DNA of 52,429 bases from a virus (Duplodnaviria; Caudoviricetes): the IMG/VR virus record IMGVR_UViG_3300037153_000540, positions 1-52,429 of that record; one strand, given 5' to 3'. The notes beneath the pieces were generated by a model. The model searched no databases, was not told the origin of the DNA, and saw only the letters and a program-made list of their open reading frames with translations. Position 1 is the first letter of the stretch; the number at the start of each line of letters is the position of its first letter. The translations under genes were made by a program, and so were the position numbers. Shown here piece by piece: positions 1-52,429 of the stretch.

Positions 1-169
1 CTTTCGGTCACGTTTCGGACGAAATCCCCAGCGGTATCGAAGTGATCACTTTCCGTGCATGTCCGCAGGTCGGCCACATGCGGTCAGGCCGTAAACCGCA
101 CGGAAAGCGGTACTGACCGGTAACAGTCAGGCCGTAGCCGTATTTCGCTCTGGGGAAAGTGCACGGCCC

Positions 170-583
170 TCAGCCAGCGGCGCGCCCGCGCCCCTCGCCT
201 TCGGCAGGCTCCTCGGACTGCTCGGGGTCGGGTTCGTGCGCCGCGAGGATCGCGTCGAGCAGCCGCCGGCGCTTGGCCGGGTCGCGACGGATCCGCTCGA
301 TCAGCGCATCTTCGTCGGTCTCCGTCGGCCCCTCCCGATCCGCTGGCGGGACCCACAGGCCGAGGCCGCGACGGACTTCAACGATGTCCATCCCGAAGAA
401 GTCGGCGAGCTGCTCGGCGCGCGCGTCAGGGACCGTAGTCCCCCGGGTCTCGTAATTGTTGATCAGCGTCTTGTCCCAGCCGAGGCGCCGAGCCAGCTCG
501 GCTTGGCTGGTGATCCCGCGTCGCTCGCGCTGTTCCCGCAACCATCGCCCGGCCGCGTCCCCGCGAGTGCCTGGATTGGACAT
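170..583 (-). CDS. XRE-family HTH immunity repressor (cI-like)
   Basis: WLREQRERRGITSQAELARRLGWDKTLINNYETRG is an HTH_XRE pattern; divergent from a cro-like gene; ATG at 583. Confidence 0.85.
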   Translation of the reverse strand: MSNPGTRGDAAGRWLREQRERRGITSQAELARRLGWDKTLINNYETRGTTVPDARAEQLADFFGMDIVEVRRGLGLWVPPADREGPTETDEDALIERIRRDPAKRRRLLDAILAAHEPDPEQSEEPAEGEGRGRAAG

Positions 584-694
584 GTACCAAAGTGTCGCAC
601 GTCGTGCGACGTGCGTCCTTACACATCCCTGCACTAATTGTCATATGACGCATGCCGCTTGACGCACGTCGTACGTCATGCGACGCTCTATCTC
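584..694. promoter_or_regulatory. Divergent lysis/lysogeny switch with palindromic operators
   Basis: Perfect-arm palindrome GTCGCACG-T-CGTGCGAC at 594-610; related TGACGCACGTCGTACGTCA at 660-678; TTGACG -35 at 659-664. Confidence 0.7.
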
Positions 695-1069
695 ATGCAA
701 AGCACCGACCTAAACGTCCTGTGGGGCCGCCGCCTCACGGAGGCGCGTGGGCGGCTGGGGATGTCGATACGCGAGCTAGCTCGGCAGACGGACATCCACC
801 CAAGCCACCTCGCTCGCTTCGAGAACGGCGAAGCCGGGTTGGGCGACGAAAACCGGATTGCGGTCGCGGCCAAGGTCGGCCAACTCGTCAGTGACCTATT
901 CCCGTATCCCGCGACCACCGACCAGGAGCCCGCGTGCCCCCATGCGGCGGATGCTGCGGGCGCGGCACCGTCCCGAACCCCAGCGACAAGGGCGGCGATC
1001 CCATCGCCTGCCCCGAATGCCAAGGCACCGGCGGCCTTGGCACCCGAGGAGAGCCGCGGAAATGAGTGA
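695..1069 (+). CDS. Cro-like XRE HTH regulator
   Basis: RRLTEARGRLGMSIRELARQTDIHPSHLARFENGE; divergent from the repressor. Confidence 0.85.
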   Translation: MQSTDLNVLWGRRLTEARGRLGMSIRELARQTDIHPSHLARFENGEAGLGDENRIAVAAKVGQLVSDLFPYPATTDQEPACPHAADAAGAAPSRTPATRAAIPSPAPNAKAPAALAPEESRGNE

Positions 1070-1229
1070 CTCCCCCGCTCAGCGCCCCGCGCGCCTCTGC
1101 CGCACCCCTGAGGAGTGCTACCAGGCCGGCTGGGACGACGCCGCCGACATGCCGCCCCTCACGCCCAGCCAGATCGCCAAGCTCACCGCGCTCTGGCGGC
1201 CCTACATCCGCCGCAACGACGCGGCCTGA
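1062..1229 (+). CDS. Small hypothetical early protein
   Basis: MSDSPAQRPARLCRTPEECYQAGWDD; overlaps the cro stop; GC-rich codon usage. Confidence 0.65.
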   Translation: MSDSPAQRPARLCRTPEECYQAGWDDAADMPPLTPSQIAKLTALWRPYIRRNDAA

Positions 1230-1298
1230 ACAGCCGGACGGCCGGCCCCCTCGCAGGACACCGGCCGCCGATCACAACAACTGAAGGGATTCTATCCA

Positions 1299-1649
1299 AT
1301 GACCGAAGCCATCCAGATCAACAAGATCGCATCCGAGACCATCTCCGTGCCGATCGTCGGCACCATGCCGCTGATCGTCCACAACTTCTCCGAGAAGTCC
1401 AAGCGGCAGATGCTCGACGCCCAGCAGGGCCGCAAGTCCCCGAAGCAGGTCCGTGACCCAGAGGCCGAGTACGAGGCGGCGTTCTACCGCACGAAGGACG
1501 GCTACGGCTTCCCGGTGACCGCATTCAACGACTTCGCGCGCCAGCTCGTGTTGAAGGACATGGAGCGTGAATGGCAAGCGCTCCGCCGCCGTTACGAGCA
1601 TTTTGAGGAATTCCTCGCCATGGTGCTCCGGGACACGGAGGCAGCGTGA
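1299..1649 (+). pseudogene. Probable chimera: N-terminus of a phage RAMP/Cas7-like protein fused to the C-terminus of its usual downstream partner
   Basis: IVGTMPLIVHNFSEKSKRQML...RDPEAEYEAAFYR..GYGFPVTAF switches abruptly to NDFARQLVLKDMEREWQALRRRYEHFEEF; family recalled from memory. Confidence 0.55.
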
Positions 1650-2041
1650 TGAACCCCACGTCCACACCCGCCGACCGGCTGATGTGGCCCCACGAGGTCG
1701 CCACAGTGTTTCGCGTCGACGCGAAGACCGTGACCCGCTGGGCCGCTGACGGGCGGCTCTCATCGATCCGTACGCCGGGCGGTCACCGCCGCTTCTACGA
1801 AACCGAGGTCCGCGCGTTCCTGGCCGGTGAGACGACCGGCATGGACGTAGTCCTCGCGAAGGCCCGCGAGGTCGCCGACAAGATCACGTTCGACTGGCGG
1901 GAGCCGGTTCCGGACGGTGAGGTCACGGCTCTGGCGTGGTCCGGGGACGTGTGCGAGTACGCCGTGTCCGACTCGCCCGCCGAGGCCCTCGCTGGGGCAG
2001 TGGAGAAGCTCAGGGCCTACCGCGCGGGTGGTGCGCGATGA
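1649..2041 (+). CDS. BldC-like/excisionase-type MerR HTH protein with C-terminal extension
   Basis: LMWPHEVATVFRVDAKTVTRWAADGRLSSIRTPGGHRRFYETEVRAFL closely follows the BldC pattern. Confidence 0.8.
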   Translation: MNPTSTPADRLMWPHEVATVFRVDAKTVTRWAADGRLSSIRTPGGHRRFYETEVRAFLAGETTGMDVVLAKAREVADKITFDWREPVPDGEVTALAWSGDVCEYAVSDSPAEALAGAVEKLRAYRAGGAR

Positions 2042-2323
2042 CCGCCCCGGCCCCGAACGTCGACCTGCTCCGGCGCACGCTCGCCTATATCGAGGAGCAC
2101 CCTCAGGAGTGGAACCAGCGCGCCTGGCGCTGCGGGACGACCGCGTGCTTCGCCGGTCACGCGGTGATCCTGGACGGCGGCCGCTGGGCGGACCCTGCGT
2201 TCGACGACCTCATCGCCCGCGATGACGACCCCGAAGAGCACCAGACGGAAGTCGGCGACGGACTCAAGCTCGTCGAGGTCAAGGACCGGGCACAGCGCCG
2301 AGCTGACCGGCGGCGCATCGTGA
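2038..2323 (+). pseudogene. Hypothetical gene apparently truncated by an internal deletion, now reading into the next gene
   Basis: NVDLLRRTLAYIEEHPQEWNQRAWRCGTTACFAGHA; an out-of-frame 3' end AELTGGAS* (2297-2323) overlaps the next GTG. Confidence 0.55.
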
Positions 2324-2751
2324 CCGCCACCCAGTACGGCGTGCGCTTCCACCGCCCCGACGGCACCCGCGTCTGCTACCTCCTCGCCGACGACACCGCC
2401 GGGACCGTCGAGCTCATGGACGAACTCGCCGCCGAAGGCATCACCCGCATGGAACCCGTACGGCGGCCCGTGCCCGACTGGGAGATCGACCCGGACGGCC
2501 TGCCCGCCGCCGTACGGCACCTCGCCGAGGCGCAGGTCGATGGGCAGATCGACGACGCCGCCCGCCGCGCCCAGCTCGCGGGCTGGTTCCCCGACTACTT
2601 CTTCCCGCTCCCGCCCGGCGCGTGGGGGCGGCTGACGGAGGCGATCCGTGAGCAGCTCGCCGCCGACGACGAGGGCCGTGCGGCGGACGTGAAGGCCGCC
2701 GAGGAACGCATCGCCGCGGCCGTCGCCGAGATCTGCGGAGGTGCGGCGTGA
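2320..2751 (+). CDS. Hypothetical protein
   Basis: GTGA overlap start VTATQYGVRFHRPDG; strong GC3 bias. Confidence 0.6.
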   Translation: MTATQYGVRFHRPDGTRVCYLLADDTAGTVELMDELAAEGITRMEPVRRPVPDWEIDPDGLPAAVRHLAEAQVDGQIDDAARRAQLAGWFPDYFFPLPPGAWGRLTEAIREQLAADDEGRAADVKAAEERIAAAVAEICGGAA

Positions 2752-3012
2752 CGGACGTCGACGACTTCACCGACTACACGGAGACCTGCTCGTGCGGGCA
2801 CCCGCGCCGTATGCACTGGCGCAGCTGCTCCGGCACACACAAGAAGCTCGACGTCAAGGCGCTCCCCGAGCCCCATCTACGTCGACGAGACCGATCCGTT
2901 CGCCTGGCCCACCAACTGGCCGCCGGTCCGCGAGTGCCCGCACATCGAGGTGCCGTGCACCTGCTCATCGTTCGGGCCGGCCGAACCGGAACCGCCGGAG
3001 GACTGGTCATGA
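2748..3012 (+). pseudogene. Cys/His-rich hypothetical gene with a frameshift at 2871-2874
   Basis: CSCGHPRRMH..LPEP continues in another frame as IYVDETDPFAWPTNWPPVRECPHIEVPCTCSSF..DWS*, ending in the ATGA overlap at 3009-3012. Confidence 0.55.
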
Positions 3013-3770
3013 TCCGACGACGCAACTACGGCAAGGGCCACGCTTATTTCGACGAGGACGGCAAGGTCCCCGGCGTCACCACCATCCTCGGCGACGGCCT
3101 GTCCAAGCCCGCACTCATCAACTGGGCCGCGAACGCCACAGCCGGATACGCGGTCGACCACTGGGACGAGCTGGCCGAGATGAAGCCGTCCGAGCGGCTC
3201 CGCACCCTCGAGCGATGCCGGTACGCCGAGCGGGACGCCGCGGCCAAGCGCGGCACCGAGGTGCACAAGCTCGGCGAGCGCCTCGCCGCCGGCGAAGAGG
3301 TCGACGTCCCGGACGAGCTCGCCGGGCACGTCGAGTCCTACGTCAAGTTCCTCGACGACTTCGACGTGCAGCCGCTCGTCATCGAAGGCGTCGTCGTCTC
3401 CCGGAAGTACCGGTACGCCGGGACCCTCGACCTGATCGCGGACATGCCGACGCTCGGGCAGCGCCTGATCCTCGACATCAAGACCGCGCGCTCCGGCGTC
3501 TGGCCGGACAACGGCCTGCAGCTCGCCGCCTACCGGTACGCCGACGTCTACCTCGACGGCGACGTCGAGAAGCCGCTGCCCGAATGCGACGGCGCCGCCG
3601 TGGTGCACGTCCGCGCGGACGGCTGTGACCTCGTTCCCGTCCTGGCCGGGCCGACCGAGCACCGCTACTTCCTCTACGTCCAGCAGATGTGGCGCTGGGC
3701 GAACGAACACTCCAAGACCGTCGTCGGCGAGGCCGTCGCCCCGCCGCGTATGCAGGGGGCAGCATCATGA
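3009..3770 (+). CDS. Cas4/RecB-like PD-(D/E)XK exonuclease
   Basis: PGVTTIL, RGTEVH, YAGTLDLI, ILDIKT, LQLAAY motifs; upstream GGAGG. Confidence 0.85.
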   Translation: MIRRRNYGKGHAYFDEDGKVPGVTTILGDGLSKPALINWAANATAGYAVDHWDELAEMKPSERLRTLERCRYAERDAAAKRGTEVHKLGERLAAGEEVDVPDELAGHVESYVKFLDDFDVQPLVIEGVVVSRKYRYAGTLDLIADMPTLGQRLILDIKTARSGVWPDNGLQLAAYRYADVYLDGDVEKPLPECDGAAVVHVRADGCDLVPVLAGPTEHRYFLYVQQMWRWANEHSKTVVGEAVAPPRMQGAAS

Positions 3771-4810
3771 CCGGAACCGAGATCGCACTTCGCGCCCAGT
3801 CCGGCGCCGAAGTCGACTCCTGGGCGGGCGCGATGCCCGACATCGTCAAGCTCGCCGACCACATCGCGAACACCGAGTTCGTCCCCGCCGGTCTGCGGGG
3901 CAAGCCCGCCGCGGTCGCCGCCGCCGTCCTGGCCGGCCGCGAGCAGGGCATCGGCCCGATGACCTCCCTCACGCACATGCACGTCGTCGAGGGCCGTCCG
4001 ACCATGAGCGCAGAACTTAAGCGCGCTCGCGTCCTGGCCGACGGTCACGAGCTCCACTTCGAGGAGATGACGACCACGCGGTGCGTCGTCCGCGGCCGCC
4101 GTAAGGGCTCGGAGAACTGGACCACCGTCGCGTGGAGCATCGACGACGCCAAGCGGGCGAACCTGGTCGGGAAGAACAACTGGAAGAACCACCCGCGGCG
4201 CATGCTGCAGGCTCGCGCCACGTCCGAGCTGTGCGACCTGCTCTTCCCCGACGTCGTCGGCGGCTTGCCGACCACCGAGGAGATCGTCGACGCGGCCGGG
4301 GACTACACGGACGCCACCGATGGCGCGGCGGCGCCCGCGGACAAGCCGAAGCGCCGTACCGCCCAGCGGCGCAACGCCCGCCCTGCGGCCACACAGCAGC
4401 CCGCCAGCAGCCCGGCGCCCGCTGACCGTACGCCCGCACCCGGGCCGCCGCTGCCCGGCGAGGACGGCTACGACAGCGCCACGCAGGATGCACCGCAGAC
4501 CGCCGACTCGATCACCAACGCGCAGCTGACGAAGCTGCACACGGTGTTCTCCGCGATCGGCTGGGACGACCGCGATGACCGGATCCGCGCCGCGTCCACG
4601 ATCGTCGCCCGCCCGCTCGGTTCCTCGACGGAGCTGACAAAGGAGGAAGGCCGCACGCTGATCGACACGCTCGAGCGCATCGCGGCCGGGCCGGATCCAT
4701 CGGTTCGTCTCGGTGAGCTGATCGCGGCGGCCGGCGGCGATGAGGTCGTCGACGCCGAGGTCGTCGAGGACCTGCCGGAGGGCTACGAGGACCCGGACGG
4801 CGGCGCGTGA
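3767..4810 (+). CDS. RecT-like single-strand annealing protein
   Basis: GREQGIGPMTSL..HVVEGRPTMSA..W..DDAKRA.L..KNNWKNHPRRMLQARA; follows the exonuclease. Confidence 0.75.
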   Translation: MTGTEIALRAQSGAEVDSWAGAMPDIVKLADHIANTEFVPAGLRGKPAAVAAAVLAGREQGIGPMTSLTHMHVVEGRPTMSAELKRARVLADGHELHFEEMTTTRCVVRGRRKGSENWTTVAWSIDDAKRANLVGKNNWKNHPRRMLQARATSELCDLLFPDVVGGLPTTEEIVDAAGDYTDATDGAAAPADKPKRRTAQRRNARPAATQQPASSPAPADRTPAPGPPLPGEDGYDSATQDAPQTADSITNAQLTKLHTVFSAIGWDDRDDRIRAASTIVARPLGSSTELTKEEGRTLIDTLERIAAGPDPSVRLGELIAAAGGDEVVDAEVVEDLPEGYEDPDGGA

Positions 4811-5034
4811 TGGCCAGCCGCGACATGACCATCGGCGACATCTGCACCGAGCTCGTGCAGTGGCGGATGTTCCGCCGCGACGGCCTCACCGCAGACGAGA
4901 CCGCCGCCCTGATGAACCTGGGCCCGACCACGGCCGGCCACTACGAGCGCACGCTCGCCCAGCTCGGCGCCCTGAAAACCGACGCAGCCCCCGGCCAGGC
5001 CCGGCCGAGGACTGCGGACAACACCAGCGAGTGA
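4810..5034 (+). CDS. Small hypothetical protein, possible HTH
   Basis: GLTADETAALMNLGPTTAGHYER; coupled start. Confidence 0.55.
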   Translation: MASRDMTIGDICTELVQWRMFRRDGLTADETAALMNLGPTTAGHYERTLAQLGALKTDAAPGQARPRTADNTSE

Positions 5035-5048
5035 AAGGACCACCCGCG

Positions 5049-5519
5049 ATGACCAACCCTACTGAGCAGGACGCCCGCGCGGCGTACACCGCCGGCCTCC
5101 GGCAGCTCGCCGACATCCTCGACGCCCACCCCGAACTGCCGCTCCCGTTCGAAGGCAGTGCCCGATCGCTCTTGCAGCGGATCACCTTCTTCTACCTGTC
5201 CGACAAGGACCCCCGTGCCGCGCTGGCCACCGCGCGCCGGGCCTTCGGCGTCCCGATGGACAAGAACGACAGCATCCCCAACACCTTCAGCCTCACGGGC
5301 AGCCTGGCGGGCTTGCACTTCTCACTGACCGCGAACCGCAACGACGTGTGCGAGCGGGTCGTCACCGGCACCCGTGAGGTCGAGGTGACTGAGCCGGATC
5401 CGGACGCGGTGGCGGCGCTGCCGAAGGTCACCCGTACGGAGGTCGTCGAGGAAGTCGAGTGGCGCTGCACGCCGCTTCTCGCCGCCGGCGAGCACGACAA
5501 GGCGGTGGCCGGGCGATGA
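5049..5519 (+). CDS. Hypothetical protein
   Basis: RBS GAAAGGA; GLRQLADILDAHPELPLP..VCERVVTG..VEWRC. Confidence 0.75.
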   Translation: MTNPTEQDARAAYTAGLRQLADILDAHPELPLPFEGSARSLLQRITFFYLSDKDPRAALATARRAFGVPMDKNDSIPNTFSLTGSLAGLHFSLTANRNDVCERVVTGTREVEVTEPDPDAVAALPKVTRTEVVEEVEWRCTPLLAAGEHDKAVAGR

Positions 5520-5926
5520 GGAACCGCAACGACGCACCCGTCGCCGCCACAAGCCAGCGCCCCGTCGCGACCGAGGCCGAGATCCGCGCGATGCACGACA
5601 AGGCCGCCGCGCACCAGCTCGCCGCCGACAAGCACGAAGCGCAGGCACAGCACGACCTCGGTGCCGCCGAGCACATGGCCACCGAGATGGTCGCCAACGC
5701 CCGCGCCGAAGCGAACCGCATCGTCCGCGAGGCGCAGGAACAGGCCGCCACACACCAGCGGCAGGTCGACGAGCACGCGGCGCAGCTCCGGAAGCTGAAG
5801 GCCGCCGAGGAGGCGCGGGCGACGTACTGGTCGACGCTCGCCGAGGAGGAGACCGCGCGGGCCGGCCTGACGGCGATCCCGCCTACCGCCCCGCTGGAGA
5901 CGGTCCCGGACGGAGAGCCGTCATGA
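5516..5926 (+). CDS. Ala/Glu-rich coiled-coil hypothetical protein
   Basis: ATGA overlap; ANARAEANRIVREAQEQA heptads. Confidence 0.7.
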   Translation: MRNRNDAPVAATSQRPVATEAEIRAMHDKAAAHQLAADKHEAQAQHDLGAAEHMATEMVANARAEANRIVREAQEQAATHQRQVDEHAAQLRKLKAAEEARATYWSTLAEEETARAGLTAIPPTAPLETVPDGEPS

Positions 5927-6132
5927 GGTACCACGTCCTGTCCGCCGCCGTCATCGCGTTCGCCGTCTGGTACGCCCACCGCCATCGCGCCGCGCGCTAC
6001 CACCGCCGCCGCTGGCACCACGCGAAGTGCCACGCCGCCCCGACGCGCCTGCACCGCGCCCGCCTCGCCCTGGTGCGCCTCGCCCAGGTCCGCATCCGCA
6101 TCACCTTCGGCACGAACACGAGGACCGCATGA
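5923..6132 (+). CDS. Small basic protein with N-terminal hydrophobic segment
   Basis: ATGA overlaps at both ends. Confidence 0.55.
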   Translation: MRYHVLSAAVIAFAVWYAHRHRAARYHRRRWHHAKCHAAPTRLHRARLALVRLAQVRIRITFGTNTRTA

Positions 6133-6422
6133 TCACCGCGACCATCGTCGGCGCTCTGCTCGCCGCCATCGTCCTCCTCGCCCTCGGCGTCTACATCGGC
6201 CGCGACCAGTACGGCTACTACCGGGGCCGCGCCGACGGCTACAAGGCCGGCATCCGCCACGGCGAGAAAGCCCGCAACGCCCTCCAGGCCCGCGCCGACA
6301 CGCTGAACGCCGCCCTCGACGAGATGGGCGAGATGTACGACGCCGGGGTCGCCCGACGGTTCGCGCCGCCCATCGCCCGCGCCGTGGCCGAGGTCTACGA
6401 CCACGAGGAGGCCGGACTGTGA
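6129..6422 (+). CDS. Membrane-anchored hypothetical protein
   Basis: MITATIVGALLAAIVLLALGVYIG TM segment. Confidence 0.7.
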   Translation: MITATIVGALLAAIVLLALGVYIGRDQYGYYRGRADGYKAGIRHGEKARNALQARADTLNAALDEMGEMYDAGVARRFAPPIARAVAEVYDHEEAGL

Positions 6423-6550
6423 TCCTCATCCTCGCCCTCGGCGTGTCCGCGTGCGTCTTCCTGCCGCTCGCCGCGCTCGTCGCCCTGGCCCGGCTCGGCT
6501 ACGTGCTGTGGCAGGGCCGCCGCCTCGACCGCTCCGGAGGTGCCCGGTGA
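6419..6550 (+). CDS. Small membrane protein (43 aa, not in ORF track)
   Basis: MILILALGVSACVFLPLAALVALARLGYVLWQGRRLDRSGGAR; GTGA overlaps at both ends. Confidence 0.6.
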   Translation: MILILALGVSACVFLPLAALVALARLGYVLWQGRRLDRSGGAR

Positions 6551-6894
6551 GCGCCGTCGACAAGCTGGACGTCGAGGAACTCCGCGCCGCCTCGACCCGG
6601 CTGCGCTGCGACCACGACTTCTCGTTTGTCGAGCGCGGGTGCACGAAGTGCGGCATCGACACGCGCCCCGTGGTAGACGAGCTGGTCGAGCCGCTCGCGG
6701 CCTGGCTGGACTCCGAGGCAGCCCGCCGGCACATCGTCAACGCCAGCCTCCATCAGCCGACGAGCGGCGGCTTCACCGGCTTCTGCTCGTGCGGCAGCCT
6801 CGCCCACCGGCCCGACCGGGACGCGCCCACCCAATGCGGACGCCTCGACAAGGCGCTCACGGTCGCCCGCGTGATCAACGGGACCGCGTCATGA
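6547..6894 (+). CDS. Cys-containing hypothetical protein
   Basis: CDHDF..CTKCG and FCSCG; coupled start. Confidence 0.6.
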   Translation: MSAVDKLDVEELRAASTRLRCDHDFSFVERGCTKCGIDTRPVVDELVEPLAAWLDSEAARRHIVNASLHQPTSGGFTGFCSCGSLAHRPDRDAPTQCGRLDKALTVARVINGTAS

Positions 6895-7013
6895 CCGGCC
6901 TGTGGATCGTCTTCGGCGTCGTCGCAGCCGCCGCTGTCATCGAAGGGCTCGTCGCGTTCCTGTTCGCCGCCGCCGCCGCCGACCCCACGACCGTCGACCT
7001 GGAGGACGCGTGA
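6891..7013 (+). CDS. Small membrane protein
   Basis: MTGLWIVFGVVAAAAVIEGLVAFLF; coupled overlaps. Confidence 0.55.
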   Translation: MTGLWIVFGVVAAAAVIEGLVAFLFAAAAADPTTVDLEDA

Positions 7014-7903
7014 GCGACAACAGCGCCATCGAGTGGACCGACGCCACATGGAACCCGGTCACCGGCTGCACGAAAGTCTCTCCCGGCTGCGACCACTGCT
7101 ACGCCGAGACGTTCGCCGAGCGGTGGCGCGGAACGCCCGGCCACCACTTCGAGCAAGGGTTCGACGTCACGCTCCGGCCCGAGCGCCTCGACCAGCCGCT
7201 GAAGTGGCGGAAGCCGCGCCGCGTCTTCGTCAACAGCATGTCCGACCTGTTCCACGAGCAGGTGCCCGACGACTACATCGTCACCGTATTCACCCGCATG
7301 TGGTGGAGCCCGCAGCACACCTTCCAGGTCCTCACCAAGCGCCACGGGCGGATGCGATCCCTCGTGCCTCGCATCGAGGACCGCCTCCGCGAGATGGAGC
7401 ACGACCTCGACCTGCTCGACGCTCCGACGCCGCTGCGCTGGCCGCTGCCGAACGTCTGGCTCGGCGTCTCCGTCGAGGACCAGAAGCGCGCCGACCTCCG
7501 CATCCCGGCGTTGCTCGACACCCCGGCCGCCGTACGGTTCCTGTCCTGCGAGCCGCTTCTCGGCCCGGTCGACCTCCGGCGCATCTCGCGGCCGAGCGGC
7601 CAGCAGCCGGAGATGGTGCTCGATGTCGTCGGCCAGCGGTACGGCGTGCCCGGTCGCTGGCAGGCGCCGACGTCGCACCGCATCGACTGGGTCATCGTCG
7701 GCGGCGAGTCCGGCCCTCGCGCCCGGCCCATGGACCCGGCGTGGGCCCGATCGCTCCGTGATCAGTGCACGGCCGCTGGCGTGCCGTTCTTCTTCAAGCA
7801 GGCCGGTGCCCTACTCGCGGGTGAGTGGGGCTGCTCGGACCGGAAGGGCCACGATCCTGCCGAGTGGCCCGAGCCATTCCCGAGGGAGTACCCCCTTGGC
7901 TGA
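7010..7903 (+). CDS. DUF5131 (phage Gp37/Gp68) radical-SAM-like protein
   Basis: SAIEWTDATWNPVTGCTKVSPGCDHCYA, FVNSMSDLFH, LTKR, SCEPLLGP, WVIVGGESG, FFFKQ. Confidence 0.92.
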   Translation: MSDNSAIEWTDATWNPVTGCTKVSPGCDHCYAETFAERWRGTPGHHFEQGFDVTLRPERLDQPLKWRKPRRVFVNSMSDLFHEQVPDDYIVTVFTRMWWSPQHTFQVLTKRHGRMRSLVPRIEDRLREMEHDLDLLDAPTPLRWPLPNVWLGVSVEDQKRADLRIPALLDTPAAVRFLSCEPLLGPVDLRRISRPSGQQPEMVLDVVGQRYGVPGRWQAPTSHRIDWVIVGGESGPRARPMDPAWARSLRDQCTAAGVPFFFKQAGALLAGEWGCSDRKGHDPAEWPEPFPREYPLG

Positions 7904-8396
7904 CGCAACCGTCCTCGCATACCTCGCTGGCGTCATCGACAGCGATGGGTACATCACCGTGCACCGTTCCGTCCGCAATGGGAAGGCGTACTACGCCGCT
8001 CGCATTGGAGTCACCGGCACGCGCCGCGAACCTCACGACCTGGCCGCTTCCCTGTGGGGCGGCACAGTCTGCCTCTACCAGCCGAAGACCCCAGGGCACC
8101 GCACCCAGTTCCAGTGGAGCCGGACAGGCGACCCGGCGGTCGGCCCCATCGTCGACGTGCAGCCGTACCTCCGCATCAAGCAGGAGCAAGCCCGCATCGC
8201 GCTGGAGGCTCAGGAGCACGTGATTAGCGGCCGCGGCGACGACCCCTACCCATGGATGCTTCCCGACTACGACCCCGGGCCGTACCTGACTGACCTTCGA
8301 GACGAGATGGTCTTCGTCCTCAACCAGGGTCGCCAGATCGCTGGCCGCGAACTCGACGGCCGCACCTGGGATGAGTTCCCGGCGGTGACGTCATGA
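7896..8396 (+). CDS. Free-standing LAGLIDADG homing endonuclease ending in a DUF5131-type C-terminus
   Basis: LAYLAGVIDSDGYI, QPYLRIKQEQA; tail AGRELDGRTWDEFP; RBS GAGGGAG. Confidence 0.85.
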   Translation: MADATVLAYLAGVIDSDGYITVHRSVRNGKAYYAARIGVTGTRREPHDLAASLWGGTVCLYQPKTPGHRTQFQWSRTGDPAVGPIVDVQPYLRIKQEQARIALEAQEHVISGRGDDPYPWMLPDYDPGPYLTDLRDEMVFVLNQGRQIAGRELDGRTWDEFPAVTS

Positions 8397-8665
8397 AGCC
8401 CGCCGAGCAGCTGCCCGCCATCGGCGCCCAGCCCGTCATCACCGTCGAGCAGTACGCCGCCGCCCAACGCGCCGAGATCGTCGCCTGGATCACCGCCCAG
8501 CAACACCGCTGCGCACGCCACAACGACCTCGACACCGGCATGGCGACCAACTGCTGCATCTGCTGGTGGAACGGCGCCATCGACGGCGCCGTACGCCTCG
8601 CACGCGGCGACCACGGTGCCACACCCCTGGCCATCGCCGAACGACTCCAGCGCGAGGCGACATGA
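8393..8665 (+). CDS. Hypothetical protein
   Basis: ATGA overlaps; GC3 bias. Confidence 0.6.
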   Translation: MKPAEQLPAIGAQPVITVEQYAAAQRAEIVAWITAQQHRCARHNDLDTGMATNCCICWWNGAIDGAVRLARGDHGATPLAIAERLQREAT

Positions 8666-9321
8666 CCGACACCCTGTTCACGCCCGAGACGCCCGGCGGT
8701 CCCCCGTCGCCGGGAAGCCGGCCTCCCGCGGCACTGTCCCCGGCCGCGGGAGGCACGGCCAGGCCACAGCCGCGCGTCATCGGCCTGGACATCAGCCTCG
8801 CCAGCACCGGCGTCGCCGGAGTCGGCTGGACCGAACTCATCCGCACCGGCGACCGCCGCGGCGAGGACCGCCTCGACTACATCGTCGCCTGCGTCCTCGA
8901 CTACACACGGTCGGCGAACTTCGTCGCCATCGAAGGCCCGTCATACGGCAGCGCCCTGCAGAACGGCCACGACGAGATGGCCGCCGCCCGGTGGATGGTC
9001 CGCTGCGAGCTCCGCCGCCGGAACATCCCATACGCGATCGTCCCGCCCGACAACCGCACCATCTACGCCACCGGCCGGGCCCGCTGGAAGAGCGAGGACG
9101 GGAAGAAGCTCACCGCCGCGCAGGTGAAAGGGAAGGTCCGCGACGCCGTCGCCCGCCGGTACGGCGTCGAGTGCGAGGGCACCGGCCGGTACGACCGCGC
9201 CGACGCGTACGTGCTCCTCGCCATGGCGCGGGACTACCTCGGGTACCCGCTCGCACCCGTACCCGCCACGCACTCCCGCGCGCTCGCCAAGGTCGCCTGG
9301 CCGGAGGTGAGCGCGCCGTGA
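8662..9321 (+). CDS. RuvC-like Holliday junction resolvase
   Basis: VIGLDISLASTG, VAIEG, DRADA acidic catalytic motifs. Confidence 0.85.
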   Translation: MTDTLFTPETPGGPPSPGSRPPAALSPAAGGTARPQPRVIGLDISLASTGVAGVGWTELIRTGDRRGEDRLDYIVACVLDYTRSANFVAIEGPSYGSALQNGHDEMAAARWMVRCELRRRNIPYAIVPPDNRTIYATGRARWKSEDGKKLTAAQVKGKVRDAVARRYGVECEGTGRYDRADAYVLLAMARDYLGYPLAPVPATHSRALAKVAWPEVSAP

Positions 9322-10559
9322 CCGCGACCATCATCCGCGGCGACGCCCGCGCACTCCCGCTCCCCGACGCGTCCGTCGACCTGATCATCACCAGCCCGCC
9401 CTACTTCGGACTGCGCTCCTACACCGACGGCGGCGAGCACTACGCCGGCCAGATCGGCGCCGAGTCAACGCCGGCGGAGTACGTGGCCGCGCTGCTCGAC
9501 TGCACGGCCGAGTGGATGCGCGTGCTCAAGCCCGAGGGGTCGCTGTGGGTCAACCTCGGCGACAAGTACACCAACCGCACCCGCGGTGCCTGGGCCGGCT
9601 CGTCGGACGGCTACACCAGCAGGCCCGCGACACCGCGGTACGTCCGGCCGAAGGGCATCCCCGAGAAGTCGCTGATGGGGTTGCCGTGGCGGTACGCCCT
9701 CGGCTGCATCGACGACCTCGGCCTGATCCTGCGCGCCGAGGTGATCTGGTCCAAGCCCAACGGCCTGCCCGAGTCGGTCACCGACCGCGTGCGCCGCTCC
9801 CACGAGCAGTGGTTCCACTTCACTCAGGCCTCGAGGTACTTCTCTGCGGTCGATGAGATCCGCGAGGCGCACGAGATGCGCCCGCAACGACGTCCCAACG
9901 GCCACCAGCAGCGCCAGAAGCTCGGCGTGCTGCCGGCGCAGACCTATTCCACCAGCGCCCGGGACGAGAAGGGCGTCGACGGGCACCCGCTCGGCAAGCT
10001 CCCGGGCTCGGTCTGGGAGGTGCCGACCCAGCCGCTGCGCGTGCCGTCAGGCCTCGAGGTCGACCACTTCGCTGCGTTCCCGATGGAGTGGCCGCGACGG
10101 CTCATCCTCGGTTGGTCGCCGGCCGGCATTTGCACCGTGTGCGGCGAGGGACGCCGGCCGCTCGCTGAGCGAGCGGTGGCCGGGGCCGCACCGACCCGGC
10201 GAATCCCCGGCGCTGGCCGCGACCCGCTCTCCCGGCATGGCCAGGCCGACGCGGGCTCAACTCTCAGGGGCCAGCACCGCGCCACGATCACGGGCTACGC
10301 CTGCGCCTGCCCGACCGCGGCCGCGCCCTCGAGGCCTGCGGTCGTGCTCGACCCGTTCGGCGGTACCGGCACCGCCGCTCTCCTCGCGACCGTCCTCGGC
10401 CGCAACGGCATCAGCGTCGACCGGTCCGCGGACTACTGCCGCCTCGCCGCCTGGCGCACCACCGACCCGGGAGAGCGTGCACGGGCCCTGGGCGTACCGA
10501 AGCCACCGCCCGTACTGGCCGGCCAGGGCGACTTGTTCGACGGCGAGGTGAGCGCGTGA
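9318..10559 (+). CDS. Site-specific DNA amino-methyltransferase (N4C/N6A, beta order)
   Basis: ITSPPY (motif IV) precedes VLDPFGGTGT (motif I); HFAAFP; RVLKPEGSLWVNLGD. Confidence 0.9.
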   Translation: MTATIIRGDARALPLPDASVDLIITSPPYFGLRSYTDGGEHYAGQIGAESTPAEYVAALLDCTAEWMRVLKPEGSLWVNLGDKYTNRTRGAWAGSSDGYTSRPATPRYVRPKGIPEKSLMGLPWRYALGCIDDLGLILRAEVIWSKPNGLPESVTDRVRRSHEQWFHFTQASRYFSAVDEIREAHEMRPQRRPNGHQQRQKLGVLPAQTYSTSARDEKGVDGHPLGKLPGSVWEVPTQPLRVPSGLEVDHFAAFPMEWPRRLILGWSPAGICTVCGEGRRPLAERAVAGAAPTRRIPGAGRDPLSRHGQADAGSTLRGQHRATITGYACACPTAAAPSRPAVVLDPFGGTGTAALLATVLGRNGISVDRSADYCRLAAWRTTDPGERARALGVPKPPPVLAGQGDLFDGEVSA

Positions 10560-10771
10560 AGTACCGCCCGCCCCACCCCGTCCTCGTCGAACTGCGCGCC
10601 GAGCGGAAACGCCGCGACCTCACCCAGGCCGACATCGCCGCCGCCATGGGGACCACCGCGCCTGCGGTCTCGCACCTGGAGACCGGCTACAAGTCGCCAG
10701 TGCTCGCCACGCTCATCCGCTACGCCGACGCCCTCGGCTACGACCTCACCATCGCCAAGAAGGGGCGCTGA
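10556..10771 (+). CDS. XRE HTH protein
   Basis: LRAERKRRDLTQADIAAAMGTTAPAVSHLETG. Confidence 0.85.
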   Translation: MKYRPPHPVLVELRAERKRRDLTQADIAAAMGTTAPAVSHLETGYKSPVLATLIRYADALGYDLTIAKKGR

Positions 10772-10772
10772 C

Positions 10773-11192
10773 ATGGCCACCGCCGACCAGATCGACCGCG
10801 CCGCCACCACCGGCCGCCACGACCGCGTACGCACCGGCAGCGAACACATGGACTCCGCGCACCTGCTCGCCATGCCCGCCGCCGACCGCGACTACGCCCT
10901 CGCCGAGATCGACCGCGCCACCCGCGCCGTGCACCGCATCGCCGACGACGACCACACGGCCGCCGAGGTCCTGGAGGTCCTCGGCCTCGCCCCCTACCAG
11001 CGCGACCCGGCACCCGCCCCGGTGCTCAAGCGGTGCACGAAATGCGGGCACACCAAGCCGGCCGCCGGCTTCTACCGCGAGAGGACGGCCAGCGACGGCC
11101 TATCACCGCACTGCAAGAGCTGCCGCGCGGAGGGCCAGCGCGCGTACCGCATCGCCCAGAAGAACACCCCCAACCAGAACGGGACCCGATAG
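10773..11192 (+). CDS. Hypothetical protein with C-terminal Cys4 zinc finger
   Basis: KRCTKCGHTKPAAGFY..DGLSPHCKSC. Confidence 0.7.
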   Translation: MATADQIDRAATTGRHDRVRTGSEHMDSAHLLAMPAADRDYALAEIDRATRAVHRIADDDHTAAEVLEVLGLAPYQRDPAPAPVLKRCTKCGHTKPAAGFYRERTASDGLSPHCKSCRAEGQRAYRIAQKNTPNQNGTR

Positions 11193-11696
11193 ATGGACAT
11201 CAAGATCGACGGCAAGCTCGGCGCCGGAGCCGACGCGGCACTCTCCGACCACGCCAAGGCGCTGTACGACAAGCCCGGCTCCCGCCGCGTCGGCATCATC
11301 GAGCTGCGCCGCGACTACGGCCTGGCCCCCGACCCCTCCGGCTCCAAGAAAGCCGTCGTCGGCCTCGCCATCGCGGGACTCGAAATCGCCGGACCCGACC
11401 AGGAAGGCGCCGTACGCGAGGCGCAGAAGACCCTCTACATGCAGCGCACCGCCAAGGGCACGCTCGACGAAGAGGGCCAGATCCAGCTGACGCAAGACAC
11501 CGTCCGCCTCCTCGGCGGTGTCCTGAACGACATCGAGCTGGCCCGCCTCCGCGCGGCCGTCGAGCGCTGGACCACCGAGATCCACAACGCGATCCACTCC
11601 AAGACGCTCACCGACGGCGAGATCCGGCACGAGCTCGACCGCATCCACGCCGGCCTGACGAGGGCCCTGCACCCCGCCCGCACCGACGACGAGTGA
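11193..11696 (+). CDS. Hypothetical protein
   Basis: Abutting start; strong GC3 bias. Confidence 0.75.
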   Translation: MDIKIDGKLGAGADAALSDHAKALYDKPGSRRVGIIELRRDYGLAPDPSGSKKAVVGLAIAGLEIAGPDQEGAVREAQKTLYMQRTAKGTLDEEGQIQLTQDTVRLLGGVLNDIELARLRAAVERWTTEIHNAIHSKTLTDGEIRHELDRIHAGLTRALHPARTDDE

Positions 11697-11712
11697 CCTG
11701 CGACCCGCTCCC

Positions 11713-11749
11713 GAGCGGGCGCCCCTCGCAGCGGCAGGGGCGCCCGCTC
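11713..11749 (+). terminator. GC-rich hairpin
   Basis: GAGCGGGCGCCCCT / AGGGGCGCCCGCTC 14-bp inverted repeat. Confidence 0.55.
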
Positions 11750-11774
11750 ACCCCGACCAGACAGGAAGCGCCCG

Positions 11775-12698
11775 ATGCCTTGGGTTCGCTATGACGACCG
11801 CTTTCCGAACCACCGCAAGGTGGTCGAGGTCAAAGCGCGGGACCGCACCGCCCTGACACTGCACGTGCTGTGCGGAACCTGGTCGGCGTCCTCCGACACG
11901 CCAGGCTGCGTCAGCGAGGCCGCCGCCATCGAGCAGGCCGGCGGAAAGGCGCGCGCGAAGCGGTGGGCCAAGATTCTCGTAGACGCCGAGCTGTGGCACG
12001 CGCCCGGCCACGACTGCCCGCGCTGCCCGCAAATCACCAAGGGCTACGTGATCCACGACTGGCCGGAATGGAACCCCTACGAGGCGATCGCCGAGAAGCG
12101 TCGCGCAGCCGGAAAGAAGGGTGCCGCCGCCAGATGGGGAGCAAGCCAAACCGAAGCCGAGCCGATAGCAAATGCCATAGCCGAGCCACCCGCCAGCCAT
12201 AGCAATGGCAGTGACAAAAAATGGCCCGATCCCGATCCCGATCCCGATCCCAGTACTTCGGCTGATGTAGGTGATCCCCCTCCCCGCCGTAACGGGGTGA
12301 CGGACGGGGAGGAGGGGGCCAAACCGGCAGGGCAAAAGACCAGGCTGGAAGCCCTCGTCGCCGAGGTCAAAGCCATCCGCCCGGAATGGTCGACGCGATC
12401 AATCGAACGCGCCCTCACCCGGCCCGCCGTCGCCGAACGCCCGCACGCCGTCGTCCGCTCAGCCGCGCTCGCCGTCGCCCGCGACCGCACCAGCCAAGCG
12501 CCTGGCCGCCTCGAACACGACGGCCCATGGTGGCGCCTACCCGAACCACCGTCCCCGCCACCGGCTGCGCGCGCCGAGATCTGGGACGGCCTGGCCCCCC
12601 TCGGCCAGCGCGACAACGCCGCCGCCAACAGCCGCGGCCGCGCCGCCGTCGAAGCCGAAATCGCCAAGGTCAAAGCCTCAAAAGCAGGTGAACCATGA
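11775..12698 (+). CDS. Putative replication initiator
   Basis: MPWVRYDDRFPNHRKV..GYVIHDWPEWNP, PDPDPDP linker, internal short repeats. Confidence 0.7.
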   Translation: MPWVRYDDRFPNHRKVVEVKARDRTALTLHVLCGTWSASSDTPGCVSEAAAIEQAGGKARAKRWAKILVDAELWHAPGHDCPRCPQITKGYVIHDWPEWNPYEAIAEKRRAAGKKGAAARWGASQTEAEPIANAIAEPPASHSNGSDKKWPDPDPDPDPSTSADVGDPPPRRNGVTDGEEGAKPAGQKTRLEALVAEVKAIRPEWSTRSIERALTRPAVAERPHAVVRSAALAVARDRTSQAPGRLEHDGPWWRLPEPPSPPPAARAEIWDGLAPLGQRDNAAANSRGRAAVEAEIAKVKASKAGEP

Positions 12699-12955
12699 GC
12701 TACGGCCCGGAAGAGAACGAGCACTTCACCTGTCCGTGGTCGTGGTGCCAGTGCACCCACGTCGGCTGCGTATCCGGCTGGATCGAACGGACCCGCGACG
12801 ACGGCACCGAGTATGCCGAGCCGTGCCCCACGTGCCGGCCCGAAGTAGCCCAGCATCTGGGCGATCGCCGCAAGCCCCTGCATCGGCTCCGGCGGGAGCT
12901 GCCCGCCCTGCCCCGGCCGTCCCGCACCCGACGACCCGTAGAAGGCGCCGCATGA
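12695..12955 (+). CDS. Cys-rich hypothetical protein
   Basis: CQCTHVGCVSGW..PCPTCRP. Confidence 0.7.
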   Translation: MSYGPEENEHFTCPWSWCQCTHVGCVSGWIERTRDDGTEYAEPCPTCRPEVAQHLGDRRKPLHRLRRELPALPRPSRTRRPVEGAA

Positions 12956-13188
12956 GCACCGCCAAGATCGACCCGATCAACTTCGCCGTGAAGCTTGTCC
13001 GCGGCCAGTTCGACGCCGGCGTCCACGTCATGGTCGCCCGCGAGACCGACCCCAGCTCCTTCCCCGGCTACGGCGACACACCCACGCTCGACGCCCTGTG
13101 CCGCCGCGTCGTGGGCTGCCTGATGGCTCACGGCTGGACGCCGCCCGGCGGGAACCCCGAACCACCGACCCCGGAGGACTTCCGATGA
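12952..13188 (+). CDS. Hypothetical protein
   Basis: MSTAKIDPINFAV; ATGA overlaps. Confidence 0.6.
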   Translation: MSTAKIDPINFAVKLVRGQFDAGVHVMVARETDPSSFPGYGDTPTLDALCRRVVGCLMAHGWTPPGGNPEPPTPEDFR

Positions 13189-13439
13189 CCACGCCCAAGA
13201 ACCCCGGCCTCGCCGCCCTCGGCGACATGCTCGGCACCGCCGCCCACGGCGACCGCTGGCCCGACGTCAAAGCCGCGAACGCCGCCGCACGCCAGGCCGC
13301 CACCGAAGCCGCCGCCCGTGCCGCCCGGCGCGAACGCTTCAACGAGACCCTCGGCCGTATCACCGCCGTGATCGTCGTCGTCGCGCTCGTCGCGATCCTT
13401 GCCGCGCTGGCCGTGGCCGCCTGGCGGTGGGCCCTGTGA
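13185..13439 (+). CDS. Protein with C-terminal TM helix
   Basis: GGAGG RBS; ITAVIVVVALVAILAALAVAAW. Confidence 0.65.
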   Translation: MTTPKNPGLAALGDMLGTAAHGDRWPDVKAANAAARQAATEAAARAARRERFNETLGRITAVIVVVALVAILAALAVAAWRWAL

Positions 13440-13678
13440 GCGCCGCCGAGCAGGTGCTGACGTTCGACGCGGACGGTCCGGCAATCGCCTACGTCTCGAC
13501 CCCGCCCCGCACCGTCCACCAGATCGACGCGGACGGCTGGGACCCGACCGGCATGTCAGGCCGCGAGCGGAGGCTGTGCCGTGCCCTGCTCGCCCACGCC
13601 CTGGACAAGCTCGACGCCCTGGACAAGGCCGAGCGGATGGGCCTCGTCATCGGAAAGCAGGAGGCCGATCGTGCCTGA
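13436..13678 (+). CDS. Hypothetical protein
   Basis: GTGA overlap; GC3 bias. Confidence 0.6.
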   Translation: MSAAEQVLTFDADGPAIAYVSTPPRTVHQIDADGWDPTGMSGRERRLCRALLAHALDKLDALDKAERMGLVIGKQEADRA

Positions 13679-13979
13679 GACCACCACACCCGAGCCCCTC
13701 ATCGACCCGGACTGCGACGCCGGGAAACACGGCTCCTGCGTCGGCGGCCCGTGCGAGTGCATGTGCCACGACCCTGGATTTTGTCGCGGGCTGGTACAGC
13801 TGCGCTGGCCCGCACTTCGCCCTGTGTCGTCACTGCGGGGACGAACTCCAGGTCTACAGCGAACGCGAGGGCATCTGGCTCAACGCCGGGTTCGGGGAGC
13901 GGTATTGCGATGTCGATGAGACGCAGCCGCACGCACCTCTGAGCCGCCCGTACCCCCGGAGACGCCGAGGAGGCGACCG

Positions 13980-14243
13980 ATGGCTGAACGCGTCGAAGTT
14001 TGGAGCCGCCGGTTCACCCGGCCGCGAATCGACCGGCTTCGCCCAGCTCGCCCGCACCCGTTCGCGGGCTGGAACCGCTACGGCGGCGTACCGGGCACCT
14101 CGAACCACGGCGTGACGATCGGCTTCGCGGTCATGCTGCGCGGTCGCGGCATCGGCATCCGCTGGGCTTGGCCGGTTGTCCACACCGAGGAGATCAGCGC
14201 CCCTGACCCCACCCCTGACGCCCCCAAGGGCGGAGAGGACTAA
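13980..14243 (+). CDS. Hypothetical protein
   Basis: GAGGAGG RBS before ATG. Confidence 0.55.
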   Translation: MAERVEVWSRRFTRPRIDRLRPARPHPFAGWNRYGGVPGTSNHGVTIGFAVMLRGRGIGIRWAWPVVHTEEISAPDPTPDAPKGGED

Positions 14244-14246
14244 CCG

Positions 14247-14405
14247 ATGGAATGCGCAACCTGTGGCCTCACGCCCTTCGACCTGCCGGACGGGGTCGAC
14301 CCGGAGTACGTGTTCGAGCGCGTGAACGGCGAGACGTACTGCCAGGCGGACGCTCCCTCTCCCGTGTCTGCGGCTACGGGAGAGACCGGAGAGGAGCGGA
14401 CGTGA
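14247..14405 (+). CDS. Small hypothetical protein (52 aa, not in ORF track)
   Basis: MECATCGLTPFDLPDGVDPEYVFERVNGETYCQADAP; GAGAGGA RBS. Confidence 0.55.
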   Translation: MECATCGLTPFDLPDGVDPEYVFERVNGETYCQADAPSPVSAATGETGEERT

Positions 14406-14602
14406 ATCAGCGCGAAGCGAAGCGGCTGGCTTGCCGCATCGCCAGCGACCTGATCTTTCGCTACATCGACGTTGACGGCGACGACAAGCTCACCGAGGCA
14501 GACACGGCCCGTCTCGACGAAGCACTCCGTGACCTGAGTCACGAGATGTTGCGGCGTAGCGGAGCCCCCGGTGTGTCTGGACAGGAGGACCCGCATGGCT
14601 GA
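14402..14602 (+). CDS. Hypothetical protein
   Basis: MNQREAKRLACRIASDL; GTGA overlap. Confidence 0.55.
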   Translation: MNQREAKRLACRIASDLIFRYIDVDGDDKLTEADTARLDEALRDLSHEMLRRSGAPGVSGQEDPHG

Positions 14603-14825
14603 GTCACCGAAGTTCCGCGCCCACGTCTTCTACTACCCGCACAGCGCGTGGAACGGCCCGACGTGGACGTGGTGTCGAGAGATCGAGGGCGACATCCACG
14701 ACGAGGCATGGAACCTGCCCGCCTGCGCCTCGTGGACTGACGCATGGGACAAGGCGCATGCGTGGCTTCAGCGAAAGTACGCCCCCATGACCCCCGCTAC
14801 CCGCCTGTACGGAGAACCGCGATGA
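14595..14825 (+). CDS. Trp-rich hypothetical protein
   Basis: AGGAGG RBS; MAESPKFRAHVFYYP. Confidence 0.6.
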   Translation: MAESPKFRAHVFYYPHSAWNGPTWTWCREIEGDIHDEAWNLPACASWTDAWDKAHAWLQRKYAPMTPATRLYGEPR

Positions 14826-14977
14826 TGATCGCTCTGGTGTGCGCACTCGCCGCCCTCCTCTGCATATCCATCGGCATCAATATCGTCACCCTCGTCGGCT
14901 GGTCGCGGACCCTCCGCCTGCTCATCGCCGCGAAGGATGAGATCCGCCTGTCCGAGCACACCGAGGAGACCCGTTGA
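14822..14977 (+). CDS. Small membrane protein
   Basis: MMIALVCALAALLCISIGINIVTLVGW. Confidence 0.55.
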   Translation: MMIALVCALAALLCISIGINIVTLVGWSRTLRLLIAAKDEIRLSEHTEETR

Positions 14978-15064
14978 CCGACACCCGCAAGCCGCCGGCC
15001 GAGCGGATCGCCAACCCCAGAGGTGACCGTTGACCGCGGCGACCCGCATGTTCGGAGGAGCCCG

Positions 15065-15601
15065 ATGATGATCTCCGGTCTGTGCGCATGCGGCTTCGGG
15101 GAGACCACCCCCGTAGCCAGCAAGAACATGTACCGAAAGGGGAAGCTGATCGTCCGGAAGGGCGAGCATTACACCTACGTAGCTGGCCACCGGAAATCGA
15201 CGCCCGTCCCGCCCGAGCTACGGATCGAGGACAAGATTCAGCGCGATCCCGAGACGGGCTGCTGGAACTGGACAGGATCAATCAATCAGGGCTACGGGCG
15301 AATCCGGACCCAAGGTAAGACCGTCAACGCCTATCGGCTCATCTACGAGATGCAGAAGGGCACGGTTCCGGAAGGGCTGGAGCTGGATCACCTGTGCCGC
15401 AATCGCGCCTGCGTGAACCCGGACCACCTGGAGCCGGTGACGCACGCAGAGAACATGCGGCGCGCTGGTCGTCGTGTCCTAACCGGTGCATGTCACCGGG
15501 GACACGAGATGACGCCGGAGAACACCTACGTCTCGCCGAAGGGGCGCAGGAACTGTAACGAATGCAGGCGGATCAATGAGCGGAGGCGAGCTGCCAAGTG
15601 A
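15065..15601 (+). CDS. Free-standing HNH endonuclease
   Basis: GCWNWTG..GYG..ELDHLCRNRACVNPDHLEPVTHAEN; CHRGHEMTPENT..CNEC; GGAGGAG RBS. Confidence 0.92.
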   Translation: MMISGLCACGFGETTPVASKNMYRKGKLIVRKGEHYTYVAGHRKSTPVPPELRIEDKIQRDPETGCWNWTGSINQGYGRIRTQGKTVNAYRLIYEMQKGTVPEGLELDHLCRNRACVNPDHLEPVTHAENMRRAGRRVLTGACHRGHEMTPENTYVSPKGRRNCNECRRINERRRAAK

Positions 15602-16536
15602 TCAGCGATCTTTGTGTTCTTTCGCACCGCCAAGACCCCGACCGGCCGCGCCGCGCCCTCGACGGGCTCTACCTCTGCCACGGCCACCGCGCCGAACTCG
15701 AACGCCTCATCGCCGAACTCCCCGCCCGCTACAACGACCTCGACCGCGCACTCACCCCCACCAGCACCGCCGGCGGCCACAGCCACCCCGGCCTCGACAT
15801 CGACGAACCCGCCGCCGACCTCCGCTCACAAATCCGCTACGACCTCCTCACCTGGTGCACCTACGTCGCCCGCGAACGCGGCCTCACCGGCCCACCCCGC
15901 GACGACCCGTTCACCACCGCGGCATGGCTCACCATCCACGTGGACTGGCTCGCTGCGAACGAATACGCGGCCGTGCACCTGCCGCCGGTCCTACGGGAGC
16001 TGACCGGCCGCACCTACGGCATCACCGACATCCCCGCCCGCCACCTCGACCTCGAAGAGCAATGCCTCACCAACCGCGACGGCCAGCGCTGCGAGGGCCT
16101 CGTGACGCTCGTCGTACGCGGCGACGACTGGACGGCGCACTGCCCCGCCTGCCGCGAACACGCCCGCGCCGAAGGCATCCCGTACGAGCCGCAGGACGCC
16201 ACCCCGTACCTGCGGCTCGCCCGCCGCGGCGAGTGGATCCCCGCCAGCGACGTCATCCACCTCGCCGGCCTGTTCGGCATCGCAGCGTCCGACGACGTGG
16301 TGCGGCAGTGGAAACACCGGCGGAAGATCGTGGGTCGTCTCACCGACGAGGGTGTGCGGTACGACCTGCGTTCCGTGCAGCGGTACCTCGTGCAGCGGAA
16401 GACCGAACGAGAGAGGATCACCGCTGCTCCGCGTCAACTACGGGCCGAAGAGCGCACAGGTCCCCATCGACGCCAGAGGCCAGTGATCACGATCCAGTTG
16501 CGCGCAGGTCACACGGGGTGTCACACTCAGTCGTGA
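15598..16536 (+). CDS. Zn-binding protein with C-terminal HTH; probable late-gene regulator
   Basis: LYLCHGH, C..C pairs, C-terminal DVVRQWKHRRKI..YDLRSV; position just before the packaging module. Confidence 0.6.
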   Translation: MISDLCVLSHRQDPDRPRRALDGLYLCHGHRAELERLIAELPARYNDLDRALTPTSTAGGHSHPGLDIDEPAADLRSQIRYDLLTWCTYVARERGLTGPPRDDPFTTAAWLTIHVDWLAANEYAAVHLPPVLRELTGRTYGITDIPARHLDLEEQCLTNRDGQRCEGLVTLVVRGDDWTAHCPACREHARAEGIPYEPQDATPYLRLARRGEWIPASDVIHLAGLFGIAASDDVVRQWKHRRKIVGRLTDEGVRYDLRSVQRYLVQRKTERERITAAPRQLRAEERTGPHRRQRPVITIQLRAGHTGCHTQS

Positions 16537-16601
16537 TGGTGGCAGAGCCATCACAACAGCCCGGCCAACGCGCCGGGCTCCTGCGTTCCCGGGGGTGCAC
16601 G

Positions 16602-16904
16602 ATGCCCGGCGGATGGGAAGGCTCCGACCGCAGCGACCGGCTCCCACCAAACTGGCGAACCGAGATCCGGCCCGCCATCCTCCAGCGCGACGGCTACCGC
16701 TGCCAGATCCGCTGGGATGACGGCTGTGAAGGCGCCGCCACCGAAGTCGACCACATCCGAGCGGGCGATGATCATTCGTTCGCGAACCTGCAGAGTGCCT
16801 GCGCCTGGTGTCATCGCCAGAAGACGTATGCAGACAGGCAAGGGATGCGACGGTACTGGTCCGCCAAACGCCAACCTGAACGGCACCCCGGCCTCCAGAC
16901 CTGA
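16602..16904 (+). CDS. Terminase-associated HNH protein (HK97 gp74-like)
   Basis: RPAILQRDGYRCQ..CEGAATEVDHI..DHSFANLQSACAWCHRQKT; upstream of terminase. Confidence 0.88.
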   Translation: MPGGWEGSDRSDRLPPNWRTEIRPAILQRDGYRCQIRWDDGCEGAATEVDHIRAGDDHSFANLQSACAWCHRQKTYADRQGMRRYWSAKRQPERHPGLQT

Positions 16905-16941
16905 CATCATCACCATCACCTGCGGCTGATCACCGCAGGCA

Positions 16942-16973
16942 GAAAGCCCTGAGTCTCCCGGCTCAGGGCTTTC
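16942..16973 (+). terminator. Hairpin upstream of the second HNH gene
   Basis: GAAAGCCCTGAG / CTCAGGGCTTTC. Confidence 0.55.
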
Positions 16974-16994
16974 GCATTTCCGGGAGACAACAGA

Positions 16995-17732
16995 ATGAAG
17001 AGCTGCGACCACTGCGGCGCTCCCTTCAAGCCGTACCGACCCACCACCCGCTATTGCGGACCGACCTGCCGCAGCCGGGCCTACGGCAAGCGCCGCACAG
17101 CAGATGGCAGGCATGCCGCGTATCGCGCGACCCGTGCCGAGGAAATCCGCGCGCTCAACGCACGCGCACGAATCGAACGGTTCTGTGTGGTCTGCGGATC
17201 AAGCTGGCGCACTCGCAGGGCCGACGCCAAGTACTGCTCACAGGCGTGCTACAGCCAGGACGTGCAGGCCGGTAACGTCACGGTTGGACGACCCAAGAAG
17301 CCAGCACAGTCGAAGCCTGAGCGACGGGCTGCACTGCGCGAGTTGTTCGAGCGGGAGCGCTACGACGAGGCGCTTCAAAGGATCATGGCCCGGACCAAGT
17401 TGCTCAGCTCGGGATGCCGAGTAATCAAGGGCAAAGAGGACGAGCCATACCCGCAGATCTACTGGGCGAAGAACACGACCCGTGGTGCACACCGCCTGGT
17501 CCTTTGGGCCAAGGTCGGCGGCACGATCGACGGATGGCACGCACACCACCGGTGCGCCAACCCGGTATGTGTCGAGCCCGACCACCTGGTGCCTGCGACC
17601 GCTGCTGAGAACTCGGCTGAGATGTTGGCGCGTCGAACGTACGAGGCCGAGATCGAAGCCCTGAGGGCAGCACTGGCGGAGCTTGCTCCGGCACATCCGC
17701 TGCTTCGACGGCACCTCGCGGCCGTCGCCTGA
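16995..17732 (+). CDS. HNH endonuclease with two N-terminal Zn-ribbon repeats
   Basis: CDHCG..YCGPTC, CVVCG..YCSQAC, AHR..HAHHRCANPVCVEPDHL..AAEN. Confidence 0.85.
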   Translation: MKSCDHCGAPFKPYRPTTRYCGPTCRSRAYGKRRTADGRHAAYRATRAEEIRALNARARIERFCVVCGSSWRTRRADAKYCSQACYSQDVQAGNVTVGRPKKPAQSKPERRAALRELFERERYDEALQRIMARTKLLSSGCRVIKGKEDEPYPQIYWAKNTTRGAHRLVLWAKVGGTIDGWHAHHRCANPVCVEPDHLVPATAAENSAEMLARRTYEAEIEALRAALAELAPAHPLLRRHLAAVA

Positions 17733-17770
17733 CCCCCGGCGGTGGACTCCCCCCGGGCACCCTTTCGACA

Positions 17771-17810
17771 CCGTCAAGTAGCTGCGGCTCGCGGCGCGTA
17801 CGGGTCTGCG
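17771..17810. other. Probable cos site / virion left end
   Basis: CCGTCAAGTAGC followed by TGCGGCTCGCGGCGCGTACGGGT, resembling the TGCGGC..GTACGGGT left ends of cos-type actinophages; lies between HNH and terminase. Confidence 0.55.
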
Positions 17811-17888
17811 AGGGGTTTGTCTACACAGCGTTACGGCCGCGCGTAAGGCCGGTATGCCGACGGGCTCACGGGCAAGGAGATCTCCACG

Positions 17889-18338
17889 ATGGCTGGTCAC
17901 GGACCCGCGCCGAAGGACCCGGCGAAGCGTCGCCGGCGGAACGCCGAGCCGAAGCCGCTCGACACGCTGGCCAGCGACGGCCGGACACGGGGCCCAGCTC
18001 TGCCGGAGGGCGTGCTGCCCGACGGCGAGGAGTGGCACGAGCGCACCCGAGCATGGTGGGCAACGTGGCGGAAGTCGGCGCAGGCGCAGGCGTTCACGCC
18101 GACGGACTGGGATTTCCTGCTCGACACGGCGCTGATGCATCACACGATGTGGTCGAAGCAGCGGTGGGAGTTCGCGGCGGAGCTCCGGCTCAGGGCCGGG
18201 AAGTTCGGTGCGACGCCGGAGGATCGGCTCAGGCTCCGCATGCAGATCGATCCGCAGCCGAAGGCGCCGGCGCGCCGGGCCGAGGGCGATGGCTCGGTCA
18301 CGGATATCTCGTCGCGGCGTTCTCGCCTCGCGGAGTAG
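17889..18338 (+). CDS. Terminase small subunit
   Basis: MAGHGPAPK..RRRRN..WWATWRKS..DWDFLLDTA..AAELRLR..FGATPEDR. Confidence 0.88.
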   Translation: MAGHGPAPKDPAKRRRRNAEPKPLDTLASDGRTRGPALPEGVLPDGEEWHERTRAWWATWRKSAQAQAFTPTDWDFLLDTALMHHTMWSKQRWEFAAELRLRAGKFGATPEDRLRLRMQIDPQPKAPARRAEGDGSVTDISSRRSRLAE

Positions 18339-18341
18339 CGC

Positions 18342-20021
18342 GTGCCGCGCACTCTGGTGCGGGCGCCGGCGCACGATCGGCACCGGTCGCTCGGATGGCT
18401 GGGTGTGGCGTGGATGGAGTTCTTCTGCCGTCACGGTCCCGGCGACGTGCAGGGCGACGAGGTACACCACGGCGACGAGGTCACGGGCTTCATCGTCGAC
18501 TGCTACGCCCTCGATGAGCACGGGCGGCTGCTTTACGATTCGGCGTTCCTGTCCCGGCCGAAGGGCTGTGACAAGTCGGGGCTCGCCAGCCGGTTCGTGC
18601 TGTTCGAGGCGCTCGGGCCGTGCCGGTTCGCAGGGTTCGCCAAGGGCGGCGAGGTCTACGAGGACCCGTGGGGTCTCGGTTTCCGGTACGTGTACGAGCC
18701 GGGCGAGCCGATGGGCCGGCACGTCACCGTCCCGTACATCCGCTGCATGGCCACCGAGGAGGGCCAGACCGGGAACGTCTACGACGCGGTCTACCTGAAC
18801 CTCACCGACGAGGACTTCCCGCTTTCGGCGATCCTCGGCCTGGACGCGGGCCTGACGCGGATCAACCTGCCGGGCGGCGGGGAGATCAACCCGTCGACGG
18901 CGAGCTCGGCGGCGAAGGACGGCGGCAAGGAGACGTTCGTCGTATTCGATGAGACGCACCTGTACAACCAGCCTGAGCTGCGGCGGATGTACAACACGGT
19001 CACTCGGAACCTGCGGAAGCGCAAGAAGATCGCGGGCACCTGGTTCCTGGAGACGACGACGATGTTCGCGGCCGGGGAGGACTCGGTCGCGGAGAAGACG
19101 TACAAGTTGGCCGAGCAGATCGAGGAAGGCAAGACCCGCCGGTCGCGTCTGCTGTACGACCACCGGTGGGGTGAGTGCGAGGACCTGTCCGCCGAAGAGC
19201 AGCTGCGCGCCGCGATCCTCGAGGCCTTCGGTGAGGCGATCGAGTGGAACGACATCGACGGGATCGTTGATGAGTTCTACGACACGCGTAAGGACCCGGC
19301 CGACAGCCGCAGGTACTTCCTGAACGCGGCTGGCTCCGCGGTCGACGCGTGGCTCGCGCAGTACGAGTGGGCGGGCCGCGCCGACGTGACGAAGGTCGTC
19401 GCGGACGGCGACATGGTCACGCTCGGGTTCGATGGTTCCCGGAAGCGTTCGGACGGTGTGACGGACGCGACGGCGCTGATCGGCTGCCGGGTGTCCGACG
19501 GGCACCTGTTTGAGCTCGGTGTCTGGGAGCAGCCGAAGGGCCCGGCCGGGCTCAACTGGCAGGTTCCCGTGGTTGAGGTGCTCGCCGCGGTCGACAACGC
19601 CTTCGAGCGGTTCAACGTCGTGGGGATGTATGCGGACCCGGCGAAGTGGGAGTCGCACGTCATCGGCTGGGAGGCCAAGTACGGCGGCCGGCTGAAGGTG
19701 AAGGCGACGCGGGATCATCCGATCCAGTGGTGGATGACGGGCGGCCGCGCGACGCTGATCGTCCGAGCGACGCTGGCGCTGCACACGGCGATCGTTGAGG
19801 GTGAGATGACCCATGACGGGTCGTACGCGCTGACCCGGCACATGCTGAACGCCCGGCGCAGGGTGAGCCGCATGGGCATCCAGATCGCGAAGGATCACCC
19901 CGACTCGGCGAACAAGATCGACGCCGCGGTGGCGTCGGTTCTGGCGTGGGAGGCCCGCGCGGACGCGATCGCGAAGGGCGTGCTCGCGGAGGACGCCGAG
20001 ATGTTCGGTGGGACGTTCTGA
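18342..20021 (+). CDS. Terminase large subunit
   Basis: SRPKGCDKS Walker-A-like, FVVFDETH Walker B, LGFDGS nuclease, KIDAAVA. Confidence 0.95.
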   Translation: MPRTLVRAPAHDRHRSLGWLGVAWMEFFCRHGPGDVQGDEVHHGDEVTGFIVDCYALDEHGRLLYDSAFLSRPKGCDKSGLASRFVLFEALGPCRFAGFAKGGEVYEDPWGLGFRYVYEPGEPMGRHVTVPYIRCMATEEGQTGNVYDAVYLNLTDEDFPLSAILGLDAGLTRINLPGGGEINPSTASSAAKDGGKETFVVFDETHLYNQPELRRMYNTVTRNLRKRKKIAGTWFLETTTMFAAGEDSVAEKTYKLAEQIEEGKTRRSRLLYDHRWGECEDLSAEEQLRAAILEAFGEAIEWNDIDGIVDEFYDTRKDPADSRRYFLNAAGSAVDAWLAQYEWAGRADVTKVVADGDMVTLGFDGSRKRSDGVTDATALIGCRVSDGHLFELGVWEQPKGPAGLNWQVPVVEVLAAVDNAFERFNVVGMYADPAKWESHVIGWEAKYGGRLKVKATRDHPIQWWMTGGRATLIVRATLALHTAIVEGEMTHDGSYALTRHMLNARRRVSRMGIQIAKDHPDSANKIDAAVASVLAWEARADAIAKGVLAEDAEMFGGTF

Positions 20022-20036
20022 CGATGGGAGGGCGCT

Positions 20037-21479
20037 GTGCTCGATGACGCCGACGTGGCGCTCTCTCCTGGCTGGTGGCTTCTGCGGCTCGGCCGGAAGC
20101 TCCGCGACCGGCGTGAGCGGCTCGACCTGTGGTGGGACTACTTCACTGGCGATCACCCTCTGCCGAAGGGCCCGAAGCGGGCGACGGATGCGTACCGCGA
20201 CTTCCAGAAGAAGAGCAGGACGAACTTCTGCGAGACGGTCGCGACCGCCAGTGTGAACCGCCTGAAGGCGATCGGCATCGCCGACGAGCACGGCGACAGC
20301 GACGACGAGGCGTGGAAGTGGTGGCAGCTGAACAAGCTGGATGCCAAGCAGAAGCAGGTGTACCGCGTCGCCACGAGCCAGTCGATCGGGTATGTCATCG
20401 CCGGTCCGCACCCGCGGAACGAAAAGATCCCGCTCGTCACGGCCGAGCATCCGCGCGAGGTCATCGTCGAGGAGGACCCGGCCACCGGTGAGCGTCTCGC
20501 CGGCGTTAAGGCCTGGTACGACGACATCGCCAGGGTCGGCCGCGTGAACGTCTACCTTCCGGACAGGGTCGTGCGGTACGCCACGGACCGGCGCGGGCCG
20601 GGCCGGCTGCCGTGGGGCCGTGAGAACTGGACGCTCCTCGGGGAGACACAGCACCAGCTCGGCGCGGTGCCGGTGGTGCCCTTCCCGTGCCGACCGGATC
20701 TGGGCGAAGAGCCCGTCGCCGAGTTCCACGGCGTGCTCGACGTGCAGGACCGCGTGAACTTCGGCGTGCTGAACAGGATGACGGCGGGCCGCTACGGCGC
20801 GTTCAGGCAGGGCTTCGTCACCGGCCACAAGTTCCGGCGCGTGCAGGACCCGGAAACCGGCCTGGAGGTCATCGAGAACCCGTTCGTGCCCGATCCCGGC
20901 TCCCTGTGGGCGTCCGAGGGGAAGGACACAAGCTTCGGCTGGTCGCCGCAGACCGATCTGATGGGCTACCTGCGCGAGCACGAGACCGACATCCGCACGC
21001 TGCTGATCATGTCCAAGACACCCGCGTACTACTACGCCGGCGACTTGATCAACGTGGCGGTGGACATGATCGCCGCGCTCGACGCGATGCACATCGCGAA
21101 GGTCGAGGAGCATCAGGATGTCTTCGGTGAGGCGTGGGAAGAGGTCTTCGCGCTCTGCGCCCGGGTGGCCGGGGTCGACCGGGACTTCACCGCCTCGGAG
21201 ATGCGGTGGGCGGACCCGCGGCAGCTCAACCCGGCGGTCCTGGCCGACGCGGCCACGAAGAAGAAGTCGATCGGTTACCCGCTCGCGGTGCTGGCCGAGG
21301 ATCTCGGTGAGTCGCCGCAGCGCGTCAACCGGATCACCTCGGAGGCGGCCGCTGACGCGCTGCTGGCCGCGGCCACCGCGCCGGCCGTTCCGCCGCCGGG
21401 CCAGCCAGTACCGACGCCGCCGGTCACCGCGCCGACCAACCAGGGCCCCGTACGGGCCCCCGCGGCCGCTCGGGCATAG
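20037..21479 (+). CDS. Portal protein (SPP1 gp6-like)
   Basis: Position, 480 aa, SRTNFC, HQLGAVPVVPF, AWEEV..WADP. Confidence 0.9.
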   Translation: MLDDADVALSPGWWLLRLGRKLRDRRERLDLWWDYFTGDHPLPKGPKRATDAYRDFQKKSRTNFCETVATASVNRLKAIGIADEHGDSDDEAWKWWQLNKLDAKQKQVYRVATSQSIGYVIAGPHPRNEKIPLVTAEHPREVIVEEDPATGERLAGVKAWYDDIARVGRVNVYLPDRVVRYATDRRGPGRLPWGRENWTLLGETQHQLGAVPVVPFPCRPDLGEEPVAEFHGVLDVQDRVNFGVLNRMTAGRYGAFRQGFVTGHKFRRVQDPETGLEVIENPFVPDPGSLWASEGKDTSFGWSPQTDLMGYLREHETDIRTLLIMSKTPAYYYAGDLINVAVDMIAALDAMHIAKVEEHQDVFGEAWEEVFALCARVAGVDRDFTASEMRWADPRQLNPAVLADAATKKKSIGYPLAVLAEDLGESPQRVNRITSEAAADALLAAATAPAVPPPGQPVPTPPVTAPTNQGPVRAPAAARA

Positions 21480-21482
21480 CCG

Positions 21483-23246
21483 ATGAGCCTCGACGAACAG
21501 GCGGCGCTGATCGTGGCGTTCAACACCGCCGAGAAGCGGGTCCGTGCGCATCTGGTCGCGTACGTGCTGGGCTTGTTCGGTGGCCTCGGCTCGTGGCGGG
21601 ACCGCGACAAGGCACGGTTCGCCGCCCAGGTGACGCCGGTCGTGGCCGGTGCACAGCGTCAGGTCGCTTCGCTGATGGACGCGTACCTGGCGCGGCTGCT
21701 GTCGGACATGCGCGGCCGCCCTGCCCGCCCGGCCGGGGCCATCCCGGACGTGAGCCGGCTGCGTGGCGTCGACCCGGCCATCGTGTATGGCCGGCCGTTC
21801 GACACCGTGTGGGCTGAGCTCGCTGAAGGCCGTGACTTCGAGCAGGCGCTGGCGGCCGGGCGGCTGCGGGCCGAGCAGATCACCAAGACGGATCTGCAGC
21901 TCGCGGAGACGCACACGGCACGCGCGCTGCTCGAGGACGACCGCGACGTGGTCGGGTACCGGCGTGTGCTGACCGGCACGACATCGTGTGGGCTGTGTGT
22001 GGTTGCCTCGACGCAGCGGTACCACCGCGGTGAGCTGCTGCCGATCCACCCAGGCTGCGTACCCGAAGGGACGCCGGTCGCCGCGCGCGATGTCCTAGCC
22101 GTCACGCGCCGGAAGTATGCCGGAGAACTCTCCGTCATCCGTACGACCTCGGGCGATGAGGTAACCGTCACCGCGAACCACCCGGTACTCACCGACCAGG
22201 GATGGATCCCTGGTCACGTCGTTCGCGAAGGCGATTACGTAGTCCGCAGCGCGGGCGGTCATCGGATGGTTGGTCGTGGCCCACAGGAAAGCGATCGCCC
22301 AGTTTTGGCCGAGGATGTATGGCGTTCGGCGAGTGTGGCGGGGCTTGTTCAGGTGCCACTCGCCGCCGAGGATTTCCACGGCGACGGAGCCGATGGCGAA
22401 GTCGAGATTGTACGGACCGACCGCCACCTCGCGCCGGTAGGGGATGTCTCGTTCGGTCAGCCACTCGGCGAATCGCTGCTCGTGGACGGACATGGCCGGG
22501 GGCGCCTTCTCTCGCCCGGCGGCTACGCGGCACCGTTCATCCCAGGTGGCCTTACGGCCTCGCGAAGCATCATGGGCAGCGCGGGCCTGAGCGGCGCGCT
22601 CCTCGGAGGTCATCTGTCCAGCGCGCACGAGGCCCGCTTGGGAGCGGTCGCGACGGGGAACCTTGCGGTCCTGGAGAAGGCGGGAGATGGCGTCTCGCTG
22701 GACTCCGTACTTCTCGGCCAGCGCGAGTTCGGACAGGCCGTCGAGGTAGCCCTGAACGACCTCATCGGCAGGCAGCTCGCGCCACGTCCCACGTCGGCGC
22801 GTTTCGATCCCCCGGCGGCGGAGTTCACGGGCGAGGGTCGTCGCGCCTACGCCGTGCTTGGTCGCCGCTTGCTTGATCGACTGGCAGGACAGGTAGAGCT
22901 GGACCGCGTTGTCGAGGTTCGCCGGGTCGACTACTCGGGGCATGTCTACAACCTCCATACGGCCGAGGGATGGTATTCGGCCAACAGTCACATCATATCT
23001 AACTGTGACTGCGGTATCGCGCCGATCCTCGGCGACACCGACCCAGGCCACGTCATCAACGCCCCGTTGCTGGAGGACGTGCACGACCGCATCCAAGAGC
23101 GGTTCGGTGTCTCGGACCGCAGCGGGCGCAAGCCGATCGACTACCGGGATCTGCTCGTTACGCATCAGCACGGCGAGATCGGGCCAGTGATCGCCGTGAG
23201 GGGGCAAAGCTGGACCGGCCCGGCAGACGTCAGCCGTAACGCTTGA
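21483..23246 (+). CDS. MuF-like minor head/capsid maturation protein containing an intein
   Basis: GYRRVLTG..SCGLCVVASTQRYH..LLPIHPG|intein|CDCGIAPI; follows portal. Confidence 0.88.
   Translation: MSLDEQAALIVAFNTAEKRVRAHLVAYVLGLFGGLGSWRDRDKARFAAQVTPVVAGAQRQVASLMDAYLARLLSDMRGRPARPAGAIPDVSRLRGVDPAIVYGRPFDTVWAELAEGRDFEQALAAGRLRAEQITKTDLQLAETHTARALLEDDRDVVGYRRVLTGTTSCGLCVVASTQRYHRGELLPIHPGCVPEGTPVAARDVLAVTRRKYAGELSVIRTTSGDEVTVTANHPVLTDQGWIPGHVVREGDYVVRSAGGHRMVGRGPQESDRPVLAEDVWRSASVAGLVQVPLAAEDFHGDGADGEVEIVRTDRHLAPVGDVSFGQPLGESLLVDGHGRGRLLSPGGYAAPFIPGGLTASRSIMGSAGLSGALLGGHLSSAHEARLGAVATGNLAVLEKAGDGVSLDSVLLGQREFGQAVEVALNDLIGRQLAPRPTSARFDPPAAEFTGEGRRAYAVLGRRLLDRLAGQVELDRVVEVRRVDYSGHVYNLHTAEGWYSANSHIISNCDCGIAPILGDTDPGHVINAPLLEDVHDRIQERFGVSDRSGRKPIDYRDLLVTHQHGEIGPVIAVRGQSWTGPADVSRNA
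22056..23003 (+). mobile_element. Intein (316 aa) in the HPG/CDC motif
   Basis: Cys1 CVPEGTPV, block B VTANHPVLT, block F VYNLHT, terminal SN, +1 Cys; removal restores IHPGCDC. Confidence 0.9.
22095..22943 (-). CDS. HTH + DUF559/Vsr-like endonuclease nested antisense inside the intein
   Basis: Two HTH-like repeats (SIKQAATKHGVGATTLAREL; SELALAEKYGVQRDAISRLL); SVHEQRFAEWL..REVAVGPYNLDFAI..VAVEILGGEWH; GGAGG 8 nt before ATG. Confidence 0.8.
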   Translation of the reverse strand: MPRVVDPANLDNAVQLYLSCQSIKQAATKHGVGATTLARELRRRGIETRRRGTWRELPADEVVQGYLDGLSELALAEKYGVQRDAISRLLQDRKVPRRDRSQAGLVRAGQMTSEERAAQARAAHDASRGRKATWDERCRVAAGREKAPPAMSVHEQRFAEWLTERDIPYRREVAVGPYNLDFAIGSVAVEILGGEWHLNKPRHTRRTPYILGQNWAIAFLWATTNHPMTARAADYVIAFANDVTRDPSLVGEYRVVRGDGYLIARGRTDDGEFSGILPARDG

Positions 23247-23874
23247 GGATCTCCTTCGCCCAGGCAACGAGATCGGGTACTCGCTGGCCACTCGGCTGAG
23301 ACGTGATCCATAGTTCGAGGTTTTCGGGTCGGTTGTCGTCCCGGACCCCATTGATGTGGTGGACGTTCTCGCCTGGCAGCAATGGTCGGCCGAGAATCTG
23401 CTCCATGACGAGTCGATGCTCGAAGACGTAGCCGCCTCGGTATGCAGCGATGTGGTCTGAGACGCGGAGCAGGATGTAGCCCTTGCGATCCATGATCCGC
23501 CCGTCGCGCAAAGGTGCCTCGAATGGGACGCCGCGACGTTGCCGATCGTAGTGAAAAGCGCAGAACCCCTTCGCGTAGAACTTGCGTTCGCAGTCGGCGA
23601 CCGAGCACAGACCGGTGGTCGAGTAGAGGCGAGCGGGCGGTGGCTCAAGGGGACGCCCCATCCGAACGCGTTCCTTATGCATCTTGCACATCCCGCGTTC
23701 GTAAGTGGCCGAGTCGCGCTGACACCCGTCCACCACGCACCCCGGCTTCGGCATCTTGCGCGGCAGTAGCGCAACGTTGACGGGTTTACCGGCGCGCTGC
23801 CGCTGGTAGTGGCCGGGACAAAGCCCGCGAGCGCGGGCTGGGCGGTCGCAAGGCTCTGCGATACACGTACTCAT
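23230..23874 (-). CDS. HNH homing endonuclease, antisense to the head operon
   Basis: Three C..C..RGLC..HY-type repeats; YVFEHRLVME..GENVHHINGVRDDNRPENLELW. Confidence 0.93.
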   Translation of the reverse strand: MSTCIAEPCDRPARARGLCPGHYQRQRAGKPVNVALLPRKMPKPGCVVDGCQRDSATYERGMCKMHKERVRMGRPLEPPPARLYSTTGLCSVADCERKFYAKGFCAFHYDRQRRGVPFEAPLRDGRIMDRKGYILLRVSDHIAAYRGGYVFEHRLVMEQILGRPLLPGENVHHINGVRDDNRPENLELWITSQPSGQRVPDLVAWAKEILKRYG

Positions 23875-24006
23875 GCGCAGAGTTTACGTCGTTCTCGCCG
23901 TGCGCGGCCATGAGTTCCGCGCACAACCTGACCTACCCGCCTCGGCGGGGAAGCGCTACGGCCGCGCTGAAGGCCGGTGCAACACCGACGGGTTCACGGA
24001 GAAAAC

Positions 24007-24723
24007 ATGTCTGCTCTCAACCTGCCCATTCATCCCTTCACGGGCCTGCGCGCGATCGGCGTGCTTCCGTCCGGCCGGATCGTATGGCCGGTGCTCGGCG
24101 GCAACGGTCAGGGCGATGGCGGTGGTTCTGGCGGCTCGGGCTCCGGCTCGGGCGGCGGGGCTGGCACGGGTCAGGGCGGCGCCGGCGACGGCGGTGGCCA
24201 GGGCGGGAGCGGCGGCAACAACGACGACGGTAAGTCGGACAGGACGTTCACGCAGGCCGACCTCGACCGGATCGTGGCCGAGCGGCTGACGCGCGAGCGG
24301 GGCAAGTACGGCGATTACGAGGCGCTCAAGACCAAGGCCGAGAAGCTCGACCAGCTCGAAGCCGAACGCGCGAGCGACGCGGAGAAGGCCGCCAAGAAGG
24401 CCGGCGACGACGCCGCGGCGGCGGTCCGCAGCGAGCTCGAACCGCAGATGCTGCGCCTGGAGGTCGCGCTGGCCAAGGGCCTGCCGGCCGAGCTCGGCGC
24501 GCGGGTGCTGTCGGCGGCCAAGCGGCTCGTCGGCGCGACGCGTGAGGAGCTGGAGGCGGACGCGGCCGAGTTCTTCAAGGCCGCGCCGATCAGTGTCGGC
24601 CAGCAGCATGGCGGCAACGGCAACGGCTTCGACCAGGGCTCCCGCGGAGGCGGCGGCACGGGCAAGCCGACGGTGGCCAGCGGCGCGGATCTGTACGCGC
24701 AGCGCCACAGCAAGAAGACCTGA
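24007..24723 (+). CDS. Head scaffolding protein
   Basis: Gly-rich N-terminus, FTQADLDRIVAERL..YGDYEALK, coiled coil. Confidence 0.85.
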   Translation: MSALNLPIHPFTGLRAIGVLPSGRIVWPVLGGNGQGDGGGSGGSGSGSGGGAGTGQGGAGDGGGQGGSGGNNDDGKSDRTFTQADLDRIVAERLTRERGKYGDYEALKTKAEKLDQLEAERASDAEKAAKKAGDDAAAAVRSELEPQMLRLEVALAKGLPAELGARVLSAAKRLVGATREELEADAAEFFKAAPISVGQQHGGNGNGFDQGSRGGGGTGKPTVASGADLYAQRHSKKT

Positions 24724-24740
24724 ACCCCAGAGAGGGAACG

Positions 24741-25457
24741 ATGGATCTCAGCATCAGGACTGAGACGTTCGGCCAGGAAGACCAGTCCTGGCTGGGATCT
24801 CAGCACGGCACTGACATGGCGCGGAGCATCACGCTCGACACCAGCGCCTTCACCGCGAACACGCACTACCCGAACGGCTACCTGCTGTCCGGCCTCCCGC
24901 TCGGCAAGATCACCTCTTCCGGCAAGTACGGGCCGTACGCGGGCAACGCCGCCGAGGTGCAGACCGTCACGATCACCGGCGGACCGACGGGCGGCACGTT
25001 CACCCTCACCTTCGACGGCGAGACCACGGGCGCCATCGCCTACAACGCCGCGGCCAGCGCGGTGCAGACCGCGCTGGAAGGGCTGTCGAACGTCAACACG
25101 GGAGACGTGACGTGCGCGGGTGGCGCGCTGCCCGGGGCGGGCGTGACGGTCACGTTCGCGGGCCGGTTCCTCGGCAAGAACGTCCCGCAGATGACAGCCG
25201 CGTCCGGGTCGCTGACCGGCGGCACCACGCCGACCGCGTCGGTTGCCACGACCACCGGCGGCGGTAGCGGCTCGTCCGACGGCACCGAGACCCTCGCCGG
25301 GTTCCTGCTCGGCGCGGTCCGCGTCAACACGCTCGACAACACCGTCGACCCGCAGGGAGCCCTGCTGATCCACGGCGTGGTCGTGGCGTCCAAGCTGCCC
25401 ATCGCTGTCGACGCGGCCGGGCAGGCCAACGTCGCCGGCCGGATCTACTTCGCCTGA
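24741..25457 (+). CDS. Head decoration protein with an inserted beta-rich module
   Basis: DQSWLGSQHGTD..SITLD..HYPNGYLLSG..GKYGPY; insert AEVQTVTITGGPTGGTFTLTF. Confidence 0.8.
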   Translation: MDLSIRTETFGQEDQSWLGSQHGTDMARSITLDTSAFTANTHYPNGYLLSGLPLGKITSSGKYGPYAGNAAEVQTVTITGGPTGGTFTLTFDGETTGAIAYNAAASAVQTALEGLSNVNTGDVTCAGGALPGAGVTVTFAGRFLGKNVPQMTAASGSLTGGTTPTASVATTTGGGSGSSDGTETLAGFLLGAVRVNTLDNTVDPQGALLIHGVVVASKLPIAVDAAGQANVAGRIYFA

Positions 25458-25472
25458 AGGGAGTGATCGATC

Positions 25473-26507
25473 ATGCTGCTGAACGCTGACTACATCCTCC
25501 CGCAGGAGCTCACGGGCTACGTGCGGGCCGCGCTGGCGGACCTGACGGTCAATCAGTTCGCGCTGGCTGCGTGGCTGCCGAACCGGAACATCGATGACCT
25601 GGAGTACCGGTTCACGCGCGGCGGTGACGGCCTGACCGAGGCCGCGACGTTCCGCGCGTACGACACCGAGAGCCCGATCGGCTCGCGGCCGGGCCTGACC
25701 CGGGTGACGGGTGAGCTGCCGCCGATCTCGCGGAAGATCCGGCTCGGCGAGTACGACCGTCTCCGGCAGCGTCGCGCCGACGCGGCGATCCGGAACGCGA
25801 TCCTGGACGACGCCACCCGCATGTCGCGGGCGGTCGCCGCGCGTCTGGAGCTGGCGCGCGGTGAGGCCCTCTACTCGGGCAAGCTCGTGCTGAACGAGAA
25901 CGGTGTGATCGCGACGGTCGACTTCGGCCGCACCAGCGGACACACCGTGACCGCAGGAACCGTTTGGTCGAACCCGGCCGCGGACATCCTCGGTGACCTG
26001 CTCACCTGGCGGGATACCTACAACACCACGAACGGCCAGGACCCCGGTGTCATTTTGACCTCACGCACCGTCATGGGCTACATGGTCCGTAACACCGCGA
26101 TGACCCAGCTGGTGGCGACGCTCGCCGGCACGCCGAGCATCGTGAGCGAGACTGCCCTGCAGTCCGTCCTGGACGCGCATGGCCTGCCGCCGATCCAGCG
26201 GTACGACGCGCAGGTGAAGGTGTCCGGCTCGGCGACCCGTGTCATCCCCGCCGACCGGTTGCTGCTGCTGCCGCCTCCGGGAGACGCGAACGACCCGGCG
26301 TCGACTCAGCTCGGTGCGACGCTCCTCGGTACCACCGCCGAGAGCATGGAGCCGGGGTACGGCATCGCCGACGAGGCGGAGCAGCCCGGCATCGTCGCGG
26401 GCGCGTACACCACGCAGGATCCGGTCGCGGTGTGGACCAAGGCCGCGGCGATCGGCCTGCCGGTCCTGGCCAACCCGGACCTGACGTTCTGCGCGGACGT
26501 CGCCTGA
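25473..26507 (+). CDS. Major capsid protein (phage cap E family)
   Basis: FRAYDTESPIG, LPPISRKIRLGEYDRL, ARLELARGEAL..GK. Confidence 0.92.
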   Translation: MLLNADYILPQELTGYVRAALADLTVNQFALAAWLPNRNIDDLEYRFTRGGDGLTEAATFRAYDTESPIGSRPGLTRVTGELPPISRKIRLGEYDRLRQRRADAAIRNAILDDATRMSRAVAARLELARGEALYSGKLVLNENGVIATVDFGRTSGHTVTAGTVWSNPAADILGDLLTWRDTYNTTNGQDPGVILTSRTVMGYMVRNTAMTQLVATLAGTPSIVSETALQSVLDAHGLPPIQRYDAQVKVSGSATRVIPADRLLLLPPPGDANDPASTQLGATLLGTTAESMEPGYGIADEAEQPGIVAGAYTTQDPVAVWTKAAAIGLPVLANPDLTFCADVA

Positions 26508-26839
26508 TGGCCGGCGGCATTCTGCGCACCCACGTGCACGTCATCGACGATCAGGGGCGGCCGCACGTGTTCGCCCCTGGTGTCGAGGTGCCCGACTGGG
26601 CCGCCGAGAAGATCACGAACCCGAAGGCGTGGGCCGAGGCTCCCAAGACCGGGGCAGAACCGGGCGGTAACGGCGGCGGCCGGAGCGGCGGCGAGCCGCC
26701 GCGATCGGGCCGTGGCTCCAGCAGAGAAGCCTGGGCGGCGTATTCCGCTCAGCGCGGCGTCGAGGCACCGGACAGCGCGACCCGCGAGGAAATCATCGCC
26801 GAGCTCGAGGAGCGCGGCATCATCGAGCCGGCGGAGTGA
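26507..26839 (+). CDS. Head-associated hypothetical protein
   Basis: VPDWAAEKITNPKAW..PPRSGRGS..AWAAY; follows MCP. Confidence 0.75.
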   Translation: MAGGILRTHVHVIDDQGRPHVFAPGVEVPDWAAEKITNPKAWAEAPKTGAEPGGNGGGRSGGEPPRSGRGSSREAWAAYSAQRGVEAPDSATREEIIAELEERGIIEPAE

Positions 26840-26846
26840 GGCACGG

Positions 26847-27281
26847 GTGAGCGCGTTCGCGACCGTCGGGGACTACATCACCTGGACCGGGCAGACCTCG
26901 ATGAGCGAGGCGCAGCAGGCCCGGGTGACGATGAAGCTCGACGGTGTGTCCGCGCTCATCCGCTCCAAGCTTCCGGCCGGGTACGAGCCAGACGCCGACG
27001 TTGCGAAGATGCTCGTGCTCGCGATCGTTGAGCGGGCCATGACCAACACTGGCGGCCTGCGAAGCAAACAGGTCGGTGGCGTGGCCTACACCTTCGGCGA
27101 GGACGGTGGCCTGTACGTCACCGACGACGAGTGGGATTCCCTGCTCGCCGGGTGGACTGAGGGCGCGTCCGGGGCGTACACGGTCGGGCTGCGCGATGAC
27201 GCGTTCCCGCCCTGCCCCGGCGAGCCGATCCACCTGCCGTACCGCTACCAGGACCGGCGCGAACGGTACGGGTGGTGGTGA
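26847..27281 (+). CDS. Head-to-tail adaptor
   Basis: SAFATVGDY..SALIRS..VERAMTN..GGLYVTDDE; synteny. Confidence 0.75.
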   Translation: MSAFATVGDYITWTGQTSMSEAQQARVTMKLDGVSALIRSKLPAGYEPDADVAKMLVLAIVERAMTNTGGLRSKQVGGVAYTFGEDGGLYVTDDEWDSLLAGWTEGASGAYTVGLRDDAFPPCPGEPIHLPYRYQDRRERYGWW

Positions 27282-27283
27282 CC

Positions 27284-27604
27284 ATGCTCGGCGGCCATAC
27301 GATCACGGTCGTGCGTGCTGCAGCGCCGGGCCCGGATGGTGACCCGGTCCCAGGCACCGGCAGCAGTACGGACGTGGAGGGCTGCTCCGTACAGCCGCGG
27401 ACGTCGACGGAGGCCACGGACGGCCGCGACACCGTCATCACGGGCCTGATCGTCTACGTCCCGGCCGGCGCGGACATCCGCGCGACGGACCGGATCGTCT
27501 GGCGTGACACCACGTACGCCGTGGACGGCGACCCGGGTGTCTGGGACGACCTGGACGGCGCCGCGGATCACACCGAGGTGCTGCTGCGCCGCGTCACCGG
27601 ATAG
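27284..27604 (+). CDS. Head-to-tail stopper
   Basis: GCSVQP..GADIRATDRI..YAVDGDP..LRRVTG. Confidence 0.8.
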   Translation: MLGGHTITVVRAAAPGPDGDPVPGTGSSTDVEGCSVQPRTSTEATDGRDTVITGLIVYVPAGADIRATDRIVWRDTTYAVDGDPGVWDDLDGAADHTEVLLRRVTG

Positions 27605-27612
27605 GGGGCGAC

Positions 27613-27948
27613 ATGGCCACGCCGAAGATCCGTTATGAGAAGGACATCGCCGGGATCAACGAGGTGATGAACGGCCCCGAGATGGTCGCATTGCTTCGCG
27701 CGGCGGCAGAGGCCGGCGGGCGGCACGCGGCGGGGATCTCGCCGCGGCGGATATCAGCCGACCAGCACTACGCCGATTCGTTCCGTGTGGAGACCTCCAC
27801 CCACGCGGGTCCGGCACATGACCGCGCTGAGGCCAGGCTCGTCAACGATTCCGACCATGCCACCGCCGTGGAATGGACCGACGACGGTGGCCACCGTGTG
27901 CTCGGCCGTACGGTCGACTTCATCGAGGCTCACGGTGCCGATGCCTGA
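27613..27948 (+). CDS. Neck / tail completion protein
   Basis: Synteny; YADSF..AVEW..HRVLGR. Confidence 0.7.
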   Translation: MATPKIRYEKDIAGINEVMNGPEMVALLRAAAEAGGRHAAGISPRRISADQHYADSFRVETSTHAGPAHDRAEARLVNDSDHATAVEWTDDGGHRVLGRTVDFIEAHGADA

Positions 27949-28348
27949 GCTCGCTCCGTTCATCGACGTTGAGCACGCGCTGATGGATCTGTTCGCTGAC
28001 CTCGTCGACGACCCGGCCGACGTCGTCACCGTGCTCCCGAACGACCTGCAAGCCCGGCTGGCCGTCGACCGTCAGGTGATCCGTGTACGGGTCATCGGTG
28101 GCAGCGACGACCGGATCAGCGACCATCCCCGCGTCGATGTCGAGGTTTTCGGCGCCACCCGCGCGGTGGCCAAGCCGCTGGCCGAGACGATCCGGCAGCG
28201 GCTGATCTCCGGCGGCCACCGCACCGCTCACGGGGTCATCGACCACGCCACGACCGAGGTCGGTCCGCAGGAGACCCCGTACGACGACCCTGACGTGCGC
28301 CGCTGGTCGGCGACATACCGGCTGTCGACGCGCCGCCGGCGCATCTGA
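27941..28348 (+). CDS. Tail terminator
   Basis: FIDVEHAL..IRVRVIGG.DD..PRVDVEVF..RRWSATY. Confidence 0.75.
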   Translation: MPELAPFIDVEHALMDLFADLVDDPADVVTVLPNDLQARLAVDRQVIRVRVIGGSDDRISDHPRVDVEVFGATRAVAKPLAETIRQRLISGGHRTAHGVIDHATTEVGPQETPYDDPDVRRWSATYRLSTRRRRI

Positions 28349-28419
28349 GCACCCGCCCGCCCTTTCGCCCCGTCCGCGGGGCTTTCTCGCAAGTCCCGAG
28401 CCCCGGAAGGGGGACGATC

Positions 28420-29073
28420 ATGACCGGAGTCGCATTCGACTCTCTGGCGCAGAAGGACAGCACGCTGATCCGGCGGGCGATCGACGGCAGCGTGTTCATG
28501 GCGCCGTTCAGCGCCGACGCGATCACGTCGCTGACCGACACCGACAAGCTGCTCAAGGCACTGCCGTCCGGCTACGAGGACGTCGGTCTGCTCGACGACG
28601 CCGGCGTCACGATGCCGCGGTCGGTGGACACGGCCAACGTCACCAGCTACGGCCGTGTCGAGCCGTCCAGGACCGACGTCACGAAGGACACCAAAACGAT
28701 CAAGCTCGTCGCGCAGGAGACCAAGGCGCTGACGATCGGCCTGTACACCGGCGCGGACATGTCCGGCATCACCGCGGACGCCACGTCGGGCGAGGTGCAG
28801 ATCGCCATCCCGGCGCGCCCGACGATCCGCTTTTATCGGTGCCTGGTGCTCGCCGTGGACCTGTCCGACGACGGGGAGATCTACGACGGCCGGTTCTACC
28901 CGCGTGTGAGCGTCACCGACTACGACGACGAGAAGCACCAGAGTTCCGGCGATGACCCGACGACCCGCGGCGTCACGCTCACGGCGTACGTCGATGACGT
29001 GCTGGGCTACTCCATGAAGGAGCTGCACGGCGGTCAGGGCTGGGCGGTCCTCAACAGCGCCATGGGGTTCTGA
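28420..29073 (+). CDS. Major tail protein
   Basis: Synteny; LPSGYEDVGLLDDAG..SYGRVEPSRTD. Confidence 0.85.
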   Translation: MTGVAFDSLAQKDSTLIRRAIDGSVFMAPFSADAITSLTDTDKLLKALPSGYEDVGLLDDAGVTMPRSVDTANVTSYGRVEPSRTDVTKDTKTIKLVAQETKALTIGLYTGADMSGITADATSGEVQIAIPARPTIRFYRCLVLAVDLSDDGEIYDGRFYPRVSVTDYDDEKHQSSGDDPTTRGVTLTAYVDDVLGYSMKELHGGQGWAVLNSAMGF

Positions 29074-29076
29074 GCC

Positions 29077-29403
29077 ATGGCACGCACGGTCCTTTCCGTC
29101 ACGAAGGCCGTACGCGGCGGTGTCGCATCACCGACCGAGGCGAACGGCGACAGCACCAACGGCCACGTCGTCACCAATACCGGCAAGACGATCATCACCG
29201 TCCGGAACGCGGACACCAACCCGCACTCCGTCACGTTCATCACGCCCGGCACGGTCGACGGGCAGGCGGTAGGCGATCGCGTGGTCAGCATTCCGGCCAG
29301 CAGCAGCCGCGACTTCGGTGGCCTGCCGACCAGCGTGTACGGCTCGCAGATGCAGATCGATGTGGATTCCTCGCAGCTGAAGCTCGTCGCCCGCGAGCCC
29401 TGA
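29077..29403 (+). CDS. Small beta-rich structural protein
   Basis: ORF in tail operon; GC3 bias. Confidence 0.7.
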   Translation: MARTVLSVTKAVRGGVASPTEANGDSTNGHVVTNTGKTIITVRNADTNPHSVTFITPGTVDGQAVGDRVVSIPASSSRDFGGLPTSVYGSQMQIDVDSSQLKLVAREP

Positions 29404-29483
29404 GACGCCGGCCGGCCGGGTTCCCTGGGCGGGTGGCCCGGCCGGCGCGGCCAGCATCACCCGCCGCCGTATGGAGGAAGTCC

Positions 29484-29672
29484 GTGCCCGATTACCCGGT
29501 GTACGAGAAGAACGGCAAGACGCAGATCGCCGCGACGCCGCAGCGCGAGATCGAGCTGCAGTTCGACGGCTGGCAGAAGCAGAGCGGTCCGGCCACACCG
29601 GCCAGCGATGACACCGGCTCGGCGGGCGCCGCCGCGTCCAGCCAGGCCAAGCAGTCCAAGTCCAGCAAGTAG
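29484..29672 (+). CDS. Small hypothetical protein
   Basis: GGAGG RBS; MPDYPVYEKNGK..LQFDGW. Confidence 0.65.
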   Translation: MPDYPVYEKNGKTQIAATPQREIELQFDGWQKQSGPATPASDDTGSAGAAASSQAKQSKSSK

Positions 29673-29688
29673 CAGGAGGAACCCGCCC

Positions 29689-30027
29689 ATGAGCAACACC
29701 CGCAACACCCGGCCGCGCGCGGCGGCCAAACCGAAGGTCGCGATCGACATGGACAAGCTGGAGCGCGAGGGCGCTCCGGAGGAGCTGTTCGTGGCGCGCG
29801 TCGGCGGCAAGGAGTTCACCTTCGCCGACCCGATGGAGACCGAGTGGCAGGACCTGGTGGTGATCTCCCCCCAGGACACCATCCTGTTCCTGAAGGCCCT
29901 GCTCGGTGAGCAGTACACCGACTTCGCGAAGCACCGCATGCCGTTCTGGAAGCTCGGCCAGCTCGTCCGCGCGGTCCAGGAGTACTACGGCATGATCCCG
30001 GAAGGCAGCGCCTCGCCGAATGCATAA
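29689..30027 (+). CDS. Tail assembly chaperone (gpG-like)
   Basis: AGGAGG RBS; between MTP and TMP; DMDKLERE..FTFADP..W..FWKLGQLV. Confidence 0.8.
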   Translation: MSNTRNTRPRAAAKPKVAIDMDKLEREGAPEELFVARVGGKEFTFADPMETEWQDLVVISPQDTILFLKALLGEQYTDFAKHRMPFWKLGQLVRAVQEYYGMIPEGSASPNA

Positions 30028-30059
30028 AATGAAGTGAAGCTTTCGGCTATCATTTATCG

Positions 30060-30608
30060 GTGGCCAGAACCGTTATCTGTAAAGACTGCCGGGGATCATT
30101 CGAAGCTGGACCTACCGGAGTCTTGCCCACGCGATGCCAGCCATGCCGTAAAACATGGAGGGCCGCACAGCAGCGGGCCGATCAAGGCCGGAGAAACGAG
30201 CAGCAGAGGCGCAGGAGAAAGGCGGCGGCAGAGGCCAGGGAGGCGCTGCCCAGCCCCTCCCTCATATGCGAGATGTGCGGTGTGACGTTCAAGCGGAGAA
30301 GCCGGAAGGGCCCTCCGGCGAAGCGGTGCTATCTCTGCAACTGCTTCGTGATCGCTGTCGGTCAGGCCCGCCGCCATCATCTTGCCGATGGCGGAAGCTT
30401 CACGGGCATCGAGGTCTTCGAGCGCGACGAGTACCGGTGCTACCTGTGCGGTGGTCTGTGCACGGGCGACTACCCAGCCCCGATGTCCCCATCCATGGAC
30501 CATGTGAAGCCCATTTCAAGGGGCGGCCACCATACGCTTGAGAATGTCAAGACTGCGCACCTGCTCTGCAACATGAGCAAGGGCATCAATGAACTTGGAT
30601 CGGCTTGA
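30060..30608 (+). CDS. HNH endonuclease inserted in the tail chaperone locus
   Basis: VFERDEYRCYLCG..SMDHVKPISRGGHHTLENVKTAHLLCN; Zn ribbons; lower GC. Confidence 0.92.
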   Translation: MARTVICKDCRGSFEAGPTGVLPTRCQPCRKTWRAAQQRADQGRRNEQQRRRRKAAAEAREALPSPSLICEMCGVTFKRRSRKGPPAKRCYLCNCFVIAVGQARRHHLADGGSFTGIEVFERDEYRCYLCGGLCTGDYPAPMSPSMDHVKPISRGGHHTLENVKTAHLLCNMSKGINELGSA

Positions 30609-31263
30609 CAACGATGGCTCGCCATTCACGTTCGTTCTACATGGCAGGTCCCGGACAACAAGAAACCCTAACGAGCTTCTCTGGCAAGAAATTCTAGCGG
30701 CACTCTCAAATCCATCGGTCTTTCTTGGGCTGGTAGTCGAAGATTCCCAGCTGAGAATCGTCCGATGGAAGCTGCAGGCGCTGGTTGATGCCTGGCGAGA
30801 TCACCACGATCTTCCCGGAACCCGAGAATGCCATCGGCTGATCTACCTCCTCGAACGCTACGGCGATGCCATTGAGCGAGACCTGTTCGACCGGAGCGGG
30901 GATCTCACCGATCTGTGGACATCGCGCCGGTGGCGGCTGCTGCTGAACGTCATCGACGGTCTGCCGTCGAACAGCCACTACGTGGCGGCGCTCGCCGACG
31001 ATGACGAGCTGGCCGAGAACTCTCCGCCGCCGAAGGCTCGGCCGCCGAGGCTGACCGAGTTCAGCCCGGAAGCCGCGGCGATCATCGACCGGCTCGGGGA
31101 CGTGATCACCGCGGTCATCGCCGCGGCCGGCGGAACACCACCGAGCATCGAACCGTACCCGCGCCCGGTCACCGCGGCGGAACGCATGAAGCAACGGAGC
31201 CGCTGGCGCGCCCACGAGGACCTCGTCGCCCGCCTGCTCCCGCACAAGAGACGAACCAGCTGA
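30589..31263 (+). CDS. In-frame gpG'-gpT tail assembly chaperone fusion
   Basis: N-terminal ~78 aa align with the upstream gpG; remainder LLERYGDAIERDL..RRWRLLLNVIDGLP..YVAAL..PYPRP is gpT-like. Confidence 0.75.
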   Translation: MNLDRLDNDGSPFTFVLHGRSRTTRNPNELLWQEILAALSNPSVFLGLVVEDSQLRIVRWKLQALVDAWRDHHDLPGTRECHRLIYLLERYGDAIERDLFDRSGDLTDLWTSRRWRLLLNVIDGLPSNSHYVAALADDDELAENSPPPKARPPRLTEFSPEAAAIIDRLGDVITAVIAAAGGTPPSIEPYPRPVTAAERMKQRSRWRAHEDLVARLLPHKRRTS

Positions 31264-31287
31264 GTGCCGGGGCGGGGGTGATCTTTC

Positions 31288-34200
31288 ATGCCCGCCCAGG
31301 CAGGAAGCGCGTACATCCCGATCAGGCCCGACCTGACGGGGTTCCACAAGACGATCCAGAAGGAGCTTCAGGCCGCGCTAGGGCCGATCGTCGCGCGGAT
31401 CGCGAAGCAGATCGGCGTCGACCTCAAGGACGGCATCGGGCAGGGCCTCGGTGACCCGGTGTCCGGGCCGCTGGAGGAGTCGACCCGCAAGCAGCGGTCG
31501 AAGGCACCCAAGGATGGCGAGCAGATCGGCGGCGCGTTCGCCGGCGCGTTCAAGCGCCGCGTCACGGACGCGCTGAAGTCGTTGCCGAAGGCGGAGATCA
31601 CCGCCGACTCCTCCGAAGCGGACCGCAAGGTCGCCGAGCTCCGCACCCGCATGGCGGAGCTGTCGAAGAAGACCATCGGCATCGACATCGATGCCGCCGC
31701 GGCACTCGCCGAGCTGTCCGCGATCAAATCGGCGCTCGCCGACGTCGGCCAGAACGCCTCGATCGACGTACGCGCCGACACCGCGGCGGCGATCCGGCAG
31801 CTGGATACCGTTCAGGCCACCGTCGACAAGCTCGCCACCGATACCGCCACCGTCGAGGTCGACGCCGACACGGCCGGCGCCGATGCCGCGCTGGCCCTCA
31901 CGGACGCGGAGGTCAAGCGGCTCGACGGCCGAAAGGCCAGCATCGACGTCGATGTGTCCGGCGCGATGTCGGGCCTGGGACGCCTCGCGGGGATGGTCGG
32001 CGGGCTCGCCCCGCTGTTCCTCGGCCTCGGCGCCGCGGGCGTGGCAGGTATCGGCGCTCTCGCCGCCCCGGCCGCTGCCGGCGCCGCCGGGTTCGGTGCG
32101 CTGGCCCTGGTCGCCGTACCGGCCATCACGCGCATCAAGACCGCGCTCGATGCGCAGAACCAGGCCCAGCAGAACAGCGCGGCTACCGCCGTACAGGCGC
32201 AGCAGCGTGCGCTCGCGGAGGCGGGTGCGCAGCAGCAGCTCGCCGCGGCCGTACGGAACGCCGCGGTCGCGCACGCCCAGGCTGTTGATCAGGTTCGTAC
32301 GGCCGAGCAGCAGCTCGCCGCAGCGCAGCAGTCCGCCGTGAACGCGCAGCGTGCATTGACGCAGGCGCGTCTCGACTCGCGACGGGCGTTGCAGGACATG
32401 AAGAACCAGATCATCGACGTCGGTCTGTCCGTGCAGCAGTCCCGCCTCGACGTCGATAGCGCACGCGCGAGCTTGGATCAGATGCGCGCGGCGGCGACGG
32501 CGGCCGCGCAGAACCTCGCGCAGGCCAAGACGGCGCTGGCACAGGCGCAGGCCGCGCAGGCGGCGCTCGGCCCGGGCGGCGGTGACGCGGCGCGCACGCA
32601 GGCGGCGGCGAACGTCGCGGCGGCGCAGGCCGCGGTGAAGGCCGCGCAGCAGCAGAAGGCCGCGCGGGACGCCGACGCGAAGTCCGCGCAGATCGCCTAC
32701 CAGCAGGCCGTGCAGCGTCTCAAGGAGCAGCAGCTTCAGCTCCAGCGGCTGCAGCAGGACGAACGCGCCGCGGCCAAGGCCGGCGTCGACGGCTCCAATC
32801 AGGTCCTCGCCGCCCGGCAGCGCCTGGCGGCGGCGAATCTGCAGATCACCAACAGCGAACGGGCTCTGGCCGCTGCGCGCGCGAATGTCGCGCGGGTCGA
32901 CGCGAACTCCCGTGATCAGATCGCCTCGGCGCAGCGCGGCGTGACGCAGGCGTCGCTGCAGGGCGCGGCCGCGAACTCCGCGCTCACGCAGTCGGTGGCG
33001 GCGCTGTCCCCGGCCGCGCGCGGGCTGATGGGCGCCTGGCAGCGGCTCTCCGCGGCGTTCACGACCTGGCAGACGTCCCTGGAGCCGACGGTCCTGCCGG
33101 TGCTGGCGCGTGGCCTGGGGCTCGTGCAGGCCGTGCTGCCGCTTCTGACGCCGCTCGTACGGGGCGCCGCCGCGGCGATGGACACGCTGATCTCAGCAGT
33201 GAAGACAGCGCTGGCGAGCCCGGCTTGGCAGACGTTCTTCGCCACTCTCGGCACCCTGGTCAAGAGCACCTTGATTACGCTCGGGACCGTCTTGATCCAG
33301 GTGGCTACCGCCGTCGTGCGGTTCGCGAACGCGTTCGCTCCGTTCGCTCCGATCGCGCTTGGCTTCATCACCCAGCTCGGAAATCTGTTCTCGATGATCT
33401 TCGGGCAGCTCGGTGCGATGGCGCCTGTCCTCGCGGCGTTCATCGGTGTCCTCGGGCAGCTGTTTCAGGCTGTCGGACCGCTACTCGTTTCGGCGCTGCA
33501 GGGCCTGGCGCCGGTGCTGGCCGGACTGGCGCCGATCTTCGGTGTGGTGATCCGGTCTCTTCAGCCGGTGATCGCCGCGCTGATCGCCGGGCTCCGCCCC
33601 ATCCTCGCCGCCCTGGTGCCCGTCATCGGCCTTGTCATCGGCGCGCTTGGGCAGATCCTCGGCGCCTTGGCGCCGATCCTGCCGGTCCTCGGCCAGTTCA
33701 TCGCGTCGCTGATCACCGGCCTGATGCCGATCCTGCGGCCGATCATCAAGGTGATCACCCAGGTCGCTGTCCAGCTCGCCGGCGCGCTGATCACCGCGCT
33801 GAAGGCGGCTCTGCCGAGCGTCCAGCAGATCGTCATCGCGATCGCCAGTCTCCTGCCTGCGCTGCTGCCGCTGATCCCGCTGTGGGTCAAGTTCGAGCTC
33901 GCGTTGCTCCCGCTGATCCCGACTCTGCTGCGCCTGGTGGCGCTGCTGGTGCAGATCCTGGTGCCGGTGCTGCGCATCGTGATCACGGTGCTGGTCGCGG
34001 TCGCGGGCACGATCCTGAAGATCCTTCTGCCGGTGTTTCGGTTCATGGTGGCGGCCATCACCGCGGCCATCAATTCCGTGCACAAGGTCTTCAAGTGGCT
34101 GTACGACGTGCTGATCGGGCACAGCATCATCCCGGACCTTGTGCACGGCATCCAGCACTGGCTCGGGATCCTCGGTGCCGCGTTCCGTGCGGTGTACACC

Positions 34201-35952
34201 ACCGTGATCCGGCCGGTCGTGCACAGCATCGGCACGGTGATCGACACGGTCTGGAAGGGGACGATCAGGCCGGCGTTCAACGCGATCAAGTCCGCGCTCA
34301 GCTCGGTCGGGCACGCCTTCGGGGTGGCGAGTAGCGCGATCAAGGCTGCTTGGAGCAAGGTCAAGGGCTACGTCGCCTCGCCGGTCCGGTTCTTCGTCGA
34401 GACGGTGTACGACAAGGGTGTCGTCGGCCTGTGGAACAAGGTCATGGGCTGGCTGCACCTCGGCAAGACGGTCGGCACCCTCGCACCGATCCACGTGCCG
34501 GGACTCGCATCGGGCGGTGAGCTGTCTGCCGCTCAGCCGATCTCACCGATGCGCACGAACGGTCCGATGGCGATCGTCGGCGAAGGCAACCCGGCGTACC
34601 CCGAGTACGTCATCCCCACCGACCCAAAGCACCGCGGCCGCGCGGCCGCGCTGTGGGCCGCGGCCGGCGGGGACCTGCAGATGCTGGCTTCCGGTGGTGT
34701 GCTCGGCAGCATCCTGAAGGGCGTTAAGGGAGTCGCCGGGAAGGTCTTCGACCTGGGGAAGGACGCGCTCGGCCTGCTCGCCGACCCGAAGGGCGTCTGG
34801 GACCGGCTCGCGAAGCCGATCCTCGACAAGGTCAAGGGAAGCGGGGCTCTCGGCGCCGGCGACTGGGGTAAGGCGATCGCGGCGGTGCCGCCGAAGCTGC
34901 TCGGCGGGCTGTGGTCGGCTGCCAAGCCGATCATCGACGCTTTCAAGTCGGCGTTCGGTGGTGGCGGCTCGGCGATGGTCGAGCTGGCAAAGACCCAGAT
35001 CGGGTACCGCGAGGGCGCGGGGAACTCCAACAAGTACAGCAACGAGCTCGGCCGTCCACCGGAGGAGTGGTGCGCCGACTTCATCGACTGGCTGGCCCTC
35101 AAGACCAACAACCGCAGTGCCGTTCCGTGGACGGCCAGCGCGCCGGGCATGGCGAACGCATTCGGCTCTCGCTACCAGCCGGGTACCGCTGGCGTTACCC
35201 CTGGCGACATCCTGTTCTTCGGCGGCTCCAAGGGCACGATCTACCACGTCGGCCTGGCGAGCGGTCCGGCGGCAGGTGGTTCCGTGCCGACGATCGCCGG
35301 CAACAGCAGCAACATGGTCAGGGCGTACCGCGGCACTGGGATCGCCGGGTTCGCGCATCCGGCCTACCCCAACCCCGGCAGCATCGGCTCCGCGCCGGGC
35401 AGCCTGATTCACGCCTCTCCGCCCGTGGCGCAGGCGTGGGCTCGGCAGAACCTGAAGAACTACCACTGGTCCCAGAGCCAGTTCGCACCGCTGCTGAGTC
35501 TGTGGAACCGGGAGAGCGGCTGGCGCTGGTCGGCCCGAAACCCGAGCAGCGGCGCGTACGGCATCCCGCAGGCGCTGCCCGGGTCGAAGATGGCGGCGGT
35601 CGGCAGGGACTGGCGAGACAACGCCGGCACCCAGATCAAGTGGGGCCTGGGCTACATCAACAGCCGGTACGGCTCCCCCGGGAACGCCTGGGCGCACAGC
35701 CAGCGCACCGGCTGGTACGACGACGGTGGCTACCTCCAGCCCGGCCTGACGCTGGCCTGGAACGCGACCCGGAAGCCAGAACCGGTGTTCTCCCACGACC
35801 AGTGGAACACCCTCGCCGCCGCCACCCGCGGCGGTGACGGCGCGACGTACGAGACGACGTACAACCTGCACCACCGCGATATCACGCTCCCGCAGCTGCA
35901 GGCGCTGCAGCGGCAGCAGGAAGCCCGGCAGCGTGTGGGGAGGCCGCGGTAG
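31288..35952 (+). CDS. Tape measure protein with C-terminal CHAP-like and lytic transglycosylase-like domains
   Basis: 1554 aa, Ala/Gln coiled coil plus amphipathic repeats; WCADF..HVGL..IAGNS; RESGW..ARNPSSGAYGIPQALP. Confidence 0.93.
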   Translation: MPAQAGSAYIPIRPDLTGFHKTIQKELQAALGPIVARIAKQIGVDLKDGIGQGLGDPVSGPLEESTRKQRSKAPKDGEQIGGAFAGAFKRRVTDALKSLPKAEITADSSEADRKVAELRTRMAELSKKTIGIDIDAAAALAELSAIKSALADVGQNASIDVRADTAAAIRQLDTVQATVDKLATDTATVEVDADTAGADAALALTDAEVKRLDGRKASIDVDVSGAMSGLGRLAGMVGGLAPLFLGLGAAGVAGIGALAAPAAAGAAGFGALALVAVPAITRIKTALDAQNQAQQNSAATAVQAQQRALAEAGAQQQLAAAVRNAAVAHAQAVDQVRTAEQQLAAAQQSAVNAQRALTQARLDSRRALQDMKNQIIDVGLSVQQSRLDVDSARASLDQMRAAATAAAQNLAQAKTALAQAQAAQAALGPGGGDAARTQAAANVAAAQAAVKAAQQQKAARDADAKSAQIAYQQAVQRLKEQQLQLQRLQQDERAAAKAGVDGSNQVLAARQRLAAANLQITNSERALAAARANVARVDANSRDQIASAQRGVTQASLQGAAANSALTQSVAALSPAARGLMGAWQRLSAAFTTWQTSLEPTVLPVLARGLGLVQAVLPLLTPLVRGAAAAMDTLISAVKTALASPAWQTFFATLGTLVKSTLITLGTVLIQVATAVVRFANAFAPFAPIALGFITQLGNLFSMIFGQLGAMAPVLAAFIGVLGQLFQAVGPLLVSALQGLAPVLAGLAPIFGVVIRSLQPVIAALIAGLRPILAALVPVIGLVIGALGQILGALAPILPVLGQFIASLITGLMPILRPIIKVITQVAVQLAGALITALKAALPSVQQIVIAIASLLPALLPLIPLWVKFELALLPLIPTLLRLVALLVQILVPVLRIVITVLVAVAGTILKILLPVFRFMVAAITAAINSVHKVFKWLYDVLIGHSIIPDLVHGIQHWLGILGAAFRAVYTTVIRPVVHSIGTVIDTVWKGTIRPAFNAIKSALSSVGHAFGVASSAIKAAWSKVKGYVASPVRFFVETVYDKGVVGLWNKVMGWLHLGKTVGTLAPIHVPGLASGGELSAAQPISPMRTNGPMAIVGEGNPAYPEYVIPTDPKHRGRAAALWAAAGGDLQMLASGGVLGSILKGVKGVAGKVFDLGKDALGLLADPKGVWDRLAKPILDKVKGSGALGAGDWGKAIAAVPPKLLGGLWSAAKPIIDAFKSAFGGGGSAMVELAKTQIGYREGAGNSNKYSNELGRPPEEWCADFIDWLALKTNNRSAVPWTASAPGMANAFGSRYQPGTAGVTPGDILFFGGSKGTIYHVGLASGPAAGGSVPTIAGNSSNMVRAYRGTGIAGFAHPAYPNPGSIGSAPGSLIHASPPVAQAWARQNLKNYHWSQSQFAPLLSLWNRESGWRWSARNPSSGAYGIPQALPGSKMAAVGRDWRDNAGTQIKWGLGYINSRYGSPGNAWAHSQRTGWYDDGGYLQPGLTLAWNATRKPEPVFSHDQWNTLAAATRGGDGATYETTYNLHHRDITLPQLQALQRQQEARQRVGRPR

Positions 35953-36897
35953 ATGCCCGTTCTCGTACGCCCCGCAGGCGAAGCCCAGCCCCAGGTACTG
36001 CCCGACGTCGGGATCTGTGTGGCGACGTGGTACGCGCCGGACGGGTCGGTGTGGCCGCTGATGGCGTCCAGCTCGGGGATCATCACCCAGTCCGAAGGCG
36101 TCGACGGGCTCGGCTCGGCTGCGATCACGATCACCAGTGACCCGCGGGCCCGCGGCGGCGCGCGCGTCCGGCACATCCAGCCGGAGACCCGCTCGATCAC
36201 CTGGCCGTTGTACATCTACGGCGACACGCACATGGAGTTCATCACCCGCTGGCGGGCCGTTGAGCGGGCGTTCACCTCGACGAGCGAGCAGGGGCCCGGC
36301 CGCCTCGAGATCGCCCGCCCGGACGGCTCGGCCCGCACCGTCGACGCCTACTACGAATCCGGGTTCGACCCGTCCGGGAAGCAGGGTTACTACATCACCA
36401 GCGACTACTGCGTGCTGTCGCTGTTCTGTGAGGACCCGTACTGGAGGGACGCCCAGCCTCAGCAGATACACCGCGAGTTCGCGTCCGGCGTCGACTTCCA
36501 ATCCCCGTATCCGTCGGTCAGCAGCTCGCAGGTCCTCGGGCACACGACGCTCCTCAATCCGGGCGATGTGGATGCGTGGCCGTCGTGGACGATGACCGGC
36601 CCGGCGTCGATCCTGACCGCGACCCGGCTCGACACCGGTGACGCCTGGACGATCGACCCGGACGCCACCGACATCGGGCACGGTGACCTCGCCGATGGCG
36701 AGTACGTCACCGTCGACACCGATCCGCCGCGGGTGCGGTTCATGGACGGCTCGAACTGGACGGCGGCGCTGGACTGGCCGGGTGCGGTGCTGTGGTCACT
36801 GCCACCCGGGGAGACCGACGTCTCCTTCGACCTCGACGGCGCCGCAGCGGGTAGCGCGGTCGACTTGACCTTCTACCCGAGGTACAAGTCCGCGTGA
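35953..36897 (+). CDS. Distal tail protein
   Basis: Follows TMP; CEDPYW, NPGDVDAWP. Confidence 0.8.
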   Translation: MPVLVRPAGEAQPQVLPDVGICVATWYAPDGSVWPLMASSSGIITQSEGVDGLGSAAITITSDPRARGGARVRHIQPETRSITWPLYIYGDTHMEFITRWRAVERAFTSTSEQGPGRLEIARPDGSARTVDAYYESGFDPSGKQGYYITSDYCVLSLFCEDPYWRDAQPQQIHREFASGVDFQSPYPSVSSSQVLGHTTLLNPGDVDAWPSWTMTGPASILTATRLDTGDAWTIDPDATDIGHGDLADGEYVTVDTDPPRVRFMDGSNWTAALDWPGAVLWSLPPGETDVSFDLDGAAAGSAVDLTFYPRYKSA

Positions 36898-38084
36898 GCG
36901 TCCAGCTGCTGGTCACGGACAAGGACCTGGTCGTGCAGGGCGATCCTCTCGATGGCTGGACGGACCTGTCGAGCACGCTCACGTTCAACGAGCCCGGTCC
37001 CGGGCAAGTCACGCTGCCCGCCTATCCGGAGGTCATGGAGCAGCTCCAGCCGGGGAACCGGATGGTCGTCATCCGGGACGGCGGCATCTGGTCGGCCGGG
37101 CCGCTCGAGATACCGCAGGACTTCTCGTGGGGTGTCGGCGGGGATGTGTCCGAGCCGGATCCCGGAAAGGTCACGGTGAGCTTCGCTGACGACCTCGCGC
37201 GGATCGCCGGATATCTGACCTACCCCAACCCGGCGGCGGCGTTCTCCGCGCAGGTGACCGCCACGGACAATGTGTACGCGCTGACCGCGACGAACGCTGA
37301 GACGATCATCCGGACACTGGTCAACCTGAACTGCGGTCCGGGAGCGCTCACAGCGCGGCGCATTGAGAAGCTCGCTCTGGGTGCCGTGGCCGGCGTCGGC
37401 TCGAGCACCTCCATCTCGACGCGGTTCGAGGCGCTGCTCGACGTGTGCCGGACGGTGGCCAGCGGCGACGGGCTCGGTTTCCGTACGCGGCAGGACATGG
37501 CCACCGATCAGATCCTGTTCGAGGTGTACGGACCGGCCGACCGCACGGGCCGCGCGCGGTTCAGCGCTGGCCTCGGCAACCTGCGGAGCGTCTCGTTCAA
37601 GATGTCCGCGCCGACAGCCACCAGTGAGCTGGTCCAAGGCGGTGACACAGGCGCCCGCGCATACGTCGAGGTCACCTCAGGTGCAGACACCGACTGGTAT
37701 CGCGTCGAGAAGCTCGTCGACCAGTCCGGCACCGCCAACGACGTGAACGGCGAACTGACCCAGGCCGGCAATCTCGCGTTCGGCGACGACGGCCCGCAGG
37801 TCACCCTCTCCACGGTCACCGTCGACGTACCGGACGATCCCGGGTACCCCGGGTCAGGGACGATCGCCGGCCGCGACTATGGCCTCGGTGACCGCGTGAC
37901 GATCGTTCTACCGACCGGGCTGGAGGTCGCTGACCTCGTACGGTCTATCACTCTGACCGCGTCCCCCGATTCGGGCGAGCTGGTCACCTCGGTGATCGGC
38001 AGCCAGGACGCGACAACGAACTCGGCCACCGTGAAGGCGGTCCGCGATCTCGCCCGGCGGCTCGGGCGTCTGGAGGCACGATGA
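36894..38084 (+). CDS. Minor tail protein (Gp37-like hub)
   Basis: FNEPG..GRDYGLGDRVT..RRLGRLEAR; synteny. Confidence 0.8.
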   Translation: MSVQLLVTDKDLVVQGDPLDGWTDLSSTLTFNEPGPGQVTLPAYPEVMEQLQPGNRMVVIRDGGIWSAGPLEIPQDFSWGVGGDVSEPDPGKVTVSFADDLARIAGYLTYPNPAAAFSAQVTATDNVYALTATNAETIIRTLVNLNCGPGALTARRIEKLALGAVAGVGSSTSISTRFEALLDVCRTVASGDGLGFRTRQDMATDQILFEVYGPADRTGRARFSAGLGNLRSVSFKMSAPTATSELVQGGDTGARAYVEVTSGADTDWYRVEKLVDQSGTANDVNGELTQAGNLAFGDDGPQVTLSTVTVDVPDDPGYPGSGTIAGRDYGLGDRVTIVLPTGLEVADLVRSITLTASPDSGELVTSVIGSQDATTNSATVKAVRDLARRLGRLEAR

Positions 38085-39010
38085 GCGAGTCGTCCTGGCC
38101 GTCCCCCTCGCACGGGTCCCCGGCGCGGGCGGTGACCGACGCCGAGTACCCGCACCTCGCGCCCTGGGCGAGCGACGGTGTCTTCCAGAGCTCGTCGGAT
38201 GTCGTCTACGGGAACAGTTCCGACCGCGAGGTGCACGTCCGCGCCGGGAAATACGGCATCGTCCAGGGCCACGCCTGGTACTCCGGCGCATCGGACTTCG
38301 TGCTGTCGATCGGAGCGAACACCTCCGGGTCGACGCGCGTCGACACCGTCGTCCTCCGCCTCGATCGCTCCACGTGGGACGTGACCGCGGTCGTACGCGC
38401 GGGCACGCCCGGTGCCGGTGCGCCGTCGCTGCAGCGCGACTCCGGCGACACCGGCCTGTGGGAGATTCCCGTCGCGAACGTCACCGTCGACAACGGTGCC
38501 GCGGTGATCGCCAGCGGGAAGGTGACCGCACGGACCCTTTTCCAGTCCGCCGCTATCCGGCCGTGCACCGTGATCACCGACGTGCAGTCCACCCTCGACG
38601 ACGGCGACATCGTCTATGAGGCACAGGCCGGCCGGTGGATCGGCTGGACCGCCGCCGGCGGCATCGTCCTTTACGAAGACACCGGATGGTCCACGATCGC
38701 AGGCGTCGGGTTCTGGGATCCGACCACGGCGTACGTACCGAAGGTCCGGCGCCGGAACGGCCTGGTCTACATGAAGGGATCCTTCGTCCGCACTGACGAG
38801 CACCTCGTGTCCGGGTCGCCAGCCTCTCCGGTCGCGAACCTGCCCGCCGGCTTCGCGCCCGCCGAGCAACACATCTGGATGGCGTGGACAGCGACCGGTG
38901 GCGCCCGCGCGCAGGTCACCGCCACTGGCGCGCTGCAGGTCGGAGACGTGACCGACACCATCCCCGTCGGGAACGCCCTGTATGTCGACTCGACATGGCT
39001 GGCGCCGTGA
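38081..39010 (+). CDS. Minor tail protein
   Basis: SSWP..RVDTVVLRLD..WEIPVA; YEDTGW..RRRNGLVY..ANLPAGFAP. Confidence 0.8.
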   Translation: MSESSWPSPSHGSPARAVTDAEYPHLAPWASDGVFQSSSDVVYGNSSDREVHVRAGKYGIVQGHAWYSGASDFVLSIGANTSGSTRVDTVVLRLDRSTWDVTAVVRAGTPGAGAPSLQRDSGDTGLWEIPVANVTVDNGAAVIASGKVTARTLFQSAAIRPCTVITDVQSTLDDGDIVYEAQAGRWIGWTAAGGIVLYEDTGWSTIAGVGFWDPTTAYVPKVRRRNGLVYMKGSFVRTDEHLVSGSPASPVANLPAGFAPAEQHIWMAWTATGGARAQVTATGALQVGDVTDTIPVGNALYVDSTWLAP

Positions 39011-39078
39011 TGCCGATCCTGTGCCGCCCGCAGCGGCCCCCCGAGCAGACACCCGAGCACGACGACGAGGAGCGGTAG

Positions 39079-39651
39079 ATGGCACGGCACTGGTTCCTCG
39101 GCGACATGTCCGCCTGGGCGATGGCCCTCGGAGCCGACGAGACCTCGATCGACTCTCAATCCGGCAAACGGTCACTGGTGATCCCGGACGCCTCCATCAC
39201 GTTCTGGACGACACTCGCCGGCGGCACCGGCGACCAGTACGGCGACCTCCTCGACGCGCTCGGCACGCCGATCACCGAGGCCGTCGCCGACGATGACGGG
39301 GAATTCCCTCCGGTTCAGGGCCCGGACGCCAACCCCGATGTCTGGTACATGTACGCCGATGGGGCCGGCGGCGCCGGCCCGCGGCGGATCGTCCTCGCCA
39401 CCGATCTCGGCGACGCACACAACGCACTCGCCGAGATCGTCAATGACCTGTCAGACCAGGTCACCGCGCAGGCCGTGATGATCGGCAACAGTCTCGCCGT
39501 CGTCAACTACGACACCGGGACATCCACATGGCCGACCCGGCCAGCCGGGGACACCCGCCGTTTCGCGTGGATCGGCCCGACCGCCCCGCCGACCGGCGGG
39601 GACTACATGCTCGACAACTACGACATCTACCTCGCCACGACGCCGGTATAG
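39079..39651 (+). CDS. Minor tail / hypothetical protein
   Basis: GAGGAG RBS; tail operon. Confidence 0.7.
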   Translation: MARHWFLGDMSAWAMALGADETSIDSQSGKRSLVIPDASITFWTTLAGGTGDQYGDLLDALGTPITEAVADDDGEFPPVQGPDANPDVWYMYADGAGGAGPRRIVLATDLGDAHNALAEIVNDLSDQVTAQAVMIGNSLAVVNYDTGTSTWPTRPAGDTRRFAWIGPTAPPTGGDYMLDNYDIYLATTPV

Positions 39652-39654
39652 CCG

Positions 39655-40620
39655 ATGCCGCTCGTACAGATCTATCTCGCATCCGGCGGCCGGCTGCTCC
39701 CGCTGGCCGGCGGCCCGGCGATCATCCCGCCGGATGCTGGCGGCGGGGGCGGCGGTGGCCCGGTCGGTGACGTCACGACGATGCTCGTCGGCGCGGCCAG
39801 CGCGAACCTGTCCGGCTCCGACTTCGCCGACCTCGACGCTGCGGCTGGGCCGTTCACCTGCCGACGCTCCTATGACAGCGCACTCCCGGCCACGTTCGCG
39901 GCGAGCGTTGCCGGGATGGACGTCGGGCAGCGCGCGTCGATCTGGTCGTGCAAACCGGACCTGACGGCGCTCGCGGACGGCGACCTCGACGGGCAGATCC
40001 GCGCGTTCGTCGCGAGTATCCCCACCACCCACGTGGCATGGCTGACGTGCTGGCATGAGCCGGACCACAAGATCAGGTCGAGTGATTTCCCCGGCTTCAC
40101 GCTGGCCGCCTACCTGCCCGCGTTCCGCCGCTGGTGCCAGGTCGTCAAGGACGCCGCCGAGGAGTTCGGCCGGCCGCACGTCTACACCACGCAGATCGTG
40201 GAGGCGTGGTCCGGGCAGACACCTCAGGCCGGGACGACGCTCGCGGACATGTGGCCGGGCAACGGCACGGACGGCCTTCCGCTCGTGGACTGCTACGGCG
40301 TCGACGGCTACTCCAACACGGGCACGGGCGCGGCGTTGTGGGGGCCGTCGGTGGACTTCGCCAAGAGCAAGGGTGTGCCGTGGGGGATCGCTGAGATCGG
40401 CTGCGGGACGGCGATCGATACGTCGTGGATGGCCGCTCAGGCGGCGTACGCGGCCACGCACGCGGCGGGCGGCCGCCACACGAAGGCCGCCTACTTCTGC
40501 TGGTTCTCGAACGCCACGGGTGGTGTGATCCCGACGCCCGGCACGGACTCGGCGATGCTCGCCGCCGCGCACACGATCAGCCAGACCTACTGGGCCGACT
40601 TCAACAGCTTCGTTCTCTAG
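39655..40620 (+). CDS. Glycoside hydrolase-like (GH26/clan GH-A) tail-associated protein
   Basis: WHEPD acid/base motif, GVDGY, WGIAEIG nucleophile motif, YFCWF. Confidence 0.65.
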   Translation: MPLVQIYLASGGRLLPLAGGPAIIPPDAGGGGGGGPVGDVTTMLVGAASANLSGSDFADLDAAAGPFTCRRSYDSALPATFAASVAGMDVGQRASIWSCKPDLTALADGDLDGQIRAFVASIPTTHVAWLTCWHEPDHKIRSSDFPGFTLAAYLPAFRRWCQVVKDAAEEFGRPHVYTTQIVEAWSGQTPQAGTTLADMWPGNGTDGLPLVDCYGVDGYSNTGTGAALWGPSVDFAKSKGVPWGIAEIGCGTAIDTSWMAAQAAYAATHAAGGRHTKAAYFCWFSNATGGVIPTPGTDSAMLAAAHTISQTYWADFNSFVL

Positions 40621-40629
40621 GAGGCCACA

Positions 40630-41679
40630 GTGTCAGTAGCGCTGCGCGGCAGCAGCTCGGCAGCGGTCGGCACGAACACGCTGACCCTCACCATCCCCAG
40701 CAGCGTCCAAGCCGGCGACGCGCTGTTCATCATCGCGGGCTGCGGCGACGCAGGTGTGGCGTGGGCAACCCCCGCCGGGTGGACGCTCGTCGAGCGCCGC
40801 TCGCGTGACACGTCCACGACCGGCATGATGGCCGCGATCTTCAAGAAGGTCGCGACGTCCGGAGATGCCTCCGCCTCGGTGGTGCTCACCGCATCCACCA
40901 CCGCGCACTCCGCCGGCATGGTCATCGCCTACTCCGGTACCGACATCGTCGACCCCGTGCACGTATGGGCAGGGTTCACCGAGTCTTCCGGCTCGGCGAT
41001 CAACACGCATGCGCTGCCGTCGGTGACAACGACGCTGGCCAACTGCATGATCTTCTCGGGCATCGTGGGCAAGGACTCGGCGACGACGGCGTGGACGATG
41101 CCGGCCGGGTACACGAAAGAGATCGACGTCTACTTCGCCCAGTCCGGGCGGACGACCGGCGCGATCGGCGACAAGGGGCCCGTCGCGATCGGCACGTACA
41201 ACCCCGGCAACGCCACCCAGGACGGCGCGAGCAAATACGCGTTCGCGTGGACGATCGCCGTCGCTCCGTTCTCCGCGACCCAGACCGTCCGGCCGGTCCT
41301 CGACAAGACCGTCACCAGCACGGTCGGTGTGCCGACACCCGGCGGCGGCTCGGACATCTCCTCCGACGTCGCCGCGAACGACGACACGCACTACGCCGAG
41401 CTGAGCAACTCCGGAGTCTACGAGTGCCTGTTCTCCAGCCTCGTCGACCCGGCGTCTAGCTCGGGGCACACGATCCGGTACCGTCTCGCGTTCGGCGGCG
41501 GCGCGACAGCGGGATCGTCCTCGACCACACTCCGCCAGGGCTCTACGGTCATCGCGACCTGGACCGATACCGCGACCGGCAGCTTCGGGGACTTCACACA
41601 CACGCTCACCGGCACGCAGGCCGACGCGATCACAGACTACTCGGATTTGAGAGTGAGATTTTCTGCCACAGTCTCTTGA
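40630..41679 (+). CDS. Thr/Ser-rich minor tail / receptor-binding-like protein
   Basis: TIPSSVQAGD..TPAGWT..; ends DYSDLRVRFSATVS in low-GC codons. Confidence 0.75.
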   Translation: MSVALRGSSSAAVGTNTLTLTIPSSVQAGDALFIIAGCGDAGVAWATPAGWTLVERRSRDTSTTGMMAAIFKKVATSGDASASVVLTASTTAHSAGMVIAYSGTDIVDPVHVWAGFTESSGSAINTHALPSVTTTLANCMIFSGIVGKDSATTAWTMPAGYTKEIDVYFAQSGRTTGAIGDKGPVAIGTYNPGNATQDGASKYAFAWTIAVAPFSATQTVRPVLDKTVTSTVGVPTPGGGSDISSDVAANDDTHYAELSNSGVYECLFSSLVDPASSSGHTIRYRLAFGGGATAGSSSTTLRQGSTVIATWTDTATGSFGDFTHTLTGTQADAITDYSDLRVRFSATVS

Positions 41680-42377
41680 TGCGGGCAATAGCCGTAGAAC
41701 CCGTAGGCAGAATTGCAGTTATGGCACAAGACTCGAAACCCTTCAGGGAAACCGTTGTCTCGCAGCCACCTATAGAAACCAGCCCCGACGCCTATCCCTT
41801 GTGCGCGCAATTGCTTGCGATGCTCCGCGCCGTCGCCGTTAATGTGATCTATCGCAAGGAACTGGATGGTCGTCTCTGCGCAGCACACGCAGACAGGGCC
41901 GCCGTACGCGGCGAACACGTCGGCGCGCAGCTCTTGGTGGCGTTTGCGGGCGCGCTGGTTCCGCAGGTCCTTGTGTTCTCTGTTCCACTTGTTGATGCGC
42001 TCACGGACCGAAGGATCCGCACGGTACTGCTCGCGGCGACGTTGGCGTGATCGTTCGCGGGTGGCATCCTTGCGGGCCTGGCGTTCCAACTCTCGCTGCT
42101 CCAGATAAGCGGCGTACTCCTCAGGAGTTCTTCCTTTGAGGCGTCTGCGCTCTTTGCGGGCCTCGACCATGCATGCATCGGAGCAGTAGTTCTTGCTGCG
42201 CGATCTCATTAGTGGTGTTGAGCACCAAAGACAATTCGTTACTTTAAGGGTCGCTCGGCCTCGCCTACGCCGCGCCTCCTGGATGCACTTCTTAGAGCAG
42301 AAACGTTTGATTGATCTGCCGCTGATTTGGTCGCCGCATACTTCGCATTGCCGCTCTTCGGGAGGCGTTTCCTGCAT
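41637..42377 (-). CDS. HNH-like homing endonuclease, antisense to the tail operon
   Basis: CEVCG..FCSKKC, CLWC..YCSDAC; CVCC..LAIDHINGDG..VLCHNCN; low GC. Confidence 0.88.
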   Translation of the reverse strand: MQETPPEERQCEVCGDQISGRSIKRFCSKKCIQEARRRRGRATLKVTNCLWCSTPLMRSRSKNYCSDACMVEARKERRRLKGRTPEEYAAYLEQRELERQARKDATRERSRQRRREQYRADPSVRERINKWNREHKDLRNQRARKRHQELRADVFAAYGGPVCVCCAETTIQFLAIDHINGDGAEHRKQLRAQGIGVGAGFYRWLRDNGFPEGFRVLCHNCNSAYGFYGYCPHQETVAENLTLKSE

Positions 42378-42417
42378 GTGTATAGGATACCAAAATTGCG
42401 GTCACGAAAGATTGCTG

Positions 42418-42462
42418 CACTACTCCGACCTGCGGATCCGTTTTACCGCGACGGTGTCGTAG
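42418..42462 (+). pseudogene. Displaced original 3' end of the gene at 40630
   Basis: HYSDLRIRFTATVS* duplicates DYSDLRVRFSATVS* at 41635-41679. Confidence 0.85.
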
Positions 42463-42765
42463 TTGGCCGCCGTCCTCCGCGTCGCCCAGGTCGCCCTGTT
42501 CACCCCGGCGGCACCGCGGCTGCGCGTCTCGCAGGTCTCGCTGCAGGTCCCCACGCCGCCGACGGGTGGTACGACGGTTCTGCGCGTTTCGCAGGTGAAG
42601 TTCACGGCCCCGGCGCCGCCGCCAGCGGGCGTGCTGCGTGTCTCGCAGGTTCGCCTGTCCGCGCCGCTCGCGCCGGGCAGCATCCCCTACTCCGGCGTGA
42701 TGCAGGCGTCTGGGGGGAACCTGCGGAACGTCCCGATCTGGATCTCCAAGGACGGCGAGCTGTAA
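42463..42765 (+). CDS. Small tail protein with LRVSQV repeats
   Basis: Four LRV(A/S)QV repeats. Confidence 0.65.
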   Translation: MAAVLRVAQVALFTPAAPRLRVSQVSLQVPTPPTGGTTVLRVSQVKFTAPAPPPAGVLRVSQVRLSAPLAPGSIPYSGVMQASGGNLRNVPIWISKDGEL

Positions 42766-42807
42766 CCGGACGCCGCATTTGCACCGTCGGAATAGGAGCG
42801 TGAGGCG

Positions 42808-43074
42808 TTGGTCTGGTCTTGGTCCCAGCTCGGCCCGGCCGGCCTGCTCGCCCTGGCCGTCGGTTTGATCCTCGGCGGCTGGCTGGTGCCACGCCGCTCA
42901 CTCCGCGATGCACAGGAGCAGCGCGACAAATGGGAGGCGGCATGGCGGGAATCATCGGCGCTGTCCCGGGAGCTGTCCGCGCAGGTCGCCGAGCTGAAAG
43001 AGGTGGGCCATACGACGACGGCGCTGCTGCAGTCGATCGTGTCGGCGGCCGAGCGTCCGGGGAAGGCGAGCTGA
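42808..43074 (+). CDS. Membrane protein of the lysis region
   Basis: AGGAG RBS; one TM then GWLVPRR..WEAAW coiled coil. Confidence 0.75.
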   Translation: MVWSWSQLGPAGLLALAVGLILGGWLVPRRSLRDAQEQRDKWEAAWRESSALSRELSAQVAELKEVGHTTTALLQSIVSAAERPGKAS

Positions 43075-43259
43075 TGCGGTGGTCGTGGCGGCGCAGGAAC
43101 GGCCACCGGGCCGATGAGGCGCTGGCGGAGTCCCGTGAGCAGCGGGCGGCCGCACAGGCGCAGCGCGCCGAGGTCGAGGGCATCGCCGACAGGCTGAAGC
43201 GGATGCGGGAGGCGAACCACTTCGCGGAGTCCGTGCGGCGCGCATTGGAGGGGCGTTGA
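43074..43259 (+). CDS. Small hypothetical protein
   Basis: MRWSWRRR..REANHFAESV. Confidence 0.7.
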   Translation: MRWSWRRRNGHRADEALAESREQRAAAQAQRAEVEGIADRLKRMREANHFAESVRRALEGR

Positions 43260-43561
43260 TCCACCTGATCGGCAACATCGCCGTGTGGGTGGCGCTTGCC
43301 GCGAGTGCGGGGTTCTGCGGCCTGTACGCGTGCGTGCCGTGGCGGCGCAGTGTCGAGGGCTGGCATCTGATGACGTTCACCGGCGTGCTGGCCGGCGCGT
43401 TCGCGTGGATCGCCTACCGGCAGACCACAGCGCGCACGCTGGCGTTGCCGGCGGCGGAGGAGCGCGCCCGCACGCTGATCCTGAGCGCGCTGGCGCTGCT
43501 GCTGGTGTGGCGGTTCCTGCTGTTGATCCGCGCCCAGACACGACGAAGGAGGAAGCGATGA
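43256..43561 (+). CDS. Three-TM putative holin
   Basis: Three hydrophobic segments; PWRRSVEGWHLM; basic C-terminus. Confidence 0.7.
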   Translation: MIHLIGNIAVWVALAASAGFCGLYACVPWRRSVEGWHLMTFTGVLAGAFAWIAYRQTTARTLALPAAEERARTLILSALALLLVWRFLLLIRAQTRRRRKR

Positions 43562-43674
43562 CCGAACCTCTGCCCCCGAACCGGCCCGGCATGGCCGGGC
43601 CGCAGCCGGACGACCCGGATCAGGCCGACGTCAATCAGACGCCCGAGCCGGATGTCGGTGAGGACACCCCGTGA
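43558..43674 (+). CDS. Small acidic Pro-rich peptide
   Basis: AGGAGG RBS; overlaps at both ends. Confidence 0.45.
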   Translation: MTEPLPPNRPGMAGPQPDDPDQADVNQTPEPDVGEDTP

Positions 43675-44165
43675 GCGCGCGCACGATGCTCGCGAGGGCG
43701 GCGAGCCAGATCGGCGTGGCCGAGCGCCTGGACGGGTGGACGCCGTACGGGCAGTGGTACGCCGACCGGCACCATGCCCCCGAGTTCGCGTTCGCGAACT
43801 GGTGCGACATGGGTCTGTCCAAGTGCGCATCCGACGTCGGCGAGGGTGAGGCGTTCGGCGAGTTCGCGTTCACGCCCTGGCACGCCCAATGGTTCGCCGA
43901 TCAGGGCGAGTGGCATCCGACCGGCCCGCTGCCCGGTGACGCCGCGTTCTTCTCCTGGTCGGGCGGCAAGAAGATCGACGACATCGAGCACATCGGCATC
44001 GTGGAGAAGGTGCTGTCGGCCACCACGATCCAGACGATCGAGTTCAACACGTCCGACGCCGTGCGCCGCCGTACGCGCTGGCGCGGGTACGTCGTCGGCT
44101 ACGGCCGGCCCGCGTACGGCGTGATGCTCGATGACACCGCCATGGTGGTGAGCCTCGGTGCCTGA
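43671..44165 (+). CDS. CHAP-domain endolysin, catalytic domain only
   Basis: YGQWY..NWCDMG..PGDAAFF..HIGIVE..TIEFNT..GYGRPAY. Confidence 0.88.
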   Translation: MSARTMLARAASQIGVAERLDGWTPYGQWYADRHHAPEFAFANWCDMGLSKCASDVGEGEAFGEFAFTPWHAQWFADQGEWHPTGPLPGDAAFFSWSGGKKIDDIEHIGIVEKVLSATTIQTIEFNTSDAVRRRTRWRGYVVGYGRPAYGVMLDDTAMVVSLGA

Positions 44166-45186
44166 GGGGATCGACTACGCGTTCGGTCGGCCGTCGATCG
44201 CCGCGCTGAAGGCGGCCGGTGTCAAGTTCGTCTGCCGGTACCTGTCGCACAGCCCGACCAAGAACCTCACGCCCGACGAGGCGCAGGCGCTGTCGGACGT
44301 GGGGATCTGGATCGTCGTCGTCTGGGAGACCACGGCACGGCGCGCGCTGGACGGCTACGCGGGCGGCTCCCTGGACGCGCTGGAGGCGCGCAGGCAGGCG
44401 GAGGCGTGCGGGATGCCCGCGGGCCGGCCGATCTACTTCGCCGTCGACTGGGACGCCCAACCCGGCCAGCAGGCCGCGATCAACGGCTACCTCGACGGCG
44501 CGGCGTCCGTGCTCGGCCGTGGCCAGGTCGGGATCTACGGCGGCTACGAGCCGGTGTCGCGGGCACTCGCGGGCGGGCATGCGGCCTGGGCGTGGCAGAC
44601 GTACGCCTGGTCGGGCGGCCGCTGGAATCCCGGCGCGCAGCTGCAGCAGTACAGCAACGATCACACGCTCGGAGGAGTCGCCTGCGACTACGACCGGGCG
44701 GTCACGAGCGACTTCGGGCAGTGGCGCGTCGGCGTCACTCCTGCCAGCGAGGAGGACGATATGGCGGTAGTTAGTTCGCTCGGCGCTGATGGCGAGCAGG
44801 TCATCAAGGCCGGCGCGCACGGCGACGTGAAGTTCACCAAGGAGTACACCGACCGGCACCACCTGCACGGCGAGAACGGTGTGAGCGTCGTTATCGCGTC
44901 CGCTGAGTACTGGTGCATCCCGTCGGCGCTGTTCGAACTGCACGGCCTCAGCGCGGGCGATCGCCTCGACGTCGCGTGGACGCGGGTCAAGGACGACGGG
45001 ACGTACCTCGATGACGCCTGGCGGCGCACGTACACCGCCGACGAGAAGGGCGTGATCCGAGACGAGCTGGGCGGGCAGTTCAGCGTGGACGCGTCGAACC
45101 GGGTACGGCTGCGGGTCTACAACGGCACCGCCGTGGACGTGACCGTGTGGTCCTGCATGGCGAAGGCGTCACTCCTGAAGTTCTGA
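44158..45186 (+). CDS. DUF1906 (Rv2525c-like) glycoside hydrolase endolysin with C-terminal domain
   Basis: GIDY..FVCRYLS..KNLT..VVVWE..PIYFAVD..GIYGG..WQTYAWSGG. Confidence 0.88.
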   Translation: MPEGIDYAFGRPSIAALKAAGVKFVCRYLSHSPTKNLTPDEAQALSDVGIWIVVVWETTARRALDGYAGGSLDALEARRQAEACGMPAGRPIYFAVDWDAQPGQQAAINGYLDGAASVLGRGQVGIYGGYEPVSRALAGGHAAWAWQTYAWSGGRWNPGAQLQQYSNDHTLGGVACDYDRAVTSDFGQWRVGVTPASEEDDMAVVSSLGADGEQVIKAGAHGDVKFTKEYTDRHHLHGENGVSVVIASAEYWCIPSALFELHGLSAGDRLDVAWTRVKDDGTYLDDAWRRTYTADEKGVIRDELGGQFSVDASNRVRLRVYNGTAVDVTVWSCMAKASLLKF

Positions 45187-45288
45187 CGAACCGCCATCGA
45201 TCAACTCTCGGTTGAGAGTTCGAACCCTTTCCAAATCGGAAACACTTCGCCCGGCCAGCGCGCCGGGCTTCGTCATGCCAGGAGTCCG

Positions 45289-46002
45289 ATGAGCTGCAAA
45301 CTGCTGCGTGTTCTCCGGCCAAAGTCCGGAATCTACGTGGTCAACAAGTCCACGCTCGTCGCCGACGCGGACGTGCGCCGCTGGTCGGCCGCGTGCGCCC
45401 GTCAGATCCGCGAGCACGTCGCCCCGGCGTACGGCCGGGCGCCGGTTAAGGTCGCGTTCCTGTCGGGCGCCAGCCACGCTCCTGCGGGCTCGTGGGTCAT
45501 CACCGTGCTGGACGACGCCGACCAGGCCGGGGATCTCGGCTGGCACACCGAGGACGCCGCAGGCCGGATCTACGGCCGTGTGTTCGCCCGGCCGTGCCTC
45601 GACTACGGCGTGCCGGTGTCGACGACGCTGTCGCACGAGATCGTCGAGACGTACTGCGACCCGGACGTCGACCAGTGGCGCGACACCGGACGCGGCTACG
45701 CCGTCGCGTACGAGGCGTGTGACCCGGTCGAGAGCTGGTCGTACGGCATCGATGGTGTGGACGTCAGCGACTTCGTGACGCCCGGCTGGTACGTGCGCGG
45801 CCACGGCCGGACGCACTGGATGCTCGGCGTCGATCTCGCCCCGTTCGAGCTCGGCTCGGGCGGCTACGTCGTACGGCGCTGGCCGGACGGCAGCGAAGAC
45901 CAGGAGTTCGGCACACGCGCGAACCGCGCCTACATCGCCGCGAAGCGGCACGCACTCGGCCGCGCCGACCGGCGCGTGACCACCAAGGAGACAACCCGAT
46001 GA
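45289..46002 (+). CDS. Putative zincin-like metalloprotein
   Basis: DDADQAGDLGWH, TLSHEIVETYCDP, YEACDPVE, VSDFVTP. Confidence 0.6.
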   Translation: MSCKLLRVLRPKSGIYVVNKSTLVADADVRRWSAACARQIREHVAPAYGRAPVKVAFLSGASHAPAGSWVITVLDDADQAGDLGWHTEDAAGRIYGRVFARPCLDYGVPVSTTLSHEIVETYCDPDVDQWRDTGRGYAVAYEACDPVESWSYGIDGVDVSDFVTPGWYVRGHGRTHWMLGVDLAPFELGSGGYVVRRWPDGSEDQEFGTRANRAYIAAKRHALGRADRRVTTKETTR

Positions 46003-46391
46003 AGAACTTCCTGCTGAGATACCCGGCGGCGGTGCTGCTGGGTCTGTCGACGCTGCTGCAGATGCTCGTCGCGTTCGGCTGGGACCTGTCCGACGGGCAG
46101 ACCGGCGCGATCAACGCGATCGCCGCCGCGGCGTTCGGTGTGGCCACGGCCGCCGTCCTCGCCCACGACCGGCTCCTGCCCGCGATCCTCGGCTTCGGCC
46201 AGGCGCTCGCCACGCTGTTCATCGCGTTCGGCGCACACCTCACGGACGCCCAGGTGTCGACCGCGCTGGCGCTGCTCGCCGCGGTGGCGACGCCGCTGAT
46301 CGGCGCGTTCGTCCACACTCAGGCCACGGCCGCGCTCGACAAGCATGGGAACCGCGTCCCACGGCGCGCGATGTTCACGCTGGCCGCCTAA
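45999..46391 (+). CDS. Holin-like multi-TM protein
   Basis: Four hydrophobic segments; duplicated LSDGQ/LTDAQ repeat. Confidence 0.75.
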   Translation: MKNFLLRYPAAVLLGLSTLLQMLVAFGWDLSDGQTGAINAIAAAAFGVATAAVLAHDRLLPAILGFGQALATLFIAFGAHLTDAQVSTALALLAAVATPLIGAFVHTQATAALDKHGNRVPRRAMFTLAA

Positions 46392-46454
46392 TCCCGGCTC
46401 CGGCGGGCGCCCGCCGGTAGACCTGCCGCGCCCCCGTCGGCAGGTCCCACCAGG

Positions 46455-46490
46455 AAGCCGCCTCATCCTCTTCGGAGGGTGAGGCGGCTT
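46455..46490 (+). terminator. Late-operon terminator with C(UUCG)G loop
   Basis: AAGCCGCCTCATCCTC-TTCG-GAGGGTGAGGCGGCTT. Confidence 0.8.
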
Positions 46491-46508
46491 TCGTCGTACC
46501 CTGCCGCT

Positions 46509-46862
46509 ATGGAGCGGCATCGCCTCGACAGCGACCGGATGCTCATCGGCGCCCTGCACACGATCGCCACCCGCACATGGACGCCACCGACCGGAGCCGA
46601 CCGGGCCGCGCGCCTCGCCGAGCTCCGCGAACGCTCCGGCGGGCGTACGGACCTCCTCGCCGCGGCGGCGGGGATCCTGCTGGGCGTACGGCCTGACGAC
46701 GAGCACGACCCGCGCCACGTCCGGGAGACCGCCGGGGCCGCGATGCTCCTGGAGGTCGCCGGCGTGACGGAGGACGACGAGCGCGTACGGCGGGCGGTCG
46801 AGGTGGGCCGGGGGCGGCGGGAGCGTGGCCGGATCCGTCCGGCGCCGCGGCGCGACTGGTGA
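46509..46862 (+). CDS. Hypothetical protein, probably leaderless
   Basis: TACCCT-N6-ATG; GC3 bias. Confidence 0.6.
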   Translation: MERHRLDSDRMLIGALHTIATRTWTPPTGADRAARLAELRERSGGRTDLLAAAAGILLGVRPDDEHDPRHVRETAGAAMLLEVAGVTEDDERVRRAVEVGRGRRERGRIRPAPRRDW

Positions 46863-46870
46863 CATGCGAA

Positions 46871-46908
46871 AGGCCGCCCGTCCCCTGCCATGTCGGGGCG
46901 GGCGGCCT
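46871..46908. terminator. Hairpin between convergent genes
   Basis: AGGCCGCCCGTCCC / GGGGCGGGCGGCCT. Confidence 0.65.
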
Positions 46909-46916
46909 CCGTGCTG

Positions 46917-47021
46917 TCAGGCGCTGGCGTGCTGCTGGATCTGCCAGGACACGCCGACCTTCGCGACCTCGACGCAGTTGCCGCCGTTTCCGCTGCGGCT
47001 GGACTTCCGGAACTGGGTCAC
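46917..47021 (-). CDS. Mini DUF397 peptide (34 aa, not in ORF track)
   Basis: MTQFRKSSRSGNGGNCVEVAKVGVSWQIQQHASA contains the RKSSxSxxGGNCVEVA signature. Confidence 0.7.
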   Translation of the reverse strand: MTQFRKSSRSGNGGNCVEVAKVGVSWQIQQHASA

Positions 47022-47230
47022 CTCTCGTGGATCTTCTGGTGGCTGCGGGTCCCCGGGTCAGCTCGCCGAGGACCCGCAGCGCCTGGCCCCGGACGCAGGA
47101 CTCCCCACCCCGCAGCCGGGACATATCGGGGACCGCCGGGGGAACGCACGGCCCGCTGGCGCTCCACCCGGCAGCCATCTGTGGGCGGCGTCGGCGCCTC
47201 TCCCAAAGCGCCGCAGCGTCGCCCACGTCT

Positions 47231-47485
47231 TCAGGTGCGCGGCGGCGGCGAGTAGCCGTGCAGCGGCGCGTACGCGAACATCCGTTTCATGTCCTCGGCG
47301 ATGTCCACGACGACACGGTTGCGGGCGAGTTCGAGTTCGTCTTGGTTCCTGCCACGCAGCTCCCTATCACCCTTGATCGACCGGGCAACCCACTCGCGCG
47401 CCTGGTCGTCCCGGGTGATCTCGTAGCCGGGCAGGACCGGGGTGTCCATGCCGCTCGCGCCCTGACTGCCGCTGTTACCGCTCAT
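47231..47485 (-). CDS. Hypothetical protein
   Basis: ATGA overlap with the upstream HATPase gene. Confidence 0.6.
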   Translation of the reverse strand: MSGNSGSQGASGMDTPVLPGYEITRDDQAREWVARSIKGDRELRGRNQDELELARNRVVVDIAEDMKRMFAYAPLHGYSPPPRT

Positions 47486-47868
47486 ATCTTCAGCACCGCC
47501 CATGCCAGACGCCCGCCGGCGTCCGTCGTCTCGTCGCCCATCTGGTCGGCCGTCACGGCCACGATCGCGAGGCCACGCCCGTAGTCGGCGGCCTCTGCTC
47601 CGGTCCAGCCCGTCTCTGGGGTCACGCGATCGCCGCCGTCTTCGACCTCGAGGCGGATCATGCCGTCGGTCCGCTTGATCCTCAGGTGGATCTGCTCGCC
47701 GTCGGCGGCCACGGAGTGGCGTACGGAGTTCGTGACGTACTCGGTGGCGATCAGGCGCATGTCGTCGAGGAGATGAGGGACGATGTCCTGCAGGATTTCG
47801 CCCACCCAGCGGCGCGCGAGGGGCACAATGGACGGCGACCCCGGCAGGTCGACCGCCCACTCATCCAT
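47482..47868 (-). CDS. HATPase_c ATP-binding protein (RsbW/AbaA-like)
   Basis: LIATEYVTNSVRHS, LEVEDGG, GRGLAIV; AGGAG RBS. Confidence 0.88.
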   Translation of the reverse strand: MDEWAVDLPGSPSIVPLARRWVGEILQDIVPHLLDDMRLIATEYVTNSVRHSVAADGEQIHLRIKRTDGMIRLEVEDGGDRVTPETGWTGAEAADYGRGLAIVAVTADQMGDETTDAGGRLAWAVLKI

Positions 47869-47915
47869 CGCCCGACTCCTCGTGATGTGACCCGGTGTAG
47901 TCCGGACAACACCGG

Positions 47916-47957
47916 AAACCTGGATTCCAGGTTTGCTCTTGGATTCCAGGTTGTCAA
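47916..47957. promoter_or_regulatory. Probable GntR operators over a leftward promoter
   Basis: Palindrome AAACCTGGA-T-TCCAGGTTT at 47916-47934; second TGGATTCCAGGTT at 47940-47952; minus-strand TTGACA at 47952-47957. Confidence 0.65.
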
Positions 47958-48015
47958 GGCTTTCCCTACGATGGGACGTGAAGGATCACGTTGCGTCGCT
48001 GGGAAAGGGGGGCTC

Positions 48016-48768
48016 ATGGCGGGCGATCTGCTCTACCTCAAGGTCATTGACGACCTACGCCGGCAGATCATCGACGGCACCCTCGCGCCCGGTGAGCGTC
48101 TCCCGTCCCGCGCGAAGCTGGCCGAGCAGCACCACGTCAGCGAGAACGTCGTACGCCGCGCCGTGGACGTGCTGATGGCCGAGGGCCTCATCACCACCCG
48201 TACCGGTGCGCGGCCGACCGTCCGCGAGCGTCCCGACGTACGGCGGCTCACCCGCTCCTGGTACCGGGAACAGCGCGGCGGGTCACCGTTTCGCGCGGAC
48301 ATGCAGGCCCAAGGCCGCGCCGCGGACTGGCGTGCGCGCTCGAAGACCTCGAAGGCGCCGCCGGCCATCGCCGAGCGGCTGCAGATCGCAGTCGGCGCGA
48401 AGGTCGTACGGACGGAGTACACGTTCACCGCCGATGACCAGCCGGTGATGCTGTCGACGAGCTATGAGCCGCTGGAGATCACGCAGGGCACGCCGGTGAT
48501 GCTGCCCGAGCGCGGGCCGCTGGCCGGCCGCGGGGTGACGGAGCGGATGGCGTCGATCGGCCAGCGGATCGTCACGGCCACCGAGGTGGTCACGGCGCGG
48601 CCGGTGATGCAGGCCGAGGCGGAGCAGCTGCGGGTGTCGGCGGGCACGATCGTGATGGTGATCCAGCGGACGTACTGGACGGAGGATCGTCCGGTCGAGA
48701 CGGCCGACATCGTGGTGCCCGTCGACCGCTACGAGCTGTTCTACGTAATCCCCGTCGAGGGTGAGTGA
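48016..48768 (+). CDS. GntR (HutC/KorSA-like) regulator with UTRA domain
   Basis: YLKVIDDLRRQIIDGTLAPGERLPS..LAEQHHVS..VRRA; C-terminal RPVETADIV. Confidence 0.92.
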   Translation: MAGDLLYLKVIDDLRRQIIDGTLAPGERLPSRAKLAEQHHVSENVVRRAVDVLMAEGLITTRTGARPTVRERPDVRRLTRSWYREQRGGSPFRADMQAQGRAADWRARSKTSKAPPAIAERLQIAVGAKVVRTEYTFTADDQPVMLSTSYEPLEITQGTPVMLPERGPLAGRGVTERMASIGQRIVTATEVVTARPVMQAEAEQLRVSAGTIVMVIQRTYWTEDRPVETADIVVPVDRYELFYVIPVEGE

Positions 48769-48780
48769 CCGGCTCTAACG

Positions 48781-48820
48781 GCGACGCCCCGCACGGTCCT
48801 TGTGGCCGGCGGGGCGTCGC
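48781..48820. terminator. Hairpin between convergent genes
   Basis: GCGACGCCCCGC / GCGGGGCGTCGC. Confidence 0.65.
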
Positions 48821-48846
48821 GGTGGTCGGCTGCTCGCAGGAGCAGG

Positions 48847-49311
48847 TCACGACACGGGGTTGACGAGCACCTTGTACTTGCACTTCAGCTCGCCGCCGTG
48901 CTTGAGCTGGTAGTACTGCGCCCGGCTGAACTGCGCCATGCTCACGTGCTTGTTCAGCTCCAGCGTCCGTGACTTGCCGGCCGCGAGGGTGATGACCTTC
49001 CCGGTTCCGATCGGGGCGTGCCCGTACTGCGGCCAGGACACCAGCACGGCCGCCTTCACCGGGACTCCGCCCGTGTTCTTGACGTCGACCTCGCTGGTGA
49101 GGCTGTAGTCGTTGCCCATGCCGGAGCCGATGTCGGTGTCGCAGGTGCCGTGGTATTTGGCCTGCGCGCCGGCAGGGGTGTGTGAGCCAGAGCTGGATGA
49201 GGATGCGGCGGGCGGCTCGGCGATGCCGGACTTGCCGTCGGTGTCGGTGGCTTTGCAGCCGGTGAGGGCGAGTGCGGCGCTGGCCGCGGCGATGATGGCG
49301 ATGGTACGCAT
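48847..49311 (-). CDS. Lipoprotein
   Basis: Signal peptide with lipobox LALTGC; GAAGGA RBS. Confidence 0.8.
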   Translation of the reverse strand: MRTIAIIAAASAALALTGCKATDTDGKSGIAEPPAASSSSSGSHTPAGAQAKYHGTCDTDIGSGMGNDYSLTSEVDVKNTGGVPVKAAVLVSWPQYGHAPIGTGKVITLAAGKSRTLELNKHVSMAQFSRAQYYQLKHGGELKCKYKVLVNPVS

Positions 49312-49483
49312 GGCGGTCCTTCCAGGTGAGGGATTGTGAGGGATGGGAGTGCGGGCCGGGCCTGCCCCATCCCTCGAAGGACAGGCCCGGAGTCTGTGCG
49401 TGTTGGACGCGTCGCAGTTGGTTACTGGTGGCTGCGGTGAGTGGCCGGATGTGGCGAACGCGTAGTCGTAACGCCCGCGCGCG

Positions 49484-49597
49484 TCAGCCGCCCAGCTTCT
49501 GGATCAGCCGGATGAGCCCGCCGATCGCGACCGCGACGATGCCGCCCGCGGTGAAGTAGGCCAGGGCCGCGACGGGCAGCGTGGTGAGAGTGAACAT
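49484..49597 (-). CDS. Small membrane peptide (37 aa)
   Basis: MFTLTTLPVAALAYFTAGGIVAVAIGGLIRLIQKLGG; GGAG RBS. Confidence 0.55.
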   Translation of the reverse strand: MFTLTTLPVAALAYFTAGGIVAVAIGGLIRLIQKLGG

Positions 49598-49754
49598 GGG
49601 TGATCTCCGGTCGTGAGGGTTGGTGGTGCGGGGAGGTCAGTGCTGCGGCAGCGCATCTCGTAGGCGCCGGCACCCACCAGCGCTGCCGCGGCCACGGTGA
49701 CGAGCAGCCAGGGCGGCAGGCTCCACAGGTACGCGATGGAAGCGGTGAGGATGC

Positions 49755-50453
49755 TCATCGGAAGATCACCACGCTGGCGTCCGTACGCGGCCCCGGGCAG
49801 GAGGTGTGCCGGCCGAGGATCGGGGAGATGCACCCGGGCCCGCAGACGATGCACACCTCGGATTCGTCCCGCTCGGCCGCGGCGAGTCGACGTGTCACCC
49901 GCCGGGCGGTGGCCGTGAGCATCATCCAGGCCGCAGCGAGCGCGGTGAGGGCGAACGTCAGGAGCCTCCGCGGTGCGGATGCCGACGGCGCCGGGAATGC
50001 GGGGGATGCGGGGGGCACATGGGGGGCCGGACGCTCCGGTACGACCGTCAGCGCGTCGTGCGCGCGCGTCCCGAGCTCGGCTCGCAGCACGGTCATCTGG
50101 TAGTCCTCATACGCCCGGCGCTTGCGGGCATGGAGGCTCGCGGCGTCATCGAGCGGGGACCTCCGCCAGGTGCTCAGCGGCGGGGCGTCCTGCGGGCGCG
50201 GCAACGGCATGACGGCCTTCGGAGCGTCGCCGTCAGTGGATGCCGGCTTGTCGGCTGGACGCTCGGTGGGTGCGGTCTTGCGGGCGAGGCGCGTTAGCCG
50301 GCCGCGTGCGCGGCGCAGGACGCCGGTCACGTCGTCGGCGAGCTGGCGCGCCTGGTCGAGGGTCTCGGCGCCGTCATGGCGCTGGAGGAGCTCGCGAAGT
50401 TCGGTGAGCAGGTCTCCGGCGGTGGTGGCCGGGGTTATCGTGGCGGCGGTCAT
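49755..50453 (-). CDS. Hypothetical protein
   Basis: ORF downstream of a minus-strand TTGACA promoter. Confidence 0.6.
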   Translation of the reverse strand: MTAATITPATTAGDLLTELRELLQRHDGAETLDQARQLADDVTGVLRRARGRLTRLARKTAPTERPADKPASTDGDAPKAVMPLPRPQDAPPLSTWRRSPLDDAASLHARKRRAYEDYQMTVLRAELGTRAHDALTVVPERPAPHVPPASPAFPAPSASAPRRLLTFALTALAAAWMMLTATARRVTRRLAAAERDESEVCIVCGPGCISPILGRHTSCPGPRTDASVVIFR

Positions 50454-50488
50454 CGTCGTGCCCCAGATTTCGGGAATGTGTTGGTGCT

Positions 50489-50532
50489 ATTAGGGCAGTG
50501 GGCTCGCCGATTGTCAAGCGAACACCTACACT
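50489..50532. promoter_or_regulatory. Back-to-back promoters
   Basis: Minus-strand TTGACA(50517-50512)-N17-CCTAAT; plus-strand TACACT at 50527-50532, 7 nt before the integrase GTG. Confidence 0.55.
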
Positions 50533-50539
50533 CCACAGA

Positions 50540-51973
50540 GTGAGTACTCCGAAGAATGCTGGGATCTACTGCCGTCTCAGCTACGCCCCCGACGGCTCCG
50601 TAGAGAAGGTCGAACGGCAGGAGGCCGACTGCCGCCAGCTCGCGGACCGGCTCGGCTGGCCGGTCTCCGACGAGCACATCTACATCGACAACTCCCGATC
50701 CGCCTGGCAGCGGACCCGCAAGCGGCCGGCCTGGGACCGCATGCTCGCCAATATCGACGCCGGGATTCTCGGCGCGGTCATCATCTACCACGGCGACCGG
50801 CTGATCCGGCAGCCATGGGACCTCGAGCTGCTCCTCGACCGCTCCCGCGAGAAGCATGTCCAACTCGCGTCGCCCTCGGGCATCCGCGACCTGAGCAACC
50901 CCGACGACCAGTTCATCCTGCGGATCGAGGCGGCGCAGGCATGTAAGGCGAGCGACGACACGTCCCGGCGCGTACGGCGCGGCTGGGCGGCGCGCGCGAA
51001 GAAGGGCCACGCATCCGGCGGAGGGAAGCGGCCGTTCGGATTCGAGAACCTGGAGACGATCCGGGAGTCGGAGGCGCGGCTGATCGCGGAGGTCGCGTCG
51101 ATGCGGCTGGCCGGCATGTCGCACGGCGGGGCGATCCGGTGGATGGATGAGCGGTCCACGACGTCGATGGGCCGGACCTGGCGGTCGAACCCGAAGGCGC
51201 TGAAGCAGATCCTGCTCGCGCCGCGGGCGGCCGGGCTGGTCGAGCATGAGGGCGTCCTGTACGAGGCGGTGTGGCCGCCCCTGCTGCATTCGGATCGGGA
51301 GACGGCGCGGGAGATCTGGGAGGACCTGAAGGCGCTGTACGCGGGCTCGGCGGAGGCGCACGGGTACAACGGCCGGGAGCGCCGATACCTCCTCACGGGG
51401 GTGGCGACCTGCCCGAGCGGCCACAACGTCACCACGAAGCCAACCGGAGGCCGGAACCGCAAGAGCTCGCGGCTGTATTACTGCCGTGAGCTGACGCACT
51501 GCGAGACGCCGGTCGGCCGGAACGTGGAGCATCTCGACCGGTACGTGATCGGTGCGGTGATCCGCCGGCTGAACGATCCGGAGTTCATCGCGTCGCTGCT
51601 CGACGATGACGGCGCCGGGTCGGTGATCGGCGCTGAGCTGGCGAAGCTGGAGCGGCGTAAGGCGACGGCTCGTGAGCAACTGGAGAACCTCGCAGATCAG
51701 CCAGAGGAAGTAGACGCCGCGCTGCTCGCCCGGTCGCTCGCCTCGTTCGACCGGAAGATCGCCGAGCTGCGGTCGCGGCTGGCGACCTCGAGTCGGCAGC
51801 GGCTGCTCGCGCGGATGGCCGGGATCACCCCAGAGGGGTGGGAGGCGACGCCGATCGAAGTGCGGTCCGCGACGGTCGCGGCGCTGTTCCGGGTGACGAT
51901 CCTGCCGGCGACGTGGCGCGGGCCCGGGTTCGATCCGAAGAGCGTCCGGTTGGATCCGGTCGAGGAGACCTGA
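50540..51973 (+). CDS. Large serine integrase
   Basis: IYCRLS catalytic Ser, YIDNSRSA, RPAWDRML, DRLIR, RPFGF, YLLTGVATC..YYC Zn ribbon, coiled coil. Confidence 0.95.
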   Translation: MSTPKNAGIYCRLSYAPDGSVEKVERQEADCRQLADRLGWPVSDEHIYIDNSRSAWQRTRKRPAWDRMLANIDAGILGAVIIYHGDRLIRQPWDLELLLDRSREKHVQLASPSGIRDLSNPDDQFILRIEAAQACKASDDTSRRVRRGWAARAKKGHASGGGKRPFGFENLETIRESEARLIAEVASMRLAGMSHGGAIRWMDERSTTSMGRTWRSNPKALKQILLAPRAAGLVEHEGVLYEAVWPPLLHSDRETAREIWEDLKALYAGSAEAHGYNGRERRYLLTGVATCPSGHNVTTKPTGGRNRKSSRLYYCRELTHCETPVGRNVEHLDRYVIGAVIRRLNDPEFIASLLDDDGAGSVIGAELAKLERRKATAREQLENLADQPEEVDAALLARSLASFDRKIAELRSRLATSSRQRLLARMAGITPEGWEATPIEVRSATVAALFRVTILPATWRGPGFDPKSVRLDPVEET

Positions 51974-52001
51974 GCCGTCCCGGTGCGGGCCGGGACGGCT
52001 C
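51972..52001. terminator. Hairpin between integrase and the convergent gene
   Basis: GAGCCGTCCCGG / CCGGGACGGCTC. Confidence 0.7.
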
Positions 52002-52003
52002 GC

Positions 52004-52402
52004 TCAGTTGTGGTTCGCGCGGCGCCCGGACAGATCGTTGCTGGCGGCGTCGAGGATGCGGTGCTCGACGCGTGCGACCTCGGCGATCTCCTGCTGGATC
52101 CGCTTCTCGCTTTCTTCGATGAGCTGAAGCGTGCGCTCCTGTCCCTGGATCAGTTCTGCCTCCCTGACGAGGATGGCTCTGTGCCCGTGCAGGGCGCCGA
52201 CGGAGACGAGCATGATGGCGCCGAAGTCGACGGCGTGCAGGCCTCCGAAGAGCATGGCGTGGCGATCGGGGACGGCGGGCATCAGGAGGAGCAGGATGGC
52301 GCCCGCGAGGAACGCCCCGATCATGAGGAAGGCTGCCCCGGCACGCATGATGTCGATCCTCGTGATCATGTCGGTCTGTGCTGGCTGTGACTGCATTGTC
52401 AC
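52004..52402 (-). CDS. Two-TM membrane protein with C-terminal coiled coil
   Basis: AGAAFLMIGAFLAGAILLLLM and FGAIMLVSVGAL; GGAG RBS. Confidence 0.65.
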   Translation of the reverse strand: MTMQSQPAQTDMITRIDIMRAGAAFLMIGAFLAGAILLLLMPAVPDRHAMLFGGLHAVDFGAIMLVSVGALHGHRAILVREAELIQGQERTLQLIEESEKRIQQEIAEVARVEHRILDAASNDLSGRRANHN

Positions 52403-52429
52403 GGAAATGCTCCAATCCAGCGGGGGGGG

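Follow-up and report, generated by a model that had tools for sequence, protein, structure and literature searches.

An HNH-bearing insert just past the tail-chaperone slip site of a soil phage and a pre-fused gene for a probable long chaperone form

Tail-chaperone loci and the resident gpG

Few recoding events in tailed phages are as conserved as the frameshift that yields the G and GT tail assembly chaperones, whose ratio (G:GT) is regarded as critical. The known case closest to the present one is lambda gpG/gpGT, with a −1 frameshift that is conserved among tail assembly chaperone genes (Levin 1993; Xu, Hendrix & Duda 2004, 2013, cited in PMC5009743). There are other arrangements. For example, the available text on Microbacterium cluster EA describes some phages whose chaperone ORFs are expressed separately, with no frameshift (PMC7302621). 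Homing endonucleases are also found inside essential genes whose function is kept, as with T4 mobA and the gene 60 bypass element, or mobE in Aeh1 nrdA (PMC2988022, PMC5009743). [quoted passage not shown]

The locus described here (29689–31263, with all features on the plus strand) was found in a soil phage. The stretch of DNA examined, referred to below as the window, is the whole 52,429-nt record IMGVR_UViG_3300037153_000540; CheckV puts its completeness at 70%. Upstream lies the major tail protein gene (28420–29073; phrog_476, E 1.5e-55; PF25681), and downstream lies a 1554-aa ORF (31288–35952) taken as the tape measure protein from its position and size only. The chaperone genes fall between the two, as is usual for a G/GT locus. 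Their G and T parts are homologous to known chaperones by profile matches (phrog_5010 for gpG, phrog_2624 for ORF3, the long-form gene discussed below), by full-length matches to GT proteins in BFVD, and by tblastn to annotated tail assembly chaperone (TAC) genes.

The short chaperone, gpG (112 aa), occupies 29689–30027, where the preliminary description had placed it. It is preceded by an AGGAGG Shine–Dalgarno (SD) sequence, matches the TAC profile phrog_5010 weakly (E 4.3e-4), and is 75% identical to the gpG of JGI contig L019. Near its 3′ end is the heptamer C_CCG_GAA (29997–30003), identical in L019 and now vestigial in the window. In close relatives this position is occupied by G_GGG_GAA, and GGGGGAA has been proposed as a tail-gene slip site in corynephage phi16, according to the available text of PMC5506516. 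The −1 frame had been said to close almost at once, and it does: past the slip site it reads seven resident T-start codons (PGRQRLA) and four insert codons (ECIK) before a TGA at 30030–30032. This frame (29997–30032) is thus 11 codons long, and leaves no programmed-frameshift route to a long form here. In L019 the same frame reads PGRARLA and then runs on as YLLRRYGEAIERD; the T frame is open in all 14 relatives checked for the frameshift layout. Indeed, gpG and T stand in two frames with no HNH gene between them in 16/16 related loci read (L002–L005, L007, L009–L012, L014, L015, L018–L022). The long chaperone would not need a frameshift at this locus because the inserted segment supplies a second chaperone head that runs in frame into T, and the sequence suggests that it is made independently of one.

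An insert with exact edges

Between the slip site and the body of T lies an 826-nt insert (30018–30843, boundaries ±1), which begins 14 nt past the slip heptamer. Two empty sites define it. First, a 9,489-nt contig (X2) from an independent soil metagenome in a different study joins 30016 directly to 30843 with no letters between, skipping exactly 826 nt. Second, L019 aligns to the window up to 30017 and resumes at 30844 with its G/T overlap uninterrupted, gpG being followed by the open −1 frame PGRARLAYLLRRYGEAIERD. L019 is also the kind of relative that the preliminary description had proposed to look for, lacking the HNH gene and retaining a slippery G/T overlap, with the same heptamer and an open T frame. 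Together the empty sites bear out the earlier placement of an HNH cassette at the tail-chaperone frameshift position. Presence and absence among close relatives, with precise edges, is the pattern of a free-standing homing gene. Removal of 30018–30843 in silico would restore PGRQRLA joined to YLLERYGDAIERD. The edges are base-exact and fall inside an 18-nt block just past the slip site that is highly conserved because it is doubly coding.

The insert carries the last two codons and TAA stop of gpG (30019–30027), an intact HNH gene, and an 85-codon gpG paralogue, here called G′. Its composition is foreign to the locus. GC content is 58%, against 69% for the window, and GC3 falls from 0.96 in gpG to 0.72 in the HNH gene and 0.565 in G′; the flanking genes stand at 0.87–0.96, with a value of 0.87 in T beyond its first 30 codons and of 0.90 in the tape-measure gene. 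The low GC first noted for the HNH gene and the second gpG copy is therefore borne out by GC3. The first 30 codons of T have an intermediate GC3 of 0.77. Identity of T to L019, measured per 30 nt, is 73, 53 and 63% over the first ~90 nt and 83–93% beyond, so that 30844–30932 may be a co-conversion tract, although this is a single comparison and the region may simply be variable.

An insertion sequence or transposon would be expected to have terminal inverted repeats and a target-site duplication, but neither inverted repeats at the ends nor long direct repeats in the flanks were found at 30018/30843. An imperfect GAATGC(C)AT at 30018–25 and 30826–34 was considered as a target-site duplication and dropped, because imperfect matches of 6–8 nt should arise by chance and the edges, as fixed by the empty sites, lie elsewhere. 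A search of 29300–31500 found no terminator.

The HNH gene (30060–30608, 182 aa) matches PF01844 at 30.2 bits against a Pfam gathering cut-off of 21.4, with residues 127–175 on profile positions 1–45 of 47, and phrog_8660 at E 3.5e-17; the HNH motif region is intact. It starts with a GTG that has no SD sequence, in the resident −1 frame and 27 nt past the TGA of that frame. Read-through of gpG into the HNH gene, or fusion with it, was considered and dropped, since this in-frame TGA and nine further codons lie between them. Two further HNH genes in this phage adjoin terminase, which marks the one in the insert as an extra, accessory gene. Five HNH relatives were found, of which P0017–P0019 are 51–61% identical; a search of genome contigs with P0019 returned only distant HNH genes (from Acidobacteria and others).

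The fused chaperone and its family

ORF3 (30589–31263) encodes a 224-aa protein, the same length as the source gene call (P0001). Its ATG overlaps the 3′ end of the HNH gene by 20 nt and has a weak AAGGG SD sequence. The protein matches the TAC profile phrog_2624 at E 6e-25, with residues 50–217 on profile positions 81–262 of 270. Residues 1–85 (30589–30843) form G′, a paralogue of gpG that lacks the N-terminal extension; residues 86–224 (30844–31263) form the T domain, which matches the T frame of 22 phage records by tblastn and is 67% identical to T of the Actinoallomurus purpureus prophage L021. The preliminary description had proposed a diverged second gpG copy joined in frame to T from about 30840. 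The joint lies at 30843/30844 (Y86), in frame, and the identity of the copy holds up: G′ and resident gpG share 21/84 residues (BLASTP E 8e-7 for the single comparison), and a phmmer search of 1.84 billion representatives with only the 85 residues of G′ retrieves 34 proteins (E<=1e-3), most of them stand-alone gpG-type chaperones. The sequence similarity exceeds chance, and G′ is a gpG homologue. The short and long forms thus do not share an identical N-terminal G sequence, being 25% identical over the 84 aligned positions.

The AF2 model of ORF3 has a pLDDT of 90.4. In BFVD, 16 chaperones of GT length match at E<=1e-3 over 159–279 columns (best E 3.8e-10), and ORF3 as modelled looks like the whole, frameshift-joined GT chaperone of actinophages over its full length; structure prediction, which had been suggested as a check, agrees in this way with the sequence matches. 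A Foldseek search of PDB gave no match at E<=0.001. A predicted complex of gpG with G′ scored 0.27 against a mark of 0.32, a value that weighs neither for nor against their interaction. The octamer TCCCGGAA at 30813–30820 of ORF3, read as CCC GGA (P76 G77), repeats the octamer of the resident slip site, though here the reading frame is the one that follows the slip, and it may derive from an ancestral slip site.

ORF3 is not the only fusion of this kind. Five other single-ORF fusions of 235–254 aa (P0011, P0035, P0039, P0042 and P0048) share with it a short N-terminus and the linker H[HY]DLPxxxExxRL, and the six form one clade (SH-aLRT 92–93) in a tree built without P0012. Their frames stay open at identities of 25–40% in the G part and 29–49% in the T part. 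P0002, on another contig, is 82% identical to ORF3 and has the C-terminus of G′ likewise in frame with T. This conserved family lends further support to the proposed cassette with a diverged gpG copy fused to T. None of the five HNH relatives was found on the 28,078-nt P0002 contig, so the fused gene may exist without this HNH gene. Among the DNA examined, the full arrangement of HNH gene and fused chaperone was seen only in the window and in X1, a Logan contig of 23,800 nt that probably stems from the same sample and carries the whole arrangement with 0 differences. Searches of the phage collection by blastn with 29400–31320 and by tblastn with gpG gave no match, and tblastn with P0039 gave T-part matches only (30 records). 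A search of viral contigs with gpG, HNH, G′ and P0035 found no related loci, and a word-based search for homologous proteins with G′ alone gave no candidate.

Origin, expression and comparison with known systems

How might this locus have arisen? The explanation we favor, and think probable, is that an ancestral frameshift locus took up the HNH-bearing segment and that the fused protein, G′T, now replaces the long form once made by frameshifting. The ancestor would have been an ordinary locus in which the T frame overlapped gpG and was reached through a −1 slip site. The 826-nt segment would have been copied from a lower-GC relative to a place just past the slip site, between GCCTCGCC and TACCTCCT. 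Arrival by homing is the most likely route: double-strand-break repair begun by the segment's own HNH endonuclease, that is, intronless homing with co-conversion. The segment would have given gpG its two codons and stop, shut the old −1 frame, and delivered a 5′-truncated gpG paralogue whose reading frame, the same as that after the slip, already ran into the start of T. Since it would end gpG, close the −1 frame and bring a fused G′, the locus would now make two separately started chaperones, the short one from gpG with its strong SD sequence and the long one from the ATG of ORF3. Slippage at the retained heptamer would give only gpG with a 10-residue dead-end tail.

The expression of the two forms may be balanced in a new way. 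The context fits translational coupling: the HNH gene has no SD sequence, a weak AAGGG precedes ORF3, and the two overlap by 20 nt. Coupling to a poorly initiated HNH gene, added to a weak SD sequence, could keep G′T scarce relative to gpG, and the expression levels and the G:G′T ratio may be controlled in this way. G′T would presumably function with resident gpG and the tape measure protein. Its co-assembly on that protein is not assured, because G′ is only 25% identical to gpG. There are two readings of G′ itself: it may be an intrinsic part of the mobile unit, or it may be a co-converted piece of the donor's own long-form gene. Under the first, the HNH gene and the G′–T start would be a self-contained mobile "rescue" cassette that homes just past the slip site of actinophage tail-chaperone loci, a possibility that we put forward only tentatively.

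The same outcome could have been reached with the HNH gene uninvolved. Here, gpG and G′T would be an old two-gene lineage, the HNH gene would be present by chance, and the block would have moved by mosaic recombination. The six fused proteins, at 25–49% identity, are indeed an old and diverged family; no HNH relative (of five) lies on a contig equal in length to those of P0002, P0035, P0039, P0042, P0048 or P0011; and frameshift-free chaperone ORFs are described for some Microbacterium cluster EA phages in the available text of PMC7302621. The nearest HNH relatives in isolated phages (28–47% identity over 39–64% of the query) lie at genome ends rather than at homing-type sites. Genome ends are where packaging-type HNH genes lie. 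These points are set against base-exact edges in an 18-nt doubly coding block, an intact HNH gene, and the hint of a second HNH–T neighborhood in P0018 (HNH, 61%) and P0009 (T part, 58%), which come from 1,135-nt Logan contigs that may be one and the same. We consider this explanation unlikely. Mosaic recombination would place the exchange at the conserved G-end and T-start sequences.

Alternatively, the locus could be broken, with GT synthesis destroyed and ORF3 unable to work alongside the gpG and tape measure protein of this phage, which would then be defective or dependent on a helper. The arrangement was seen in one sample only, G′ is just 25% identical to gpG, and the record is 70% complete by CheckV. 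However, ORF3 is open over 224 codons with a high-confidence model, the neighboring structural genes are intact, and six diverged proteins, as well as P0002 at 82% identity, all retain the fused architecture, which implies selection after fusion. A broken locus is improbable.

Still less probable, to the point of being very hard to sustain, is that the insert is spliced out or bypassed in expression so that a normal frameshift GT is still made. Splicing had been named at the outset as the alternative that would overturn the insertion model, and there are precedents for it: HNH-bearing introns are known in actinophage capsid and tail genes, and a homing endonuclease is associated with the bypass in T4 gene 60 (available text of PMC3706429 and PMC5009743, respectively). 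In the window, an Rfam search of 29300–31500 gave no match at E<=1, and hence no sign of an intron-like RNA family; the gpG stop codon comes from the insert; G′ is coding and in frame with T, an arrangement that would serve no purpose in an excised segment; and the fused proteins are a conserved family. Finally, the abrupt change of composition at both edges might suggest an assembly chimera with the HNH–G′ block mis-joined to this phage, an explanation with next to nothing left to commend it given that the IMG/VR record agrees with the X1 contig at 0 differences (probably the same sample), that frames are intact at both edges (gpG ends after two codons; G′ runs into T), and that P0002 has the same G′–T junction in another contig.

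What are the implications of a locus acquired by insertion of the HNH-bearing segment? First, it provides a natural before-and-after pair, in which near-identical phages have the frameshift or, with the vestigial slip site retained, two genes hard-wired in its stead. With such a pair one can ask whether the G:GT ratio is all that counts or the frameshift is important in itself. Second, it raises the question of how much divergence is tolerated in the G part of the long form. Third, overlapping-frame regions might be favored as homing targets because they are doubly constrained. Fourth, annotation pipelines that seek slip sites would mis-annotate this locus. If the rescue-cassette proposal is true, a homing endonuclease could do no harm within an essential gene by a third means, in addition to self-splicing and the splitting of the gene: the essential long form would survive insertion by means of the carried, pre-fused chaperone head, and programmed-frameshift loci would be turned into two-gene loci wherever the cassette landed.

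Compared with lambda G/GT, the locus has the same position between the major tail and tape measure proteins and the same pairing of a short G form with a long form that has a T domain. The slip heptamer and T-frame start are still recognizable, and close relatives use the frameshift. It differs in that the −1 frame ends after 11 codons and that a gene of its own encodes the long form, with a G part that is a paralogue 25% identical to gpG and not the same polypeptide. The locus also resembles insertions of the mobA/gene 60 and mobE/nrdA type, which were reportedly treated by Bonocora in 2011 and Friedrich in 2007: a free-standing HNH-type gene sits inside a critical coding region, with accompanying sequence that lets the host function survive. 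It departs from them in having no subunit split or bypass; instead, a duplicate N-terminal domain is fused downstream, and recoding is abolished rather than created. As in Cluster O, to go by the available text on those phages, the HNH insertion is polymorphic among close relatives and lies in the chaperone/tape-measure region of an actinophage. The Cluster O insert, by contrast, lies past the chaperone genes and interferes with the start of tmp; that text has the frameshift kept and describes no chaperone paralogue. The passages of literature examined describe no HNH cassette with a chaperone paralogue at a G/T slip site. T4-like phages are said to make their chaperone pairs without a frameshift, as Vladimirov, Gautam & Davidson reportedly set out in 2022. 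Short and long chaperones from separately expressed ORFs would thus be common to this locus, cluster EA and T4-like phages, whereas the available accounts of the latter two mention no link to a nuclease cassette, no empty site in close relatives and no vestigial slip site. The locus combines two known kinds of arrangement, homing-endonuclease insertions and two-gene chaperone solutions.

Architecture and setting of the chaperone locus

The locus contains three ORFs. The first, gpG (29689-30027; 112 aa), is the resident short tail assembly chaperone, with an AGGAGG Shine-Dalgarno sequence and a weak match to the chaperone family. It is followed by an HNH endonuclease gene (30060-30608) that scores above the Pfam threshold and by ORF3 (30589-31263; 224 aa), which matches positions 81 to 262 of 270 in phrog_2624, a GT-length chaperone profile (E 6e-25). 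The preliminary description had read this region as a low-GC HNH gene after gpG, a −1 frame that closes almost at once, and a low-GC, diverged second gpG copy joined in frame to T, the domain that relatives attach to gpG by −1 frameshifting. Closer analysis bears this out. The −1 frame reads PGRQRLA|ECIK*; gpG residues 19-102 align with ORF3 residues 1-75 (BLASTP, 25% identity, E 8e-7); and this gpG-like head (G', residues 1-85) ends in ...HHDLPGTRECHRLI and runs uninterrupted into resident-type T at Y86. GC3 is 0.565 in G' and 0.72 in the HNH gene, compared with 0.87-0.96 in neighboring genes, and GC falls to 51-56% over 30500-30850 in a 52,429-nt virus record (IMG/VR) of ~69% GC. The AlphaFold2 model of ORF3 (53-row alignment; mean pLDDT 90.4) has 16 Foldseek matches among viral models at E<=1e-3. 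These are GT-length actinophage chaperones, for example those of Arthrobacter phage Elesar (E 3.8e-10) and Gordonia phage GAL1 (TM 0.65); a Foldseek search of the PDB found nothing.

The structural module is of actinophage type. It includes genes for the large terminase (18342-20021), the portal, a putative protease-head fusion and the major head protein. In a 587-aa ORF (21483-23246), residues 4-225 match a head maturation protease family and residues 207-399 a head protein family; it resembles a protease-scaffold or head-protein fusion. Two HNH-type genes directly upstream of the terminase (15576-16904 and 16995-17732) may be packaging-associated; they have the core motif alone in common with the HNH gene of the chaperone locus (BLASTP E 0.001 and 0.26). 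Two small conserved ORFs separate the major tail protein gene (28420-29073; phrog_476) from the locus, and a 1,554-aa ORF in the tape-measure position follows from 31288. A 79-aa ORF (29433-29672) between the tail-tube-region genes and gpG lacks a family match and is kept in L019, a 1,473-nt JGI contig (67 aa), and in L021, a prophage of Actinoallomurus purpureus (69 aa). This prophage is the closest cellular relative of the locus, with a T part 67% identical.

The insert and its edges

In 16/16 related loci read (L002-L005, L007, L009-L012, L014, L015 and L018-L022), gpG and T occupy two frames and no gene separates them. L019 and the window are collinear from the major tail protein gene on, at 77% nucleotide identity over 28792-30017 and 85% over 30934-31094, and similarity breaks off after 30017 and starts again at 30844. 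In L019, gpG ends in YYGMTPEELASPTS* and the −1 frame stays open past the slip site, reading PGRARLAYLLRRYGEAIERD and leading into T; in the window, frame 0 reads YYGMIPEGSASPNA*. Independently, a second soil metagenome, from another study, yields a 9,489-nt Logan contig in which 29403-30016 and 30843-31400 are directly adjacent, so that 826 nt are missing and no extra letter stands at the joint. Together, these two junctions place the insert at 30018-30843 (±1). It starts 14 nt past the heptamer C_CCG_GAA (29997-30003), inside a block that is nearly invariant among relatives (GCCTCG[CT]CTACCTCCT in L019, L021, L005 and L007) and that encodes the gpG C-terminus and the T N-terminus simultaneously, in two frames.

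The first stretch of the insert (30018-30059; 36% GC) provides the last two gpG codons and a TAA stop, so gpG length is unchanged. The same bases hold the TGA that closes the −1 frame. The HNH gene, whose GTG start codon (30060) has no Shine-Dalgarno sequence, lies in this closed −1 frame and begins 27 nt past its TGA. ORF3 overlaps the 3' end of the HNH gene by 20 nt, its ATG preceded by a weak AAGGG. At 30813-30820 the resident slip-site octamer TCCCGGAA occurs once more, here read as CCC GGA in the frame reached after slipping. Descent of the fused gene (G'T) from a frameshift locus that lost one base at the slip site would produce this pattern, and we infer such a descent. The first ~90 nt of T past the insert have 53-73% identity to L019 and lower GC3, which would fit a co-conversion tract, judging from this one comparison. 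Close to its two ends (30018-30025 and 30826-30834), the insert has an imperfect direct repeat (GAATGCAT / GAATGCCAT), which may be left over from the start of T in an earlier host or may be due to chance.

A family of fused chaperones

G' alone matches 34 proteins (phmmer), the majority being stand-alone gpG proteins of 100-177 aa with an N-terminal extension. Four (P0035, P0039, P0042 and P0048; 235-254 aa) run on into a T domain, the match beginning at residue 17 in P0035 and at residue 1-4 in the others. With a fifth relative, P0011 (243 aa; 98% coverage), and ORF3 itself, the fused set comprises six proteins. All six begin at an LD.L[DE] motif without the extension and have the linker H[HY]DLPxxxExxRL; their G parts are 25-40% identical and their T parts 29-49%. 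They form one clade (SH-aLRT 92-93) separate from the resident-type gpG proteins (SH-aLRT 91-93) in a 48-row tree from a quick search with no bootstrap. Gene calling was automatic for the fused relatives, which come from four sources and were each called as one ORF; none is thus an annotated frameshift join. In P0002 (82% identical; 165 aa as called), the G' C-terminus is also in frame with T; matches of the HNH protein search included no close HNH relative on its 28-kb contig.

Searches of IMG/VR, the genome collection and isolated phages did not find the fused form. In 22 isolated-phage records, ORF3 matches the T frame only, under paired "tail assembly chaperone" features, and HNH relatives in isolated phages sit at genome ends. 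A possible second HNH-G'T locus is hinted at by two proteins whose Logan contigs are each 1,135 nt long: P0018, an HNH protein with 61% identity, and P0009, which is 58% identical in T.

A different single-ORF fusion, P0012 (236 aa; protein only, from an 8,611-nt Logan contig), has a G head like those in L003 and L004. Hard-wired fusions may have more than one origin. Separately, three related viral contigs have a second gpG-like gene (L002, 4843-5160; L009, 4588-4974; L014, 4588-4953) ~300-600 nt downstream of T, past a conserved ~93-aa ORF. Chaperone-head duplication thus also happens without a nuclease. The L009 and L014 copies, the two of the three placed in the tree, form their own clade (SH-aLRT 100).

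Proposed spread, expression and precedents

How might the insert have spread? Its edges and composition, the intact nuclease gene and the location within an essential, conserved block are all consistent with a free-standing homing endonuclease gene, and we propose spread by break repair with co-conversion, as described for the T4 seg and mob genes (PMC2988022). Since G' has no usable homology in a recipient, any copying of the HNH gene during repair from a G-HNH-G'T donor must extend to G'. A locus that relied on frameshifting would thereby become one with two separate genes. gpG would then be translated efficiently, the HNH gene by re-initiation past the gpG stop or the −1 stop, and G'T through coupling to the HNH gene. 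No terminator-like site interrupts the locus within 29300-31500. The outcome would be a large excess of gpG over G'T, in line with the short:long ratio of roughly 30:1 reported for lambda (PMC5009743). The candidate long form, 25% identical to resident gpG in its G part, would work with resident gpG and the tape measure protein.

Several components have precedents. Vladimirov is said to have described frameshift-free chaperone pairs in 2022. Chaperone pairs without a frameshift are also reported in PMC7302621, and an HNH insertion adjoining the chaperone genes of Cluster O mycobacteriophages in PMC4351075. T4 mobA with gene 60 and Aeh1 mobE with nrdA are examples of endonuclease insertions after which an essential gene still functions (PMC5009743 and PMC2988022). 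Literature searches, covering main texts, found no account of an HNH-bearing slip-site insert that brings a T-fused chaperone paralogue.
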